This document shows positions 1 to 64,000 of a DNA stretch of 64,000 nt, one piece after another. Origin of the DNA: an uncultured Chloroflexia bacterium (GTDB lineage Bacteria > Chloroflexota > Anaerolineae > CG2-30-64-16); the NCBI GenBank assembly GCA_963810095.1, contig CAWEMM010000006.1, positions 736,001 to 800,000 of the forward strand, written 5' to 3'. A program made the translations under genes and the position numbers. Each line of letters begins with the position of its first letter. The first letter of the stretch is position 1. Under the pieces are notes generated by a model. It searched no databases. It saw only the letters and a program-made list of their open reading frames with translations, and had not been told where the DNA came from.

Positions 1-139
1 GATCTACGCACCGGCGGTACAATTCACCAAACGCACCGGGGTCCTCCTTTGCCAACTCGACCAAGGCTCCCTCGGTCAGATCGGCGTAAGGACTCTCCGG
101 CGCCACTCCGTCTGTTACCTGGCTCTGCAAACGTGGCAT
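1..139 (-). CDS. ECF-type RNA polymerase sigma factor, N-terminal part (runs off the window)
   Basis: Manual translation from the ATG at 139 gives MPRLQSQVTDGVAPESPYADLTEGALVELAKEDPGAFGELYRRCVD. The 'LVELAKEDPGAFGELYRR' segment is typical of the ECF sigma region-2 entry. Confidence 0.6.
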   Translation of the reverse strand, partial: MPRLQSQVTDGVAPESPYADLTEGALVELAKEDPGAFGELYRRCVD

Positions 140-225
140 ATCCTAAAACACCCGCATGCCAAAAAGGACGCGTCGCGTCACGAAGTTTCCGTTAAGGTCT
201 GACAGCATGGCTGTTCGACCGCCTG

Positions 226-1071
226 TCAGTCGAGCGCGACTGACGCAGCTCCAATCGTCCCGGGACCAACGTGCACACCGATCACGGGGCCCAGGTCGGC
301 CACGAAGAAGCGCGCGGTCTCGAACGACTTGGAGAGTTTGGCTCCCATCGCCCACGCCTCTTCGGGCGCCAGGGCATGAGTCAGCGCCAGCTGCACATGG
401 GCGCCGCGTGCGGCGGTCTCCTTCAAGAGCAGATCCTGCGCTGCTTCAATGGCCTTGGCTCGGCTGCGCACGCGCGCCAACGGCACGACCTCACCGTCGA
501 CGATGCCCAGCAGGGGCTTGAACTTCAGCAGGGTGCCCACAAAAGCCTGCGCTTTGCCGATGCGCCCGCCGCGCTGCAGATACTCGAGCGTCTCGAGCAC
601 GAAAACGAGCCGGACCTTCTCACGCAGGGCCAGCAGGCGCGCGACGATCTCGGCGCGGGTTGCACCGGCGTCGACCATCTGCACCGCCTCCTGCACCAGG
701 AGCCCGAGCCCGATGGAAACGTTCTTGGAATCGATCACTTCCACAGCCCAGCCGGGATGGCTCTCGTACGCGATGATCGCGGAGCTCAGCGTCCCGCTGA
801 GCTTACCCGAGAGAGGTAAGGCGATGACCTCATCGCCCGCAGCCGTGAAGCTTTCGAAGAGGCTCAGGAAATCGGACGGGGCCGCCTGGGAAGTGGTAGG
901 CAGCGGGTTGCTTTTCGGGAGACGATCCCAGAACTGCTCGCGGGTAATGTCTTGACCATCGCGCAGCGCTTCCTGGCCGAATACGACGCTGAGCGGCACA
1001 ACCGTAAGGCAAGGGTGGTGCAAGACCTCGGCCGGGGCCTCGCAGGTCGAGTCTGTAATAATGCGGATCAT
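226..1071 (-). CDS. DegV family fatty-acid-binding protein
   Basis: Motifs MIRIITDST, PTTSQ, LSGKLSGT, LEYLQRGGRIG and HVGPGTIG. Confidence 0.93.
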   Translation of the reverse strand: MIRIITDSTCEAPAEVLHHPCLTVVPLSVVFGQEALRDGQDITREQFWDRLPKSNPLPTTSQAAPSDFLSLFESFTAAGDEVIALPLSGKLSGTLSSAIIAYESHPGWAVEVIDSKNVSIGLGLLVQEAVQMVDAGATRAEIVARLLALREKVRLVFVLETLEYLQRGGRIGKAQAFVGTLLKFKPLLGIVDGEVVPLARVRSRAKAIEAAQDLLLKETAARGAHVQLALTHALAPEEAWAMGAKLSKSFETARFFVADLGPVIGVHVGPGTIGAASVALD

Positions 1072-1164
1072 AGGGGATGACTCCTGACAAGAAGTGAACC
1101 CACACAGTTTAGGCGCGAGGGGGGACTTTGTCAACGAAAACGCGAACGGCCCTCCAGCCGCGTC

Positions 1165-1196
1165 AGAAACCAGGCCGCTGTGCGAACCTGGTTTCT
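1165..1196. repeat. Palindromic repeat family C (AGAAACCAGG...CCTGGTTTCT)
   Basis: Inverted repeat; related copies at 5710-5736 and 11237-11286. Confidence 0.65.
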
Positions 1197-1211
1197 GATG
1201 ACAGGAGCTCC

Positions 1212-2318
1212 CTAAAGCACTTCGAGGATCGCCGGTCGCTCCCAGCTTACGCCGTCGACCTCGACCCGCAGCATGGGCCAGTCGGAGATGGTCGTCAGCA
1301 CTTCGTTGCGCTCGGCGCCAACGACGATCGTGTCTTCCGACTTAACGCCCGTGATGCTCGGATTCCACGCGTACACCTCGCCCTCGGTCACCACGTGCCG
1401 CGCACCTGGCGTCGCAACGAATTCGCGCGGCTCGTAGGCGGCCGGTCCGCCCTGGTGGTGCAGCTGCCATTCGTCCGGATAACCCGTCTCGGCGTAAGCG
1501 GCCTGCGCGGCCGCGAAGACGTCACCGAGCGCAACGCCCGGCCGGGTCTTGGCAATGAAGGTCGCGTCCACCTGTGCGCACGCCTGCTGCTTGCGCTGCA
1601 GTTCCTCGGGCAAGGGCCCGAAGTGCACCAGGCGCGTGACCGACGCGACGAGTCCCTGACGCCGCCCACACAGCACCAGCATGGCGTATCTCTCGAGCTT
1701 CTTGCCCGTGGGCAAAGGGTGGCGGAAGCGGAAGATACGCTCGTCCGTCGCAACCAGGTTGACGATGGGCAGCGCGCCTTGCGCATACGCCGCCTGGGCC
1801 AGCAGTCCGGCGATCTCCATTTCGGTCAGCCCGGGGCGCACCTGGCGAATGGCGGCATTCATCGCGTTCGCGCACGCTTTCCCAAGTTGCTGGAACCGCG
1901 AGAGCTCCTCCGGCGTCCTGGAAGCGCGGAGGGCGGCGATCTCAGCAGTGAGGTCTACACTGCCGGGATGGCCGCCATCCGAGCCCAGCCGCTTGCCCTC
2001 GAGCAGCTCTTTGGCCCGGGCGTTTGGCCCATACCACGGGTCCACTACCGGCTCGAAACCGAGCCCTTCGAGGGGCTCCTCCGCAGCCAGGCGAGTGGCC
2101 TCGATATTGGTCGTCAGCACATACTGGCTATTGGGCGTAACGACAATGCTGGCCGCGCCGAATGTCGAAGCCGTGTTGACGTAGCTGGCAGCGCCCTCCG
2201 CCAGCCATGCGAAATTCGCAACCCGCCCCAGCACGAGGGCATCGAGCGCACGTGCATGGATCAACTCGCGCAGCTGCGCCAGCCTCTCGTGTGTCTCCGA
2301 CATGTGGGTTTCCGTCAT
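1212..2318 (-). CDS. M24 family metallopeptidase (Xaa-Pro peptidase-like)
   Basis: Creatinase-like N-domain; HHQGG, WNPSI and KSEDT motifs. Start codon uncertain (2318 or 2303). Confidence 0.85.
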   Translation of the reverse strand: MTETHMSETHERLAQLRELIHARALDALVLGRVANFAWLAEGAASYVNTASTFGAASIVVTPNSQYVLTTNIEATRLAAEEPLEGLGFEPVVDPWYGPNARAKELLEGKRLGSDGGHPGSVDLTAEIAALRASRTPEELSRFQQLGKACANAMNAAIRQVRPGLTEMEIAGLLAQAAYAQGALPIVNLVATDERIFRFRHPLPTGKKLERYAMLVLCGRRQGLVASVTRLVHFGPLPEELQRKQQACAQVDATFIAKTRPGVALGDVFAAAQAAYAETGYPDEWQLHHQGGPAAYEPREFVATPGARHVVTEGEVYAWNPSITGVKSEDTIVVGAERNEVLTTISDWPMLRVEVDGVSWERPAILEVL

Positions 2319-2549
2319 TGGATTTCTCCAGTCGCTGGTGAATGAGCGCCCCGCGGCGCGCCCGCGTTTGGGCACACCGAGGCACTAAAACGATTTCAAT
2401 CGCCCGGCACTATAGCCCGCGGCAAGGGGCATGTCAAGTCCTTTTGGCGGGCAGGTCAGCTTGTGATACACTGTGCCATTGCAGTCCGTCAGGCTACCAC
2501 CATTCCCGTCCTGACCGGACCATTTACCGCCCAAGAGGTGCTTCGGCCA

Positions 2550-3383
2550 ATGAAGAGGCCACTTCTTTTGACCATCCTGACGGCCTTCGCCGTCATTGCG
2601 TTCGTCGCCATGGTCGCGCCGGTGTTCGGCGCGCCGCCGAGCCAGGAAGCGCGCCCCGTCATCGCGCAGCCGGGCGAGGGCGCAGCGGTGCGCGACGTCG
2701 TGCAGATTATCGGCACCGCCACGCACCCCCAGTTTCAGCGCTACGAACTGTATTACGCGCCGTACCCCGTGCCTTCCGACCAGTCGTGGATCTTCATCGG
2801 CGATGCCCACAACAACCAGCAGCCGCTTGGCTTGCTCGGCACCTGGGATTCCCGCTCGGTGCCCGACGGCAGCTACGCATTGCGGGTGCGGGTGGTCAAG
2901 GCCGACGGCAACTACCTTGATAGCGACCCCCGCCGGGTCACCGTCGCAAACACCCGGCCCGCTGAAACGCCGACGCCCGAGACGCCGTTGACACCGCTGC
3001 CCGAGCTGCCGCCGACCGAGGCGCCAGCTAACGAAACGGCCGTCGTCGAGGCGCCCACGGCACCGGCGCCGGGCTCAGTCGCCGTGCCGACCATTGCGCC
3101 GACGCCAACAGAGGAAGTCACGGTCGAGGCCGCCGGGGGCAGCGCTCGACCGGGTTCCAGCCCGACGCCGCGCGGCACGGTGGTGATTGCCAGCACGTCA
3201 AGCGAGTCAACATCGGTCGGAGAGAGTGCCACCTCGATCGCGAACCAGGTCTTCAGCAGCAGCAAGCTGATGGACACGGCCAAGAAGGCAGCCACGTACA
3301 CTCTCGCCGCCTTCGTCCTGGTCGGCCTGTTCTTCGGGGTCAAGGGCATCCTCGTCTGGTTGTGGTATAAGATCAAGCCGTGA
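2550..3383 (+). CDS. Secreted, membrane-anchored protein with an Ig-like domain and a Pro/Thr-rich stalk
   Basis: Signal peptide MKRPLLLT..., Ig-like module (WDSRSVPDGSYALRVRVV), P/T/E-rich linker and C-terminal TM helix. Confidence 0.8.
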   Translation: MKRPLLLTILTAFAVIAFVAMVAPVFGAPPSQEARPVIAQPGEGAAVRDVVQIIGTATHPQFQRYELYYAPYPVPSDQSWIFIGDAHNNQQPLGLLGTWDSRSVPDGSYALRVRVVKADGNYLDSDPRRVTVANTRPAETPTPETPLTPLPELPPTEAPANETAVVEAPTAPAPGSVAVPTIAPTPTEEVTVEAAGGSARPGSSPTPRGTVVIASTSSESTSVGESATSIANQVFSSSKLMDTAKKAATYTLAAFVLVGLFFGVKGILVWLWYKIKP

Positions 3384-3456
3384 TGCTGCGGCATCCGGCC
3401 GCACACGCTTTTCTGGGGCTGTCCGGCGCGGGCAGCCCTTTGCCGTATTGAAGGAC

Positions 3457-4137
3457 ATGCCTGGTTTACGGGCGCTTTTGGCGCAACGCAGCAAGCCGGC
3501 AGCAGGTGACGCCGCGTCTATGGGCGCGGCGATGGCCGGAATGATCGTCGGGCTGGGCAACCCCGGCCCTGAATACGCGCGCCATCGCCACAACATCGGC
3601 TTCCAGATCGTCGACCAGTTTGCCGAACGCCACGGCCTGGAGTTCGACAAGTTTCAGAAGCGGGGCCGCCTCGCCGTGGGCCAGGTGTCCCTGCATGGCG
3701 GTTGGGCCGGGCGGGTGCTGCTGGCGAAACCCATGACGTACATGAACAGCAGCGGCGAGGCGGTTGGACCGCTGGCGGCCTTCTACAAGATCGCGCCCGC
3801 CAACATTCTCGTCGTCCACGACGATCTCGACCTGCCGCTCGGGCGGCTGCGCCTGCGGCCGAACGGCAGCCCGGGCGGCCAGAAGGGCGTTGCATCGATC
3901 ATCAAGGCGCTTGGCACGGACACGTTTTGCCGGCTCAAGGTTGGCATCAGCCGGCCCGGGGGCGCGAACAGCGGGGCCTCGCCCGCGATGGATCCGGCCG
4001 CCTATGTCCTGCAGCCCTTCTCGGGCGAGCAGGAAAAGGAGATGGGGTTGGCGCGCGTCCGGGCAGTGGACGCAATCGAGATGTGGCTGGCGGAAGGCAT
4101 CGAAGCTGCCATGAACGCCTTCAATGCGGCCGCATAG
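3457..4137 (+). CDS. pth: Peptidyl-tRNA hydrolase
   Basis: IVGLGNPG, RHNIGF, KPMTYMNSSG and VVHDDLDL motifs. Start uncertain. Confidence 0.95.
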   Translation: MPGLRALLAQRSKPAAGDAASMGAAMAGMIVGLGNPGPEYARHRHNIGFQIVDQFAERHGLEFDKFQKRGRLAVGQVSLHGGWAGRVLLAKPMTYMNSSGEAVGPLAAFYKIAPANILVVHDDLDLPLGRLRLRPNGSPGGQKGVASIIKALGTDTFCRLKVGISRPGGANSGASPAMDPAAYVLQPFSGEQEKEMGLARVRAVDAIEMWLAEGIEAAMNAFNAAA

Positions 4138-4156
4138 GGGATGCGGCCAGGGGTTT

Positions 4157-4234
4157 TTACCACAGAGAACCAAAGGCACAAAGCTGCTCCGAGAGCCTTT
4201 GTGAAACTTCGAGTCTTTGGTCCTTCGTGGTGAA
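4157..4234. repeat. Palindromic repeat family A (ACCACAAAG...CTTTGTGGT), copy 1
   Basis: Imperfect inverted repeat built from ~8-nt units; five copies in the window. Confidence 0.8.
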
Positions 4235-4242
4235 GCCAGAGA

Positions 4243-7200
4243 TTGCAGCTGACACAACTAGTGAAACTTAACGGGTTACTGGACTTAGGCCAGGGGCTGA
4301 CCGCCATCGACGAAATGGCGGCCGCGCTGGCCGCGGGCGAAACGCCCGCAACACCGCTCGACGTTTATCACTCCGCCCGGCCCTACGTCGTGGCGGCGCT
4401 TGTACGCGCCCTAAACCGGCCCCTGGTCGTCGTGACGCCGCGTTCGGTGCGCGCCCGCCAGTGGGTCGACGAGTTGCGGGTCTGGCTGCCGGACGAAGTG
4501 CCCGTCTATAACTTCGCAGACCCCGACGCCCTGCCCTACGAACGCATTCCCTGGGCCCCCGAGACACGCCAGCGCCGGCTGGAAGCCCTGCTAGGGCTGC
4601 TCGCCTGGGCAAGCCCGACGCCGGCTGCCCCGTTTGCCCCCGTGGCCGTCGCTTCCGCCCGTGGGCTCATGCAGATGACGCTGCCCGTGCGCGAGATGCG
4701 CCTTGCCATGCGGCCTATTCGCCAAGGCATGGCTTTCGACCTCGACCGGGTCCTTCTGAGCTGGGTAGGCCTGGGGTACGAGTCTGCGGCAGTCGTCGAA
4801 GCGCCGGGCCAGTTCAGCCGCCGGGGCGGCATCGTCGACGTCTGGCCGTCCAACCTGCGGCGGCCGATCCGCATCGAGCTCTTCGGCGACGAGGTCGACA
4901 GCTTGCGCACCTTCGACCCGTCGACCCAGCGCACCATGGACCGCATCCAGGAATCCTCGGTCGGCCCGGCCAGCGAGGCGCTGCCGAAGCTGGGCGAGCG
5001 CGCGAGCGAACGGCTGGCGACACTCGACCTCTCCACGTGCCATCCACCCGCCCGCATGGAGTTCGAGCGCGAGATGCAGGCGCTGCGATCCGGATCGGGA
5101 TTCCGCAGCCTCGAGTGGTACATGCCGTACCTGTATGCCCAGCCCGGCGTCTTGACCGACTATCTCCCGGCCCTCGGCGCGCAGCAAGGCGCGGGGCAGC
5201 CGCCCGCGGCGCACCTCATCGTTGAGGATGCGGGCGAATTGCTCGTCAGCCTGGCCGATCTGGAGGGCCAGGCCGAGCAGTTGGGCCGCGACTTGAAAGC
5301 CGCAGGCGACATCCCCGAGGTTGTGCTGCCGCCCTACTTCGTCGCGGGCGCCCTCGTCGAAAAGCTCACCAGCCGGCCGGTGATCTACCTCGGTCACACG
5401 ACCCTTGCCAATGGGGGCGCGCCCAAGGGCAGCGACGGCAACGGCGAAGCGTTGGCGCGTCATTTCCATGCCGGGCCGCGCTTTGGTGGACAGGTGCGCG
5501 TCGATTCTCACCGAGATCGAGCCCCCGCTGCGCAACGGCGAGCACGTGGTGATGGTGAGCCGCCAGGCGCCGCGCCTCGCGGAGCTCCTGCGCGAGAACG
5601 GCCATGCCGTGGCGCCCGCAGACAACGTGCCGCAGCCCCCGCCGCCGGGGCTCACGCTCGTCCAGGGCGTCATGGAGGAAGGCTGGCGGCTGGGGCCGAA
5701 CGGGGCAACAAACCAGGTTTCTTCGGAGAAACCTGGCGCGGCGGGCGCACCCCTCTGGTTCCTGACCGACGCAGAGTTGTTCGGCTGGGGAAAGCCAAAG
5801 CCGCGGCGGCCACAGCGTACGAGAGCCGTCGCACCCGAGGTCTTCTTCGCCGACGTCCAGGCCGGCGATTACATCGTTCACCTGGAGCACGGCATCGGCC
5901 AGTTCAAGGGCCTGATGAAGATGGCCGTCGACGGCGTCGAGCGCGAGTACCTCCAGGTGGAGTACGCGCAGGGCGACCAACTGTACGTCCCTGTCCACCA
6001 GGCCGACCGGCTCGCGCGCTACGTGGGCGCGGGCGACGCGACGCCGTCGCTGCACCGCTTGGGCACGGCCGACTGGGAACAGGTCAAGGCGCGGGCGCGC
6101 AAGGCGGTTGCGGAGATTGCCGACGAACTGCTCGAGCTGTACGCGGCTCGCGAGGTCGTCGAAGGACACGCCTTCAGGCCCGACGCAGCCTGGCAGCAGG
6201 AGCTCGAGGCGAGCTTCCCGTACGTGGAGACCGAGGACCAGTTGGTCGCGATCGAGTCGGTCAAGCACGATATGGAGCAGCCGCGGCCGATGGACCGCCT
6301 GATTTGCGGCGACGTGGGCTACGGCAAGACGGAAGTCGCGCTGCGTGCCGCGTTCAAGGCGGTCATGGACGGCAAGCAGGTGGCGATCCTGGTGCCGACC
6401 ACCGTTCTGGCCCAGCAGCATTACACAAACTTCAGCCGCCGCCTCGCAGCGTTCCCCGTGACGGTCGCCATGCTTTCGCGCTTCCAGACGCCCGCGCAGC
6501 AAGACCGCACGCTTTCCGGCCTCGCCAACGGCTCAATCGATCTCGTCATCGGTACGCACCGCCTGCTGAGCAACGACGTCTCGGTCAAGGACCTGGGTCT
6601 GCTGATTGTGGACGAGGAGCAGCGTTTCGGCGTGAGCCACAAGGAGAAGATCAAGCAGCTGCGCACCGAGGTCGACGTGCTGACCCTCACTGCAACGCCG
6701 ATCCCGCGCACGCTCCACATGAGCCTGACGGGCGTCCGCGACCTGAGCACGATCGATACGCCGCCGGAAGAGCGGCTGCCGATCAAGACGTTCGCGGGTG
6801 ACTTTGACGAAGGGCTGGTGCGCCAGGCGATCCTGCGCGAGGTGGACCGGAACGGCCAGGTCTACTTCGTCCACAATCGGGTGCAGGGCATCGAACAGAT
6901 CGCCGCCAGAATCCACAAGATCGTGCCCGAAGTGCGGATCGCGATTGCGCACGGCCAGATGCCGGAGAAAGAGCTCTCCGCGGTCATGTTGGCCTTCGCC
7001 GAGGGCGATTACGACGTGCTGATCTGCACGACGATCATCGAGTCGGGCCTGGACATTCCCAACGCGAACACCATCATTATCAACCGGGCCGACACATTCG
7101 GCTTGGCCCAGCTCTACCAGCTGCGCGGCCGTGTCGGACGCTCCGCCGTGCGCGCGTACGCGTATTTGCTGGTCGACAAGTACAAGACCCTGACCGAGGA

Positions 7201-7939
7201 CGCACGGCGCCGGCTAGAAGCCATCCAGGAGGCGAGCGACCTGGGCGCGGGCTTCCGCATCGCCATGCGTGACCTGGAAATCCGGGGGGCCGGCGAGCTG
7301 CTGGGCGCCCGCCAGCACGGCCACATCGCGGCGGTCGGTTTCGACCTGTACACCCGGCTGCTGGCGCAGGCGGTGCAGGAAGCGCGCGAGCGGGCTGGCG
7401 GCGCGCCGAGAATGCGGGACGACGACGAAGCGGAACGTGCATCGGAGGCCGGGGGACCGCTGCGCAACGTGCTCGAGGACCCACTGGCGCCCACAGTGCA
7501 GCTCGACCTCAACCTGCCGTCACGCATCCCCGAGGAGTACGTGCCCGAAGGTGCGCTGCGCCTGCAGCTCTACCGCCGCCTGGCCGGCCTCACGACGCTC
7601 GAAGCGGTCGCCGAGATGGCCCAGGAGTTCGCCGACCGCTTCGGCCCGGTGCCGCAAGAGGTGCAGAACCTGCTGTACGTCGTGGGCGTGAAGGTGCGGG
7701 CGGTCAATGCGGGCGTCGAGGCCATCGGCATGGAGGAAGGCCAGCTCCTGATCAAGTGCTCATGTCTTGAAGCGATGGATCGCCTCAAGCTGCAGGAGCG
7801 CTTGAAGGCGCAAGACGTGCCGGGCAGGGTGTCGCGGCGGGCCGTCTGGATCGAGATGCGCGAAGGCGGAGCCCCGGCGCCCGCGGGCGGCGCCTGGCAG
7901 CGCGACCTGGTCAAGGCGCTGGAGCTGATGCGGGAATAG
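4243..7939 (+). CDS. mfd: Transcription-repair coupling factor Mfd (one frameshift near 5500, probably a sequencing error)
   Basis: UvrB-like N-part ([11 protein letters not shown]) in ORF 4243; [30 protein letters not shown] and TRG motif in ORF 5405. Confidence 0.95.
5710..5736. repeat. Family C palindrome in-frame within mfd
   Basis: CCAGGTTTCT-TCGG-AGAAACCTGG, a perfect 10-bp stem encoding NQVSSEKPG. Confidence 0.7.
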
Positions 7940-7959
7940 AACTCGTAAGCGGGGTTTCG

Positions 7960-8037
7960 TCACCACAAAGACACCAAGGCACGAAGTTTCACAAGGTCCC
8001 GGTGAGCGCCTTGGTGTCTTCGTGCCTTGGTGGTGAA
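7960..8037. repeat. Palindromic repeat family A, copy 2
   Basis: TCACCACAAAGACACCAAGGCACGAAG...CTTCGTGCCTTGGTGGTGA between convergent genes. Confidence 0.85.
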
Positions 8038-8057
8038 AACTCAACCCGCCGCCGCAG

Positions 8058-9686
8058 CTAGCGGTCCGCCGGCGCGTAGTCGTGGAACTGCGAGCGCAGC
8101 ACCTTCTTGTCGAACTTGCCCACGCTCGTCTTGGGCAGCGACTCCACGAAGACCACGTCGTCAGGCATGTACATGTGGCTGAACTTGGGGCGCAGCGCGG
8201 CGTAAATGTCCTCTTTCGTGATCGTGTCTTTGTGCTCGGGCTTGGGCACCACGCACGCCAGCGGCCGCTCCTGCCACTTCGGATGCGGGATCGCAATGAC
8301 GGCCGCCTCGGCCACCTTCGGACAGCCCATGATCGTATTCTCCAGGTCCTGGCTCGAGATCCACTCGCCGCCGCTCTTCACCAGGTCCTTCGTCCGGTCC
8401 ACGATCTGCATATAGCCATCCGGGCTGATTGTCACCACGTCGCCCGTCTTGAACCAGCCGTCGGAGAATGACTCCGGCGTCCGGTCGTCGTTGTAGTATG
8501 CGGATACGATCCACGGACCTTTGACCTGAAGCTCGCCGTAAGACTTGCCGTCCCAGGGTACTTCCTTGCCCGCCTCGTTAATCGCGCGGATGTCGACGCA
8601 GGGCACGGGTGCGCCCTGCTTGGCGCGCACCACGTACTGCGCTTCCTTGTCGAGATCCTTGTGCCACGAGCGCAGCCGGCTGACGGTGCCCAGCGGCGAG
8701 GTCTCGGTCATGCCCCACGCGTGCATCACCTCGATGCCGTGCCGCTGCTCGTACGCCTCAATCATCGACTGGGGTGCGGCCGCGCCGCCCACAATCATCA
8801 TGCGCACGCTGCTCAGGTCATACAGCTCGCGGTCGAGCAGGGCCAACATGCCCAGCCACAAGGTTGGCACGCCGGCGGTTAGGGTCACGCGCTCGGCCTG
8901 GATCAACTCGGCGAGGTCGCGGGGCGTCATGTGCGGCCCCGGCATAATCCACTTCACCCCTACCATCGTCCCCGCGAAGGGTGTGCCCCAGGCCAGGACG
9001 TGGAACATGGGCACGACGGGCATGAACACATCATGCTCGCCCATGCCGAAAGAGTCGGTCATGGTCAGCCCGAGGCTGTGGAGGAAGATCGAGCGGTGTG
9101 AGTACAGGACGCCCTTGGGGTTGCCCGTCGTGCCCGACGTGTAGCACATCGCGGCCGCATCGTTCTCGTCCAGCACGGGCCAGTCGAAATCGGGCGACTC
9201 TGCAGCCAGCAGGTCTTCGTAGGCATAGACGGGGCTCAACGTGCAGCCCTCAGGCACCTTTGCACCCATCACGATGTACAGCCTGGCGCAGCTCAACATC
9301 GGCGCCATTTTTTCGACGAGCGGCAGCAGCGTGGGATCGACGAAGATGATGCTGTCTTCCGCATGGCACAAAATGTACGCCAGTTGGTCGACGGCCAGGC
9401 GGATGTTGAGCGGGTGGAGCACCGCGCCCATGCTAGGGATCGCGAAATACAGCTCGAGGTGCCGCGAGTTGTTCCACGCAAACGTCGCCACCCGGTCGCC
9501 CGGCTGCACGCCCAGCCGCTTGAGCGCATTGGCCAGTTGGCCCGCGCGGTCGAACATCTCGCGGTACGTGTACCGCTCCAGGGTCGGCCCCGCCTTCGTC
9601 ACGATCTCCTTGTCGGGGAACAGGCGCTTCGCCCGCTCCATGATCGCCGTGACCGTCAGGGGGTAGTCCATCATCAGCCCGCGCAT
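8058..9686 (-). CDS. Medium/long-chain fatty acid-CoA ligase (AlkK/DmdB-like)
   Basis: MRGLMMDYPL start, YTSGTTGNPKG, WGMTET, DRTKDLVKSGGEWISS and LPKTSVGK. Confidence 0.92.
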   Translation of the reverse strand: MRGLMMDYPLTVTAIMERAKRLFPDKEIVTKAGPTLERYTYREMFDRAGQLANALKRLGVQPGDRVATFAWNNSRHLELYFAIPSMGAVLHPLNIRLAVDQLAYILCHAEDSIIFVDPTLLPLVEKMAPMLSCARLYIVMGAKVPEGCTLSPVYAYEDLLAAESPDFDWPVLDENDAAAMCYTSGTTGNPKGVLYSHRSIFLHSLGLTMTDSFGMGEHDVFMPVVPMFHVLAWGTPFAGTMVGVKWIMPGPHMTPRDLAELIQAERVTLTAGVPTLWLGMLALLDRELYDLSSVRMMIVGGAAAPQSMIEAYEQRHGIEVMHAWGMTETSPLGTVSRLRSWHKDLDKEAQYVVRAKQGAPVPCVDIRAINEAGKEVPWDGKSYGELQVKGPWIVSAYYNDDRTPESFSDGWFKTGDVVTISPDGYMQIVDRTKDLVKSGGEWISSQDLENTIMGCPKVAEAAVIAIPHPKWQERPLACVVPKPEHKDTITKEDIYAALRPKFSHMYMPDDVVFVESLPKTSVGKFDKKVLRSQFHDYAPADR

Positions 9687-9876
9687 GGCGCACCTCCTAT
9701 ACTTGTGCAAAGCAGAACACAGTTTTCTTACGAGGATAAAATTAGTATAGCACAAAACACCCGAGTTGCGACGATGGGTTCAGCGGTCGCGGTGCGAAGT
9801 GGAAGGGCGACGCACGCCCGAGGAATGCCGAGGGGCCGGCGGTCCGGCCCCTCGCAGGGGCACGGTCACTGCGCCC

Positions 9877-10263
9877 CTATTTCTTCGTTTTCCGGGCGAT
9901 CATCTCGATCTCGATTCGAGCGCCGCGGGGCAGCCCGGCCACGGCCACCGTCGTGCGGGCGGGGTACGGCTGCTTGAACATGGTGGCATAGACGGTGTTC
10001 ATGGCCGCAAAATCGGCCATATCGGTCAGGTAGACGTTCACCTTGACCACGTCTTTCTGGCTCAGCCCGGCTGCTTGGAGCACGGCGAAGAGGTTGCGGA
10101 AGCACTGCTCGGTCTGTGCACCCACGTCGCCTTGCACGAGCTCTCCGGTGCCCGGATCCAGCGGCGTCTGGCCGGAAAGATAGAGCCGCTTGCCTGCCCA
10201 AACCGCGTGTGAATAGGGGCCGATGGCGCTGGCGCCTGGCGCACTCACTGCCTCACGTGTCAT
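9877..10263 (-). CDS. RidA/YjgF/UK114 family enamine deaminase
   Basis: AIGPYSHAV, SGQTPLDP, PARTTVAV and IEIEMIA. Confidence 0.93.
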   Translation of the reverse strand: MTREAVSAPGASAIGPYSHAVWAGKRLYLSGQTPLDPGTGELVQGDVGAQTEQCFRNLFAVLQAAGLSQKDVVKVNVYLTDMADFAAMNTVYATMFKQPYPARTTVAVAGLPRGARIEIEMIARKTKK

Positions 10264-10402
10264 TTCGCATTCCTCCTGCAAGTTCGATGGCCTATGGTGC
10301 AGTGTACTCAAAAAAGCCGGTACGTCCAGCCGCGCCGCACGAGCGGCATCGAGTTATGTTATGATGGCCGCATCGAACCTTAGCCCGGTGTGAGGAGGTC
10401 GA

Positions 10403-10774
10403 ATGGATCCGGAGGCATTGTTGGCGAGTCTCCCCCCGCCGACCGAGCAAGACATGCTGGCGCTGCGCGACCACGCGCAGCAATACACGTTGGTATTTCT
10501 GCGTGAGGGGCCCGCATCGCGCGCAGACGAGGTTCGCAATGCTCGTTACCAGGCCCTGCACCTGCAGCACCTGACCAAGCTACAGCTGATCGGCAAGCTG
10601 GTGCTGAACGGGCCTATCCTGGCCGATCACGAGATCGTGGGAGTGAGCGTCTACGCGGCCGGCCTCGACGAGGCACGGGCGCTGGCCGAGGCCGATCCCA
10701 AGGTCAGAGAAGGCTACCTGACGGTCGAAGCGATCCCCTGGATGGCGGTGCCTGGCCCGGCGGGAGCGGACTGA
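10403..10774 (+). CDS. YCII-related protein
   Basis: HLQHL..LQLIGKLVLNGP and ADPKVREG match the YciI pattern; GAGGAGG RBS upstream. Confidence 0.75.
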   Translation: MDPEALLASLPPPTEQDMLALRDHAQQYTLVFLREGPASRADEVRNARYQALHLQHLTKLQLIGKLVLNGPILADHEIVGVSVYAAGLDEARALAEADPKVREGYLTVEAIPWMAVPGPAGAD

Positions 10775-10800
10775 GGCCGGGGACGGGAAGGGGGCAAGGG

Positions 10801-11160
10801 GTGGAAAAGATCAACCTGATGGAGAAGTTCACACGGTTCGGCGACCAGTGGCAGCCCAAGATCGTCGCGGAGCTCAACGGCCAGTACTTCAAGCTTGCCA
10901 AGCTGCAGGGCATCTTCGTGTGGCACCACCACTCGGAAGCGGATGAGTTATTTTTGGTGGTACAAGGACGCCTGACGATCCAGCTACGCGAGGGCGAAGT
11001 CGTGCTCGACGCGGGCGAGATGCTCGTGGTGCCCGCGGGCGTGGAGCACCGGCCGGTCGCCGACGAAGAGACATGGGTGATGCTGCTGGAGCCGAAAGCG
11101 ACGCTGAACACAGGCAACGTGCGCGACGAGCACACGGTTGAGGGACTTGACTGGATATAG
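10801..11160 (+). CDS. Cupin domain protein (mannose-6-P isomerase-like)
   Basis: FVWHHHSEADELFLV and VVPAGVEHRP. Confidence 0.88.
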   Translation: MEKINLMEKFTRFGDQWQPKIVAELNGQYFKLAKLQGIFVWHHHSEADELFLVVQGRLTIQLREGEVVLDAGEMLVVPAGVEHRPVADEETWVMLLEPKATLNTGNVRDEHTVEGLDWI

Positions 11161-11185
11161 CGCCGCGCAGACGTGCCACGAATGT

Positions 11186-11227
11186 GGGGGAATATTGGGG
11201 GATAACGAGGGATAAATGGGGGATAAG
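11186..11227 (+). repeat. Four phased G-run direct repeats (GGGG/GAGG-GATAA-like)
   Basis: GGGGG-AATATT-GGGGG-ATAAC-GAGGG-ATAAAT-GGGGG-ATAAG, period 10-11 bp. Confidence 0.55.
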
Positions 11228-11236
11228 CGATGGTGT

Positions 11237-11286
11237 AGAAACCGGGTTTCTGCGCCAGCGAAGCCGGCAGGTGAAACCCGGTTTCT
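11237..11286. repeat. Palindromic repeat family C copy (AGAAACCGGGTTTCT...GAAACCCGGTTTCT)
   Basis: Inverted repeat between convergent genes; may act as a terminator. Confidence 0.7.
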
Positions 11287-11302
11287 CACACTGTGTCCAA
11301 CC

Positions 11303-12973
11303 CTATGACTTCGCCAGCTCCCGCCGCAGCATCTTGCCGATGGCACTCTTCGGCAGCGCCGTGCGGAACTCGACGTACTTGGGCACCTTGTAGCCGGTCA
11401 GGCTCTTCCGGCAGTGCTCCTTGATCTCGGCCTCGGTCGCGGTCATGCCCTCGCGCAGCACGACGTAAGCCTTAACCGCTTCGCCTGCATGCGGGTCGGG
11501 CACGCCGGCCACGCCCACTTCCTGCACCGCGGGATGGGTGGCGATAACCTCTTCAACCTCGCGCGGCCACACCTGGAAACCGCTCGGCTTGATGACGTCC
11601 TTCTTGCGGTCGACGATGGCCAGATAGCCGTCCTCGTCCAGGTATCCCAGGTCGCCCGTGTAGAGCCAGCCGTCGCGCAGCATGTCGGCCGTTTCCTTCG
11701 GCCGCTGCCAATACCCGGTCATCAGCTGAGGTGCGCGCACGGCCACCTCGCCGATCTGGCCGCACGGCATGTCGGTCGCCGCAGTGTCCGGGTCGACAAT
11801 GCGCACCTCCACGTCGGGCACGGGCATGCCGACAAACCCGGCTTTGTACGGGCCGGCGATCGGGCTGATCACGGTGGCCATGAAGGTCTCGGTGAGCGCG
11901 TAACCTTCGACGATGCGTCCCCCGGTGAGCGCCTCGAACCGCTGTTTCGTGTCGAGCATGAGCGGCGCCGCCCCCGAAATGCACAGCGTGATCGAAGTCA
12001 TGTCGACCTTCTTCGACTTGATCTTCTCGTGGTTCATCAGCGCGTTAAATAGCGTGGGGACGCCGGGCAGGAACGTGGGCTTGGTTTTCTCGATATTGGC
12101 CACCACGTCGTCCAGGTCACGCGGGTTCGGGATCATGATCATCGAGCTGCGCCCGAGCATGGCGACCGGGAGCACGCCCGCGGCCGCAAAGACGTGGAAC
12201 AGGGGCAGGTTGGTCATGAAACGATCTTCCCACTCGACGAGTGAGCTCGCGAACCAGGCCCGCACCTGCAACCCGGCTTGCACCAGGCCCAGGTGAGACG
12301 ACAGTGCGGCCTTCGAGATGCCCGTCGTACCGCCGGTAAAGAGGATCAATGCCGGATCTTGCGGCTTAACGTCGACGGTGGGCCGTCCCTTGCCCTTGTA
12401 CTCGTGGATGAGATCCTGGAACCAGAGGTCGTTGTCGCGCAGGCTCACCCGGTCGCCTTCCTTCTTCTCCTTCAGAAGCATGAACGCAACCATCAGCACC
12501 TTGGGCAGATACTCACGAATATTGGTGGCGACAATGCGCTTGAGGGGCGTCTTCGGCTGCACCGCCTTGACCTTCTCGTAAAAACGGGTCAGGACGATCG
12601 CAATCTCGGCCCCACATTCCCTGAGCGCGTGTTCGAGTTCGGGTGCGGTGTACAGCGGGTTGATGGGAGCGGCGACTGCGCCGGCCTTCCAGATGGCGAA
12701 CTGTCCAATGACGAACTGGGGGGTGTTGGGCATAACTATCGCAACGCGATCGCCCTTCTTCACCCCGTTCGCGACGAGGGCCTGTGCGAGTGCATCGCTG
12801 CGCCACTCGAGCTCGCCGTAGGAGATTTGCTCACCTTTGAAGATGAGCGCGACGTGGTGCGGCCGTAACTGCGCCGTCTCCCGCACGTGATCGAGCATCG
12901 TGATCTGGGGATAGGGCTCCAGCGTATGCGGCACGCCGGGGTCGTAGTGCTCCAACCAGGGTTTAGCCGACAT
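11303..12973 (-). CDS. Long-chain fatty acid-CoA ligase (FadD-like)
   Basis: KPWLEHY start, FTGGTTGISK, EGYALTE, YTGDLG and LPKSAIGKMLRREL. Confidence 0.92.
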   Translation of the reverse strand: MSAKPWLEHYDPGVPHTLEPYPQITMLDHVRETAQLRPHHVALIFKGEQISYGELEWRSDALAQALVANGVKKGDRVAIVMPNTPQFVIGQFAIWKAGAVAAPINPLYTAPELEHALRECGAEIAIVLTRFYEKVKAVQPKTPLKRIVATNIREYLPKVLMVAFMLLKEKKEGDRVSLRDNDLWFQDLIHEYKGKGRPTVDVKPQDPALILFTGGTTGISKAALSSHLGLVQAGLQVRAWFASSLVEWEDRFMTNLPLFHVFAAAGVLPVAMLGRSSMIMIPNPRDLDDVVANIEKTKPTFLPGVPTLFNALMNHEKIKSKKVDMTSITLCISGAAPLMLDTKQRFEALTGGRIVEGYALTETFMATVISPIAGPYKAGFVGMPVPDVEVRIVDPDTAATDMPCGQIGEVAVRAPQLMTGYWQRPKETADMLRDGWLYTGDLGYLDEDGYLAIVDRKKDVIKPSGFQVWPREVEEVIATHPAVQEVGVAGVPDPHAGEAVKAYVVLREGMTATEAEIKEHCRKSLTGYKVPKYVEFRTALPKSAIGKMLRRELAKS

Positions 12974-13182
12974 CACAACCTCCAAACTCAAGCAGAAAGA
13001 GAGGGCCAACCAACACGGAGACGCAGGATGGGGAAGCGCCAGACGGGCCCGTTAAGTCGGTCGGACCGGCGGCGGTTTGGAGCCTGCCGGGCAAGCCCTG
13101 CCCTCCCCACCACCTTAACGATAGCGGCACGTTGCATCAATGTCGGTGACGCGCGTGACAAACAAGAGCGGTTTTCGCCCTG

Positions 13183-14469
13183 CTACATGGCCCGACGAAG
13201 GGCGTACGCGTCGCGTTCAAGCCCTTCGCGGAACTCCGGATGTGCGATATCGATCAGCGCCCGCATGCGCTCGCGCACGGTCTTCCCGTGCAGTTGTGCC
13301 ACGCCGAACTCTGTAACAACATAGTCGACGTCGTTACGAGACGTGGTGACCACTGCCCCGGGTTTCAGGGCCGGTACGATGCGGGAAATCGTGCCGTTCT
13401 TGGCCGTGCTGGTCAGAACGATTACCGCCTTGCCGCCTTCCGCCAGCCGGGCGCCGCGCACGAAGTCGACCTGCCCGCCCACGCCGCTGTACTGCGTCTG
13501 GCCGAGCGTGTCCGCGCACACCTGCCCGAGCAGATCCACTTCCAGCGCGGCGTTGATGGCAACCATGTTGCGGTTCTGGCAGATCACTGCCGGGTTGTTG
13601 GTGTAGCTGACGGGGTGCATCTCGATCAGGGGATTACGGTCGAGCCAATCATATAAGCGCCGCGAGCCCATGATAAAGGTCGCGATGATCTTGCCCGGAT
13701 GCAAGGTCTTCTCCGCGTTGGTGATGACGCCCTCGCACACCAGGTCCATGACCGCGTCGGAGATCATTTCGGAATGCACCCCGAGGTGTTTGCGGTCCCT
13801 CAGCCGGCTGCACACCACCTCGGGCATTGCGCCGATGCCGATCTGCAGCGTCGCGCCGTCGTCGATGAGCGCGGCCGCGTTCTCGCCGGTGCGCCGCTCG
13901 GCGTCGTCGGGAGCGCTGGGGGGCACTTCGGGGATGGGGCGGTCCACCTCGACCAGGTAGTCGATATCCGAAACGTGAACCATGCAGTCCCCGTAGAGAC
14001 GCGGCATGGTCGGATTGACCTCCGCAATAACCGTCCGGCAGACCTGGGTCGCTCGCAGCGAGTAATCGACGGACACGCCGAGGCTGCAGTAACCGTCTTC
14101 ATCGGGAGGCGACACGCTGACCATGGCAACGTCCGCGGGGATATGCGTGCCAATGATCGAAGGCACCTGGCTGAAAAAGCAGGGCATGAAATCGGCCCAG
14201 CCATCGTTCACAGCAACACGGGTGCCGGTGGAGCAGAAGAGCGAGACGTGGCGGATGCTTTCGGAGATGTCGGGGCGCAGGTACGCGGGCCGGCCAAGGA
14301 TCAGGATGGCGGCGGTCCGCACCCCGCGCAGCTCGGCGGCCCGACCCGCGAGGGCCTCCAGCACGGTCCGCGGCTCCCCGCACGCGTTAGCCACCATGAT
14401 TGTGTCGCCCGAGCGGACAGCCTGGACCGCTTCCGCGGGGGTCACCCAGTTACCACGTGATCGGTTCAC
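13183..14469 (-). CDS. Acetyl-CoA hydrolase/transferase (4-hydroxybutyrate CoA-transferase-like)
   Basis: LQIGIG, GVHSEM, SGVGGQVDFVRGA and YVVTEFG. Confidence 0.92.
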   Translation of the reverse strand: MNRSRGNWVTPAEAVQAVRSGDTIMVANACGEPRTVLEALAGRAAELRGVRTAAILILGRPAYLRPDISESIRHVSLFCSTGTRVAVNDGWADFMPCFFSQVPSIIGTHIPADVAMVSVSPPDEDGYCSLGVSVDYSLRATQVCRTVIAEVNPTMPRLYGDCMVHVSDIDYLVEVDRPIPEVPPSAPDDAERRTGENAAALIDDGATLQIGIGAMPEVVCSRLRDRKHLGVHSEMISDAVMDLVCEGVITNAEKTLHPGKIIATFIMGSRRLYDWLDRNPLIEMHPVSYTNNPAVICQNRNMVAINAALEVDLLGQVCADTLGQTQYSGVGGQVDFVRGARLAEGGKAVIVLTSTAKNGTISRIVPALKPGAVVTTSRNDVDYVVTEFGVAQLHGKTVRERMRALIDIAHPEFREGLERDAYALRRAM

Positions 14470-14695
14470 GGTCGTCTCCGTTTCCGCTGGCGAGGTTTGA
14501 GAGGGATAGGATCAATATAACATAAGGCACCCTAGAACACGAAGCGCGAAAATCGCGCGGCCATATGCGCGCTTAACGTGGGGGGTGCGCGCCTTCGGGT
14601 CCCCGTGTTCCAACCCTTCAGCGTCCACCGCCTCCCATCCCGGCTGTGATACAATACCCCGGCAACCTCGTCATTCACCCGGAACGGAGCATCCG

Positions 14696-17251
14696 ATGCC
14701 ACACGAACTGACCGCCGACCAGCTGCGCCGCCGTTTCGATCCTTCCCGATTCACCTTCCGGTCTACTGCCGACGCACCGGACCTGGGTGGCATTATCGGC
14801 CAGGATCGGGCGGCACGCGCGATCGAATTTGGCCTCGAAATCCCCTATCCGGGTTACAACGTCTTCGCCACCGGCCCAACCGGCGCAGGAAAAACGAGCA
14901 TCATCACGCGCTTTCTGCAAGACAAGGCCGCGAGCCGGCCGGTGCCCCCCGACTGGGGCTATGCTCACAACTTTGCCGACCCGGACCGGCCGCTCGCGCT
15001 CCGGCTGCCGCCCGGCGGGGGTCTCAAGCTGCGCGACCAGGTCAACGCGCTGCTCGCCCAGGTGGGCCAGGTGCTGGAGAAGCTGTTTGTCAGCGACCAG
15101 TACGTGCAGAGCCGCAACGCGCTCGGCCGCCAGCTCGATCAGCTGCGTGGTGACCAGTTCCGCGCGCTCGAAGCCGCGGTGCGCGAGCAGGGCTTCGTGC
15201 TGAACCGGAAAGAGGACGGGTTCATGCTGACCCCGCTCAAAGACGGCCAGCCGCTGACGCCCGAGCAATACGAGGCTTTGCCCGAAGAGGAACGCAATGC
15301 CATCGACGGCAAAGGCGGTGCGCTACAGGAGCAAATGGAGCGCACCGCACGCCAGGTCCAGGAGTTGGAAGATGCGGCGCGCGCGCGCCTTGCCAGTATG
15401 GACCAGGAGGTCGCGGCATCGGTGCTGCAACCGCTCTTCGAGCGGCTGGGCCAGGAATACGCCGATTGGCCCCAGGTAACGAGCTACCTCGCCACCGTCC
15501 ACGCTCATATCGCAGCAAACACGGCCGATTTCCGCCAGGGCCAGGCATCGGCACCCAGCGCGGGCCAGAATCCGCCGGAGAGCGAGACGCCGCCCTGGCT
15601 CCGCAGCCGCCCATCCTCGCCTATCGACCGTTACCGGCTGAACGTGCTCGTCGACAACAGCGGGCTGACGGGCGCGCCCGTGGTCGACGAGACGAACCCG
15701 ACGTACGGCAACCTGATCGGCCGGGTGGAGATGCGCGCCCAGCTCGGGACGCTGGTCACCGACTACCGGTATATCAAGCCCGGCGCGCTGCACCGCGCCA
15801 ACGGCGGCTATCTCCTGCTCGACGCACGTGTGCTGCTGCGCCAGCCCGGCGCGTGGGAAGGGCTCAAGCAGGCGCTGCGCAACCGCCGCATCCGCATGGA
15901 AGACGTGCTCCAACCGCCGGGGGTGCTCGCCACCACGACGCTCAACCCCGAACCGATTCCGCTCGACCTCAAGGTCGTCTTGATCGGCGACCTGCAGACG
16001 TACTACGCGCTCTACAGCCTCGACGAGCAGTTCGCCAAGCTCTTCAAGGTGCGGGCAGATTTTTCGTCGGAGATGGACTGGACTGCGGAAAACGAGCAGC
16101 GCATTGTCGAATTCATCCGCAACCGGTGCGACGAGGCGGGCCTGCCCCAATTCGACATGGGCGCAGTGGCCGAGGTCGTCGAGTTCAGTGCGCGGACGGT
16201 GGAGGACCAGGACAAGCTCACCGCCCGGTTCGCGCTGGTCACCGACGTGATCCAGGAGGCCGCGTTTTGGGCGGGCCGCGCGGGGCACGAGCTTGTCACG
16301 CGGGAGGACGTGCAGGCAGCTCTCGCCGCGCGAGAAGGCCGCTCGAACCAATACGAGGAGCGGATGCGGGAGATGATCGCGGACCGGACCATCATGGTGG
16401 ACACGTCTGGAGAGGTCGTCGGGCAGATTAACGGGCTGGCGGTGCTCGACCTCGGAGACTATGCCTTCGGGAAGCCCAGCCGTATCACGGCGACGACGTT
16501 CCAGGGCCGGGCGGGCGTGATCAACATCGAACGCGAGGCGCGCATGAGCGGCCGGACCCATGACAAGGGTGTCCTCATCCTGGCCGGGTTCCTCGGCGGC
16601 CGCTACGCGCAGGACAAGCCGCTCAGCCTGTCGGCCAGCGTCACGTTCGAGCAATCCTACGATGGTGTGGACGGTGACAGTGCGTCGTCGACCGAACTCT
16701 ACGTGCTCATGTCGAGCCTGGCCGCGCTGCCCATCAAGCAGTCGATCGCGGTGACCGGCTCGGTCAACCAGCACGGCGAGATTCAACCTGTGGGCGGCGT
16801 GACCCACAAGGTCGAAGGCTTCTTCGAGACGTGCAAGGCGGCCAAGGGCGGCCTGACCGGCGAGCAGGGGGTCGTCCTGCCGGCCTCCAACGTCGCCAAC
16901 CTGATGCTGCGCGACGAGGTGGTCCAGGCGGTAGCCCAGGGCAAGTTCCACATCTGGCCGGTGACGACGATTGACGAGGGGATCGAAATCCTGACCGGCG
17001 TGCCGGCCGGCGAACGCGGCGAGGACGGGAGCTATCCGGCCGACAGCGTCAACGGCCGGGTCGACCGCAAGCTGTTTGAGTTGGCCGAGCGCCTGCAGCG
17101 CTTTGGCCGGGATGGGGGGAACGGGCGGGAGAAGACCGAGCGCCACGGCGAGCCAGAAACGAGCCCCGAGCCGCCCCTGCCCGGCGATCAACCCGAACCC
17201 ACGCCCCCCGAACCCGAGCTGCCCGGCGACCGCCCCGAGCCGGCCACGTAG
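14696..17251 (+). CDS. Lon-like ATP-dependent protease (AAA + S16 protease domain, LonC-like)
   Basis: Walker A GPTGAGKT; IKPGALHRANGG; catalytic Ser in DGDSAS and Lys in GGVTHKVEGF. Confidence 0.9.
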   Translation: MPHELTADQLRRRFDPSRFTFRSTADAPDLGGIIGQDRAARAIEFGLEIPYPGYNVFATGPTGAGKTSIITRFLQDKAASRPVPPDWGYAHNFADPDRPLALRLPPGGGLKLRDQVNALLAQVGQVLEKLFVSDQYVQSRNALGRQLDQLRGDQFRALEAAVREQGFVLNRKEDGFMLTPLKDGQPLTPEQYEALPEEERNAIDGKGGALQEQMERTARQVQELEDAARARLASMDQEVAASVLQPLFERLGQEYADWPQVTSYLATVHAHIAANTADFRQGQASAPSAGQNPPESETPPWLRSRPSSPIDRYRLNVLVDNSGLTGAPVVDETNPTYGNLIGRVEMRAQLGTLVTDYRYIKPGALHRANGGYLLLDARVLLRQPGAWEGLKQALRNRRIRMEDVLQPPGVLATTTLNPEPIPLDLKVVLIGDLQTYYALYSLDEQFAKLFKVRADFSSEMDWTAENEQRIVEFIRNRCDEAGLPQFDMGAVAEVVEFSARTVEDQDKLTARFALVTDVIQEAAFWAGRAGHELVTREDVQAALAAREGRSNQYEERMREMIADRTIMVDTSGEVVGQINGLAVLDLGDYAFGKPSRITATTFQGRAGVINIEREARMSGRTHDKGVLILAGFLGGRYAQDKPLSLSASVTFEQSYDGVDGDSASSTELYVLMSSLAALPIKQSIAVTGSVNQHGEIQPVGGVTHKVEGFFETCKAAKGGLTGEQGVVLPASNVANLMLRDEVVQAVAQGKFHIWPVTTIDEGIEILTGVPAGERGEDGSYPADSVNGRVDRKLFELAERLQRFGRDGGNGREKTERHGEPETSPEPPLPGDQPEPTPPEPELPGDRPEPAT

Positions 17252-17273
17252 GGCGCAAGATCGGGGTAAGGCT

Positions 17274-17347
17274 TAACCACAAAGCCACCAAGAAACGGAG
17301 GTGCACGAAGCATTTAGTGTCTTGGTGTCTTTGTGTCTTTGTGGTTA
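17274..17347. repeat. Palindromic repeat family A, copy 3
   Basis: TAACCACAAAGCCACCAAG...CTTTGTGTCTTTGTGGTTA. Confidence 0.85.
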
Positions 17348-17350
17348 TCC

Positions 17351-18466
17351 CTATAGCGACGCCAACACCGCGTCCGCCTTCTGATGCAGCAAGTACAGCG
17401 GAACGCTCTGCGGGCACGCGCCGCTGCAAGACTCGCACTGCACGCAGTGGCCTGCGAGGCGGGCCGCACACGCCAGGTGCGCGCACGCTGTTTGGACCGC
17501 GGTGGGCGTGTGCCCATTGTGTGGGGCGAGCGCGTCGCCCAGGCAGTTGGTGTAGCACTGGAACGGGCACACGCTGCGGCAGCCGTCGCAGTGGACGCAG
17601 TTGCCGAACTGGGCGCTCCAGAAGGCCGCCCGGTCGGCCAGCGACCAGCGCTCGAGCGCGGCCAGCTCGTCGCCCGCAGGCAGCCCGGCGGTATCCAGTG
17701 CCCCGGGCAGAAGCACGTCACACTGGCCCTGTTCGACGCCCTGGCCAATCAGGAACAGCGCTTGCGGCACCTGGATACCGTCCTCGCGCAGCGCGTCGAT
17801 GCACGCCAACTCGGCCGGGCGGACCACCACGGCAACGTTTTGCTCCGCGACCGTTTCCAGGAGCGTCGCCAGATTCGGGTAGCCCCGACCGCCCGCAAAG
17901 AGGCGCTGCGCCTGCTCGACCGTCCGCGCCAAGGTCGGCCGGATCTCGTCGCTCCCCTGGCCCCATGCCAGCACGCCTTCCACCTTGCCCGACCGCAGCA
18001 GTTCGACCGCCAGCTTTCGCAGCGCTTGGCTCGTCGCCGCGGGTGCGTGCGCCGAGACGTTGCGCGTCGATAAGGTTGCCAACTCGGCGCGCAGGTCGGT
18101 GCTGCCGTCAAACGCCCACGGTCCCAGCCGCCGCACACTCGCGTTGAATGCCGCCTGGCTCCAGTTGTCGGGCGCGCCCTCGACCAGGGCCAACCGCTCG
18201 CGATCACAACCGACAAAGTGCAGCAGCTCGCGCAACACCAGGACACGCCGGCGGTGGCTCTCGGTCGCCCGGCCCACCCAGGCCACCATCACGCCGTCCG
18301 CGCCATGGGCAAACGCAGTCAGGATTTTGAGGATGTCAATTGAGCCCGTCGTGGTCGTCTGTACGAGCCGGGTATTTGCAGGCGCGCCAGCCGGCGCGAC
18401 GACGGTCCGTCCCAGGACAGCGGTTTCGGATGTGGAGCGAGTTGGAGCGAAGGGCATGGTGGTCAC
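17351..18466 (-). CDS. Fe-S protein: degenerate MvhD-like domain fused to an FrhB/FdhB(FlxC)-like region with a 4Fe-4S dicluster
   Basis: AFAHGADGV and LLHFVGCDRERL resemble MvhD; C-terminal CVHCDGCRSVCP and CVQCESCSGACP. ATG start may be 18457. Confidence 0.65.
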   Translation of the reverse strand: MTTMPFAPTRSTSETAVLGRTVVAPAGAPANTRLVQTTTTGSIDILKILTAFAHGADGVMVAWVGRATESHRRRVLVLRELLHFVGCDRERLALVEGAPDNWSQAAFNASVRRLGPWAFDGSTDLRAELATLSTRNVSAHAPAATSQALRKLAVELLRSGKVEGVLAWGQGSDEIRPTLARTVEQAQRLFAGGRGYPNLATLLETVAEQNVAVVVRPAELACIDALREDGIQVPQALFLIGQGVEQGQCDVLLPGALDTAGLPAGDELAALERWSLADRAAFWSAQFGNCVHCDGCRSVCPFQCYTNCLGDALAPHNGHTPTAVQTACAHLACAARLAGHCVQCESCSGACPQSVPLYLLHQKADAVLASL

Positions 18467-18511
18467 GGCGATTCTCCGAGTCGCAGCAGCAAGCGCTGCT
18501 GCACAATAAGT

Positions 18512-18603
18512 TCGTGCCTATTCACACGATCTAATTGTGCATTATAGAACGAATCGGGTTGCCGGGTATGATCTAGCGCATGTTTCCGTGGGAAATTTCA
18601 CAA
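18512..18603 (-). promoter_or_regulatory. Promoter with Rex-like operators (GTG-N8-CAC)
   Basis: TCGTG-N8-CACGA (18512-18529), TTGTG-N8-AACGA (18535-18552, overlapping a minus-strand TATAAT at 18541-18546) and CCGTG-N8-CACAA (18586-18603). Confidence 0.55.
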
Positions 18604-18615
18604 AGTCGCGCCCAC

Positions 18616-19500
18616 TCACGAGCGCGCCAGCTTTACCAGCTCGGCCAGGCTCTGCTCCGGATAGCCGAAGCGGGGATAGTCTGACGGAAAAGTCTGGTAG
18701 CCCGCTTGCATGAGGCCCTTGACGTTGGTCGAGCTAACGGGGAGGCGCACGAGCGGCTGTTTCTCCAGCAGCTCGACCCCGAGCAGCACCGGGCGAATCG
18801 GGAGCGACACGGTGAGGCGCTTGAGGCCGTAGCCGCGCACGATCGCATCCATCACCTGGCGCAGGGTGTACGGCTTGGGTTGTGGCAGGTTCCAGGAGCG
18901 CGCCCGCAGGCCCTGGCCGCCCGCGACAAAAATGTCCCGAAGGATTTCCGATAACCGTCCTACGCCGAGGACGTACAGCAGTTGCCGGCCGCCGCCCAAC
19001 ATGGGGATCACCGGGCTGCGCCGTGCCGATTCGACCAGCTTGGCGAACATGCCGCCCTGACCGACGACCACGCCGAGGCGCACGACAACCTCGCCTGCCT
19101 CGTTGAAGGCCTGCTCCAGCGCCCACTTGCCCCGACCGTATTCGGCCAGGGCGTCCTCGGCTGCCGACAGGCTGCTCAGCAAGACCTGCACGCCGGCGCC
19201 CGCGGCCTGGCCCTCTTCCAGCCAACGCTGGGTGCCGCCCACGTTAACGTCGTAGCGGTCAGGCGCAGGATCAAGCGCCGTGTGCAGGATAGCGTCGGGA
19301 TGGACTTCGGCCAGCACTGCGGCCATGGACTCACCCAGCGCCACGGGGTAGACCTGGCGGTAGGCGGGCGGCGCGGCCGCGCCGGCCCGGTCCACGCCGA
19401 AGACTTCCCAGCCCTCGCCGGCCATGCGCCGGGCGACGTGACCGGCGATAAAGCCGCTCGCGCCCGTAATCAGCACCCGCTGACCCCGCTGAGCAGGCGC
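18616..19500 (-). CDS. NAD-dependent epimerase/dehydratase (SDR); possibly the C-terminal domain of a fusion with the upstream oxidoreductase
   Basis: RVLITGASGFIAG and YGRGK (YxxxK). No ATG precedes the domain, so the 5' boundary is approximate. Confidence 0.75.
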   Translation of the reverse strand, partial: APAQRGQRVLITGASGFIAGHVARRMAGEGWEVFGVDRAGAAAPPAYRQVYPVALGESMAAVLAEVHPDAILHTALDPAPDRYDVNVGGTQRWLEEGQAAGAGVQVLLSSLSAAEDALAEYGRGKWALEQAFNEAGEVVVRLGVVVGQGGMFAKLVESARRSPVIPMLGGGRQLLYVLGVGRLSEILRDIFVAGGQGLRARSWNLPQPKPYTLRQVMDAIVRGYGLKRLTVSLPIRPVLLGVELLEKQPLVRLPVSSTNVKGLMQAGYQTFPSDYPRFGYPEQSLAELVKLARS

Positions 19501-21146
19501 TGCGGCCGCCCGGAGGCTGGCGGGCCTCGCCGCTCGCTGAGGCACCCACGGCCGCAGCCGCACCCACTGCCGAAGCGGCCACCCGCATCGCGTTGGTCAT
19601 CATGCCAAAGGACATGTTCTTGGCCGGCAGGTCGGCGAACCCGGCCGAGTCCGCCACATAGACGCGCTCCGCGCCGGCCAGCCGGCCGTCGGGCCAGCAC
19701 TGATACTTGGCGGGCGCCTTCCGCATGGGCAGCGTGCCCGCGTAGTGAATCGCATGGCCCGTCTCCGGCTTGTAGATCAGCATCGGGTGCGTCCACAGCC
19801 CGAGCCGGCGCATGGCGCCGAGCAAACCGCCCAACTGGCGCAGATCGATCGCATTGGGTTTGCCCACGATGCGCAGCCGCCCGTCCGGCTTGAGCGAGAT
19901 GGACGCGGGACCCTGCACGCTGACGGAGAAGTACAGCTGCATGACGAGCATGGCCGGGAGCATGGTCTTGATCAGCGCGAGGTTCGCGCGTGCCGACAGG
20001 GGGAAGCGGCCAAAAAACTCCGCACGCATCGGCGAGGTGATTTCGAGGATGCTGCCCTGGCCGAGGCAGCCGTACGGCGTCGGGTCCCAGATCAGGTTAA
20101 GCTGGGTCAGGCCGAACGTATGCGTGTCGAGCCGCCGCCCGATCGCAGACGGGATGACGAACGGGATCTGGACGGCGGGGTTTTCGAGCAGCGGCAGCCG
20201 TGTGTCCGTATCCCCGTTGCTCCGCAGCACGATCTTCGTCGTTCCGATCACGCCGGCCGCCAAGAGCAGGATGTCACCTTCGAACGTCACAGACCGGCCG
20301 GTTGCGAGCTCACGGGCGGTGACCGTAACGGGCGCGCCCCCGCCGTGCACACCGGCGCGCTCTTCGTATGACTCCACCAGAAAGCCGGGGCGGTAGTCAA
20401 CCTGGCCGCTTGCGATGAGCTTGCGTAGCGTGACCGCAGGCGTGTAGAGGTAGGACTGGTCTTGCCAAAACTCGGTGTTGCTATAGTCACAAGGCGCCCG
20501 GCCTTCGTGCTCCACGCTCGAGCGCGCCGATGCGCGGCCGGCCCATCAGGATGCCCGCCGTCCGCATCTGCTCCCGCTGTTTGCGGTACGCCGAATAAAC
20601 CTGGCCTGCATTCCGCGACAGCTTCACCGGCGGCAGCAGCCCTTCCGAACTGCCGAAGTAGGGCGCCAGGTCGTCGCCCGCGCCGCTGATGCCCACCTCC
20701 CGCGTCAGCACATCCGCGTAGGGGTCGAGGTCTGCCGCCCGGATCGGGAAGCCGGCGAGGTCCGCGTCGACGAACCGGTACAGCCCCGCGCCCCATGCAT
20801 TTCCGAGCCCGCCGAGCGCAAACGACTGCATGGCCTGGAAATGCTCGGCGTCGAGCGGCGAAAGCTCGGCCGCGCCCGCGGTAATGAACCGGCTGTTGGG
20901 CGCGTTGAGCTTGGCAATCCCGGTTTCCCCGGTGATGATGTCGCTGACGCCGGAAAAGTCCGCGCCGATGTGGAGATCGAAGCTGTCATTGCGCTCGCGC
21001 CACTCGTACAGGTTGCCCTCGGCGCGCGTGGCGTGCTTCGGCTGCACCCCCACATCCAGCATGAGGGTCCTGATGCCCATACCCGCCAGCTGCAGCGCGG
21101 CCGCGGCTGCCGATGCCCCGGCCCCGACGACAATCACGCGCTTCAT
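19501..21146 (-). CDS. GMC-family FAD oxidoreductase (frameshift near 20520; 3' boundary uncertain)
   Basis: VIVVGAGASA Rossmann motif, GGLGNAWGAG, LLAAGVIGT, HYAGTLPM and VYVADSA. Confidence 0.75.
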
Positions 21147-21559
21147 TCGCTGCCTCCCGCCGGCACCCGGCGCAGCAAGCCGAATCCCTTCACCATCAAC
21201 CACGCGGTCCGGACGGTCATAAAGCCCACGCTCAGAAAGGCCCCGGGCAGGTTGTCGCGATGACTGATAAAGAGACCCTGGTTCTCCGGCACTGTCTCAG
21301 CGAGGTAGGCCATCAAGCGGAACTTGCGGGTGAGCAACGGCAGCCGCCGGGTGTAACGCGCAGCCAGCTCGAGCGCCTCAAGGTCCAGGTCGCTCGCAAC
21401 GGCGGCCCGGTACTGCGCGAGCTCGACAGGTGCGACATGCGCCTCGAGCCGGGCGGAACCCTCGGCAAAACGTTGTGCGACAACCGGGGGGATGCGCCGG
21501 CCGAACAGCGTGTGGTAGATCCGCTCGGATTCTGCGAGGTAGGGGGGCGTGTCGGACAT
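21143..21559 (-). CDS. Hypothetical protein, coupled to the GMC gene
   Basis: 138-aa ORF with an ATGA overlap with the next gene. Confidence 0.65.
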   Translation of the reverse strand: MSDTPPYLAESERIYHTLFGRRIPPVVAQRFAEGSARLEAHVAPVELAQYRAAVASDLDLEALELAARYTRRLPLLTRKFRLMAYLAETVPENQGLFISHRDNLPGAFLSVGFMTVRTAWLMVKGFGLLRRVPAGGSE

Positions 21560-21567
21560 GGAAACGA

Positions 21568-22050
21568 TTATAACCTCAGCCAGGTCAGGTCGTCAGTTTG
21601 TACATGGATGACGCCGTCGTCGTCGATGAAACGCTCGACCGCGTCCTGTGGGAAAGCTATCAGATCGAACGGCGCGGTGCGGTCCAGGCCCTTGGTTGCC
21701 CGGCCCACGATTTCGGCCAGCGGCCCCAGCGGCGCGCCCCACTTCGCAAGGGCGAAGTGCGTGCGCCTGTAGCGCCGGGCGAGCGAGCGAATCTTCGCAG
21801 TGGAGACCTCGCCTGCCTCGCCCCAGAACACGGGCTCGCCTGTCGAATCGAGCGCGACCACGTCCGGCTTGTAGCGGTCGCCGATCTTGATCTCGACCAC
21901 GAGCTCGGGGTACTGCGGCAGGTACAGCGCCCACACGAGCGCCTTCATCACCACATGCTCCGTACTCTCCACCGGCTTCTTGACAAACACCACTTGGCGT
22001 CCGTGTGCGCGCAGCGTCCATTTGCGCCGCAGGTGCAAGTCGTCCGTCAT
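21568..22050 (-). CDS. YaeQ-like PD-(D/E)XK-fold protein
   Basis: ESTEHVVMKAL..ALY, YKPDVV and FWGEAG resemble YaeQ. Confidence 0.6.
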   Translation of the reverse strand: MTDDLHLRRKWTLRAHGRQVVFVKKPVESTEHVVMKALVWALYLPQYPELVVEIKIGDRYKPDVVALDSTGEPVFWGEAGEVSTAKIRSLARRYRRTHFALAKWGAPLGPLAEIVGRATKGLDRTAPFDLIAFPQDAVERFIDDDGVIHVQTDDLTWLRL

Positions 22051-22153
22051 GCGGGCCGGCTCCCTCCAGCGTGCGCACGCATCCTTCGACTACGCCGCGC
22101 CTCGTCGAAGCGGTCTCTGCTCTGGACGCCTGGATTCATCCCTCCAAGCACGC

Positions 22154-23586
22154 TCATTCCGCACGCTCGCCCGTCGCGCCCTCGCGCAGCGCGCGATAGT
22201 CGGCCCGCAGCGCCGCCAGCTCGCCGCTCGGCAATGGGTGATCGCCGTAGTGCACGCGCATGTAGGCCAGCGTGATCCTACGCAAGCGCTCATCCTGCCC
22301 AGGGAACGCCTCGGCCAGGACAGGCAGGTACACGTCGGGCGGCTGGCTGGCGCGGCGGGGGTGGCCGCGCTGCCGGGCGATGCGACAGACGTTGGCGTAG
22401 ATGTTCTGCACCGAGATGGCCGCCAACAGCTCTCGCCCCACGCCAAACCGGCGGATCAGGGCGCCCGCGCCCCGCAGCGCATCCCCTGCCCGCCCGAAAA
22501 GACCGCCCCCAAACGTGGCCCGCTCGAGCCCTTCGTCCTCATCCTCGCTGCGCAGCCCGCTCTTGCGCACCCGTTCCAGGTAGAGCAGGAGGAAGATGAT
22601 CGCGCCCACGACGACGAGGACGAGCATGAGACCCAGGATCGCATCCCGGGCGAGGTCAAACGGCCAGCGCGGCAGATTCTCGAACGGGCTCGTGCCCGTT
22701 CCACTCCCGCTGACGCCGGGGTTCAGCTCCGCACCGCTGTTTCGCCCGCGGTTCAGCAGATCGGTCAACCAGGCCTCGAACCAAAGCAGCACGGGGTCGA
22801 GCAGCCGGCCGAGCAGGACGGTCAGCGCGAGCAGCAGCGGCTTGATAACCTGCCAAAGCGGGTCGAACAGCCGGAAGAAGGCGGTAATACCGGCTCGCGT
22901 GTAGGCAAGGGAGAACAAGGCGGTGGCTGCTACCGCGACCAGCACGGCCAGCCCGATCTGCACGAGGCGGCGCAGGGGCAGCAGGCGGCCGCTGCTTTGT
23001 GCCTCGCTCGCCTTCTCCGACACCCGGCTGATTGCGACCGCGGCCAGCCCAAAGGCCAGGTAGAGCCACAGCAGGCCAATCGCCGCCGCCCCGCGCAGCC
23101 CGGACAGCAGCGCGCCGCCCAGGAGCAGCAGGAGCAGGCCGACCCGGAACGTGACGCCCACGCTGAAGAAGTTCAGGTCGCGCGAGGTCGCGGCGGAGGC
23201 GCGCTGCCACAAGAGCACGTTGAGGCCCCCCAGGACGAGGAGCGGCGGGAGCCCCCCGCGCCAGTTGGCGGTCTCGCCCAACCCGCGTCCGATCCACGAA
23301 AGATCCCACGGCGGGCCGCCGGGATATAGCACGAACCGGGCGAGCAGCACCGTCACGAGGACCAGCCCACCCAAAGCGACCAGGTCGTAGCGCGGCGAGT
23401 CGGCCGCCCGGCTGAGCAACTCGAGTGCCAGCATCCACCCGACCAGCCCGGCCGCGCACACGAGATAGGCCGGCGCGATGGATAACGGTCGCGGCCACGC
23501 TAGCAGGAAAACGCGCTGATCCAGGTCGCCTGCATCAGTGCGAGCAGGAGGTGGAGGAGGGCGATCCGGCGATTGGCGAGCAGCAT
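22154..23586 (-). CDS. DUF4129-domain multi-pass membrane protein (frameshift near 23510)
   Basis: Many TM helices, C-terminal IYANVC...YMRVHYG; the N-terminus MLLANRRIAL lies in another frame. Confidence 0.75.
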
Positions 23587-23598
23587 GACGCCGGCCTC

Positions 23599-24951
23599 CT
23601 ACACCGCTGCCGGCGCGATCACGTCGGCCACCAGGTGCGGCAGATGATAGACCGTGATGCCCGGCAGCAGCCGCTCGGGCGGCTGCTCGGCCAGGGTGAA
23701 GAGGACCACTTTGCGTCCGGCGCGGCGGAGATCGAGCAGCGCGGCGAGCAGATCGTCGTGTGCGATGGCGGTGACCACCAGGAGCGTGGCGCCCCAGGGC
23801 AGGCGCGGCGACTCATGCAGCAGCAAGTTCTCGATCGGGGAGGATGCAAACGGCGTCACAGCCGCGAGCAATTCCAGGATGCGGACCAACTGGCCGGGGC
23901 TGCGGCCGGGCAGCAGCCTGAGCGGCTGGTCGCTGCCGGGCAGTACGCCGTTCGCAATCAAGCCAACGGGCAGCCGCTCGTCCGAACAGACCTGGGCCAG
24001 GCTGCCTGCCACGCTCACGGCCCGTTCCATCAACTCGGGGATGTGGCCCAGCCAATGCCGTTCGAGGGTCGCGACGTTCAGGAAGATCAGCACCTGGGGC
24101 TCCTGCGTCGGCTCGTACTGGCGCGAGAGCAGCTCCTGGTGCCGAGCGGTCGCCTTCCAGTGCACCCGCTTCAGCCCGTCTTCCGGCTGCCAGCCACGGA
24201 TGCCGGCGGTGCGCAGCGGGTCTTCGACCAGCCGGGCATCCGCAGTGCGCTCGCCAAAAGGATTCTTCGCGGGCAGGCGCAGTTCTTCAGCCGGATAGAG
24301 CCGCGGGTAGACGATGAGGCGCTGCAGCCCGGGAAGGGTGCCCCGGCGGGTAAACATGCCGAAGCCGTCACCCGTCGTCAGCGTGGCAGGCCCGTAGAGG
24401 TAATACCCGCGCTTGTCGCACTGCACTTTGAAGCGCCGGGTCAGGCGGCCGAAGATACCCGGGTTCCAGAAGGAAAGGAACTCCCCCTGGTTGGTCGCCG
24501 CGTTCATGCGGACTTCGTGCCCTGCCACGGTGAGGTTGGCCGGAAAGCCATCTACCACGTGCAGCCAGGTCACCGGAAGGAATTTGCGATTGCGCACCTC
24601 GAGCGTCAGCTCGACCGTCTCGCCAAGAAAGGCCCGCGTTTCCGACAGCTTCCGGGTATAGTCCACGCCGTAAAGTGCGAGCGCGTTCCACACTGCCGCC
24701 AGCGCCGGCAAGACGAGCAGCGCGCCTGCGCCGGCAAGCAGGAACGCATTCCGGGTGGCCAGCCCCCCAACCGTGAGCAGGACGGCAAGGAGAATCCAGG
24801 CGTCGGTAAACTGCGTGTCCTTCGAGTTGTCGACGAATCGTTTGCCGCGCAGCTCGCCGACCGCGCGGTCGTACGCCCGGCGGCCTAGCTGCGCCGTTGG
24901 GCGCCGCCTCATCTCCTGCCGGACATTTTCCTCAATGCCGGGATCGACCAT
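23599..24951 (-). CDS. DUF58 (vWA-like) protein
   Basis: KRGYY, LIVYP, RGWQPEDGLKRVHWKATAR. Confidence 0.9.
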   Translation of the reverse strand: MVDPGIEENVRQEMRRRPTAQLGRRAYDRAVGELRGKRFVDNSKDTQFTDAWILLAVLLTVGGLATRNAFLLAGAGALLVLPALAAVWNALALYGVDYTRKLSETRAFLGETVELTLEVRNRKFLPVTWLHVVDGFPANLTVAGHEVRMNAATNQGEFLSFWNPGIFGRLTRRFKVQCDKRGYYLYGPATLTTGDGFGMFTRRGTLPGLQRLIVYPRLYPAEELRLPAKNPFGERTADARLVEDPLRTAGIRGWQPEDGLKRVHWKATARHQELLSRQYEPTQEPQVLIFLNVATLERHWLGHIPELMERAVSVAGSLAQVCSDERLPVGLIANGVLPGSDQPLRLLPGRSPGQLVRILELLAAVTPFASSPIENLLLHESPRLPWGATLLVVTAIAHDDLLAALLDLRRAGRKVVLFTLAEQPPERLLPGITVYHLPHLVADVIAPAAV

Positions 24952-25890
24952 TTACTCCACCACCGGCACCGGGACGGCCGAAATCACCTCTTCGACCACC
25001 TGCTCCGGCGTTCGGCCGCGCAGCCGGACCTGGGGGCTGATGTGAACCCGATGGACCAGCACCGGCGTGGACAGGTGCTGAACGTCGGAGGGAATGACGA
25101 AATCGCGGCCGCGCAGGGCCGCCAGCGCCTGGCTGGCTTTGAACAACGCGAGCGTGCCCCGTGGCGACACGCCCAGGTCCACAGCCTCGTGCTCACGGGT
25201 GGCGCGGCAGACCCGGACGATGTAATGCCGGACGTCAGGATGGACGTGAACCTTGCACACGTCAGCCTGGAGCGCCCGCACCTGGTCGCCCGAGGCCACC
25301 GGCGACAAGCCGACGATGGGGTCGTCGGCCATGTAGCGCAGCAGAATCTCGTCTTCCTCTGCCTCGCTCGGATAGCCGGGCTTGAGCAGCATCAGGAAGC
25401 GGTCTTGCTGGGCCTCGGGCAGCGGGAAGGTCCCCTCGAGCTCGATGGGATTCTGCGTCGCCAGCACGAGGAAAGGCGGCGCGAGCGGGTAGGTCTGGCC
25501 GTCCGCCGTGACCTGGCTTTCTTGCATCGCTTCCAGCAAGGCCGATTGGGTGCGCGGGGTGGCCCGGTTAATCTCGTCCGCGAGGAGCACGTTGCTGAAG
25601 ATCGGGCCCGGCCGGAACTCGAACTCGCCGGCCCTCTGGTTGTAGATGGAGAGCCCCGTGACGTCGGACGGGAGCAGGTCGGGCGTGAACTGGACGCGCG
25701 CGAACCGCATGTCCAGGCTGCGCGCGAGCGCCTTCGCCAGCGTCGTTTTGCCCGTGCCCGGCACGTCTTCGATCAGCACGTGCCCCTCGACCAGAAGCGC
25801 GGTGAGCAGCAGCTCGATTGTGCTGGCTTTGCCGATGATGGCCCGGCCGACGCTGTCCTGCACCGCCTGGCTAAACTGCGAAAAATCCAT
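24952..25890 (-). CDS. MoxR-family AAA ATPase
   Basis: DVPGTGKT, QFTPDLLPSD, ADEINRA and LPEAQQDRF. Confidence 0.95.
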   Translation of the reverse strand: MDFSQFSQAVQDSVGRAIIGKASTIELLLTALLVEGHVLIEDVPGTGKTTLAKALARSLDMRFARVQFTPDLLPSDVTGLSIYNQRAGEFEFRPGPIFSNVLLADEINRATPRTQSALLEAMQESQVTADGQTYPLAPPFLVLATQNPIELEGTFPLPEAQQDRFLMLLKPGYPSEAEEDEILLRYMADDPIVGLSPVASGDQVRALQADVCKVHVHPDVRHYIVRVCRATREHEAVDLGVSPRGTLALFKASQALAALRGRDFVIPSDVQHLSTPVLVHRVHISPQVRLRGRTPEQVVEEVISAVPVPVVE

Positions 25891-25913
25891 ATGCCTACAC
25901 TTCCCAAACGTCG

Positions 25914-25992
25914 TTCAGCACAAAGACACGAAGGCACCAAGTTCCTCGAAGAAACTTTGTGGGTCTTCGTGTCTTTGCGCCTTTGTGGTTAA
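25914..25992. repeat. Palindromic repeat family A, copy 4
   Basis: CAGCACAAAGACACGAAG...CTTTGCGCCTTTGTGGTTAA; overlaps the S9 peptidase stop codon. Confidence 0.85.
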
Positions 25993-27947
25993 CTCAGCTT
26001 CTCCTTGAAGAAGCACGTGATCTCGTTATAACACCGGACCTTGTTTTCGAGCTTGGTCACGTCGTGGCCTTCGTTCTCGAACAACAGCAGCGTGACGTCC
26101 TTGCCCTGCGCTTGCAGGTTGCGCACCAGGTCCTCCGACTCGGCGGCGACGACCCGCGGGTCGTTGCGGCCCTGGATCACGAGCATCGGGCAGGCCAATT
26201 GGTGCAGGTAGGTCGACGGCGAGCGCTCGAGCAGCCACTCGCGGTCGCGTTCCGGATGACCCAGCACGATCTCGAAGTACGGCTTCCACGTTTCCGGAAT
26301 GCGTTCGAGGAACGTGACCAGGTTGTACGGGCCGAACATGTCGACCGCTGCCGACCACAAGTCCGGGTGCATCCCCGCCTGCATCAGGGTCATGTAGCCG
26401 CCGTAGGAGCGCCCGACCACGCCGGCGCGGGACGTATCGACCCGCGGGTGGTTCTTGAGGCTTTGCAGGCCCGCGACCTGGTCGAGCCGGTCCTGGCCGC
26501 CCCAGTCGCGATCTACCCGCTTGGTGTAGTCCAAGCCGTAGCCGTGGCTGCCGCGCACATTCGGCACGAAGACGGCGATGCCGTTCAGCGTCAGGAATTG
26601 GATCAGCGGCATCGAGAACCAGGTGAAATCCGGCCGCTCCTGGCCCTGCGGGCCGCCGTGGATGTAGACGACAAGCGGCCGCTTGCCCTCGAAACCCAGC
26701 TCAGGTGCGGGCAGGTAGAGCCGGGCGGGCACATGCAGCCCGTCGTGCGAGGTGAAGCCGGCATCTTCGCCGCGGGCGAGCAGCCTGTCGGGGATGCCGA
26801 GCACGCGGTTGCGTGTCAACTGCGTGACGCGCTTGCCCGTCTCACCGGCAAACGACGCGGGCAGTGGATCGACCTGCTCGACCAGGAAGATCTGAGAAGG
26901 CGAGGTGGCCGTGGAGAAGCCGACCGCGTAGGCATCGCTGGCGGAATCGTAGCGAATGGAGTGCTCGGCAACGCCCCCTGCAAGCGGGCCGTCGCCGCAG
27001 ATCACAGGCCCCAGGGTCATCCGCAGGGTGGTCCTGCCGAATGTGCCTTCGTAAGCCCACGTCTCGCCGTCGATGTTGTAAACGACGAGATACCGGTCGC
27101 CGTGCAGATACTGGAGGTCTTCGAGCTCCCCGCTCGCTTCGTGCACCGCCCCGACGATCTCCACCGGGCGCACACGCTCCGCATGGTCAAGGGTGAAATA
27201 GGCCAGGCCTCCCCGATCGTCGAACAGCGTGCACGTCATCAGGACGCCGTCGGGAGCGACCGGGTATGCGGCGCGAATGCCGTTGAGAGGCGTCTTCTGG
27301 CCCGGCGTCCGCTGGGCCATCGGCACACCGAATATCGTCTGCAGCGAAGCATCCTGAGCGGAACGCAGTGGAGTCGAAGGATCCTGCCACAGGAACAGCG
27401 CGACGTCTCCCTCCTCGTAGCTCTGGCCGAGGACGACCGTCGTCAGGTCGTCGTTCGCGCCCAGCGGGCTGTACCCGTAGGGTCCCGAGCCCAGCAGCGC
27501 CAACTCACCGGTGCTCAAATCGACGCGGAACGTATCGACCACCGGCTCCTTCCGGCGATCGACGCCGAGGAACGCGAGGTTCCGTTCGCCGTCCGCATGC
27601 TCGAGCGAGCACTGCATGCCTGCAAACTGCGGGAACAGGGGCGCCGGTATGCCGCCCTCGAGCGGCAACACCATGGGCTGGTAATTCTCGTCACCGTCCC
27701 GGTCGATCATGACGATCACCTTGCCCAACTGAGGAAAGACATAAAATGGGAGCCCATCGAGCAATGTCGGAGTCATGAGCGCAACGTTCGGCGGCAGCAG
27801 CCTCTCGGGCACGCTGCCAGCCCGGTCCATCGCGTACAGGCTCAGCCGGCCCGAAAGATCGCTGATGAAGTAGACCCGGTCGCCGGCCAGCTGCGGCCTG
27901 AGGAACAACGGCGCCGCAAGCAGCGACTCGACTTTGAAGTCGGGCAT
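25989..27947 (-). CDS. S9 family prolyl oligopeptidase / acylaminoacyl-peptidase
   Basis: IHGGP, NVRGSHGYG, GRSYGG (Ser), NDPRV (Asp) and NEGH (His). Confidence 0.92.
   Translation of the reverse strand: MPDFKVESLLAAPLFLRPQLAGDRVYFISDLSGRLSLYAMDRAGSVPERLLPPNVALMTPTLLDGLPFYVFPQLGKVIVMIDRDGDENYQPMVLPLEGGIPAPLFPQFAGMQCSLEHADGERNLAFLGVDRRKEPVVDTFRVDLSTGELALLGSGPYGYSPLGANDDLTTVVLGQSYEEGDVALFLWQDPSTPLRSAQDASLQTIFGVPMAQRTPGQKTPLNGIRAAYPVAPDGVLMTCTLFDDRGGLAYFTLDHAERVRPVEIVGAVHEASGELEDLQYLHGDRYLVVYNIDGETWAYEGTFGRTTLRMTLGPVICGDGPLAGGVAEHSIRYDSASDAYAVGFSTATSPSQIFLVEQVDPLPASFAGETGKRVTQLTRNRVLGIPDRLLARGEDAGFTSHDGLHVPARLYLPAPELGFEGKRPLVVYIHGGPQGQERPDFTWFSMPLIQFLTLNGIAVFVPNVRGSHGYGLDYTKRVDRDWGGQDRLDQVAGLQSLKNHPRVDTSRAGVVGRSYGGYMTLMQAGMHPDLWSAAVDMFGPYNLVTFLERIPETWKPYFEIVLGHPERDREWLLERSPSTYLHQLACPMLVIQGRNDPRVVAAESEDLVRNLQAQGKDVTLLLFENEGHDVTKLENKVRCYNEITCFFKEKLS
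27349..27382. repeat. Family D repeat (TCCTTCGACT...CCGCTCAGGATGC) in-frame within the S9 peptidase
   Basis: Encodes DPSTPLRSAQDA; intergenic relatives at 49925-49974 and (half) 22080-22092. Confidence 0.7.
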
Positions 27948-27990
27948 GAATCCTCCTGAGTTAATCGTGCCGACAAGTATACCACACTCC

Positions 27991-28024
27991 TTGACACCCC
28001 CCTCTCTGTGATCTTATAATCACA
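27991..28024 (+). promoter_or_regulatory. Sigma70-type promoter with an overlapping palindromic operator
   Basis: TTGACA-N18-TATAAT; TGTGAT-N6-ATCACA at 28007-28024 overlaps the -10. Confidence 0.65.
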
Positions 28025-28200
28025 ATACAAAGCTTTATGTCACGGTCGTCCTTGCCCTGTCCAGCCGGTGTCGAGTCGCTGTAATCCCCCCTTTGCGTCA
28101 TCACCGACCGGCCAGCGCGCGCAGTGTTGCCGCGGCCCCTTGTGAGGTTACCTGGTCTGGTTGCCCAGCGAGAAGCCTAGAGCTAGCGAGGAGTGCAGAG

Positions 28201-29908
28201 ATGGAAAAACCATGGCAGGCGTTTTACGAGCCGGAAGTACCGCACAGCATCGACTATCCGTTGGAACCGCTTCACCAGATGCTCGAGAACAGCGCACGCA
28301 AGTATCCCGAGCACCTGGCCCTCAAACTGATTCTCCGCTACCTCGGCCCGCTCCGGTTAGGCGGCACGATGACCTACCGGGAGCTTCTCAACAACGTCGA
28401 CCGTTTTGCGGCTGCGCTGCACGCCCTCGGCGTTCGCAAGGGCGACCGCGTCGCGTCTGATGCTGCCCAACCTGCCCCAGTTTGTGATCGCGTTTTTCGG
28501 CGCGCTGAAGGTCGGCGCTGTCGTAGTAAACACCAATCCCACCTACACGGCCCGCGAGATCGAACACCAGTTTGCCGACTCTGGCTGCGAGACCGTGGTC
28601 TTGCTGAGTGCGTTTTACGACCGGCTCAAAGAGGTGCAGGAGCATACGCAGGTCAAGCGGGTCATCATTTGCGACGTGACCGATTACGTGGCCGCGCCCG
28701 GCAGCATGCTGGCGCAGCGCACGCTCAAGAAGCACGGCCAGATGGTCGACATCACTTTGGGCAACGGCATTTATTCCTTCAAGAAGCTACTGGAACAACA
28801 CCCGGAAGCCCCGCCGCGCGTAACGACTGATCCCCACGAAGTCGCCCTCTTCCAGTACACCGGGGGAACGACGGGCGTGCCGAAAGCCGCGTGCCTCACC
28901 CACTATAACCTTGTCGCCAACACGATCCAGGTCAAGAACTGGATGAAGAACCTCGAAGAAGGGAACGAGCGCATGATGGGCGCGATCCCCTTCTTCCACG
29001 TCTACGGTATGACCGTGGCGATGCTGCTGTCGGCCTACATGGCGGCGGAGTTGATCATTGTGCCCAACCCCCGGCCCATCGACGGGGTCATGCTGGCGAT
29101 TCAGAAAGAGCGTGCGAGCATCTTCCCCGGCGTCCCCACGATGTATATCGGCATCATCAACCACCCGGAGGTCCAGAAGTACGATCTGAAGTCGGTGAAG
29201 GCGTGCATCAGCGGCGCGGCGCCGCTGCCCATGGACGTGCAGATCAAATTCGGGGAGATCACCGGCGGCCGCCTGGTCGAAGGCTACGGCCTGACCGAAG
29301 CCGCGCCGGTGACCCACTGCAACCCGATCTACGGCCAGCGCAAGGCCGGCTCCATCGGCCTGCCCCTGCCCGACGTGGACGCACGCATCTTCGACTACGA
29401 GAAGTTCGTCGAGAAGCCGGTGGGTGAAGAAGGCGAGTTGTGGCTCAAGGGCCCCCAGGTGATGCAGGGCTACTATAACAAGTCGGACGAGACCGCGAAC
29501 ACCATCACCCAGGACGGGTGGCTGCGCACCGGCGATATTGCCCGCCAGGACGAAGAAGGCTACTTCTATATCGTCGACCGGCTGAAGGACATCATCATCG
29601 CGTCCGGCTTCAATATTGTCCCGCGCGAGGTGGAGGAAGTCCTCTTCCTGCACCCCAAGGTGCAGGAGGCGGTGGTCGCCGGCGTGCCCGACAAGTACCG
29701 CGGGGAAACAGTGAAGGCCTACGTCGTGCTGAAGCCACAAGAGACCTGCACCGCGGACGAGATCAAGAAGTTCTGCGAAGAACGGCTGGCGCCGTACAAG
29801 GTGCCCAAGCAGATCGAGTTCCGCTCCGAGCTGCCGAAGACGCAGGTCGGCAAGTTCCTGCGCAGGGTGCTCGTCGAGGAAGAAAAGAAGAAGCTAGAAA
29901 AGGCATAG
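28201..29908 (+). CDS. Long-chain fatty acid-CoA ligase (FadD-like; frameshift near 28456)
   Basis: MEKPWQAFY start; QYTGGTTGVPK, EGYGLTE, RTGDIA and LPKTQVGK. Confidence 0.92.
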
Positions 29909-29913
29909 GGAAT

Positions 29914-30003
29914 AGGACGCAGATTGAACTGATCGGACTGATTTACCTGATCCTGTCTGATAGGAATCATGTAAATCAGTCTGGTCAGTTGAATCTGCGT
30001 GCC
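29914..30003. repeat. Palindromic repeat family B (9-nt periodic CTGAT/ATCAG), copy 1
   Basis: ACGCAGATTGAACTGATCGGACTGATTTACCTGAT...AATCAGTCTGGTCAGTTGAATCTGCGT. Confidence 0.8.
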
Positions 30004-30031
30004 ATGCCTCTGCCAACAGGGAATAGACTCC

Positions 30032-31380
30032 ATGTGTGACACCGTCGTTGCCCTGTCCGCCGCCACCGCCGACGGCTCGGTGCTGTTCGCAAAGAACAGC
30101 GACCGCGAGCCGAACGAGGCGCAAGCCATCACCTTCGTCCCACGCTGCGAGTACCCCGCGGGCGCGTCCCTTCAGTGCACATACGTTGCGATCCCGCAGG
30201 TGCGCGAGACCTGGGCCGTCCTGCTTTCGCGACCCTTCTGGATGTGGGGCGCGGAGATGGGCGCAAACGAGCACGGCGTCGTCATCGGCAACGAGGCGAT
30301 CTTCGCCAAGGCCAAGCCGGCCAAGACCGGCCTCACCGGCATGGACCTGCTGCGGCTGGCCCTCGAACGCAGCACGTCGGCCGACGAGGCGTTGGAAACA
30401 ATTACCTCGCTGCTCGGGGCCCACGGCCAGGGCGGCTCGGGCGGCTACGGGCACGCGTTCTACTACCACAACAGTTATCTGATCGCGGACCGCTCGACGG
30501 CCTGGGTGCTGGAGACCGTGGGGCGCGAGTCGGCCGCGCGCCGCGTGCGCGAGGTCGCAACGATTTCGAACGGCCTGACCATCGAAGACAACTTCGACCT
30601 GGCTTCCCCTGCAGTGCTCGCACCCCGTGAGGCCGGCTCGACGGCCTACAGCTTCCGCCGCGCGTACTCCGACCGGCTCTACACGGGCTTCAGCGGCTCG
30701 CACAACCGGCAGTGTTCCACGGAGGCGTCTCTGAAGGGTTCGGGCGGCGCAACCGTCGAGAGCCTGTTTGCTCTGCTGCGGAGGCACGCCCGGTCTGACC
30801 GCTACGACCCCGCCCACGGCTCCAACGCCGACGTCTGTATGCATTTCGGCGGCGGCCCAATTCGCGTGAACCAAACCACCGGCTCGATGGTGGCCCACCT
30901 GCGAACCGATGGAACGGCAACCTATTGGCTGACCGGGACAAGCGCGCCCTGCCTCAGCCTGTTCAAGCCCTTCTCGTTCGACGGCTTTCGCTCCGGCGCC
31001 GCCTCACAATTGCTGTCGGCCCTCGGTCCCGAGCCCGGGACCCAGGACGACGGCGACGCCGGCAACGGCGTTGCATCGCTCTGGTGGCAAGGCGAGCGCC
31101 TCCACCGGGCCGTCCTGCGCGACTATCCTGCCCGCTCGGCCGCGTTCCTCCCAGAGCTCGCAGGCTCCAGGCCGAATTTGCGGCTTGCGCAGCCGACGCA
31201 AGCCGCGGCCAGAATATCGACGCAGCCACCTCCGCCAGCCTCGTGATGCAAGCGCGCAGCGCCGTCGCGGGCTGGACCGGCCGGGTGGAAGCCTTGCGGC
31301 CCCGCACGGGGGGCTTCTCGTTCTATCAACGCGCCTGGCACGCGCAGAACCAGGCCGCACAACTGCCCATGGGCGAGTAG
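30032..31380 (+). CDS. C69/secernin-family Ntn cysteine dipeptidase (frameshift near 31163)
   Basis: N-terminal MCDT nucleophile, AKNSDRE, WMWGAEMGANEHGV and VCMH. Confidence 0.88.
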
Positions 31381-31457
31381 CCTCCCGCATAATTGTTCTG
31401 CCTTGCGTTACCACTTCCCGCGGTTTACAATGCCCCTAACCAGCCGTTCGGAGTCAT

Positions 31458-32402
31458 TTGTTGTCAAGCGCCACTTCTGCCGTATCCGAGAAGGCCGCGG
31501 TCCCTTCGCGCCTGTTGCCCTATCTCGCCCTCGTCGTCGGCGTCCTCTGCATCAGCTTCACCGCAATCTTTACAAAGCTTGGCGGCATGCCCGGTCCCGT
31601 CACGGCTGCCTGGCGCATGCTCGTCGCCACCCTGGTGCTCGCCATTCCCTTCGCACGGCATCCGCGTCGCTGGAGCGCACATGAACGCGCGGGGCTGAAA
31701 TGGGGCGTTATGGGCGGCCTGTGGTTCGCCGTTAACCTGGGTATGCTCACCTCCGCCCTCCTGCTGACCTCGGCCGCAAACGCCACCCTGCTCGACAACA
31801 CCGCTCCGATTTGGGTGGGACTCGGCGCCTTGTTCCTCTTCAAGGAAAAGCTCGGCCCCCGCTACTGGGTGGGGCTGGCACTGGCGCTCGCGGGCGCCGC
31901 CGTGGTCACCGGCTTCAATGCGGCGGCCCGCCTCCACCTGCAAGCCGGCGACGCGCTCGCGTTCCTCGGCGCGTTCTTTTACGCGGGCTATCTGCTGAAC
32001 ACGCAGCGCGCCCGCCGCAACCTGAGCAGCCTTTCGTATGCCTGGCTGGTGGCGGCCACCGCCGCCGTCGCTCTCTTCGTGATCAGCTTTCTGCTCGGCC
32101 TGCCGCTGACCGGCTACGGGCCGCGCGCATGGCTGGCGGTGCTGGCACTCGGCATTTTCTCGCAGGCAGGCGGGTGGCTGCTGATCAGCTACGCGCTGGG
32201 CTACCTGCCCGCCTCCGCCGCGGTCATCGTCCTGCTGGCCCAGCCGGTCCTGACCGGGCTGTTGGCGATTCCGCTTCTCGGCGAAGCCCTCACCCCGGCG
32301 CAGATCGTCGGCGGCGCGCTTGCGCTGGCGGGCATCTACCTCTGCCTGCGCAGTACGGGTGGGACCGAAGCAGTCGCCGCCAGCGAGGGTGTGACGCCGT
32401 GA
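31458..32402 (+). CDS. DMT/EamA family transporter
   Basis: About 10 TM helices in two EamA repeats; FLFKEK and LLGE motifs. Confidence 0.9.
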   Translation: MLSSATSAVSEKAAVPSRLLPYLALVVGVLCISFTAIFTKLGGMPGPVTAAWRMLVATLVLAIPFARHPRRWSAHERAGLKWGVMGGLWFAVNLGMLTSALLLTSAANATLLDNTAPIWVGLGALFLFKEKLGPRYWVGLALALAGAAVVTGFNAAARLHLQAGDALAFLGAFFYAGYLLNTQRARRNLSSLSYAWLVAATAAVALFVISFLLGLPLTGYGPRAWLAVLALGIFSQAGGWLLISYALGYLPASAAVIVLLAQPVLTGLLAIPLLGEALTPAQIVGGALALAGIYLCLRSTGGTEAVAASEGVTP

Positions 32403-32914
32403 CCGCGGGCGCCGGCGCACCAGCAGCAGCCGAATCGACGAGAGCGCGCATGCGCGCCTTTCTGGCCGAGCACACGACCCTGACCCTCGCCACGGTCGAC
32501 GAGCGCGGCGAACCCGCGGCTGCGGCGGTCTTTTACGCGGCCGACGATGCGCTCAATCTCTATTTCCTCTCGGAAGAGCGGACGGAGCACGGCCAGAACC
32601 TGCTGCGACAAGGTGCCGCGGCCGGCACGATCCACGCCGACGGACAGGATTGGCGCGCGATACGAGGACTGCAGGTGCGCGGACACGCGCGCCTCGTCAA
32701 GGGCAGCGAGCTGGTGCACGCGACGACGGTCTACGGGCGCCGCTTCGCTTTTGTCGCGACGCTCCTGGCCGGGCAGGGCGGGCCGGGCGTGCTGAGCGGC
32801 CCGCTGGCGCGCGCGCGCTTCTGGGTACTTCAGCCGGCGTGGCTGCGCCTTACCGACAACACCGTCCGCTTTGGCCACAAGGAAGAACTGCGGCTGGATC
32901 GCTCTGAATCGTAG
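32399..32914 (+). CDS. Pyridoxamine 5'-phosphate oxidase-like (UPF0306/YhbP) protein
   Basis: TLTLAT, IRGLQVRG and TDNTVRFGHKEE; GTGA overlap with the EamA stop. Confidence 0.8.
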   Translation: MTAGAGAPAAAESTRARMRAFLAEHTTLTLATVDERGEPAAAAVFYAADDALNLYFLSEERTEHGQNLLRQGAAAGTIHADGQDWRAIRGLQVRGHARLVKGSELVHATTVYGRRFAFVATLLAGQGGPGVLSGPLARARFWVLQPAWLRLTDNTVRFGHKEELRLDRSES

Positions 32915-32981
32915 CGGCTCCCGTCACGGAGCCAAGCGGCCGGCGCAAGCGTTAAGCCTCCAGAAGGGAGGTGCTTGTACC

Positions 32982-33389
32982 ATGCCGGCAAAGAACCAGG
33001 ACGAAACCGAGATTCCGTCGACGATCATGCGGTCGGAAGAACATGCGCAGCACCTGTGGAAGGCAGCGCACGACAGCGCAGTCGAAACGTATGGCGAAGG
33101 CGGCCGCGCACACCGCGTAGCCTACGCGGCGTTGAAGCACGAATACGAAAAGAAGGGCGACAAGTGGGTGCGGAAGGCCGAGAACGGCCCGTCTGATCCG
33201 CAGGCCGCCCGCGGACCCACAACCCGGAAGAAGTCGACCGACGCGCCGGCCGCGCCGACCGCCGGCGGCAAAGTGGCACACGGCGACAAAGACGCGCGTG
33301 CCAAGGCCAAGGACGCGCGCGCAGAAGACGCCAAAGCCCGCCGCGCGCGCGAAAAACAAGACGACGAAAAGAAGAACGACAAGAAGTAG
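32982..33389 (+). CDS. ChaB family protein
   Basis: HAQHLWKAAHDSAVETYG, AHRVAYAALKHEYEKKGDKW; GGAGG RBS. Confidence 0.85.
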   Translation: MPAKNQDETEIPSTIMRSEEHAQHLWKAAHDSAVETYGEGGRAHRVAYAALKHEYEKKGDKWVRKAENGPSDPQAARGPTTRKKSTDAPAAPTAGGKVAHGDKDARAKAKDARAEDAKARRAREKQDDEKKNDKK

Positions 33390-33410
33390 CAGTGTCCAGA
33401 GGAGCGCCCC

Positions 33411-34170
33411 GTGACCGACACCCCCCCGGAGCAGTTTCATCGCACAGATGAGGAGGCCGCCCGCCGCGGTCACCCGTCCTACGTTTGGCGCGCTGGTCAG
33501 GAACGCCGGCTCGCCCTGGTCCGGCAGTGGGCGAACCTGGACCGCGCCCGCATCCTGGACAACGGTTGCGGCGTCGGGATCTACACCGCGAGGTTCTGCG
33601 CGTACTCGGCGCGTGTCGCCGGGGTGGAAATCGACCCGGCGGCGGCGGCCGAGGCACGCGCCCGGACGGGGGCCGAGATCACGGTCGCTCGCGGCGAAGA
33701 TTTGCCGTTTGACGACGGCAGCTTCGACGTGGTCTTCTCGCACGAGGTCATCGAACATGTAGACGACGACCGGCAGGCGGCGCCGCGAGATGGTGCGCGT
33801 TCTGGCGCCCCGCGGCCGAATCGTCATCTTCTGCCCGAACCGGCTCTACCCCTTTGAGACGCACGGCCACTACTGGCGGGGCCAATATCATTTCGGCAAC
33901 ACCCCGCTGATCAACTACCTGCCAAACCCGCTGCGCGACCGGCTTGCGCCACACGTCAACGTCTACACGAGCCAGGGACTCCGCAACCTGTTCGCCGGCC
34001 TGCCCGTCCGCGTCGTGCATCACCAGGTCATCTATCCCGGCTTCGATAATGTCGTCGCCCGGCGGCCTTTGATCGGGCGCTGGCTGAAGCGCGGTTTGTA
34101 CGCAGCCGAGCACACACCGCTGCAGGCGTTCGGGCTGAGTCACTTCCTGGTACTCGAAAGGGCAGCCTGA
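33411..34170 (+). CDS. Class I SAM-dependent methyltransferase (frameshift near 33783)
   Basis: ILDNGCGVG, FDVVFSHEVIEHV, then MVRVLAPRG in the next frame. Confidence 0.85.
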
Positions 34171-34377
34171 GCGGAAGAGCTGGGTGCGCCGGCAGCATCT
34201 GATGGAACGGCTCGGTTTGGTACGCAGTCAGTTTGCTGCTATACTTATGTATCGTACGGGGGGTGGAAGGACTACCCCCCGCTGTTTTTGTCACCCAGCC
34301 AGGGGAACGAACTTACGAGCGCGGCGTCCTATGACTATCACCGTTGGATGCTACGCCCTGGAGATTTCCGCTCGACC

Positions 34378-37300
34378 ATGCACCGAACCCAACAGATCCA
34401 GCACAGGCGGCGTTACCGCCGCGCACACAGCCGGCCCGCCTACGGCAAATGGTTCCTCGTCGTCGCAGGCAGCCTGCTTGCGGTCTTCATCTTCCTGAGT
34501 TTCTCGTCCGTCATGTGGGCAGCCGTCTCGGCCGCCAGCGTCTACACGCTTTTCGCGCAGAACCTGCCCGATCCCTCGTCCATTCAGACCGAGCAGGAGA
34601 CTTACGAAACGGTCAAGATCTTCGACCGGACGGGCACCCACCTGCTGTACGAGTCGATCGACCCGCGGCCCTTCCGCGGCGACCGCACTTATCTCCCGGC
34701 TAATCAGATTCCCGAGCTCGTCAGGGACGCAACGATTGCGCTGGAAGACCGCGACTTCTACACGAACATCGGCGTAAACCTCCGCGGTTTGTCGCGTGCG
34801 CTCGTGTCCAACCTCCGCGGCAACCAGGTGCAGGGCGCAAGCTCGATCACCCAGCAGCTTGTGAAGAACGTCCTGATTGACCCGAAGGAGCGCTACGAGC
34901 AGTCGTACGCACGCAAGCTCAAGGAAGCGATCCTGGCGATCGAGATCACTCGCAAGTATCCCGGCCGCGAGGGCAAAGAGAAGATCCTCGAGTGGTATCT
35001 CAACTACAACTTCTACGGCAACGCCGCGTACGGGATTGAGGCAGCCGCCCAGGTTTACTACAACAAGCACGTACGCGACCTGACCACCGACGAAGTCGCC
35101 GTGCTGGCCGCCATCCCGCAGTATCCCGGCCTCAACCCCTTCCAGGCGCCTGCCGACGCCTACCGGCGCCAGCGCAAGGTGCTCAATTCGATGGTCGAGG
35201 CGAGCTACCTGACCCCGGAGCAGGCCGCGGCCGCCACACGCTACTTCAACACGCCGCTGCTGAACGACCTGGTGGAAAAAGGTTTCCTTGCGGAGAGCGA
35301 CCTGCCGCTGGTCGCGACCGGCGACCGGCCGGCCACCGCCCGCGCGCTCAATGCGCTCGTCAAGGCTGAGCTGCTTTCCAAGGAAGAGGCCGATGCGGCC
35401 AAGAAGCTGGCCGGCCCGCTGTGGCAGTACACCCGCGAGTCGGCACAGGAACGGTTCGAGGTGCCGCCCGACGCACCGCACTTCGCGCTCTACGTGCTCG
35501 ATCAAATCCAGCAGCAGTACAACACGCCCGAAGACCCGTATTACATCTGGCAGAACGGCCTGCGAGTCTACACCACGCTTGACTGGGACCTGCAGGCGTA
35601 TGCCGAGTGCGTGGCCCGCAGCCACATCGGTTCGATGAAGGGTTCCAAGGGCGCCGCGCCGAAGCCCTGCCGCAATGATCTGCCCACCATTCCGGCCGTC
35701 CCCGAAGCGAAGAAACAGGACTTCGACCACGAAGTCGGCAATGCGGCCGTGGTGGTCATGCGCCCGCCAACGGGCGAAGTGCTGGCGATGGTCGGCAGCC
35801 TGGACTACTTTGACGATTCGATCGACGGCCAGGTCAACATGGCCGTCTCCCCCCGTCAGCCCGGCTCATCCTTCAAGCCATACACGTACCTGACCGCATT
35901 CGAGTCCGGCGCGTTCGCGCCGTCTTCGATGGCGATGGACGTCCGCACCGTGTTCCCCGACCCGGGCAACCCACCCTACGTACCCGAGAATTACGACCGC
36001 AAGTATCACGGGCCGCAGTCGCTCCGCCAATCGCTGCAACGCTCGTACAACATCCCGGCCGTCTGGCTCATGGACCAGGTTGGCGTCGCGAACGTAATCA
36101 AGACCGCCCGCCGGGTGGGCGTGAGCAGCCTTAACTGGGAACTCAACCGCTACGGCTTGAGCCTGACGCTCGGCGGCGGCCAGGTCTCGCTGCTCGACCA
36201 CACATATGCGTTCAGCGTGTTTGCGAATGGCGGCATCATGGCTGGCAAGCCGGTGGCCGAGGACCTGCAGCGCCCCGGCTACCGCAAGCTGGACCCGGTC
36301 ACGATCCTGAAGGTGGAGACGAAGGACGGCAAGGTCGTCGACGAGTACACACAGGCGTCGACCGAACGGGTGGTGGACCCGGCCCCAATGTACCTGCTCA
36401 ACAACGTGCTCAGCGACCCCACGCCGCGCCCTGTTCGCGTTTGGCTCCTATGCCAACTACCTGACCCTGCCCGGGCGGCCCGTGGCAGCCAAAACCGGCA
36501 CGACCAACGAATGGCGCGATGCCTGGACAATGGGCTACACGCCGCAGATCGCGGTGGGCGTTTGGACGGGCAACAGCGACAACAAGGCGATGAAGCTGGC
36601 CGACGGCTCCATCACCGCCGCGCCCATCCTGAACAAGGTGCTGGCGAAGGCGGTCGACGGGCTGCCCGTGCAGGGCTGGGCCCAGCCGGAAGGTGTCGTG
36701 AAGGTGCGGGTCTGCGTGCCATCGGGCTTGCTGCCCTCGCCCGACTGCCCCTCGACGACGGCGGACCTCTTCGTGCGCGGCAAAGAGCCCAAACAGCAGG
36801 ACAACATGTACCAGGCGGTCGAGATTAACGCGTCAAACGGCAAGCTCGCGTCGGCCTGCACGCCGCCCGACCAGATCAAGCGCGTTAGCTTCCAGGTGTA
36901 TCCGTCCAACGCGGCCGATTGGGTGCGGGCGCAGGGCATCGCTCAGCCCCCCACGGAGGTCGATGGGCCGTGCGGCGGCGGCGAGCTGGCCGGCGACGTG
37001 CAGATCGGCTATCCCGCCATCGGCGCGCGCGTCAAGGGCGGGGTGCAGCTCACCGGCAACGCCCGCGCGGCCGACTTCCGCGCGTATCGGGTCGAGGTTG
37101 GCAAGAACGGTCAGTGGCAGCCCATCGGCGGCGAGCACGGCGAGCAGATCAGCAACGGCCCGCTGGAATTCTGGGACACGACCGGGTTCGACGGCATGTA
37201 CACGCTGCGCCTGCTGGTCATGGAAAACAGCGGCAACGTCCTGACCTATGAGATGCCGGTGGTAGTCGACAACCAGCCGCCCACGGTCCAGATCGCACAT

Positions 37301-37778
37301 CCATCGCCCGACGACATCTACGAGATGGAGACGGACGAGCTGATCTCCATCACGGCCGATGCGCAGGACGATTGGGAGATGGACCGCGTCGAGTTCTTCC
37401 TTGACGGCCAGAAGCTGGGCGACGCGACGGTGGCTCCCTACAGTGTGCGCTGGACGATCAAGATGACCGACATCGTGCCCAAGGCGCAGCCGACCATCAA
37501 TGCCACCGAAGTGATCACGAATCCGGACGGCACTGTGACGACGCAGCAGGTGCCCGACAGGTATACAAAGACCGAGAAGTACAAGAAAAAGGACGGCACG
37601 ACCGGCTCGCCGCGTCATCATTATGACGGGCGGCGGCGCGGGCGCGACCGTGATGGAAGGCAAGCTGCACGAGATCCACACGATCTGGGTGGTCGCGTAT
37701 GATAAGGCCGGCAACAAGGTCAAGAGCTCGCCCGTGCGGATCTTTGTGAAGCACAAGGACAAGGAGCCGAAGAAGTAA
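34378..37778 (+). CDS. Class A penicillin-binding protein with C-terminal Ig-like domains (frameshifts near 36430 and 37610)
   Basis: EDRDFY and GASSITQQLVKN (GT51); QPGSSFK (SxxK), SYN and KTGT (transpeptidase). Confidence 0.9.
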
Positions 37779-37795
37779 CGGCGAGGCCGAACAGG

Positions 37796-38593
37796 ATGCC
37801 CCACATTCTCGTCACAAACGATGACGGCTACCAGTCCCCCGGGCTGATGGTCCTTGCCCGCTCGCTCCGGCGCGCGGGCAAGGTAACGGTGTTTGCGCCC
37901 GACCATAACTGGTCTGCCGCGGGCCACACCAAGACGATGCACAAGCCGCTGCGTATCACGCAGGCCCCGGCCCTCGACGGCGACATCCCCCTCTTCATCA
38001 CGACCGGCACGCCGTCGGACTGCGTTGCCCTGGCCCTGCTCGGCGTGGTCAAAGACCCCGTCGACCTGGTGGTCTCAGGGATCAACATGGGCGCCAACCT
38101 GGGGCACGATATCACCTATTCGGGGACCGTCGCGGGTGCGATGGAGGGCGCGGTGTTCGGTCGCCCGGCCATCGCGGCCTCGATGGAGTACACGGGCAAC
38201 TCTCCTGTCGAGGGCAAAACCGGCGACCTGGAATTCGCGGCCGAATTCATCGCCACGCTGAGCCTGCAGGTGCTCGCACAGGGGTTGCCGCGCTACGGCC
38301 TGCTCAACGTGAACTTCCCGGCAGTGCCGCGCACAGAGGTCACGGGCGTGCGGACGACGCGCTTGGGCATCCGGGTCTATCACGATGTCCTGGTCGAGCG
38401 GCTGGACCCGAAAGGCCGGCCGTATTACTGGATCGGCGGCGAGCCGCCGACCGGCGAACCCGAGGAGGGGACGGACGTCGGCGCCCTGGCGTGCGGCGCA
38501 ATCTCGATCACCCCCCTCAACCTGGACATGACCGACCGCAGCCAATTAGCGCAGTTGAACCAATGGCCGTTACAATGGAACCCTCATCCGTGA
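37796..38593 (+). CDS. surE: 5'/3'-nucleotidase SurE
   Basis: ILVTNDDG, GTPSDC, SGINMGANLG and YSGTVAGA. Confidence 0.95.
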   Translation: MPHILVTNDDGYQSPGLMVLARSLRRAGKVTVFAPDHNWSAAGHTKTMHKPLRITQAPALDGDIPLFITTGTPSDCVALALLGVVKDPVDLVVSGINMGANLGHDITYSGTVAGAMEGAVFGRPAIAASMEYTGNSPVEGKTGDLEFAAEFIATLSLQVLAQGLPRYGLLNVNFPAVPRTEVTGVRTTRLGIRVYHDVLVERLDPKGRPYYWIGGEPPTGEPEEGTDVGALACGAISITPLNLDMTDRSQLAQLNQWPLQWNPHP

Positions 38594-38660
38594 TGAGGGC
38601 CATAATCCTGGGGGACACGATCATCCCCCCGTCAACCCTGGGTGCTGAAGGCATTCCCTC

Positions 38661-39557
38661 GTGAGCTTCAAACCGATCCCCTACGCCGGGCGCTGGTACG
38701 GACCACTCGCCATGCTGGCTCTCATCCTGCTGGACGTGATCTTGCTGCGCACGCTTCTGAACCGCGAGATCGACGGCGTGAGCTTTATTCTCGCGCTGCT
38801 CGTTCTGGCCAGTGCGTTGGTCATCCTGTACATCGGGTACCGTACCGTTTGTGCGTTCACGCTGGAATACTGGATAGACCGGGACGGCGTGACCGTGATC
38901 TGGGGCCCGACCCGGCAGAGCGTACCCATGGGGGAGATCGAGCGGGTGGTTAATGAGCCCCAACTGACCGCAAGAGGTGGGCCGGCGCCGTGGCATTGGC
39001 CCTGCCCGAACCGCCGCCGCATGCTGACGCAGGCCCTGGGCCCTGTAAATGCGTACAGCACCCGCCCGCTTCCCGAACAAATCGTGCTCGTTACCCGCGG
39101 GGAAAGCTACGGCCTGTCGCCAGCCGATCGCCGCGGCTTTGTCCAGGCCCTGCAAGAACGGTATGCCCTGGGTACAAACCGCGTCCTGGAGCCTGAACTG
39201 AAGCGGCCGCCACTGTGGACCTGGCCGCTGTGGAGCGACCGGATCGCGCTGTTCCTGATCGGCGCGGGCCTGGCCGGCGTGTTGATCATGTTCGGCGCAC
39301 TCTGTTTTCGTTTCCCCGACCTCTCGTCGGACCTGCCGGTGCATTTCGACGTGAGCGGCCTGCCCGACCGGATTGCAGCCAAGTCCGAGCTATTCACGCT
39401 GCCCCTTATCGGGCTGGCCGTTTGGCTTTTCAACACAATCGCCGGCATCTGGCTGTACCGTCACGTGCAGCGTGGCGCGGCTTATCTGCTGTGGTTCGGC
39501 GCGCTGGCCGTGCAGGGCATTGCCGGTCTTGCACTGTTCAACCTCATGCGTTGGTGA
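38661..39557 (+). CDS. Membrane protein with bacterial PH domain and DUF1648-like segment
   Basis: TM helices; YGLSPAD; LPVHFDVSGLPDR. Confidence 0.7.
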   Translation: MSFKPIPYAGRWYGPLAMLALILLDVILLRTLLNREIDGVSFILALLVLASALVILYIGYRTVCAFTLEYWIDRDGVTVIWGPTRQSVPMGEIERVVNEPQLTARGGPAPWHWPCPNRRRMLTQALGPVNAYSTRPLPEQIVLVTRGESYGLSPADRRGFVQALQERYALGTNRVLEPELKRPPLWTWPLWSDRIALFLIGAGLAGVLIMFGALCFRFPDLSSDLPVHFDVSGLPDRIAAKSELFTLPLIGLAVWLFNTIAGIWLYRHVQRGAAYLLWFGALAVQGIAGLALFNLMRW

Positions 39558-39586
39558 GCATGAGGCTCCCTGCCTATGAGATACCC

Positions 39587-40349
39587 ATGGATCAGCAACC
39601 TCTCCTGAGCATCATCATTCCGGCGTACAACGAGGAGCATCGCCTCCCGAAGTCGCTCGACAGCATCATCGCGTTCGTCGACGAACAGTGTGCCAAGGGC
39701 GCCTTTACCACAGAAGTGCTTGTCGTCGAGAACGGCAGCCGCGACCGCACGACGGAGATTGCGGAATCGTACGCGGTCAAGCGCCCGTACATCCAGGTGC
39801 TTCACAGTTCGAAAGGCAAGGGCGCGGCGGTGCGGGCAGGCATGATGGCAGGCCAAGGGCGCTACCTGTTCATGTGCGATTCTGACCTGTCCATGCCGAT
39901 CCGCGAAGTGCTCAAATTCTTGCCCCCCGCTCTGGATGGGTACGACGTGGCCATCGCTTCGCGCGAGGGACCCGGCGCTCGCCGCTACGATGAGCCACAC
40001 TTCCGCCACGTCATGGGCCGCGTCTTCAACCTGATTGTCCGGGTCATCGCGATCCCGCGTTTCCAGGATACCCAGTGCGGCTTCAAGAGCTTCCGGCGCG
40101 AGGTGGCGCGGGAGGTCTTCACGGACGGGACCATGGATGGCTGGGCCTTCGACGTGGAGGCGCTGTTTATAGCGCTGCACCGGGGCTACAAGGTCGTGGC
40201 CGTGCCGATCGACTGGTACCACGATGCGGACAGCCGCGGTTAATCCGGTGCACGACACGATTCGCATGGTCCGGGATGTGCTGAAGATCCGCATCAACGG
40301 CTTGAAGGGCGTCTACAAAAGAAAAGCCGCGGGGCAGCCCGCGGCTTGA
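39587..40349 (+). CDS. GT2 polyprenyl-phosphate glycosyltransferase (ALG5-like; frameshift near 40239)
   Basis: SIIIPAYNEE, GKGAAVRAG, CDSDLS, DTQCGFK and WAFDVE. Confidence 0.88.
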
Positions 40350-40352
40350 CGC

Positions 40353-40384
40353 AGACCCCCGAGGTTGGACAAACCGCGGAGGTC
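40353..40384. repeat. Palindromic repeat family E (AGACC..GAGGTT/AACCT..GGTCT)
   Basis: Imperfect inverted repeat; relatives at 48511-48560, 49856-49890 and 53666-53699. Confidence 0.6.
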
Positions 40385-40395
40385 GCTTGCCGGCG

Positions 40396-41130
40396 CTATC
40401 TTAACAAGAACAACCAGACCAGGAAGCCCGCCTGCGCAGCGACGATCAGCCAGAAGACGACCTGGTACTCGCGCTTCTTGTTCTTGTGATGCAAGACGCG
40501 CATCGCGACAAACGCACCGGGCGAGCCGCCGAGCGCCTCGAGCAGGTGCAGCACAGCTTCGGGCACCCGCAGCCCTTGCGCCTGGGCCTGCGCCTTGTCG
40601 TAGGCGTACACGCCGTAGGTTGCAATGCTGAACGATACCACCCACAGCGCCATCCACAAGGGCAGCGAACCGGGCTGATCGAATACGATGACCAACCCCC
40701 CCAGCAGCAGCAGCGCCGAGACCACGCCGATCAGAAGAAACTTGAGATAGGGGATGCTGAAGACGGAGCCCGGATGAACCTTGATCGCGGTCACGCCCTT
40801 CTCCGTGCGGGTGAGGTAGTAGCTGACCGCTTGCCCTGCGCGCACCTTTTTGTGCCCGTCGACCTGGCGTAGTCCGAAATGGACGTCGCGGCCTGCCTCG
40901 CGGCCTGCCTCCGCGGGGCGAATGAAGCCGTACCCTTCCTTGGGGTTGATCATCACCACGTAGCCGTGCTGGACCCCGGTGGGCAGCTTCTCCTGGGGCG
41001 GCGGCGCTTTGGGCGCCTGTGCGGGTGGCACCTTGTTTTGGCCCGCCGGTGCTGCCTTGGCGGCAGGCGCGTTCTGGGTTGAAGCGGGCTTAGCCGTTGG
41101 CGACGGCTTCGTCTCGGGTGGCTTGGCCAT
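40396..41130 (-). CDS. Cold-shock domain + DUF1294 membrane protein
   Basis: EGYGFI and DVHF (CSD); YAYDK...RVPE..LH...GGSPGA...HHK (DUF1294). Confidence 0.85.
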   Translation of the reverse strand: MAKPPETKPSPTAKPASTQNAPAAKAAPAGQNKVPPAQAPKAPPPQEKLPTGVQHGYVVMINPKEGYGFIRPAEAGREAGRDVHFGLRQVDGHKKVRAGQAVSYYLTRTEKGVTAIKVHPGSVFSIPYLKFLLIGVVSALLLLGGLVIVFDQPGSLPLWMALWVVSFSIATYGVYAYDKAQAQAQGLRVPEAVLHLLEALGGSPGAFVAMRVLHHKNKKREYQVVFWLIVAAQAGFLVWLFLLR

Positions 41131-41306
41131 GGACTTTGCTCCTGGTGGGGAATCTGCGGAACTGCCGCCATCATACCCCAACGCACCGTCCTCGCCAAGC
41201 ACGTACGACAGCCCGGGATGCCAGCGTCCCCGGATTAGCCAATTGAGACGGTTTTGGTATAATATCTCTCAAATTCAGTCTAATAATCGTTCCTCAGGAC
41301 TACACT

Positions 41307-42725
41307 ATGGCACTTTCCTGGCCTTGGGCTCAGCAGACGCTGAAACGTAAGGCGAAAATCGTATGGATCGACTTGGGTGATCTGGGCGACCTCGTCCACC
41401 CCGAAGGCGCGCACGAGCAGTGGCAGGACCACGGCCTCGGCCTCCTGCGCACGATCCTCCACCAGAACGGAATTCTGACCGACGTCGTCTCGACGCGGGC
41501 AGTGACCAGCTGGGATCAGCTGGCCAAGCAGCTGGTGGGCTATGACATGGCGCTGATGAACGTCCGCAGCTACACGTACCCGTCGGGGCGCAAAGCGGCG
41601 CAAGTGTTCAAGCAGGTGAACCCGAACGGGCTGGTGCTGGCGGGCGGGATGCACGCGACGGTGGCGTGGGAGGAGATGCTCGAGGTCCCCGAGTTCGACA
41701 AGATCTGCCAGGGCGCAGGCGAGAAGGTCATCGTCGACCTGGTCAAGGACCCGGCCGCGTTTCCGCGGCTGTTTGCGGGCCAGAGCGCCGGGAGCATGGC
41801 CGACTGGCCCATGATCGACCGGACGCTGTGGCCGAAGCCCGCCAGCCCCAAGCTCGCCCGCCATTTCAACTGGCCGCTCGAGCCAGAATGCGGCTGGGGC
41901 CCGGCGCCCGTTGCCACCATCCTCACGAGCCGGGTCTGCCCCTGGCAGTGCGTCTTCTGCAACGAGAGCTCGTATGTGCCGAACATGGGGCGCAAGCCGG
42001 TCGACCAGGTCATCGACGAGCTCAACTACCTCGACAACCACTGGGGTTTGGGTTCGTTCGTGATCCACGACTCGATGTTCTTCCAGAACCCGAGCTGGCT
42101 GAAGGAATGGATCGAGAAGTATCCGCGCAAGGCCAACCGGCGCTGGACCTATTGGGCTGCTGCCCGCGCCGACACCGTGCGCCAATGGCCGGACCTGTTC
42201 GAGGCGTTGATCAAGGAGACGAACTGGAACCTGGTTTCGATCGGGTTCGAGTCGGGCAGCGACCGGATTTTGCGGCTGCTTAACAAAGAATGCACCGAAG
42301 AGGACAACAACTTCGCGATCGACCTGCTAAATCGCCTGGGGGACGAACTCGAAGCGCAAGGCAAGCAGGCCCCGAAGTTCTGGTCCAACATCATGCTGGG
42401 CATCCCGGGCGAGCACCCCGAGGACGCTTTCAAAACCATGCGCATGATCAAGCGCATGAAGCGCGTGTTCCCTTCGATCTCGTACTACGCGCCCTACCCC
42501 GGCTCAGCGCTCGGCTTCCAACTCATCGCAGAAGGCAAGAGCCTGATGTCGAAGGACAACTACCACCGCTTCCCCGACGACGAGAAGGTGATGGGCGTGG
42601 ACTACAAGTTCTATCACGAGTTGCTCGCCGGCCGGTACGAGGACGAGGTCAACAAGGAGCTGACGCCGGAAGAGCGGGCCCGCAGTTATTCCGGCCTATA
42701 CGCCCACGCGTTGACGAAGGCATAG
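41307..42725 (+). CDS. B12-binding radical SAM protein (class B methyltransferase-like)
   Basis: GGMHAT in the cobalamin domain; TSRVCPWQCVFC (CxxxCxxC); GFESGS; MLGIPGE; PYPGS. Confidence 0.9.
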   Translation: MALSWPWAQQTLKRKAKIVWIDLGDLGDLVHPEGAHEQWQDHGLGLLRTILHQNGILTDVVSTRAVTSWDQLAKQLVGYDMALMNVRSYTYPSGRKAAQVFKQVNPNGLVLAGGMHATVAWEEMLEVPEFDKICQGAGEKVIVDLVKDPAAFPRLFAGQSAGSMADWPMIDRTLWPKPASPKLARHFNWPLEPECGWGPAPVATILTSRVCPWQCVFCNESSYVPNMGRKPVDQVIDELNYLDNHWGLGSFVIHDSMFFQNPSWLKEWIEKYPRKANRRWTYWAAARADTVRQWPDLFEALIKETNWNLVSIGFESGSDRILRLLNKECTEEDNNFAIDLLNRLGDELEAQGKQAPKFWSNIMLGIPGEHPEDAFKTMRMIKRMKRVFPSISYYAPYPGSALGFQLIAEGKSLMSKDNYHRFPDDEKVMGVDYKFYHELLAGRYEDEVNKELTPEERARSYSGLYAHALTKA

Positions 42726-42730
42726 CGACT

Positions 42731-42805
42731 TACCACAAAGACACGAAGTCACAAAGCTTCACAAAATCTTTGTCTAACTTCGTGTCGTGGTGTCTTTGTG
42801 GTGAA
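42731..42805. repeat. Palindromic repeat family A, copy 5
   Basis: TACCACAAAGACACGAAG...GTCTTTGTGGTGAA. Confidence 0.85.
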
Positions 42806-42817
42806 AGAACAATCGAC

Positions 42818-43024
42818 ATGAGCAGTTTTTCCAGTCCGCACTACATGTACCTGTTCACGCTGAAGAACGGGAAGAAAAAGCTGGCGTACGGCGCATCGCC
42901 CGAGGATGCGCTCGACATCCTGCGCATCCGGCTCGGCGAGGCCGAAATGGACGAAATTCTGCCGGACGAGTGGCAGAAGATCAACCAGCGCCAGCTCCAG
43001 CAGTACGTGAAGGACCTGGGATAG
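42818..43024 (+). CDS. 68-aa hypothetical protein downstream of the radical SAM gene
   Basis: MSSFSSPHYMYLFTLKNGKKKLAYGASPEDAL...; strong GC3 codon bias. Confidence 0.7.
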   Translation: MSSFSSPHYMYLFTLKNGKKKLAYGASPEDALDILRIRLGEAEMDEILPDEWQKINQRQLQQYVKDLG

Positions 43025-43027
43025 AAT

Positions 43028-43114
43028 GGAACGCTGATTGAACTGATGTAGCTGATTGCCCTGATTTTCGGATAAGATCATGCGAATCAGTTCAATCAGG
43101 ACAATCTGCGTTCT
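43028..43114. repeat. Palindromic repeat family B, copy 2
   Basis: GAACGCTGATTGAACTGATGTAGCTGATT...AATCAGTTCAATCAGGACAATCTGCGTTC. Confidence 0.8.
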
Positions 43115-43124
43115 ATTGCAGTCC

Positions 43125-43376
43125 ATGTCACACCTGGCTCCCGCCCAACTCACTCTCCTTCGCGCGATGCGCGACGGCGCGACGCTCAAGGCCCACCGCG
43201 ACCTGGACGGCGCCAAAGCGCACCTGCTGCACCCTCTCCATGGCGAACCCGTGCCCGTTCCCGCCCCACTGGTCGAATCGCTGCGCGACCTCGGCCTGAT
43301 CCAAAGCAACCACAAGTTCCCTGCGGCCACTTACGTCCTTACGGATCGCGCGGTCGAAGTGTTATCATCCTCCTGA
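43125..43376 (+). CDS. Small hypothetical protein
   Basis: 83 aa, MSHLAPAQLTLLRAMRDGATLKAHRDLDG...SNHKFPAATY. Confidence 0.6.
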   Translation: MSHLAPAQLTLLRAMRDGATLKAHRDLDGAKAHLLHPLHGEPVPVPAPLVESLRDLGLIQSNHKFPAATYVLTDRAVEVLSSS

Positions 43377-43405
43377 CGCACCGAAGGCTTGAAGGAGAGA
43401 ATCTT

Positions 43406-43900
43406 ATGAGCGAAGAGGCCGTGCCTGTCACCCCGGAGTCTCCGGTAACGCTGCGCGAGATCACGCGCGAGACGCTGCGCCCCGTTCTGCAGCTGAGCAA
43501 AACCCTCAGCGAGCTGCAACGAACGCATGTTGCCGACAACGCCGTCTCCATCGCGGAGGCCCACTTCGAGCCGCACGCCTGGTTCCGCGGCGTCTATGCC
43601 GGCGAGACGCCGGTGGGGTTCGTCATGCTTTATATCGGTCCCGACGACGAGCAGGAGGGAAACCCGACGGTGTGGTTCCTCTGGCGCTTTATGATCGGGG
43701 GCGCATACCAGAAGATGGGCTTCGGGCGCAAGGCGCTGGAGCCCGTCTTCGAGCTGGTGCGCGAGCAGGGCGGGCAAGAGCTCATCGTGAGCTGCCACCC
43801 GGGGCCGGACGGTCCCGAAGGGTTCTACCGGACCCTTGGCTTCGTGCCGAACGCGAAGTGGTACGACGGGGAGTTGGGGATGGTGCTCCGGCTCGAATAA
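43406..43900 (+). CDS. GNAT N-acetyltransferase (spermidine acetyltransferase-like)
   Basis: VADNAVSIAEA, LWRFMI..YQKMGFG and FYRTLGF; AGGAG RBS. Confidence 0.87.
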   Translation: MSEEAVPVTPESPVTLREITRETLRPVLQLSKTLSELQRTHVADNAVSIAEAHFEPHAWFRGVYAGETPVGFVMLYIGPDDEQEGNPTVWFLWRFMIGGAYQKMGFGRKALEPVFELVREQGGQELIVSCHPGPDGPEGFYRTLGFVPNAKWYDGELGMVLRLE

Positions 43901-43977
43901 ACCCCACGCTAAGTGCCCGACGCCCCCAAGACGCCGGGCACGTTCGGCAGAACCCTGTTACAATTGCTCTAGTCCTT

Positions 43978-44031
43978 CTCACACTTCGCTAACACCGCGC
44001 CAACACCCCGCTAACACGCTCGTCCTATACT
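43978..44031 (+). promoter_or_regulatory. clpB promoter with four 11-bp-phased CYMACAC direct repeats and -10 TATACT
   Basis: CTCACAC 43978, CTAACAC 43989, CCAACAC 44000, CTAACAC 44011; TATACT 44026-44031. Confidence 0.6.
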
Positions 44032-44067
44032 GATCCTGTAACCGAACGAGGACGCGGAGGCACGAGC

Positions 44068-46675
44068 ATGAATTTGAACCGGTATACCCAGCGCGCCCAA
44101 GAGGTCATCATGGCCTCGCAGGAGCTCGCGCAATCTAATAACCATTCCCAGATCGAACCGGAGCACCTGCTGCTGGCCCTCCTGCAGCAGGAAGACGGCG
44201 TCGCGGGCGAGATCTTGCGCCAGGTGGGCGCGGACCCGGCGACCGTCGCAGGACAGTTGGAGGGCGAACTGGCGCGCCGGCCGAAGGCGTACGGCTCGAA
44301 CGTGCAGCCCGGGCTGAGCGGCCAGGCTTCGCGCGTGCTGCAGGACGCGTACGCCGAAGCCAGCCAGATGAAAGACGACTACGTCAGCACCGAGCACATC
44401 CTGCTGGCGCTTGCAGGTTCGAACGGCGGCAACGTCGCCAAGCTGCTCGGCCGCCTGGGCATCACCCGCGACCGCATTCTCGCGGCGCTGACCGCGATTC
44501 GCGGCAACCAGCGGGTGACGAGCCAGAACCCGGAGGCGACGTACAAGGCGCTGGAGAAGTACGGCCGCGACCTGACCCAGGAGGCGCGGCAAGGGCAAGC
44601 TCGACCCGGTCATCGGCCGCGACGAGGAAATCCGCCGGACGATCCAGATCCTGAGCCGGCGCACGAAGAACAACCCCGTGCTCATCGGCGAGCCGGGCGT
44701 GGGCAAGACGGCCATCGTCGAAGGGCTGGCCCAGCGCATCGTGCGGGGTGACGTGCCGGAAGGGCTGAAGGATAAACGCGTCATTGCGCTTGACATGGGT
44801 GCGCTCGTGGCGGGTGCGAAGTACCGCGGCGAGTTCGAGGAGCGGCTCAAGGCCGTGCTGAAGGAAGTGACCGACAGCGCGGGGCAAACCATCCTGTTTA
44901 TCGACGAGCTCCACACGGTAGTCGGCGCGGGCGCGGCCGAGGGCGCGATGGACGCCAGCAACATGCTCAAGCCCATGCTGGCCCGCGGCGAGCTGCACGC
45001 GATCGGCGCGACGACGCTGGACGAGTACCGTAAGCACATCGAGAAGGACCCCGCGCTCGAGCGCCGCTTCCAGCCGGTGCTGGTTGAGGAACCCACCGTC
45101 GAGGATACGATTTCGATCCTGCGCGGGCTGAAGGAACGCTACGAGGTCCATCACAACGTGCGCATCACGGACGGCGCGGTGATCGCGGCCGCGACCCTGT
45201 CGCACCGCTACATCGCGGACCGCTTCTTGCCCGACAAGGCCATCGACCTGATCGACGAGGCCGCGAGCCGGCTGCGGATGGAGATCACGTCGGACCCGGC
45301 CGAGCTGGACGAGATCAAGCGCCGCGCAATGCAACTCGAGATCGAGCGCGAGGCGCTAAAGAAAGAATCGGACGCCGCGTCGAAGAGTCGACTGGAGACG
45401 ATCGAGCGCGAGTTGGCCGACCTGAACGAAGAGCGCAACACGCTCGACGCCCGGCTGAAGGGCGAGCGCGCGGTGATCGAACGGGTGGCGGCCCTCAAGC
45501 AGCAAATGGACGAGACCAAAACCGCAGTGGAGCAGGCGCAGCGGCAGGCGGATTACGGTAAGGCATCCGAGCTCCAGTACGGCAAGCTGGTCGAGCTGGA
45601 GCGGCAGAAGCAGGCCGTCGAAGCGGAACTGGCCCAGATGCAGGGCCGCGGCATGCTACTCAAGGAAGAGGTGGGCGCGGAAGAGGTGGCCGAGGTGGTA
45701 GCCACCTGGACGCACATTCCCGTGTCCAAGCTGCTGGAAGGCGAAATCGAAAAACTGATCAAGATGGAGGACCGGCTGCACGAGCGTGTGATCGGCCAGG
45801 AAGCGGCGCTGAAGGCCGTTGCTGCGGCGGTGCGCCGGGCGCGCGCCGGCCTGCAAGACCCGAACCGGCCCATCGGCTCGTTCATCTTCCTGGGCCCGAC
45901 GGGCGTCGGCAAGACCGAGCTCGCCCGTGCGCTGGCCGAGTTCCTGTTCGACGACGAGAGCGCGATGATCCGCATCGACATGTCGGAGTACCAGGAACGG
46001 CACACGGTCAGCCGGCTGATCGGCGCGCCGCCCGGCTACGTGGGCTACGACGAGGGCGGGCAGCTCACCGAGGCGGTCCGGCGCAAGCCATACAGCGTCG
46101 TGCTGTTCGATGAGATCGAGAAGGCGCACCGGGAGGTGTTCAACACACTGCTGCAGATGCTGGACGACGGCCGGCTGACGGACGGCCACGGCCGAACCGT
46201 AGACTTTACGAACACGGTCGTCATCATGACGTCGAACATCGGCAGCCAGTACATCAACGATCCGAAGCTGACCGACGAGCAGCGGCGGGACCGGGCGATG
46301 GACGCCCTGCGGCAGGCGTTCCCGCCCGAGTTCCTGAACCGGGTGGACGACATCATAGTGTTCCACAGCCTGTCACGCGCCGACCTGGCACAGATCATCC
46401 AGGTGCAGTTGAAGCGGCTGCGCAAGATTCTGGTGGGTCAGGGACTGAACCTGGAGCTGAGCGACGCGGCTGTAGTCTTCCTGGCCGAGAAGGGCTACGA
46501 CCCGACATACGGCGCACGCCCGCTCAAGCGGGCGATCCAGCAGTACGTGCAGGACCCGCTGGCGCTCGCGCTGCTGCAGGGGCAGTTCAAGCGGGGCGAC
46601 ACGATCTTTGCGGACGTGGAGAACGGGCAGATCATCTTCCTGAAGGAGATGGCGAGGGAAAGGGCGGTCGCGTAA
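44068..46675 (+). CDS. clpB: Chaperone ClpB (frameshift near 44594)
   Basis: Clp N-domain; GEPGVGKT; [12 protein letters not shown]; coiled-coil M-domain; GPTGVGKTE; [13 protein letters not shown]. Confidence 0.96.
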
Positions 46676-46684
46676 TGGGGCAAG

Positions 46685-46729
46685 GCGAGGAGGGACCTGG
46701 TATCCCGCGGGAACCAGGTCCCTCCTCGC
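46685..46729 (+). terminator. Strong hairpin after clpB
   Basis: GCGAGGAGGGACCTGGT / ACCAGGTCCCTCCTCGC, 17-bp stem. Confidence 0.7.
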
Positions 46730-46879
46730 ATAGTTCCGCAGTTCAGGCCCAACTGCGGGCGTCTTTAACGGTGCCCGTACGATTCTTGAACGCTCCTGTC
46801 GTACAGTGGGGTTGCACCGAGCGGAAGGTGAGCAAGCGAACGACATGCCGCCCGGCGACTCTGCCGAGGAGTTGTCAAG

Positions 46880-47203
46880 ATGAAAAAGGCAAGCAGGCTG
46901 ATACTCTTGTGGGTGGTCGTGGCCGGCGTACTGGCGACATCGTTTGTGGCAGCGGGCGCCGCAGGCGGGGCCGGCGGCCAGTTCTTCTTCGACAGCGGCG
47001 CACACCGCCCGTTGTCAAAGACTACACACGCGACCACCGTGTTCTTCGGCGACAGTGGGGCCTACCGGCCGGTCACGGCGGGAACGCAGGCGGCCGCCGT
47101 GTTTTTCTCGGACAGCGGAGCGCACCGCCCCCTGCCCGGGGCTGCGAGAGCGCCGCTCGCCTTCTATAGCGACAGCGGCGCTTACCGCCTGCACCGTGGA
47201 TAG
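46880..47203 (+). CDS. Secreted 107-aa protein with four 20-aa-spaced F(F/Y)xDSGA(H/Y)R repeats (candidate multi-core peptide precursor)
   Basis: GAGGAG RBS 8 nt upstream; Sec-type signal (MKK + hydrophobic stretch + Ala/Gly); synonymous variation within the conserved motif. Confidence 0.8.
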   Translation: MKKASRLILLWVVVAGVLATSFVAAGAAGGAGGQFFFDSGAHRPLSKTTHATTVFFGDSGAYRPVTAGTQAAAVFFSDSGAHRPLPGAARAPLAFYSDSGAYRLHRG

Positions 47204-47218
47204 ACGCCTTCGCCTCAG

Positions 47219-47254
47219 AAAAAAGGGCCTCACCCGCAAATTGGGTGAGGCCCT
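47219..47254 (-). terminator. Intrinsic terminator between the repeat-peptide gene and ilvE (T-tract on the minus strand; possibly bidirectional)
   Basis: A6-GGGCCTCACCC-loop-GGGTGAGGCCCT. Confidence 0.75.
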
Positions 47255-47286
47255 GTTGCTATCTGCGTGCCGGATAACAGATCGTG

Positions 47287-48363
47287 CTACGCCCGCGGCT
47301 CAACGCAGTACGTCCACCCGTACGGATCGGGCGCGCGGCCGTACTGGATATCGGTCAGCGCCCCGTACAAGTGCTTGGCCACCGGCCCGCTCTCGTTGTT
47401 GTTGATGATTACCGCATCCTTCTCGTCGCCCAGCTTGCCCACGGGTGCGATGACGGCTGCCGTGCCGATGCCGAACACCTCGGTGATGCGACCCCCGCGG
47501 ATGTCTCGCAGCACCTCGCTGATGTCCAGCTTCTCCTCGCTCACCGTGTAGCCCAGGTCGGGCGCAAGGCGCAGCACGGAGTCCCGCGTGATGCCGGGCA
47601 GGATGCTGCCCGAGAGCGCGGGCGTGGCGATGTGCTTGCCCTCGTAGACGAAGCCGATGTTCATCGCGCCGACCTCCTCCACGTAGCGGTGCTCCACCGC
47701 GTCGAGCCAGCATACCTGCTGGAACCCGAGCGCCCGCACCTGCTCCGCGACATAGAGGCTGGCCGCGTAGTTGCCGCCCGTCTTCGCTTCCCCCGTGCCG
47801 CCCAGCACGGCCCGCACCTTCTCGCGTGACACGTACACCGCCACCGGGTTAAAGCCCGTCGCGAAGTACGGCCCGGTGGGGCCGGCAATGACGAAGTGCA
47901 GATAGCTTTTGCTGGCGTGCACCCCGAGGCCGACGTCGTTGGCGATCATCGTCGGACGGATGTAGAGCGAGGACTCCGGTCCTGCGGGCACGGCTTCGTG
48001 CACCACGCTGACCAGTTCGGCGATGGCTTCCAAGTGGTCTTCCTCGTCGGTGACGGCCATCGCCATCCGCTGCGCCGAGCGATTGAAACGCGCGCAGTTC
48101 TCCCACGGCCGGAACAGGTTGATCTTGCCGTCAGGCCGCCGGTAGGCCTTAAGCCCCTCGAAGATCTCCTGGCCGTAGTGGAAGACCATCGCCGCGGGGT
48201 CCATCATAAACGGCTCGTACGGGCCGATTCGGGCGTCGTGCCAACCCCTCTCAGGGGTGTACTTCTGGCTGAACATGCGATCCGCGAAGTATTTGCCGAA
48301 CGGCAACTGCGCGGGGAACGGTTTCTGCTCGCCTGCTGCGAGCGCTTGAATCTGGATTTGCAC
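47287..48363 (-). CDS. ilvE: Branched-chain amino acid aminotransferase
   Basis: FHYGQEIFEGLKAY, LYIRP, KTGGNYA, EEVGAMN and ILPGITRDS; GTG start after GGGGGAGGAG. Confidence 0.93.
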   Translation of the reverse strand: MQIQIQALAAGEQKPFPAQLPFGKYFADRMFSQKYTPERGWHDARIGPYEPFMMDPAAMVFHYGQEIFEGLKAYRRPDGKINLFRPWENCARFNRSAQRMAMAVTDEEDHLEAIAELVSVVHEAVPAGPESSLYIRPTMIANDVGLGVHASKSYLHFVIAGPTGPYFATGFNPVAVYVSREKVRAVLGGTGEAKTGGNYAASLYVAEQVRALGFQQVCWLDAVEHRYVEEVGAMNIGFVYEGKHIATPALSGSILPGITRDSVLRLAPDLGYTVSEEKLDISEVLRDIRGGRITEVFGIGTAAVIAPVGKLGDEKDAVIINNNESGPVAKHLYGALTDIQYGRAPDPYGWTYCVEPRA

Positions 48364-48510
48364 GCTCTCCTCCCCCTTGATGGTGTGCGAGCATGGGAGC
48401 AACCGCTGCGCGCTTGCGCTCGCATATGTCGCAGGCGCATCATACACCGTCCGCGCCTCCGCAACAATTGCGGGCCGCACGACGTTGGAGTAGACGGCGC
48501 GCTGCCGGCC

Positions 48511-48560
48511 AGACCCCGAAGGTTGCGCCACCTGGATGGCGGCCGAAACCTTCGGGGTCT
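48511..48560. repeat. Family E palindrome
   Basis: AGACCCCGAAGGTT...AACCTTCGGGGTCT, perfect 14-bp arms. Confidence 0.7.
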
Positions 48561-48586
48561 CAGGATGCGCATGAGGAGGAAGCGGA

Positions 48587-49840
48587 GTGAAATTGACGAT
48601 AGCTACGGCAGGCTCGCGCGGCGACGTGCAGCCCTACGTCGCGCTTGGCTTGGGTCTGCAAGCCGCCGGACACGAAGTCAAGATCGCGGCGGACCACCAG
48701 TTCGAAGGCTTTGTGACAGGGCATGGGTTGTCGTTCGCGCCGCTTAGCACGGACAGCCGTTCCGCGTTCTCCGACTGCGTCGAACACCGTGACAATCCCG
48801 CGGGCATGCTGCGCTGGCTCAGGGCCCACTACACGCCCGACCGGACCTACTTCGAGGATCTGCTCGCCGCACTGCGCGGCAGCGACGGGGCCCTCGTCGC
48901 ATTTCTCGCGTTCCCCGCCGTCCACGTGGCCGAAGCACTCGGCATACCCTGGCTCGGCGCGTTCCTGCAGCCCTGGACCCCGTCGCGCTCGTTTAGCTGG
49001 GCCCTGCCCATGCAGCTTCCCGGCTGGATTCCCGAGCAGGTGCGTGGGGACATTCACTGGTGGAGCGGACGCTCGGCGAGCGCGCTAATGCTGCGAGCGA
49101 TGCGCGAAGCGGTGGACGAAGGACGGCGGGACGTGCTCGGCTTGCCGCCGACCCGGTTGGACGACTACGTGGCCTTCGGCTCCGACGACACGCCGGTCAT
49201 CTATGGCTACAGCCACCACCTGGTGCCCGAGCAGCCGGCGTGGACGCCGCGCCAGCGGGTAACCGGCTTCTGGTTTCTCGAGGACAACGGCTGGGAACCG
49301 CCGGCGCGGCTGGAGGGATTTCTCGCGGACGGTGAGCCGCCGGTGGTGATCGGCTTCGGCAGCATGGCCGACTGCAACGCCGAGCACACCCTCTCGATCG
49401 TGCTCGCCGCGCTCGACGGACTGGGGCTGCGCGGCATCCTGCTCGGTGGCTGGGCCGGGCTGGGTGAGGGTCAGAATCTGCCTTCTTCTGTTCTCGCGCT
49501 CGACGAAGCACCCCATGACTGGCTGCTGCCGCGGGTCGCGGCCATCGTGCATCACGGAGGCGCCGGTACGACCGCAGCCGCGCTGCGGGGCGGGATAGCC
49601 TCGGTGACCGTGCCCTATTTTGGGGACCAACCCTTTTGGGGGCGACAGGTGCACGCGCTCGGGGCCGCGGCCGCGCCGGTCAAGCGCAGCCGGCTGACAG
49701 CCGAGCGCCTCGTGCGGGCGCTGGGGGAAACGCTGGCGCCCGAAAAGCGCGCTTGCGCGGCCCGGGTCGGCGCTAAGATCAGGGCGGAAGACGGGGTGGG
49801 CCAGGCGGTAGAAGCGGTGGAGGAACTATTAGGATGGTAA
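48587..49840 (+). CDS. GT1 glycosyltransferase (sterol glucosyltransferase/GtfA-like)
   Basis: GSRGDVQPY, GFGSM, PHDWL, HHGGAGTT and GDQPFWG. Confidence 0.9.
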   Translation: MKLTIATAGSRGDVQPYVALGLGLQAAGHEVKIAADHQFEGFVTGHGLSFAPLSTDSRSAFSDCVEHRDNPAGMLRWLRAHYTPDRTYFEDLLAALRGSDGALVAFLAFPAVHVAEALGIPWLGAFLQPWTPSRSFSWALPMQLPGWIPEQVRGDIHWWSGRSASALMLRAMREAVDEGRRDVLGLPPTRLDDYVAFGSDDTPVIYGYSHHLVPEQPAWTPRQRVTGFWFLEDNGWEPPARLEGFLADGEPPVVIGFGSMADCNAEHTLSIVLAALDGLGLRGILLGGWAGLGEGQNLPSSVLALDEAPHDWLLPRVAAIVHHGGAGTTAAALRGGIASVTVPYFGDQPFWGRQVHALGAAAAPVKRSRLTAERLVRALGETLAPEKRACAARVGAKIRAEDGVGQAVEAVEELLGW

Positions 49841-49855
49841 ACCTTGCGGACTGGG

Positions 49856-49974
49856 AAAACCTCGGAGGCGTGGCAGACCCCCGAGGCTAACCCCGGAATT
49901 CCGGACCTAGCCGCCGCCATGGGCGTCCTTCGACTGCGGCTTGCCAGCTTAGCGGGCGCCTCCGCTCAGGATGC
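49856..49974. repeat. Adjacent family E (49856-49890) and family D (49925-49974) palindromic repeats
   Basis: AAAACCTCGGAGG...AGACCCCCGAGG; GTCCTTCGACT...CCGCTCAGGATGC. Confidence 0.6.
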
Positions 49975-50006
49975 CTCCCGTCCATTGGGAATTCCTGCGC
50001 ATCATC

Positions 50007-50498
50007 CTACATTTCCAGTGCGCGCTTCACCTGCTCGACCGCAGCCATCTCCAGGGGATCGACGCGCGTGCCGCCAAATCCGAACGTGGAGCCCTCTTTT
50101 GCGCGTTGGGCAACATACTCGCACATGGCGACAATCGCCAGCTTCACCTCGGCCGCCTGATCGGGCGCGGCCTTCTGCTGCAGCAACTCGGCGGCCTGGC
50201 CGCAGCGGTTGAGCGCTGCCAGCTTGAAGTCGTCGTACGTCTTCTGCGTGGGGTCCTGCCTGAACTGCGGGTACAACCCTTCGGCCTCCATGCGCGTCTC
50301 GTCGCTCACGAGCGCCTGCACGAGTGGGTTGGCCGGATAGCGGGTGGCCGCCTCTTTCAGACCCTCGGTGATGGCCTGAAACTCGTCCCGAGTCCCGCCC
50401 GACCCGCTGTACTTCGTGATCGCAACCGTTGCGCCCGCGAGAACGGCCGCGCGGCGCAGCAGGGTCAGATCGTCGCTCGACAATTCAAGTTCTTGCAT
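50007..50498 (-). CDS. Conserved hypothetical helical protein
   Basis: C-terminal VAQRAKEGSTFGFGGTRVDPLEMAAVEQVKRAL pattern; GAGGA RBS. Confidence 0.7.
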   Translation of the reverse strand: MQELELSSDDLTLLRRAAVLAGATVAITKYSGSGGTRDEFQAITEGLKEAATRYPANPLVQALVSDETRMEAEGLYPQFRQDPTQKTYDDFKLAALNRCGQAAELLQQKAAPDQAAEVKLAIVAMCEYVAQRAKEGSTFGFGGTRVDPLEMAAVEQVKRALEM

Positions 50499-50756
50499 CA
50501 AATCCTCACTGGTAATGAGAAGTGCGTGCCCCGATAGTGGCATCGAGGATTGTATCGAAACGGCGCCCGTAAGCAGGCAGCAATGTTACAAAGCGGTTCA
50601 GCAAGGGCGACGCATGCTCCGTCATTCACACAAAAATTAGAATCATCTTCATACTGCTACAAATGGATGTGCGAATACAGGCAGCGGCGGGCGTGTGGGA
50701 GTATCCTAAGGGCACTGCCGGCAGTAAGATTAACAAGTCGGGGAGGTGCACAGCCT

Positions 50757-51326
50757 ATGATGCAGAATCTGCAAGGCAAGCGCGTTGCGATTCTTGTCGA
50801 GAACGGCTTCGAGCAGGTTGAGATGACCGAACCCCGTAAAGCACTAGAACAGGCAGGCGCACGGACCGAACTGGTCTCGCCGTCTGCGGGCAAAGTCAAG
50901 GGCTGGAATCACACCGAGTGGGGTGACGAGTTCCAGGTAGATGTTCCCCTGGATCGGGCGAACGCCAAGCAGTATGATGCCCTTCTCTTGCCTGGCGGGG
51001 TCATGAATCCCGACAAACTTCGCATGAACGCAACGGCCGTGCAGTTTATCAGGTCGTTTGTTCAGGAGGGGAAGCCGATCGCGGCGATTTGCCACGGCCC
51101 GTGGACCCTCATCGAGGCCGGAGCGGTGCGAGGACGCAAAATGACCTCGTATCCGTCCATTCAGACCGACTTGAAGAATGCAGGCGCCGACTGGGTCGAC
51201 CAGGAAGTCGTCGTCGACCAGGGCTTGGTAACGAGCCGGAACCCGAACGACATTCCGGCGTTCAACCGAAAGATGATCGAGGAATTCGCCGAGGGCATCC
51301 ACCAGAAGCAAGCAGCTTTCCGGTAA
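50757..51326 (+). CDS. PfpI/DJ-1 family type 1 glutamine amidotransferase-like protein (YhbO-like)
   Basis: GFEQVE, LPGGVMNPDKLR, AICHGPW and TSRNPND. Confidence 0.93.
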   Translation: MMQNLQGKRVAILVENGFEQVEMTEPRKALEQAGARTELVSPSAGKVKGWNHTEWGDEFQVDVPLDRANAKQYDALLLPGGVMNPDKLRMNATAVQFIRSFVQEGKPIAAICHGPWTLIEAGAVRGRKMTSYPSIQTDLKNAGADWVDQEVVVDQGLVTSRNPNDIPAFNRKMIEEFAEGIHQKQAAFR

Positions 51327-51485
51327 ACAGGAAATCTCTCCGGTAAGAGGATGTCTGCGTTAGTGATGCACGATGCGTCAGTACGAGCGGAGTGCAAGGT
51401 GTGAGCCCGAAGGCTGATGCGGCGATCGTTCCAGCCGGGAGCAGTGTCCAGGCCGGAACGGGGAGCGTATGAAAGACAACACGGT

Positions 51486-51528
51486 GACCTCCTGAGAGGG
51501 CTGCTCAACGGCAGCTTCTCAGGAGGTC
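51486..51528. terminator. Long hairpin at the end of the exporter operon
   Basis: GACCTCCTGAGAGGGCTGC / GCAGCTTCTCAGGAGGTC. Confidence 0.6.
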
Positions 51529-51544
51529 TTGCGTTTAAGAGCCG

Positions 51545-52877
51545 TCAGGGCACGTTCACGACGGCGGTCATGTTCCACAGCAGCCGCGGGTCGGGGTTCT
51601 GCAGCTTGACGATCGCCGTGTAGGTCATATCGCCCAACTTCTTCTCGCCCTTTGGCTGCACCCGCTCCACAGTGCCCTTCAGTTCGAGGCCCGGCACGGC
51701 GTCGAACGTGATCCGCACGTCCTGGCCCGGCTGCACTCGGACGACATCCAGCTCGCTCAGGTCGTCGGTTTCCACCTGGAACCCGCTCAGGTCGCCCACC
51801 TCGGCCACCGGCGCACCGGGCGTCACCTGTTCTCCCTGCCGCACGTTCAAGACGGCAAGAGTGCCGCCAAAAGGCGCTCGCAGCTCAGTGTCGTTCAGCG
51901 CCGCCTGTGCCTGGCGCAGGCCGGCTTCGGCCTGGGTCACCGCGGCGTCCGCGGCCGCGATTTCCTGCCGGCGTGCGCCGGCCTTCAGCAGGTCCACTTG
52001 TGCCTGGGCCTGGCGAACGGCGGCTTGCGCACCAGCCAGCTCGGCCGCGGTCGCCGGATCCATCGCCTTATCCGAGCCCTGCCTGCGCCTGCTTGACGGC
52101 AGCGCTTGCCTGGGCCACCTGGTCCGGCTTGGGGGGCGCATTCACCTCGTCCCAGCGCGCCTTGGCGGCGTTGTATGCGTTGGTGGCTTGCTCCAACTGA
52201 AGGCTCTGCGGCAGCATGGCTACGGTGGGCTGATCCTTGACCCTGTCGTACGCGGCCTGGGCATTCCGGAGCGCAGCCTCGGCATTCGCCAGGTCGGCCT
52301 GCACCGAGATCTTGGTGTTCTCGTCCGCACCCTTATAGACCCGGGCGTATGCTGCCTGCGCCGCCTGGAGGCTGGCACGAGCCGCCGCCAGGTCGCCCTG
52401 CCGGCTGCCTTCCTGCAGCCGCGCTACGCCGGCCTTAGCCGCATCCAGCCCCGCCTCCGCGGCCGCGATCTGCTCGGCCCGCGCGCCGGCCTTAAGCGTA
52501 TCCAGCTGCGCCCGCGCGGCCGCCACCGCGCCCTCGGCCTCTGCGACCGCGGCCTGCTGCCGCTCGTTGCGCAGCCGCAAGATGACCTGGCCCGCGCTGA
52601 CCGGCTGGCCCTCCTGCACCAGGATCTCAGAGACGATCCCGCCTGCCGCCATGCTTAAGGCCGCATGCTGAACGGGCGCCAGGATGCCCTTGGCCACGAT
52701 CGCGCGGCTTTCTGCCGCTGCCGCGGCCTGCGCCTCCGGCGCAGTGGTGGCGGCTGCCGCGGGGGCCGGCGCTTGAGCCGCGCGGTCCTGAGCCAGGACG
52801 GCCACGGCGCCCAAGGTCAAGCCGGCGATCACCAGAACGGCCACGACGGCCACGGCTATCTTGCGATGCTTCTTCAT
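51545..52877 (-). CDS. HlyD/MacA-type periplasmic adaptor (frameshift near 52075)
   Basis: Signal/TM segment, lipoyl halves (VQEGQPVSAGQ; LRAPFGG) and a long Ala/Gln coiled coil. Confidence 0.85.
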
Positions 52878-52918
52878 AACGTACTCCTTAGCGCGCGGGA
52901 GAGCAACAGGACCCAACC

Positions 52919-53641
52919 CTACCCGCGGCGCACGATTTCATCCACAATCAGGCCATCGGCCAGCACCACCGTGCGTGATGCACGTTCAGCCAATTCGTCG
53001 TCATGGGTGACCATGACGATCGTCTTGCCGGCAGCGGCCAGGCTCTCGAACAGCGTGAAGACCGTCTCCGCCGACTGCGTGTCGAGGTTGCCGGTGGGCT
53101 CGTCTGCCACGACAATTGCCGGGTCGTTTGCCAGCGCCCGTGCGATGGCCGCACGCTGCTGCTGCCCGCCCGAAACCGTTGCCGGGAACTTGTGCCCGTC
53201 TTGGGCCAGCCCCACTTGCTCGAGCAGGTGGAACGCCCGGTCGTAGCGCTCGCTGGGGCGGTACAGCCGGGCCAGGTCCATGGGCAGCATAACGTTCTCG
53301 GCGATGGTCAGGGTTGGCAGCAGCTGGAAGAACTGGAACACGATGCCCATCGTTCGCCCGCGCCACTCGGCCATCTGCCCTTCGTTAAGCTGGCGCACGC
53401 GGCAGCCCGCCACCACGATTTCGCCGTCAGTCGGGTGATCGATCCCGGTGAACATGTTGATCAGGGTCGACTTGCCGCTGCCCGACTTGCCCACCACCGC
53501 AATGAACTCGCCCGGGGCCACTTGCAGATCGATGCCCTTGAGCGCCGGGAAGGGACCCACCGGGGTCTGGTAGACCTTCGTCAGGCCGCGCAGGTCGATC
53601 ATGGGGGTCGACGAATCACGGGCTGGCCCACGGTCGATCAT
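52919..53641 (-). CDS. ABC transporter ATP-binding protein (MacB/LolD-like)
   Basis: [25 protein letters not shown]. Confidence 0.93.
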
Positions 53642-54405
53642 CGGGCCTCCCCCACGGCGTGCTTGAAACCTTCGACGTCTGCCAGACCTCGCAGGTTTTC
53701 GTCCACGATCTTCCCGTCCGCGATGCGGATTCGCCGGTTTGCCCGGGCCGCCAGGTCGCGGTCATGCGTCACCAGCAACACCGTCTTGCCCTCGTCCACC
53801 AGGCTCGTGAACAACTCGAACATTTCTGCGGTGGTCTTCGAATCGAGATTGCCCGTCGGCTCGTCGGCCACGAGCAGGGCCGGGTCGTTGGCCAGGGCCC
53901 GCGCGATGGCCACGCGCTGGCGCTGGCCACCCGACACGGCCGACGGCAGCTTGTCCGCGTGTTCCACGATGCCCACCCGATCGAGCAGGTGCAGCGCACG
54001 CTCGCGGCGCTGGCGCGGGCCGCCGAACAAACCCGCGAAGTCCATCGGCATCATGACGTTTTGCGCGCATGACAGCATCGGCAGCAGCTGGAAGAACTGG
54101 AATACCACGCCCACCGTCCGCCCGCGCCACGCGGTGACCTGGTCCTCATTCATCGCCTGGACGGCCTTATCGCCCACCCAGATCTCGCCGGCGGTCGGCC
54201 GGTCGATGCCGGTAATCATGTTTACCAGGGTCGATTTGCCCGCGCCGGATTTGCCCACGATCGCCAGGAATTCGCCCGCTCCGACGTTCAGCTCGACGCC
54301 CTTAAGCGCGTAGAAATCGCCGGCCGGAGTCCGGTAGGCCTTCCGCAGATCTTTCACCCGGATCAGCGGCGACGTCAGCGCACCCTTCACAATCGTGTCA
54401 TTCAT
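53638..54405 (-). CDS. ABC transporter ATP-binding protein (MacB/LolD-like)
   Basis: [25 protein letters not shown]. Confidence 0.93.
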
Positions 54406-56795
54406 ATGCCAATACTTCCCGCACCGTCAGGCGCACGGCATTGCGGGCGGGCGCCAGGCTCGCCACTGCTGCAATCGCCAGCAAGACGACGAACCAGACG
54501 AACGCGCCCAGGATCGAGTAGTGGTACTGGAGCGGGATCTTGATCAGGGCCAGGCCCAACTGGGCGCTGAAGAGCGGCGCGAGGCCCAGCGAGATCAGCG
54601 CGCCAATCAGCCAACTGATGACGGCCATCGCGATGCCCTCGGCCAGCACGATCTGCCGCACCGAGGCGTTGGACGCGCCGATCGCCCGCAGCACGCCTAC
54701 CTCACGCACGCGCTCCATCATGTTGATGCTCATGGTCGTCGTCAGGCCCAGCCCGCCGACGGCCGCCAGCAGCAGCGCCATCAGGATCAGAAATGCGACC
54801 ACGATCGTGAACAGCAGGTTATTCTGCGTCTGCGTCACGGCCGCAGTCTGCGTGTCATTCACCTTCAGGCCGCGGCTGTCGAAGTACGAGCGGAGGCGAA
54901 CCGCCATCTCGTGCTGGCTCAGCCGAGACGCCGGGCGCCATGCTCACCTGCACCCGATTGCCCTGGCCCGCAGCGCGGGTCGCATACGCGTAGTCGTCAC
55001 GGGTCACGTAGACCGCGGGCCCGCGCGACTCCGTGCTCACGATCCCGGCAATGTGCCAGGTGGCCTTGCGGTCGTTGATGTCGAGCACCACGTCGCCGCC
55101 GACCCGCAGGTCTTTCTGGTCGTCGGCCAGGTCCGAGTTGATGACGACCGAGTTGGGCGTGCCCGCAGCCGCGGACAACCACTGCCCCGAAATCACCTCG
55201 GGCTCCATCATGCGGGTGTCGGGCGGCACGGCAACCACCCGGAAGGGATTGCTCTTCGTGTCGTCCGCACGAACGCGGGTTGCGCCGCCCATCGACCACA
55301 CTTCCACGGTCCCGACATCGGGCACCTCGCGGGCCGCACTTTCGAGGCGGGTAACGAGGTCGGGGTGTTCCATTTCCACGGAAACGTCGTAGCGGTGGAA
55401 GCGCATGAACGAGTCGAGCGTCGCATTCACCGACGCGCGCACGCTGATCACGGAGATGAACAGGGCCGTGCCGAACACGAGCACGATCAGCGTCTGCACG
55501 AGGCGGCCCTTGTGGCGCAGCGTGTTCCGGGTGGCCAGAAGCACCGGCCGCTGAATCCGCCACACCCGCTGGACACGGTCGAGCACCCGCTCGACGATGC
55601 TGCGCCCGTACGCCTCGCCGCCGATGCCGACGTCGTTCAATGCCTGGTGCGTGGTAATGCGGGTGCCGCGCAGCACGGGTGCCAGGCCCGCCACCAGCGG
55701 CAGCAGCAGCCCGATCGCGGCCTGTGCGGCCAGCAGCGGCAGGGGGATCGCGTAGTTCAGGACGCGCACGTTAAGTAACGGCTCGACCAACTGGCTCATC
55801 AACAGGCGGGCGGTCAACGCCGCGAGCGGCAGCGAGATCACGACCGCCAGGAGACCGTAAATCAGCACGGTCGCGAGGTAGAGCACCATGATCTGGCCCC
55901 GCCGCGCGCCGATCAGCTTCATCACGCCGATCTGGGGCACCTGCTGCGTGATCAGGGCCGACATGGCGTTGACGACGAGAAAACTCGACAGCAGCAGAAT
56001 GACCAGGCCAAACGCAGTGAGGATCAGCACGACGCTGCCGATAAAGGGGTCGGCCCGGCTCTCGGTGATCACTTCGCGGCTGTAGACCTCTCGCCCAGAA
56101 TCCTTGAGCTGCGCCTCCACCTGGTCGAGCGCCGCGCCGATGTGCGCCTTGTCGTGGCTGGGCTCCGTGGCCCGGATAAGCATCTCCGTGTGTGTCGCCG
56201 GGTAGCCGAGGCCCTGGAGGGTTTCCGGCGTGACGTACAGCGTCGCCGCGCCGGCGAGGGTGGGGCTGAAGCGCTGGCCGTCATGCACGGCGCCGACGAG
56301 GCGGAGCGTGCGGGTGGCGTCGTTGTTCAGCTCGACCGTGAGCTCGTCGCCGAGCCTCGCTTGCAGGCTGGCGAACGACGCGCCCTCGACCAGGGTCTCA
56401 CGGCGCTGCGGCGGGTATGCGCCGCTCAGTGGGACAAATGCGTCGACGGTCAGCTTCTCAAAATCGGGGATCGCGACGATTTCGACTTCTTGCGGGGTCC
56501 CGTCTGGGCGCAGAACGCGCCCGGAAACCGTGGAGCGGGCCTCGGCGCCCGCAACCAGGGGCAGCCGCGCGATGCTGTCCGCCAGGTCCTTTTCAAACGG
56601 GGCGGTGTGGACGACGGCAGACGCCATGAGCGCGCCGACCTGGTCCTGGCGGTACTCGCGCACCAGGATCTCTCGGGTGTTCAGCACCACGCCCACCGCG
56701 TACACGCCCACTGCAATCGCCAGCGCTACAACCAGCGTCCGCCCACGGTGTTCCCAAAGATCAAGCAGGACTTTCGTCCATGGTGTCGTCAGCAC
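54398..56795 (-). CDS. FtsX/MacB-type ABC permease with two repeats (frameshift near 54920)
   Basis: [10 protein letters not shown] and [10 protein letters not shown] motifs; terminal EVLAYE. Confidence 0.88.
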
Positions 56796-57067
56796 GATAC
56801 GAAGCTAGCCGGTAACATGAAACGCGAAATAAGCGACGCCAAGGCGCCGCACGATGTACTATAGGCCCGAGAGTGTCATGCGCGGAAGTGACACCTGTCA
56901 TGCCTGTGTCAGGCGGGGGTGCTGGCACCGCAAGATGCGCGGCCGGCAATTGGATACCCGTGCGGCCACTCGAGCGCAGTTTTGCGGCGAGCAGCCCGGG
57001 GCGGGACAGGCCCGGTGCCGCCCCGGGCGTTTACGCCGCCACATGCCCGCCGTGCTATACTCCCCCC

Positions 57068-58375
57068 ATGCAGACCACCGCGCCCGAGCCCGGCTTCGTC
57101 CCGGCTTACCGGTTCTTTGTCGTGATCCGCATCCTGTTCTGGATGGCGGTGGGCCCGGTGCTGCTCCTGCTCCAGCTTGCCGGCGACCCGACGCTGACGG
57201 CCGACCCGGTCCAGGGCGAACGGCTGATCCGGGCGCTCTCGCTGCCGAACGTATTGCCGCTCGTCGCCCTCGACTTCATCCTGCTCGCCCTCCTGATTTG
57301 GCCAAAGGCGCAGGAACTGGGGCGCTGGTTCGTCCCGCTCACGCTGGCACTCGGCCTCATCCCCCTGCTCGTCGGCTACTACCTCTGGCCGGCTATCAAC
57401 CCGCTGCAGTCGCCGTTCGTGATGTTCTTCTTCGTCACCGCCGTGCTGGTGGCGTGGGAGTACAAATACCGCTACCTGTACGTGTACGTATTTGCCATCA
57501 CGCTGTACCAGACCCTCGTTTCGCCGTGGTACGGCAATGTGCCGTGGACGGTGCCGGGGGGCTTCCTCGTGCTGCAAGCGGTGATGATGCTGCTCGTCGG
57601 GTCAGTCGTCGCCACGATGGTCACGGTGCAGGCCGCCCAGCGGGCCGAGCTCGCCGACGCGTACTGGCGCCAGGCCGCCGACAACGAACGGCTGCAGCAG
57701 TACGCGGCAACCCTTGAAGAGCTGTCGATCACCCGTGAGCGCAACCGCCTCTCCCGCGAACTGCACGACACGCTGGCCCATTCTCTGAGCGCCGTGACCG
57801 TCCAAATCGAAGCAGTGCGCTCGCTGTGGGATAAGCAGCCGCAAAAAGCGCACGACATGCTGGAGAAGGCGGATGCGACCGCCCGTACCGGCCTGGCCGA
57901 AGCCCGCCGCGCGCTCCAGGCGCTGCGCGCGTCGCCGCTGGAAGACCTCGGCCTCGCCTTGGCGCTCCAGGAGCTCGCCCAGAGCGCGGCCGACCGCAGC
58001 GGGGCCCGCCTCGAGCTGCGCGTGCCCGACGCCTTGCAAGGCTGCTATCCGAACAGCGTCGAACAGAGCGTCTACCGTATCGCTCAGGAAACCCTCGAAA
58101 ACGCGGTGCGCCACGCGGCCGCGTCGACGATCGGGGTGGAACTGCGCGAGGCGGAGAACGAACTAACCCTTTGCGTGCAGGATGACGGCGAGGGGATGGA
58201 CGCCGGCTCGCTGGACGAGGCGTCGGAGGGTGGGCTGGGCATACGCGGGATGCAGGAGCGGGCGGCCCTCATTGGCGGCAGGCTGGAGATCGACAGCGCG
58301 GCGGGTTCGGGCACGCGGGTCACCCTGGCCGTGCCGGTAGAAAGAACAACGGATGATCCGTGTCTTGATTTGTGA
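57068..58375 (+). CDS. Membrane sensor histidine kinase (HisKA_3, NarX/DesK-like)
   Basis: TM helices; ERNRLSRELHDTLAH; QETLENAVRHA; DDGEG; GLGIRGMQER. Confidence 0.92.
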   Translation: MQTTAPEPGFVPAYRFFVVIRILFWMAVGPVLLLLQLAGDPTLTADPVQGERLIRALSLPNVLPLVALDFILLALLIWPKAQELGRWFVPLTLALGLIPLLVGYYLWPAINPLQSPFVMFFFVTAVLVAWEYKYRYLYVYVFAITLYQTLVSPWYGNVPWTVPGGFLVLQAVMMLLVGSVVATMVTVQAAQRAELADAYWRQAADNERLQQYAATLEELSITRERNRLSRELHDTLAHSLSAVTVQIEAVRSLWDKQPQKAHDMLEKADATARTGLAEARRALQALRASPLEDLGLALALQELAQSAADRSGARLELRVPDALQGCYPNSVEQSVYRIAQETLENAVRHAAASTIGVELREAENELTLCVQDDGEGMDAGSLDEASEGGLGIRGMQERAALIGGRLEIDSAAGSGTRVTLAVPVERTTDDPCLDL

Positions 58376-59009
58376 CGATCAGACCGTCGTACGCGACGGC
58401 CTGGAAGCGATCCTGAGCACCGACGACGAGATCGAAGTCGTCGGGGTGGCGCGGCACGGCCAGGAAGCGCTCGACCTCGCGGCCCAGCGGCAGCCCGACG
58501 TGGTGCTGATGGACCTCAAGATGCCCGTGCTGAACGGGGTGCAGGCAACCGAGCGACTGCGCAAAAATTGGCCGGGGGTCCGGGTGCTTGTGCTGACCAC
58601 CTACGCGGATGATGCTTGGGTGCTCGACGCCGTGCGAGCGGGGGCCTCGGGCTACCTGCTGAAGGACACCCGCCGAGAGGATTTGCTGGTTGCCATCAAA
58701 GGGACGGCGGCAGGCAAGACGTACCTCGACCCGTCCGTGGCCGGGAAGGTCGTGCGCCAGGTGGCTGCGCCGCCCGAGCCGCCAGGGCAGCTGGGCGAGC
58801 CGCTGACGGAGCGGGAGCTTAGCATCTTAGGGCTGATCTGCCGGGGCTACAGCAACCCTGAGATCGCCCAACAGCTCCACCTGGCCGCCGGCACTGTCCG
58901 CAACTACGTGAGCAGCATCCTGCAGAAGCTGGAGGTCGAAGATCGGACGCAGGCCGCCGCCGTCGCCTACCAGCGCGGCCTCATCGACCCTCCTGGAAAA
59001 CGACCCTAA
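58353..59009 (+). CDS. NarL/LuxR-family response regulator
   Basis: CDDQ, LMDLKMP, GYLLK and LTERE...TVRNYVSSILQKL. Confidence 0.95.
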   Translation: MIRVLICDDQTVVRDGLEAILSTDDEIEVVGVARHGQEALDLAAQRQPDVVLMDLKMPVLNGVQATERLRKNWPGVRVLVLTTYADDAWVLDAVRAGASGYLLKDTRREDLLVAIKGTAAGKTYLDPSVAGKVVRQVAAPPEPPGQLGEPLTERELSILGLICRGYSNPEIAQQLHLAAGTVRNYVSSILQKLEVEDRTQAAAVAYQRGLIDPPGKRP

Positions 59010-59082
59010 CCCCAAACCCACCGGGGCGCGCAGGCCGGCAGAGCGTCATCAGCGGAGCGTCGTGTCAAGGTGGCGCTATACT

Positions 59083-59104
59083 TGCGAGCTAAAGCTCGCA
59101 CTAC
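59083..59104 (-). repeat. GTAG-type REP-like palindrome
   Basis: Minus strand reads GTAG-TGCGAGCT-TT-AGCTCGCA. Confidence 0.55.
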
Positions 59105-59167
59105 ATGCACATCCGCCGGTTGGGATTAGACCTTCACCCCGCGCGGCTGGACAACGAGGGATGAAAC

Positions 59168-59257
59168 AGGACACTGATTGAACGGATTTGACTGATTATC
59201 ACGATCTTGTTAGCGAAAGACAATGCGGATCAGTTCAATCAGTTAAGTCAGCGTCCT
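59168..59257. repeat. Palindromic repeat family B, copy 3
   Basis: AGGACACTGATTGAACGGATTTGACTGATT...ATCAGTTCAATCAGTTAAGTCAGCGTCCT. Confidence 0.8.
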
Positions 59258-59270
59258 ATTTCAGATCAGG

Positions 59271-61071
59271 TTAGGGCAGCACCCCTTCCCGATACACCTG
59301 CAGCGCCTGGCGCAGGAAGCCTTCATCCAGCGTGCCCATGGGCGTCGGGGTCTCGAGGATGCGGCGAGGGATGCGGACACCCGCGAGGTCAAAACCGCAC
59401 GCGCGCTTGAAGTCGTGCTTCAGCCGCAAGGTTTCCTGGCCGATGCGCGCCAGGTCCTCGGCCGACGCTTCCACGCCCGACACCTCGAGCGCGGCGCTGG
59501 ACCAGCTCGGGGGTGTACAGGTTGCGGGCGAACAGGCAGATGACCAGGCTGTTCAGCACCTGGCGCCAGCGCTCCTCAGTCACCAGCTCCCGGCCAATAT
59601 TGTCGGGCGTCAGGCTGCCGTTTGCGCCCGCCACTCGGGCGGAGGCCGCCTTCTGGTCGAGCGCATAGCCCGCGTTGTCGAGGTGGCTGTGGCGCGCGCC
59701 GGCCAGGTAGCCAACGTAGCAGGCGGGGCCGGTGTGGTAGCCTGCCATCTCGTTGCCGCCCATCGCCAGCGCATAGTCGGCGCCCCCGTAGTGCTGGCTC
59801 GCATACTCCGCGCCCCTCGCGAGGGCCGCATAGAAGTCGTTCGGCTGGCTGACGATCCGCTCCGCCGCCTTCACAAATGTCGTGTAGTCGCCCCAACCCA
59901 GCGCCAGGCCGTCCGTCTCCCGCGTGCTGATCGCGCCCCGCTCCAGCGCTTCGGTCGCCCAGGCCAGCGAGCAGCCCATGCTCATCACGTCCAGGCCGAG
60001 CGCGTCGGCCGTGTCGAGCAGGCGGAACATCTCGCGGGTGTCGTGGCTGCCATCCTTGCCCCCCAGCATCGACCCCACTGCAAAGACCGGCTCGTGGTCG
60101 TAGGCGATCATGTTGGTTTTGTAGAAGTACGGCTCGTCTGGGTAGGGGAAGCGCACCGCGGCCAGGTGGATGCAGGCCACCGGGCAGTGCGTGCAGGCAA
60201 GGCGGCGGCCCAGGTACTCTTCTGCCAGCCGCTCGGCCGAGATGGCGGCCGCGGCCTCGTAATGACCGGACTGGAGGTTGCGGGTGGGCAGCCCGCCCAT
60301 CGCATCCAGCGGCAAGACGTTGACCGCCGTGCCGAGTTCGTGGTACTTCTTGAACAGGGCGCTCTCCGTGGTCGCCTTGTAGATCTCGTCGTAGGTCTTG
60401 CGATACAGCCGCGGGTCCGATACGGGCAGCGAGCGGACGCCCGAAACCACGATGCCCTTAAGCCGCTTACTGCCGAAAACTGCCCCCAGCCCCAGCCGGC
60501 CAAAGTGCCGGTAAGTCTCGGTGATCACCGAAGCGTAGCTGACACACTTCTCGCCAGCGGGTCCGATGCGCATGATGGTACGCATCCCCGCGCCCGCCTC
60601 GCGCTCGCGTATAATCGATCCCGCAGCGTACGCGCTGTGCATGCCCCACAGGGCCCGGGCATCCCTGAAATGCACCTTGTCGCCTTCGATGACGAGGTAG
60701 ACGGGCGACGAGCTGGCGCCGCGGACCACGATGGCGCCGTAACCGGCCATGCGAATCGCCACCGCGCTGCGGCCGCCCGCGTGGCTTTCCCCGAGGTTTC
60801 CCGTGTGCGGCGACTTGAACATCGCGATGGTTTTGCTCGCCATGGGGAACAAGCCCGACAGCGGACCCACGGCCAGGATAATCGGGTTCTCGGGCCCTAG
60901 GGGGTCTGCCCCGTCTGGGCACTCTTCTTGCAGCAGCCGGCTAGCTACCCCCACCCCGCCCAGGGCGCCGCCTGCGGCCGGGTCAAACAGGTCGGGCCGG
61001 CGCACAACGCTGGCGCGGCGCTTAGTCAGGTCGATGATCAAGACCCGGTCGAGCGAATCACTGGCCAACAT
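59271..61071 (-). CDS. Aldehyde:ferredoxin oxidoreductase family (W/Mo) enzyme (frameshift near 59492)
   Basis: FKSPHTG, ESHAGG, IGPAGE, GRLGLGAVFGSKRLK, CTHCPVAC, GLDVMS and SLVICLF. Confidence 0.88.
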
Positions 61072-61495
61072 AAACCACCTCTTCCTTCTGCGGTGCCAGT
61101 TCCTTCAATTCCAGCACCCCGTAGGGGCAGTAGTCGACGCAGTAGCCGCAGCCGGTGCAAATCGCCGGCTTCTCGTGGCTGCTGTCCCAGATCGGTGCCC
61201 CAAACGGGCACGCGCCCACGCAGTTGTGGCAGCCGATGCACAGCTCCGTGTGCAGCCGGACCCCGCCTTCGGGACGCACTTCCAGCGCGTCCACGGGACA
61301 CACCCGGGCGCACGACGGATCTGCGCACGCCCGGCACGCAATGACGACGAAGCCCTTGCGGATGCCGCCCGCGGAGCGGACCCAAATCCCGGTGCCCAGC
61401 ACGCCACCCACGCCCGGCCGCCGCGCGCAGGCGAACATGCACAGCTGGCACCCCACACACCGGTCCGCATCGTTAACATACAAACGTTTGGGCAT
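61058..61495 (-). CDS. 4Fe-4S dicluster electron-transfer subunit of the AOR
   Basis: CVGCQLC, CRAC..PSC..VCP, CIGCHNC..ACP, CTGCGYC..YCP. Confidence 0.92.
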   Translation of the reverse strand: MPKRLYVNDADRCVGCQLCMFACARRPGVGGVLGTGIWVRSAGGIRKGFVVIACRACADPSCARVCPVDALEVRPEGGVRLHTELCIGCHNCVGACPFGAPIWDSSHEKPAICTGCGYCVDYCPYGVLELKELAPQKEEVVYVGQ

Positions 61496-61541
61496 TTTCG
61501 AACCCCTTCCCGCGCACCTGGCTATCCTTCGTTTGCATATT

Positions 61542-61599
61542 AAGTGAAATCCTTCACGTAGTCTATGATGCAGATCAGACTTCGTGTCTTTTTACACGA
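61542..61599 (-). promoter_or_regulatory. Two Rex-like operators upstream of the AOR operon
   Basis: AAGTG-AAATCCTT-CACGT (61542-61559) and TCGTG-TCTTTTTA-CACGA (61582-61599). Confidence 0.55.
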
Positions 61600-61608
61600 T
61601 TGGAAGCT

Positions 61609-61648
61609 AAAGAAAGAGCCTGGCAGACTGCTCCGCCAGGCTCTTTTC
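61609..61648 (-). terminator. Intrinsic terminator after the CBS gene
   Basis: AAAGAGCCTGGC / GCCAGGCTCTTT with A/T flanks. Confidence 0.7.
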
Positions 61649-61663
61649 CGGTGACAGCGGGCG

Positions 61664-62062
61664 CTAGAGCGCGGCCCAGCCCATCTCTTCGATGGCGGCG
61701 AAGATGTCGTTCGCCGAAATCATGCCCACGATCATGCCCCGCTCGTCTGACACGGGCAAGTGATGCACGCCCTTCTCTTTCATGAGGAGCGAGCAATCCT
61801 TGAGCGACATGTCGGGCTGGGCGCAGATGACCGGCGCGGTCATGATCTCGCTGACCAGCGTGGTTTTCGGGTCGCGTTCCACGCCCGCGATCTTGTCTCG
61901 AATGTCGGTTGCGGTCACGATGCCGAAGTCGCTGCCGGAAAGAGCGACCATGAGGCTGTGGATGTTGCGGCGGCGCATCAACGTGAGCGCCTGCGCGACG
62001 GTCGAATCGGCGTCGATGAAGATCACCGGACTGCTCATCCATTCGCGTACGATCTGGCCCAT
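61664..62062 (-). CDS. CBS-domain-pair protein
   Basis: VREWMS, GIVTATDI, VSEIMT and HHLPV..GMIS..DI. Confidence 0.9.
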   Translation of the reverse strand: MGQIVREWMSSPVIFIDADSTVAQALTLMRRRNIHSLMVALSGSDFGIVTATDIRDKIAGVERDPKTTLVSEIMTAPVICAQPDMSLKDCSLLMKEKGVHHLPVSDERGMIVGMISANDIFAAIEEMGWAAL

Positions 62063-62206
62063 CTCATCCTCCGCTAAACCGCATTGTGAAACTAGTCATT
62101 AGCCCTGAGACTATCATATTCGCCCACGAAAAGCAACGCCCACCCCTCTAATCGGACCAAGGGCGGCGGCACTTCTTCATTGCGCCCCAACTCCCCTGGC
62201 CCCGCG

Positions 62207-62608
62207 CTAACGGAACACGGGCTCCCGCACCTCGGCCGGCCAGATGCGGACAAGATAATGCGGGTAACCCGGCGGCTCCAGCGCGTAACACGGATGCCGC
62301 CAGGCCTCGGCAAACAGCGCGATGTGCTTGTCGTCGCCGGGCTGGCTGATGAGCGTGTCCGCCCGGGTCAAGTTTGTCGTGACCAGGACGATCTCACCAT
62401 CGCTCAGGCGGAAGCGACTCATCACGTGACCCTCCTCCGTCAGCGCGCGGAACTCGTTCTTGCGCCGCTCGCGCGCCGGCAGATCGCCCCAATCGCCGCT
62501 GACATGCCGGCCAAGCAGGGACTGGGGCGTGACCTCGTTGAACTCCATCGCACGCAACGCATCCGCAGTAGCAAGGACGTCGCCCGGGTGGAATAGAATC
62601 TTTGGCAT
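62207..62608 (-). CDS. Hypothetical protein with an 'RH..GDWGDL' motif
   Basis: LLGRHVSGDWGDL...NE.RAL..G.VMSRF, a pattern I associate with small plasmid/ICE-type proteins. Confidence 0.6.
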   Translation of the reverse strand: MPKILFHPGDVLATADALRAMEFNEVTPQSLLGRHVSGDWGDLPARERRKNEFRALTEEGHVMSRFRLSDGEIVLVTTNLTRADTLISQPGDDKHIALFAEAWRHPCYALEPPGYPHYLVRIWPAEVREPVFR

Positions 62609-62702
62609 CGACTCCCTTTTCCCGTGTGCGCACCTGCGCACTGATTAAAATATGCGCCGTCAAGGGGCGCAAAGAACTTTATTATACAGGAGGTTGTCAA
62701 GA

Positions 62703-62754
62703 GTAGGGGCGGGGCATTGAACGCGGATGGTCCACGTCCAACGCCTCGCCCCTA
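62703..62754. repeat. GTAGGGGCG-type REP-like palindrome downstream of pheT
   Basis: GTAGGGGCGGGGC...GCCTCGCCCCTA. Confidence 0.6.
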
Positions 62755-62778
62755 AAAACCGGCCTTGCGCCGCGGTAG

Positions 62779-64000
62779 TTACGCGTGCAGCACGGCCCCT
62801 ACTTCCCGCTCCAGCCGTGCGACGATTTTCTGCCGCGCCTTTGCCGTGTCCTCGGCCGTCAGCGTGCGGTCAGGCGCCTGGAACGTCAACGAGTAGGCCA
62901 GGCTCTTCTTGCCGGCCGGCACTTGACCCCCGCGATAGACGTCGAACAGCCGCACATCGACCAACAGCTTCCCGCCCGACTGGCGGATGAGCGCCGCGAC
63001 CTGCCCGGCCGGGACCGCCTCGTCGACAATGAGCGCCAGGTCCTCGAACACCGCAGGCTGAGAAGAGAACGCGTCCATCTCCTGCTTCGCGCCCCATCCT
63101 GCCACCAGTGCCTCCAGGTCGAGTTCCATCACCGTCACGGGCAGGTTCGGGATATCGAAACTGGCCCGCACCTGGGGGTGCAGCTCGCCGATGATCCCGA
63201 CCTCCGTCCCGTGGACCAGCACCCGCGCTGTCCGGCCCGGATGGAGTGCGGGGTGGCTTCCGCGTTCCCACACGACATCCTCCACGCCCAGCCGGGCGAT
63301 CAGTGTCTCGAGCACGCCCTTCAGGTCGAAGAACCCCATTGTGTCGGCGTCGTGCTTGAGCCACGTGCCGCCCTCTCGGGGGCCGGCGAGGAGCGCGGCA
63401 ACGCGCCTCGGCTCAGCAGGTAGCTCTTCGTCGGGCCGCGGCAGGTAGACCCGGCCCACCTCGAAGATGCCCACCCGCTCGACGAAGCGCAGATTTTCCT
63501 GCGCCGTCTCGAGCAGCGACGGCAGCAGGGTCACGCGCAACTGCCCGCGCTCGACCGTCAGCGGGTTGAGCACGGTTACATGTGGCGCTTGGGGCAGGCC
63601 GAGCTTGGCCTCGTCACGCACGTCGATCATCGAATAGGTGATCACCTCGTCCAGCCCGCAGCCGACCAGGACGTCGCGCACCTTCTCTTCAGCTTCCAGC
63701 CGCACGTTGCGCTGCGTCTGGGGTAATTCGTCCTGCAGCAGCGTGGCCGGCAGCCGGTCGTAGCCGTAGATGCGCCCGATCTCTTCCACCAGGTCGGCCG
63801 GGATGTTGACGTCCTGGCGGTGCGTCGGGACGCCCACGCTCAGGCACGCGCCAGACCGGTCAACCGTGAACTCGAGCGCCTCGAGGATGCGGACCATGTC
63901 GGCCGCGGCGAGGTCGATGCCTAGCAGGCGGTTTGTGTAGACCGGATCCAGCTCGATCTGCTTCGGCTCCGGCTGGCCGGGATAGCCGTCGCCATACACC
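62779..64000 (-). CDS. pheT: Phenylalanine-tRNA ligase beta subunit (5' part outside the window)
   Basis: DLVEEIGRIYGYD, NPL...LR.TLLPSLL, LHPGRTA, and FDX-ACB domain FDVYRG..KKSLAYSL. Confidence 0.96.
   Translation of the reverse strand, partial: VYGDGYPGQPEPKQIELDPVYTNRLLGIDLAAADMVRILEALEFTVDRSGACLSVGVPTHRQDVNIPADLVEEIGRIYGYDRLPATLLQDELPQTQRNVRLEAEEKVRDVLVGCGLDEVITYSMIDVRDEAKLGLPQAPHVTVLNPLTVERGQLRVTLLPSLLETAQENLRFVERVGIFEVGRVYLPRPDEELPAEPRRVAALLAGPREGGTWLKHDADTMGFFDLKGVLETLIARLGVEDVVWERGSHPALHPGRTARVLVHGTEVGIIGELHPQVRASFDIPNLPVTVMELDLEALVAGWGAKQEMDAFSSQPAVFEDLALIVDEAVPAGQVAALIRQSGGKLLVDVRLFDVYRGGQVPAGKKSLAYSLTFQAPDRTLTAEDTAKARQKIVARLEREVGAVLHA

Follow-up and report, generated by a model that had tools for sequence, protein, structure and literature searches.

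The locus and its open reading frame

The window, that is, the whole 64,000-nucleotide stretch of DNA analysed here, contains an orphan open reading frame (ORF) of 107 codons plus stop at 46880..47203 on the + strand, with a predicted product of 107 residues. Its neighbours are the genes for ClpB and a class IV aminotransferase, and further outward lie GNAT and GT1-type glycosyltransferase genes. As had been observed when the ORF was first described, it lacks an adjacent receptor or maturase gene: none of its immediate neighbours encodes a receptor, protease, transporter or modifying enzyme, and TPR families are absent among the 22 window proteins scanned with Pfam, roughly 13 kb to each side. 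MacB-type transporter and two-component genes are found at 51.5-59 kb, four genes from the ORF. The features of the locus are:

41307-42725: B12-binding radical SAM gene, 4 kb upstream of the ORF
46685..46729, + strand: GC-rich long hairpin (-49.6 kcal/mol, z -7.95) after the clpB stop codon (46673-46675)
46866-46871, + strand: Shine-Dalgarno-like GAGGAG, 8 nt before ATG 46880, read from the sequence
46880..46960, + strand: residues 1-27, a putative signal peptide or signal anchor, from the sequence and an AlphaFold2 helix
46961..46978, + strand: Ala/Gly hinge AGGAGG, residues 28-33, from the sequence
46982..47008, + strand: core 1, FFFDSGAHR (unit profile on unit 1, E=3.0e-11)
47009..47041, + strand: linker 1, PLSKTTHATT and the variable first residue of unit 2, from the sequence
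47042..47068, + strand: core 2, FFGDSGAYR (unit profile on unit 2, E=7.4e-10)
47069..47101, + strand: linker 2, PVTAGTQAAA and the variable first residue of unit 3, from the sequence
47102..47128, + strand: core 3, FFSDSGAHR (unit profile on unit 3, E=3.4e-10)
47129..47161, + strand: linker 3, PLPGAARAPL and the variable first residue of unit 4, from the sequence
47162..47188, + strand: core 4, FYSDSGAYR (unit profile on unit 4, E=7.4e-7)
47201-47203, + strand: stop codon TAG, preceded by the tail LHRG that follows core 4
47224..47254, - strand: intrinsic terminator hairpin, 12-pair stem with 9 GC pairs, tail TTTTTTCTGAG
47287..48531, - strand: class IV aminotransferase gene, convergent to the ORF

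The ATG at 46880 is the earliest start codon after the upstream stop in the open frame. Genome-wide, a 5-nt Shine-Dalgarno core at -18..-5 precedes 4641 of 146975 ATG triplets (3.2%); a promoter scan upstream of the ORF returned 0 sites. The product begins with MKKASR and a 19-residue hydrophobic stretch, continues with AGAAGGAGG and then runs through four 20-residue units, the first half of each reading x-F-[FY]-x-D-S-G-A-[HY]-R. The n-region and the hydrophobic stretch are followed by a possible A-G-A motif, and cleavage would be placed after it, at the end of residue 27. The Asp codons start at 46991, 47051, 47111 and 47171, so that the cores lie exactly 20 residues apart, and the codons of the invariant residues differ from core to core (GCA/GCC/GCG/GCT for Ala, GGC/GGG/GGA/GGC for Gly). 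Each core ends in R-P or R-L and is free of flanking dibasic sites, the protein has no Cys, Trp is absent after the signal region, and every core holds one Ser and one Asp, adjoining each other. The ORF, its quoted product, the GAGGAG ribosome-binding site, the Asp codon positions and the Ala and Gly codon variety are all as the original prediction gave them.

That prediction also set the gene between two hairpins, the second of them a terminator. Both hairpins are real, but the downstream one has its T-run on the minus strand and is therefore assigned to the aminotransferase gene; on the + strand it is followed by GUUGCUAUC. It would serve primarily this convergent gene and be at best bidirectional for the ORF. 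The hairpin after clpB matches itself in inverse orientation and is not followed by a U-run; its Rfam matches were to miRNA hairpins only and were set aside as spurious.

In the genus, clpB and the aminotransferase gene converge. Their spacer measures 611 nt here, holds the ORF between two unrelated hairpins and has no other copy in the genome, nor is it a copy of a hairpin-ended mobile repeat that occurs elsewhere there. In two congeners (G002 and G004) it is about 75 and 115 nt long and empty, with a single hairpin. Two others (G005 and G006) have about 870 nt there, occupied on the minus strand by a PIN-domain and MazE/AbrB-type toxin-antitoxin pair, and G001 does not have clpB and the aminotransferase gene side by side. 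Since the spacer is empty in some congeners and filled with a toxin-antitoxin pair in others, it is a site of turnover, at which either this lineage gained the ORF or the other lineages lost it. The B12-radical-SAM gene is kept beside clpB with 71-91% identity in the ORF-less congeners G001, G002 and G005, and is thus part of the conserved backbone rather than a dedicated partner.

Selection on the repeated cores

Can a small ORF be recognized as a gene from its own repeats? When the eight conserved core codons are compared pairwise between the units, differences are found at 4/48 first, 3/48 second and 23/48 third positions. The linkers differ about equally throughout, at 33/54, 30/54 and 31/54 of the respective positions. 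Counted by columns, 6/8 third positions vary within the cores as opposed to 2/16 first and second positions (Fisher P=0.0047). Pooled Nei-Gojobori estimates across the four units give pS 0.81, pN 0.061 and pN/pS 0.075 for the cores, with saturated synonymous sites, and the choice of the cores by their conservation biases pN down but does not bias pS up, so that the saturation is not created by that choice. The corresponding linker values are pS 0.58, pN 0.58 and pN/pS 0.99. Recent duplication or gene conversion can be rejected as a cause of the core pattern, because either would leave third positions alike. Between congeners, the orthologous clpB and aminotransferase genes differ at 0.05-0.12 of first and second positions and at 0.29-0.46 of third positions, and the substitution profile of the cores matches theirs.

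The conservation of the cores is limited to the frame of the ORF and is not seen in the other frames; the antisense frame that shares its wobble positions is interrupted by stops in units 2 and 4. Codon usage singles out the same frame, with a score of 0.139 as the best of six (the other five range from -0.19 to -0.89), a value reached by only 0.19% of off-frame and 3.7% of antisense chunks from real genes. Compared with 107-codon chunks taken from a training-set sample of 800 long ORFs, this score lies only at the 3rd percentile, and the GC3 of the ORF is 0.79 compared with 0.87-0.89 in the neighbouring genes. A codon pattern for a single core has 4 matches in this genome, all of them in the ORF, and 0 in 36 other family genomes, and its reversed control has 0 matches. 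A genome scan for signal-peptide-like ORFs of 50-250 aa flagged 12, of which, as judged by eye, only 46880..47203 combines a 20-aa period with a motif that is not of low complexity.

The sequence of the ORF does not derive from an assembly artefact. Four further runs, belonging to four studies, yielded contigs that cover 46759-46993, 46804-47028 and 47138-47344 with 0 differences to the window, and one over 46907-47057 that has 2 differences; these contigs are of low depth, leave 47058-47137 uncovered, and one of the runs is possibly the window's own source. No RNA run was found to contain the stretch, which speaks neither for nor against expression, and the DNA runs that do come from sediment and soil metagenomes.

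The four repeats inside the ORF provide a built-in test of conservation, and the ORF is very probably a real, translated gene. The codon variety had been read from the beginning as a sign of selection on the peptide, and the contrast between cores and linkers substantiates this: selection keeps the cores and leaves the linker sequence free.

History of the units and of the gene

The linkers, first described as unrelated, turned out not to be fully so. Between units 1 and 2 they retain a DNA identity of 0.57, which was reached by 0/2000 shuffles, and between units 1 and 3 an identity of 0.47 (P=0.0075), with shuffle means of 0.28. This residual identity suggests that the whole 60-nt unit was duplicated, although Tandem Repeats Finder detects no DNA-level tandem repeat. 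His and Tyr do alternate along the chain, as noted originally; the duplication of a two-core unit that had been read from it is not borne out, since core similarity favours units 1 and 3 (0.77 identity, compared with 0.63-0.70 for the other pairs) and linker similarity is highest for units 1 and 2.

The units have diverged at synonymous sites as much as genus-level orthologues, so the duplications are not recent. Old duplications sit uneasily with the absence of the gene from seven congeners. Old units in a gene restricted to one lineage hint at a transfer from an unsampled donor, at repeated loss or at accelerated divergence. A bold reading would be a recent origin or acquisition of the gene in a fast-turnover spacer, with strong selection setting in afterwards.

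Search for relatives

Searches for relatives were made at the level of families, proteins and translated DNA. Pfam-A, whose models include curli, chaplin, choline-binding and RHS/YD repeats, gave 0 families for the product at E up to 10, and NCBIfam only secG at E=1.6, which is noise; the protein is in this respect as undescribed as had been claimed. The PDB sequences gave 0 matches at E up to 10. There is no paralogue in the ORF's own genome, and a protein homologue search at near lengths scored 0/31 candidates. A phmmer search of 1.84 billion protein cluster representatives returned neither a relative nor a self match; three matches with E 2.2e-5 to 5e-4 are repeat proteins of 509-1521 aa and were discarded when their sequences were read and the repeats proved unrelated. 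In the ESM Atlas the best score was 0.80 for the whole protein, with nothing usable for residues 34-107.

Six-frame searches widened the circle step by step. In 61 relatives' genomes (including G000) the best non-self E was 3e-4; 19 non-self genomes had matches at E <=0.1, of which only one locus (L007) was translated and the rest scored <=18.4 bits. The order (37 genomes including G000) gave a match in G000 only. The class (401 genomes) gave 3 matches at E <=0.001 and the phylum (401 genomes) 2, each count including G000, and neither search yielded a true relative: of the class matches, one is a hydrophobic, membrane-like frame (G284, locus L041) and one a member of another small-protein family (G057, locus L007), and the phylum match (G446, E 9.6e-4) has a TAG inside, though it was dismissed on score alone. 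A 20-column profile of the unit finds all four units here (E 3e-11 to 7e-7) and, in 60 other genomes, isolated single matches only, at chance level (E 0.0115 or worse). Genomes, metagenomes, viral contigs, plasmids and phages contained no relative, the contig scans being keyed to 8-residue words of this protein, and unannotated relatives beyond the genomes searched in six frames may have escaped them. One metagenome locus that shares such a word (L040) was rejected: its frame lies beside secretin-like ORFs and the DSGA motif is absent. An exact-string search of the literature for four six-letter strings of the motif found 0 papers.

In a collection of 15 billion proteins the neighbouring glycosyltransferase of the contig is present, while the ORF and six ORFs that overlap it are not, from which it follows that public gene calling skipped the region of the ORF. 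On the sequences available the ORF is thus an orphan without detectable relatives, so far found only in one Chloroflexota-type species. The original prediction had sought its support in homologues that keep the cores but differ in core number and linkers, and the pattern and tblastn-type check it proposed gave no homologue; as none was found anywhere among the collections searched, its signal or RiPP reading goes without that support. Of the two signs that, taken together, were to refute it, a lack of homologues and a lack of expression, the former was observed.

The nearest likeness is to a family of secreted Chloroflexi/Anaerolineae proteins of ~94 aa (the A2 alignment family), which have a signal peptide and three GGYxL-type units about 20 aa apart. 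The two are alike in bacterial class, in size and in joining a signal peptide to short units at a 19-20-residue period. Pairwise BLASTP gives E 1e-5, driven by the signal peptide, and the family was rejected as a relative when a profile comparison aligned only 25 signal-peptide residues with a probability of 17.6%. Its motifs (GYDLSWW, GQPDAG, GGFW, YLPLV) are unrelated to F-F-x-D-S-G-A-H-R. It has at least 55 members as against 0 relatives of the ORF, and was not found in this genome. A structure model of the A2 family has a mean pLDDT of 55.7. In summary, the sequence family is new, but its kind is familiar: a small exported protein of short tandem motifs.

Probable export and a proposed display of four motifs

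The N-terminus combines a basic n-region, a hydrophobic helix over residues 2-25 and small residues thereafter, as expected of a signal peptide or a membrane anchor. The AlphaFold2 model, made from the sequence of this one protein, has a mean pLDDT of 46.4, and the helix stands out with block values of 84 and 82, each above 80. These features agree with the export signal that had been proposed, and, provided that the gene is real, its product is very likely exported. Residues 25-107 have pLDDT <50, which agrees with a flexible tail but, coming from one sequence, is no proof of disorder. The structure prediction, which had been suggested as a way of separating a disordered precursor from a solenoid, answers in part only, by returning no confident fold. 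From the model, the tail would be a flexible, largely unstructured chain.

Our preferred reading, to which we assign a tentative probability of roughly 0.4, is that of a lineage-specific exported protein which would display four short motifs on a flexible chain. The protein would leave the cell through the Sec pathway by means of its N-terminal signal peptide or anchor, followed by the Ala/Gly hinge. Four equivalent motifs of ~10 residues would then be held 20 residues apart by Pro/Ala/Thr-rich linkers that are free to drift, each motif consisting of an aromatic pair, an Asp-Ser-Gly turn and His/Tyr-Arg. The intact chain could serve as a multivalent display; its motifs would either associate among themselves or bind an envelope partner that is itself repeated or oligomeric.

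Granted export, we lean slightly towards action of the intact chain rather than processing. The three linkers are identical in length although their sequences are near saturation. This constancy fits a constraint on spacing better than freely cleaved spacers, a weak argument since indels are rare anyway.

Alternative explanations

An exported chain could also be cut by extracellular proteases to release four signal (Phr/AimP-like) or bioactive peptides of 9-11 residues, whose receptor would be encoded elsewhere. RRNPPA propeptides are described as Sec-exported, 50-120 aa long and carrying between 1 and 4 repeated putative pheromones, each of 5-10 aa (PMC11343458; PMC5199041). The ORF product falls within this range, and in comparison with Phr of Rap-Phr, NprX and AimP it is alike in putative Sec-type export, in size and in having 1-4 slightly differing repeated units with conserved cores and a variable rest. 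The likeness in layout to Phr/AimP-type pro-peptides, which had been pointed out originally, therefore stands (PMC11343458, PMC5199041). Conserved cores with neutrally drifting linkers are what would be expected of a cut-and-release precursor, and the alternation of His and Tyr would yield two peptide variants.

Several observations weigh against such processing. As far as the accessible text of PMC10075063 goes, RRNPP systems are defined by a propeptide gene that directly adjoins a TPR receptor gene of 250-500 aa, which is absent at this locus; the default length of the propeptide search described there is 10-100 aa, 7 residues short of the ORF. The Rgg-type receptor model TIGR01716, which represents one receptor subtype only, has 0 matches in the genome (88.5% complete). 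Such systems are described in Bacillota, whereas the host genome is of Chloroflexota type. The cores have ~9-10 residues at a fixed 20-residue spacing, a discarded spacer would not need to have the same length in all three linkers, homologues with varying core number were not found, and neither Pfam nor NCBIfam nor phmmer revealed sequence similarity to any known propeptide. We consider processing rather unlikely, though it is the main rival of the intact chain. Its most specific version, a precursor of four secreted 9-11-residue signals in His and Tyr variants, with a Phr/AimP-like layout outside Bacillota and an uncoupled receptor gene, would be a long shot.

Fungal and other eukaryotic multi-core precursors processed by Kex2 likewise have a signal peptide followed by repeated cores, in the portion of PMC7329392 that describes them. 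They are eukaryotic, however, with dibasic Kex2 sites between the cores, in contrast to the R-P or R-L ends seen here.

Is the ORF a gene at all? The frame might be open by chance, in a GC-rich spacer that has expanded, or its repeats might act at the level of DNA or RNA, as a decayed CRISPR-like array or a set of protein-binding sites. The lack of a detected homologue, the missing call in public records and a codon-usage score that is low for a real gene would all fit, and a 60-nt period made up of some 30 conserved and 30 variable nucleotides does resemble a repeat-spacer array. Against this, the variation of the cores falls on third positions and the invariant Ala uses all four of its codons, and a DNA or RNA element would not vary in phase with codons. 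The repeats are only 63-77% identical, unlike those of CRISPR, neither Tandem Repeats Finder nor Rfam finds anything, the spacer is single-copy in the genome, and the ORF has both a Shine-Dalgarno site and an N-terminus that resembles a signal. A non-functional frame is accordingly quite improbable.

A different use of an exported repeat protein would be self-assembly, the cores forming beta-hairpins that stack into a short beta-solenoid or a cross-beta (functional amyloid-like) surface fibre. Curli repeats have a period of about 20 residues, similar to that of the ORF, and are rich in Gln/Asn, Gly and Ser, while the motif of the ORF is rich in Phe/Tyr, Asp and Arg and its linkers are neutral. 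The period of the ORF is an exact 20 residues, and aromatic residues flank the D-S-G turn. The likeness extends to CsgA and FapC, in that functional amyloid subunits are described, in the available parts of the sources, as exported and built of several imperfect repeats joined by linkers (bioRxiv 10.1101/2020.03.09.983882; PMC9268375), and export is likely here as well.

The original prediction had named functional amyloids and 20-aa choline-binding repeats as possible kin. Membership in either finds no backing in the 0 Pfam families at E up to 10; the PDB search was equally empty for amyloids, the absence of Trp speaks against choline-binding repeats, and the helper operon of CsgA and FapC, with its nucleator, chaperone and secretion genes, is missing among the scanned neighbours. 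Moreover, half of each unit is neutral, which would be unusual for a packed solenoid coil, and AlphaFold2 gives no confident fold for the repeat region, a weak argument for a single sequence. We rate a structural subunit as improbable, too.

Repeated conserved cores with variable spacers are also typical of multi-core RiPP precursors, and the B12-binding radical SAM gene upstream could be thought to modify the cores together with enzymes encoded elsewhere, yet this is hardly credible: that gene is kept in G001, in G002 with its empty spacer and in G005 with its toxin-antitoxin pair, no other maturase, protease-transporter or immunity gene adjoins the ORF, a Sec-type signal would take the peptide away from cytoplasmic enzymes, Cys is absent and each core offers a single Ser and a single, adjoining Asp, and the N-terminus looks like a Sec signal or signal anchor rather than a cytoplasmic leader or follower. 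For the peptide-signal or RiPP system that was first proposed, the support is limited to the layout, with neither homologues nor an adjacent receptor or maturase to add to it.

Implications

The practical value of the finding is modest, as the organism is uncultured and the role of the protein putative. If the reading as a processed peptide were true, multi-copy peptide signalling would extend beyond Bacillota. More generally, an unannotated orphan small gene has been shown to be under selection by means of its internal repeats, and this test can be transferred to other orphan repeat ORFs. If the product is exported and functional, as our preferred reading of a motif-displaying chain would have it, the gene would exemplify how a spacer can gain, by origin in place or by arrival, an envelope or secreted protein specific to one species. 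With this spacer being empty in some sister species and holding a toxin-antitoxin pair in others, the locus would then offer a case for how new small genes arise.

An insertion hotspot downstream of clpB

The spacer between clpB and the aminotransferase gene, which holds the orphan ORF in the window, is a small-insertion hotspot, because the congeners G005 and G006 carry two other genes at this site:

minus strand, PIN-domain protein, 167 aa
minus strand, MazE/AbrB-type antitoxin, 94 aa

The pair spans 671-1409 in L036 and 1859-2597 in L035, the loci from these two genomes.

A promoter scan upstream of the ORF found no promoter-like site. Just 3' of clpB lies a very stable hairpin (46685-46729; 20 pairs, -49.6 kcal/mol), and since it lacks a U-run, clpB transcription may read through it into the ORF. 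The clpB gene itself (44068-46675) is split over two frames, with a break near 44590:

upstream piece, 227-aa ORF, Clp_N domain present
downstream piece, 665-aa ORF, beginning at the Walker A region

Around the break the +1 frame continues the expected clpB sequence, and the split stems either from a genuine frameshift or from an indel in the assembly.

Other genes of the window

41307-42725, B12-binding radical SAM gene, 472 aa
within 51545-59009, HlyD-type adaptor, two ABC ATPases and two FtsX-type permeases
within 51545-59009, adjoining this cluster, HisKA_3 histidine kinase and LuxR-type response regulator

The radical SAM gene keeps its position in the congeners at 71-91% identity. In G001, G002 and G004 its matches are broken up or interrupted by stops, perhaps owing to the quality of the assemblies. 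The genes in 51545-59009 form a MacB-like export module, equipped with a two-component system of its own.

A separate secreted family

A conserved family of secreted proteins of about 94 aa was also observed in Chloroflexi/Anaerolineae, for example at 1498-1782 of L007 (genome G057), where a PKD-domain protein adjoins the gene, and in the matched proteins P0006-P0060. These proteins, with at least 55 matches, carry three units spaced at roughly 20 aa (GYDLSWW..DGGG, GGYxLxGTAGQPDAG and GGYxLxGGFW) and a YLPLV tail. The family has no Pfam or NCBIfam model, and its AlphaFold model is of poor quality.

Codon divergence among the cores

Within the four cores of the ORF (46982-47188) the invariant Ala is encoded by all four of its codons (P=0.025 given the codon usage of the genome), and synonymous divergence is higher in the cores (pS 0.81) than in the linkers (pS 0.58). 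This codon variety, together with the high core pS, may point to selection against DNA identity between the repeats, by which recombination would be avoided.
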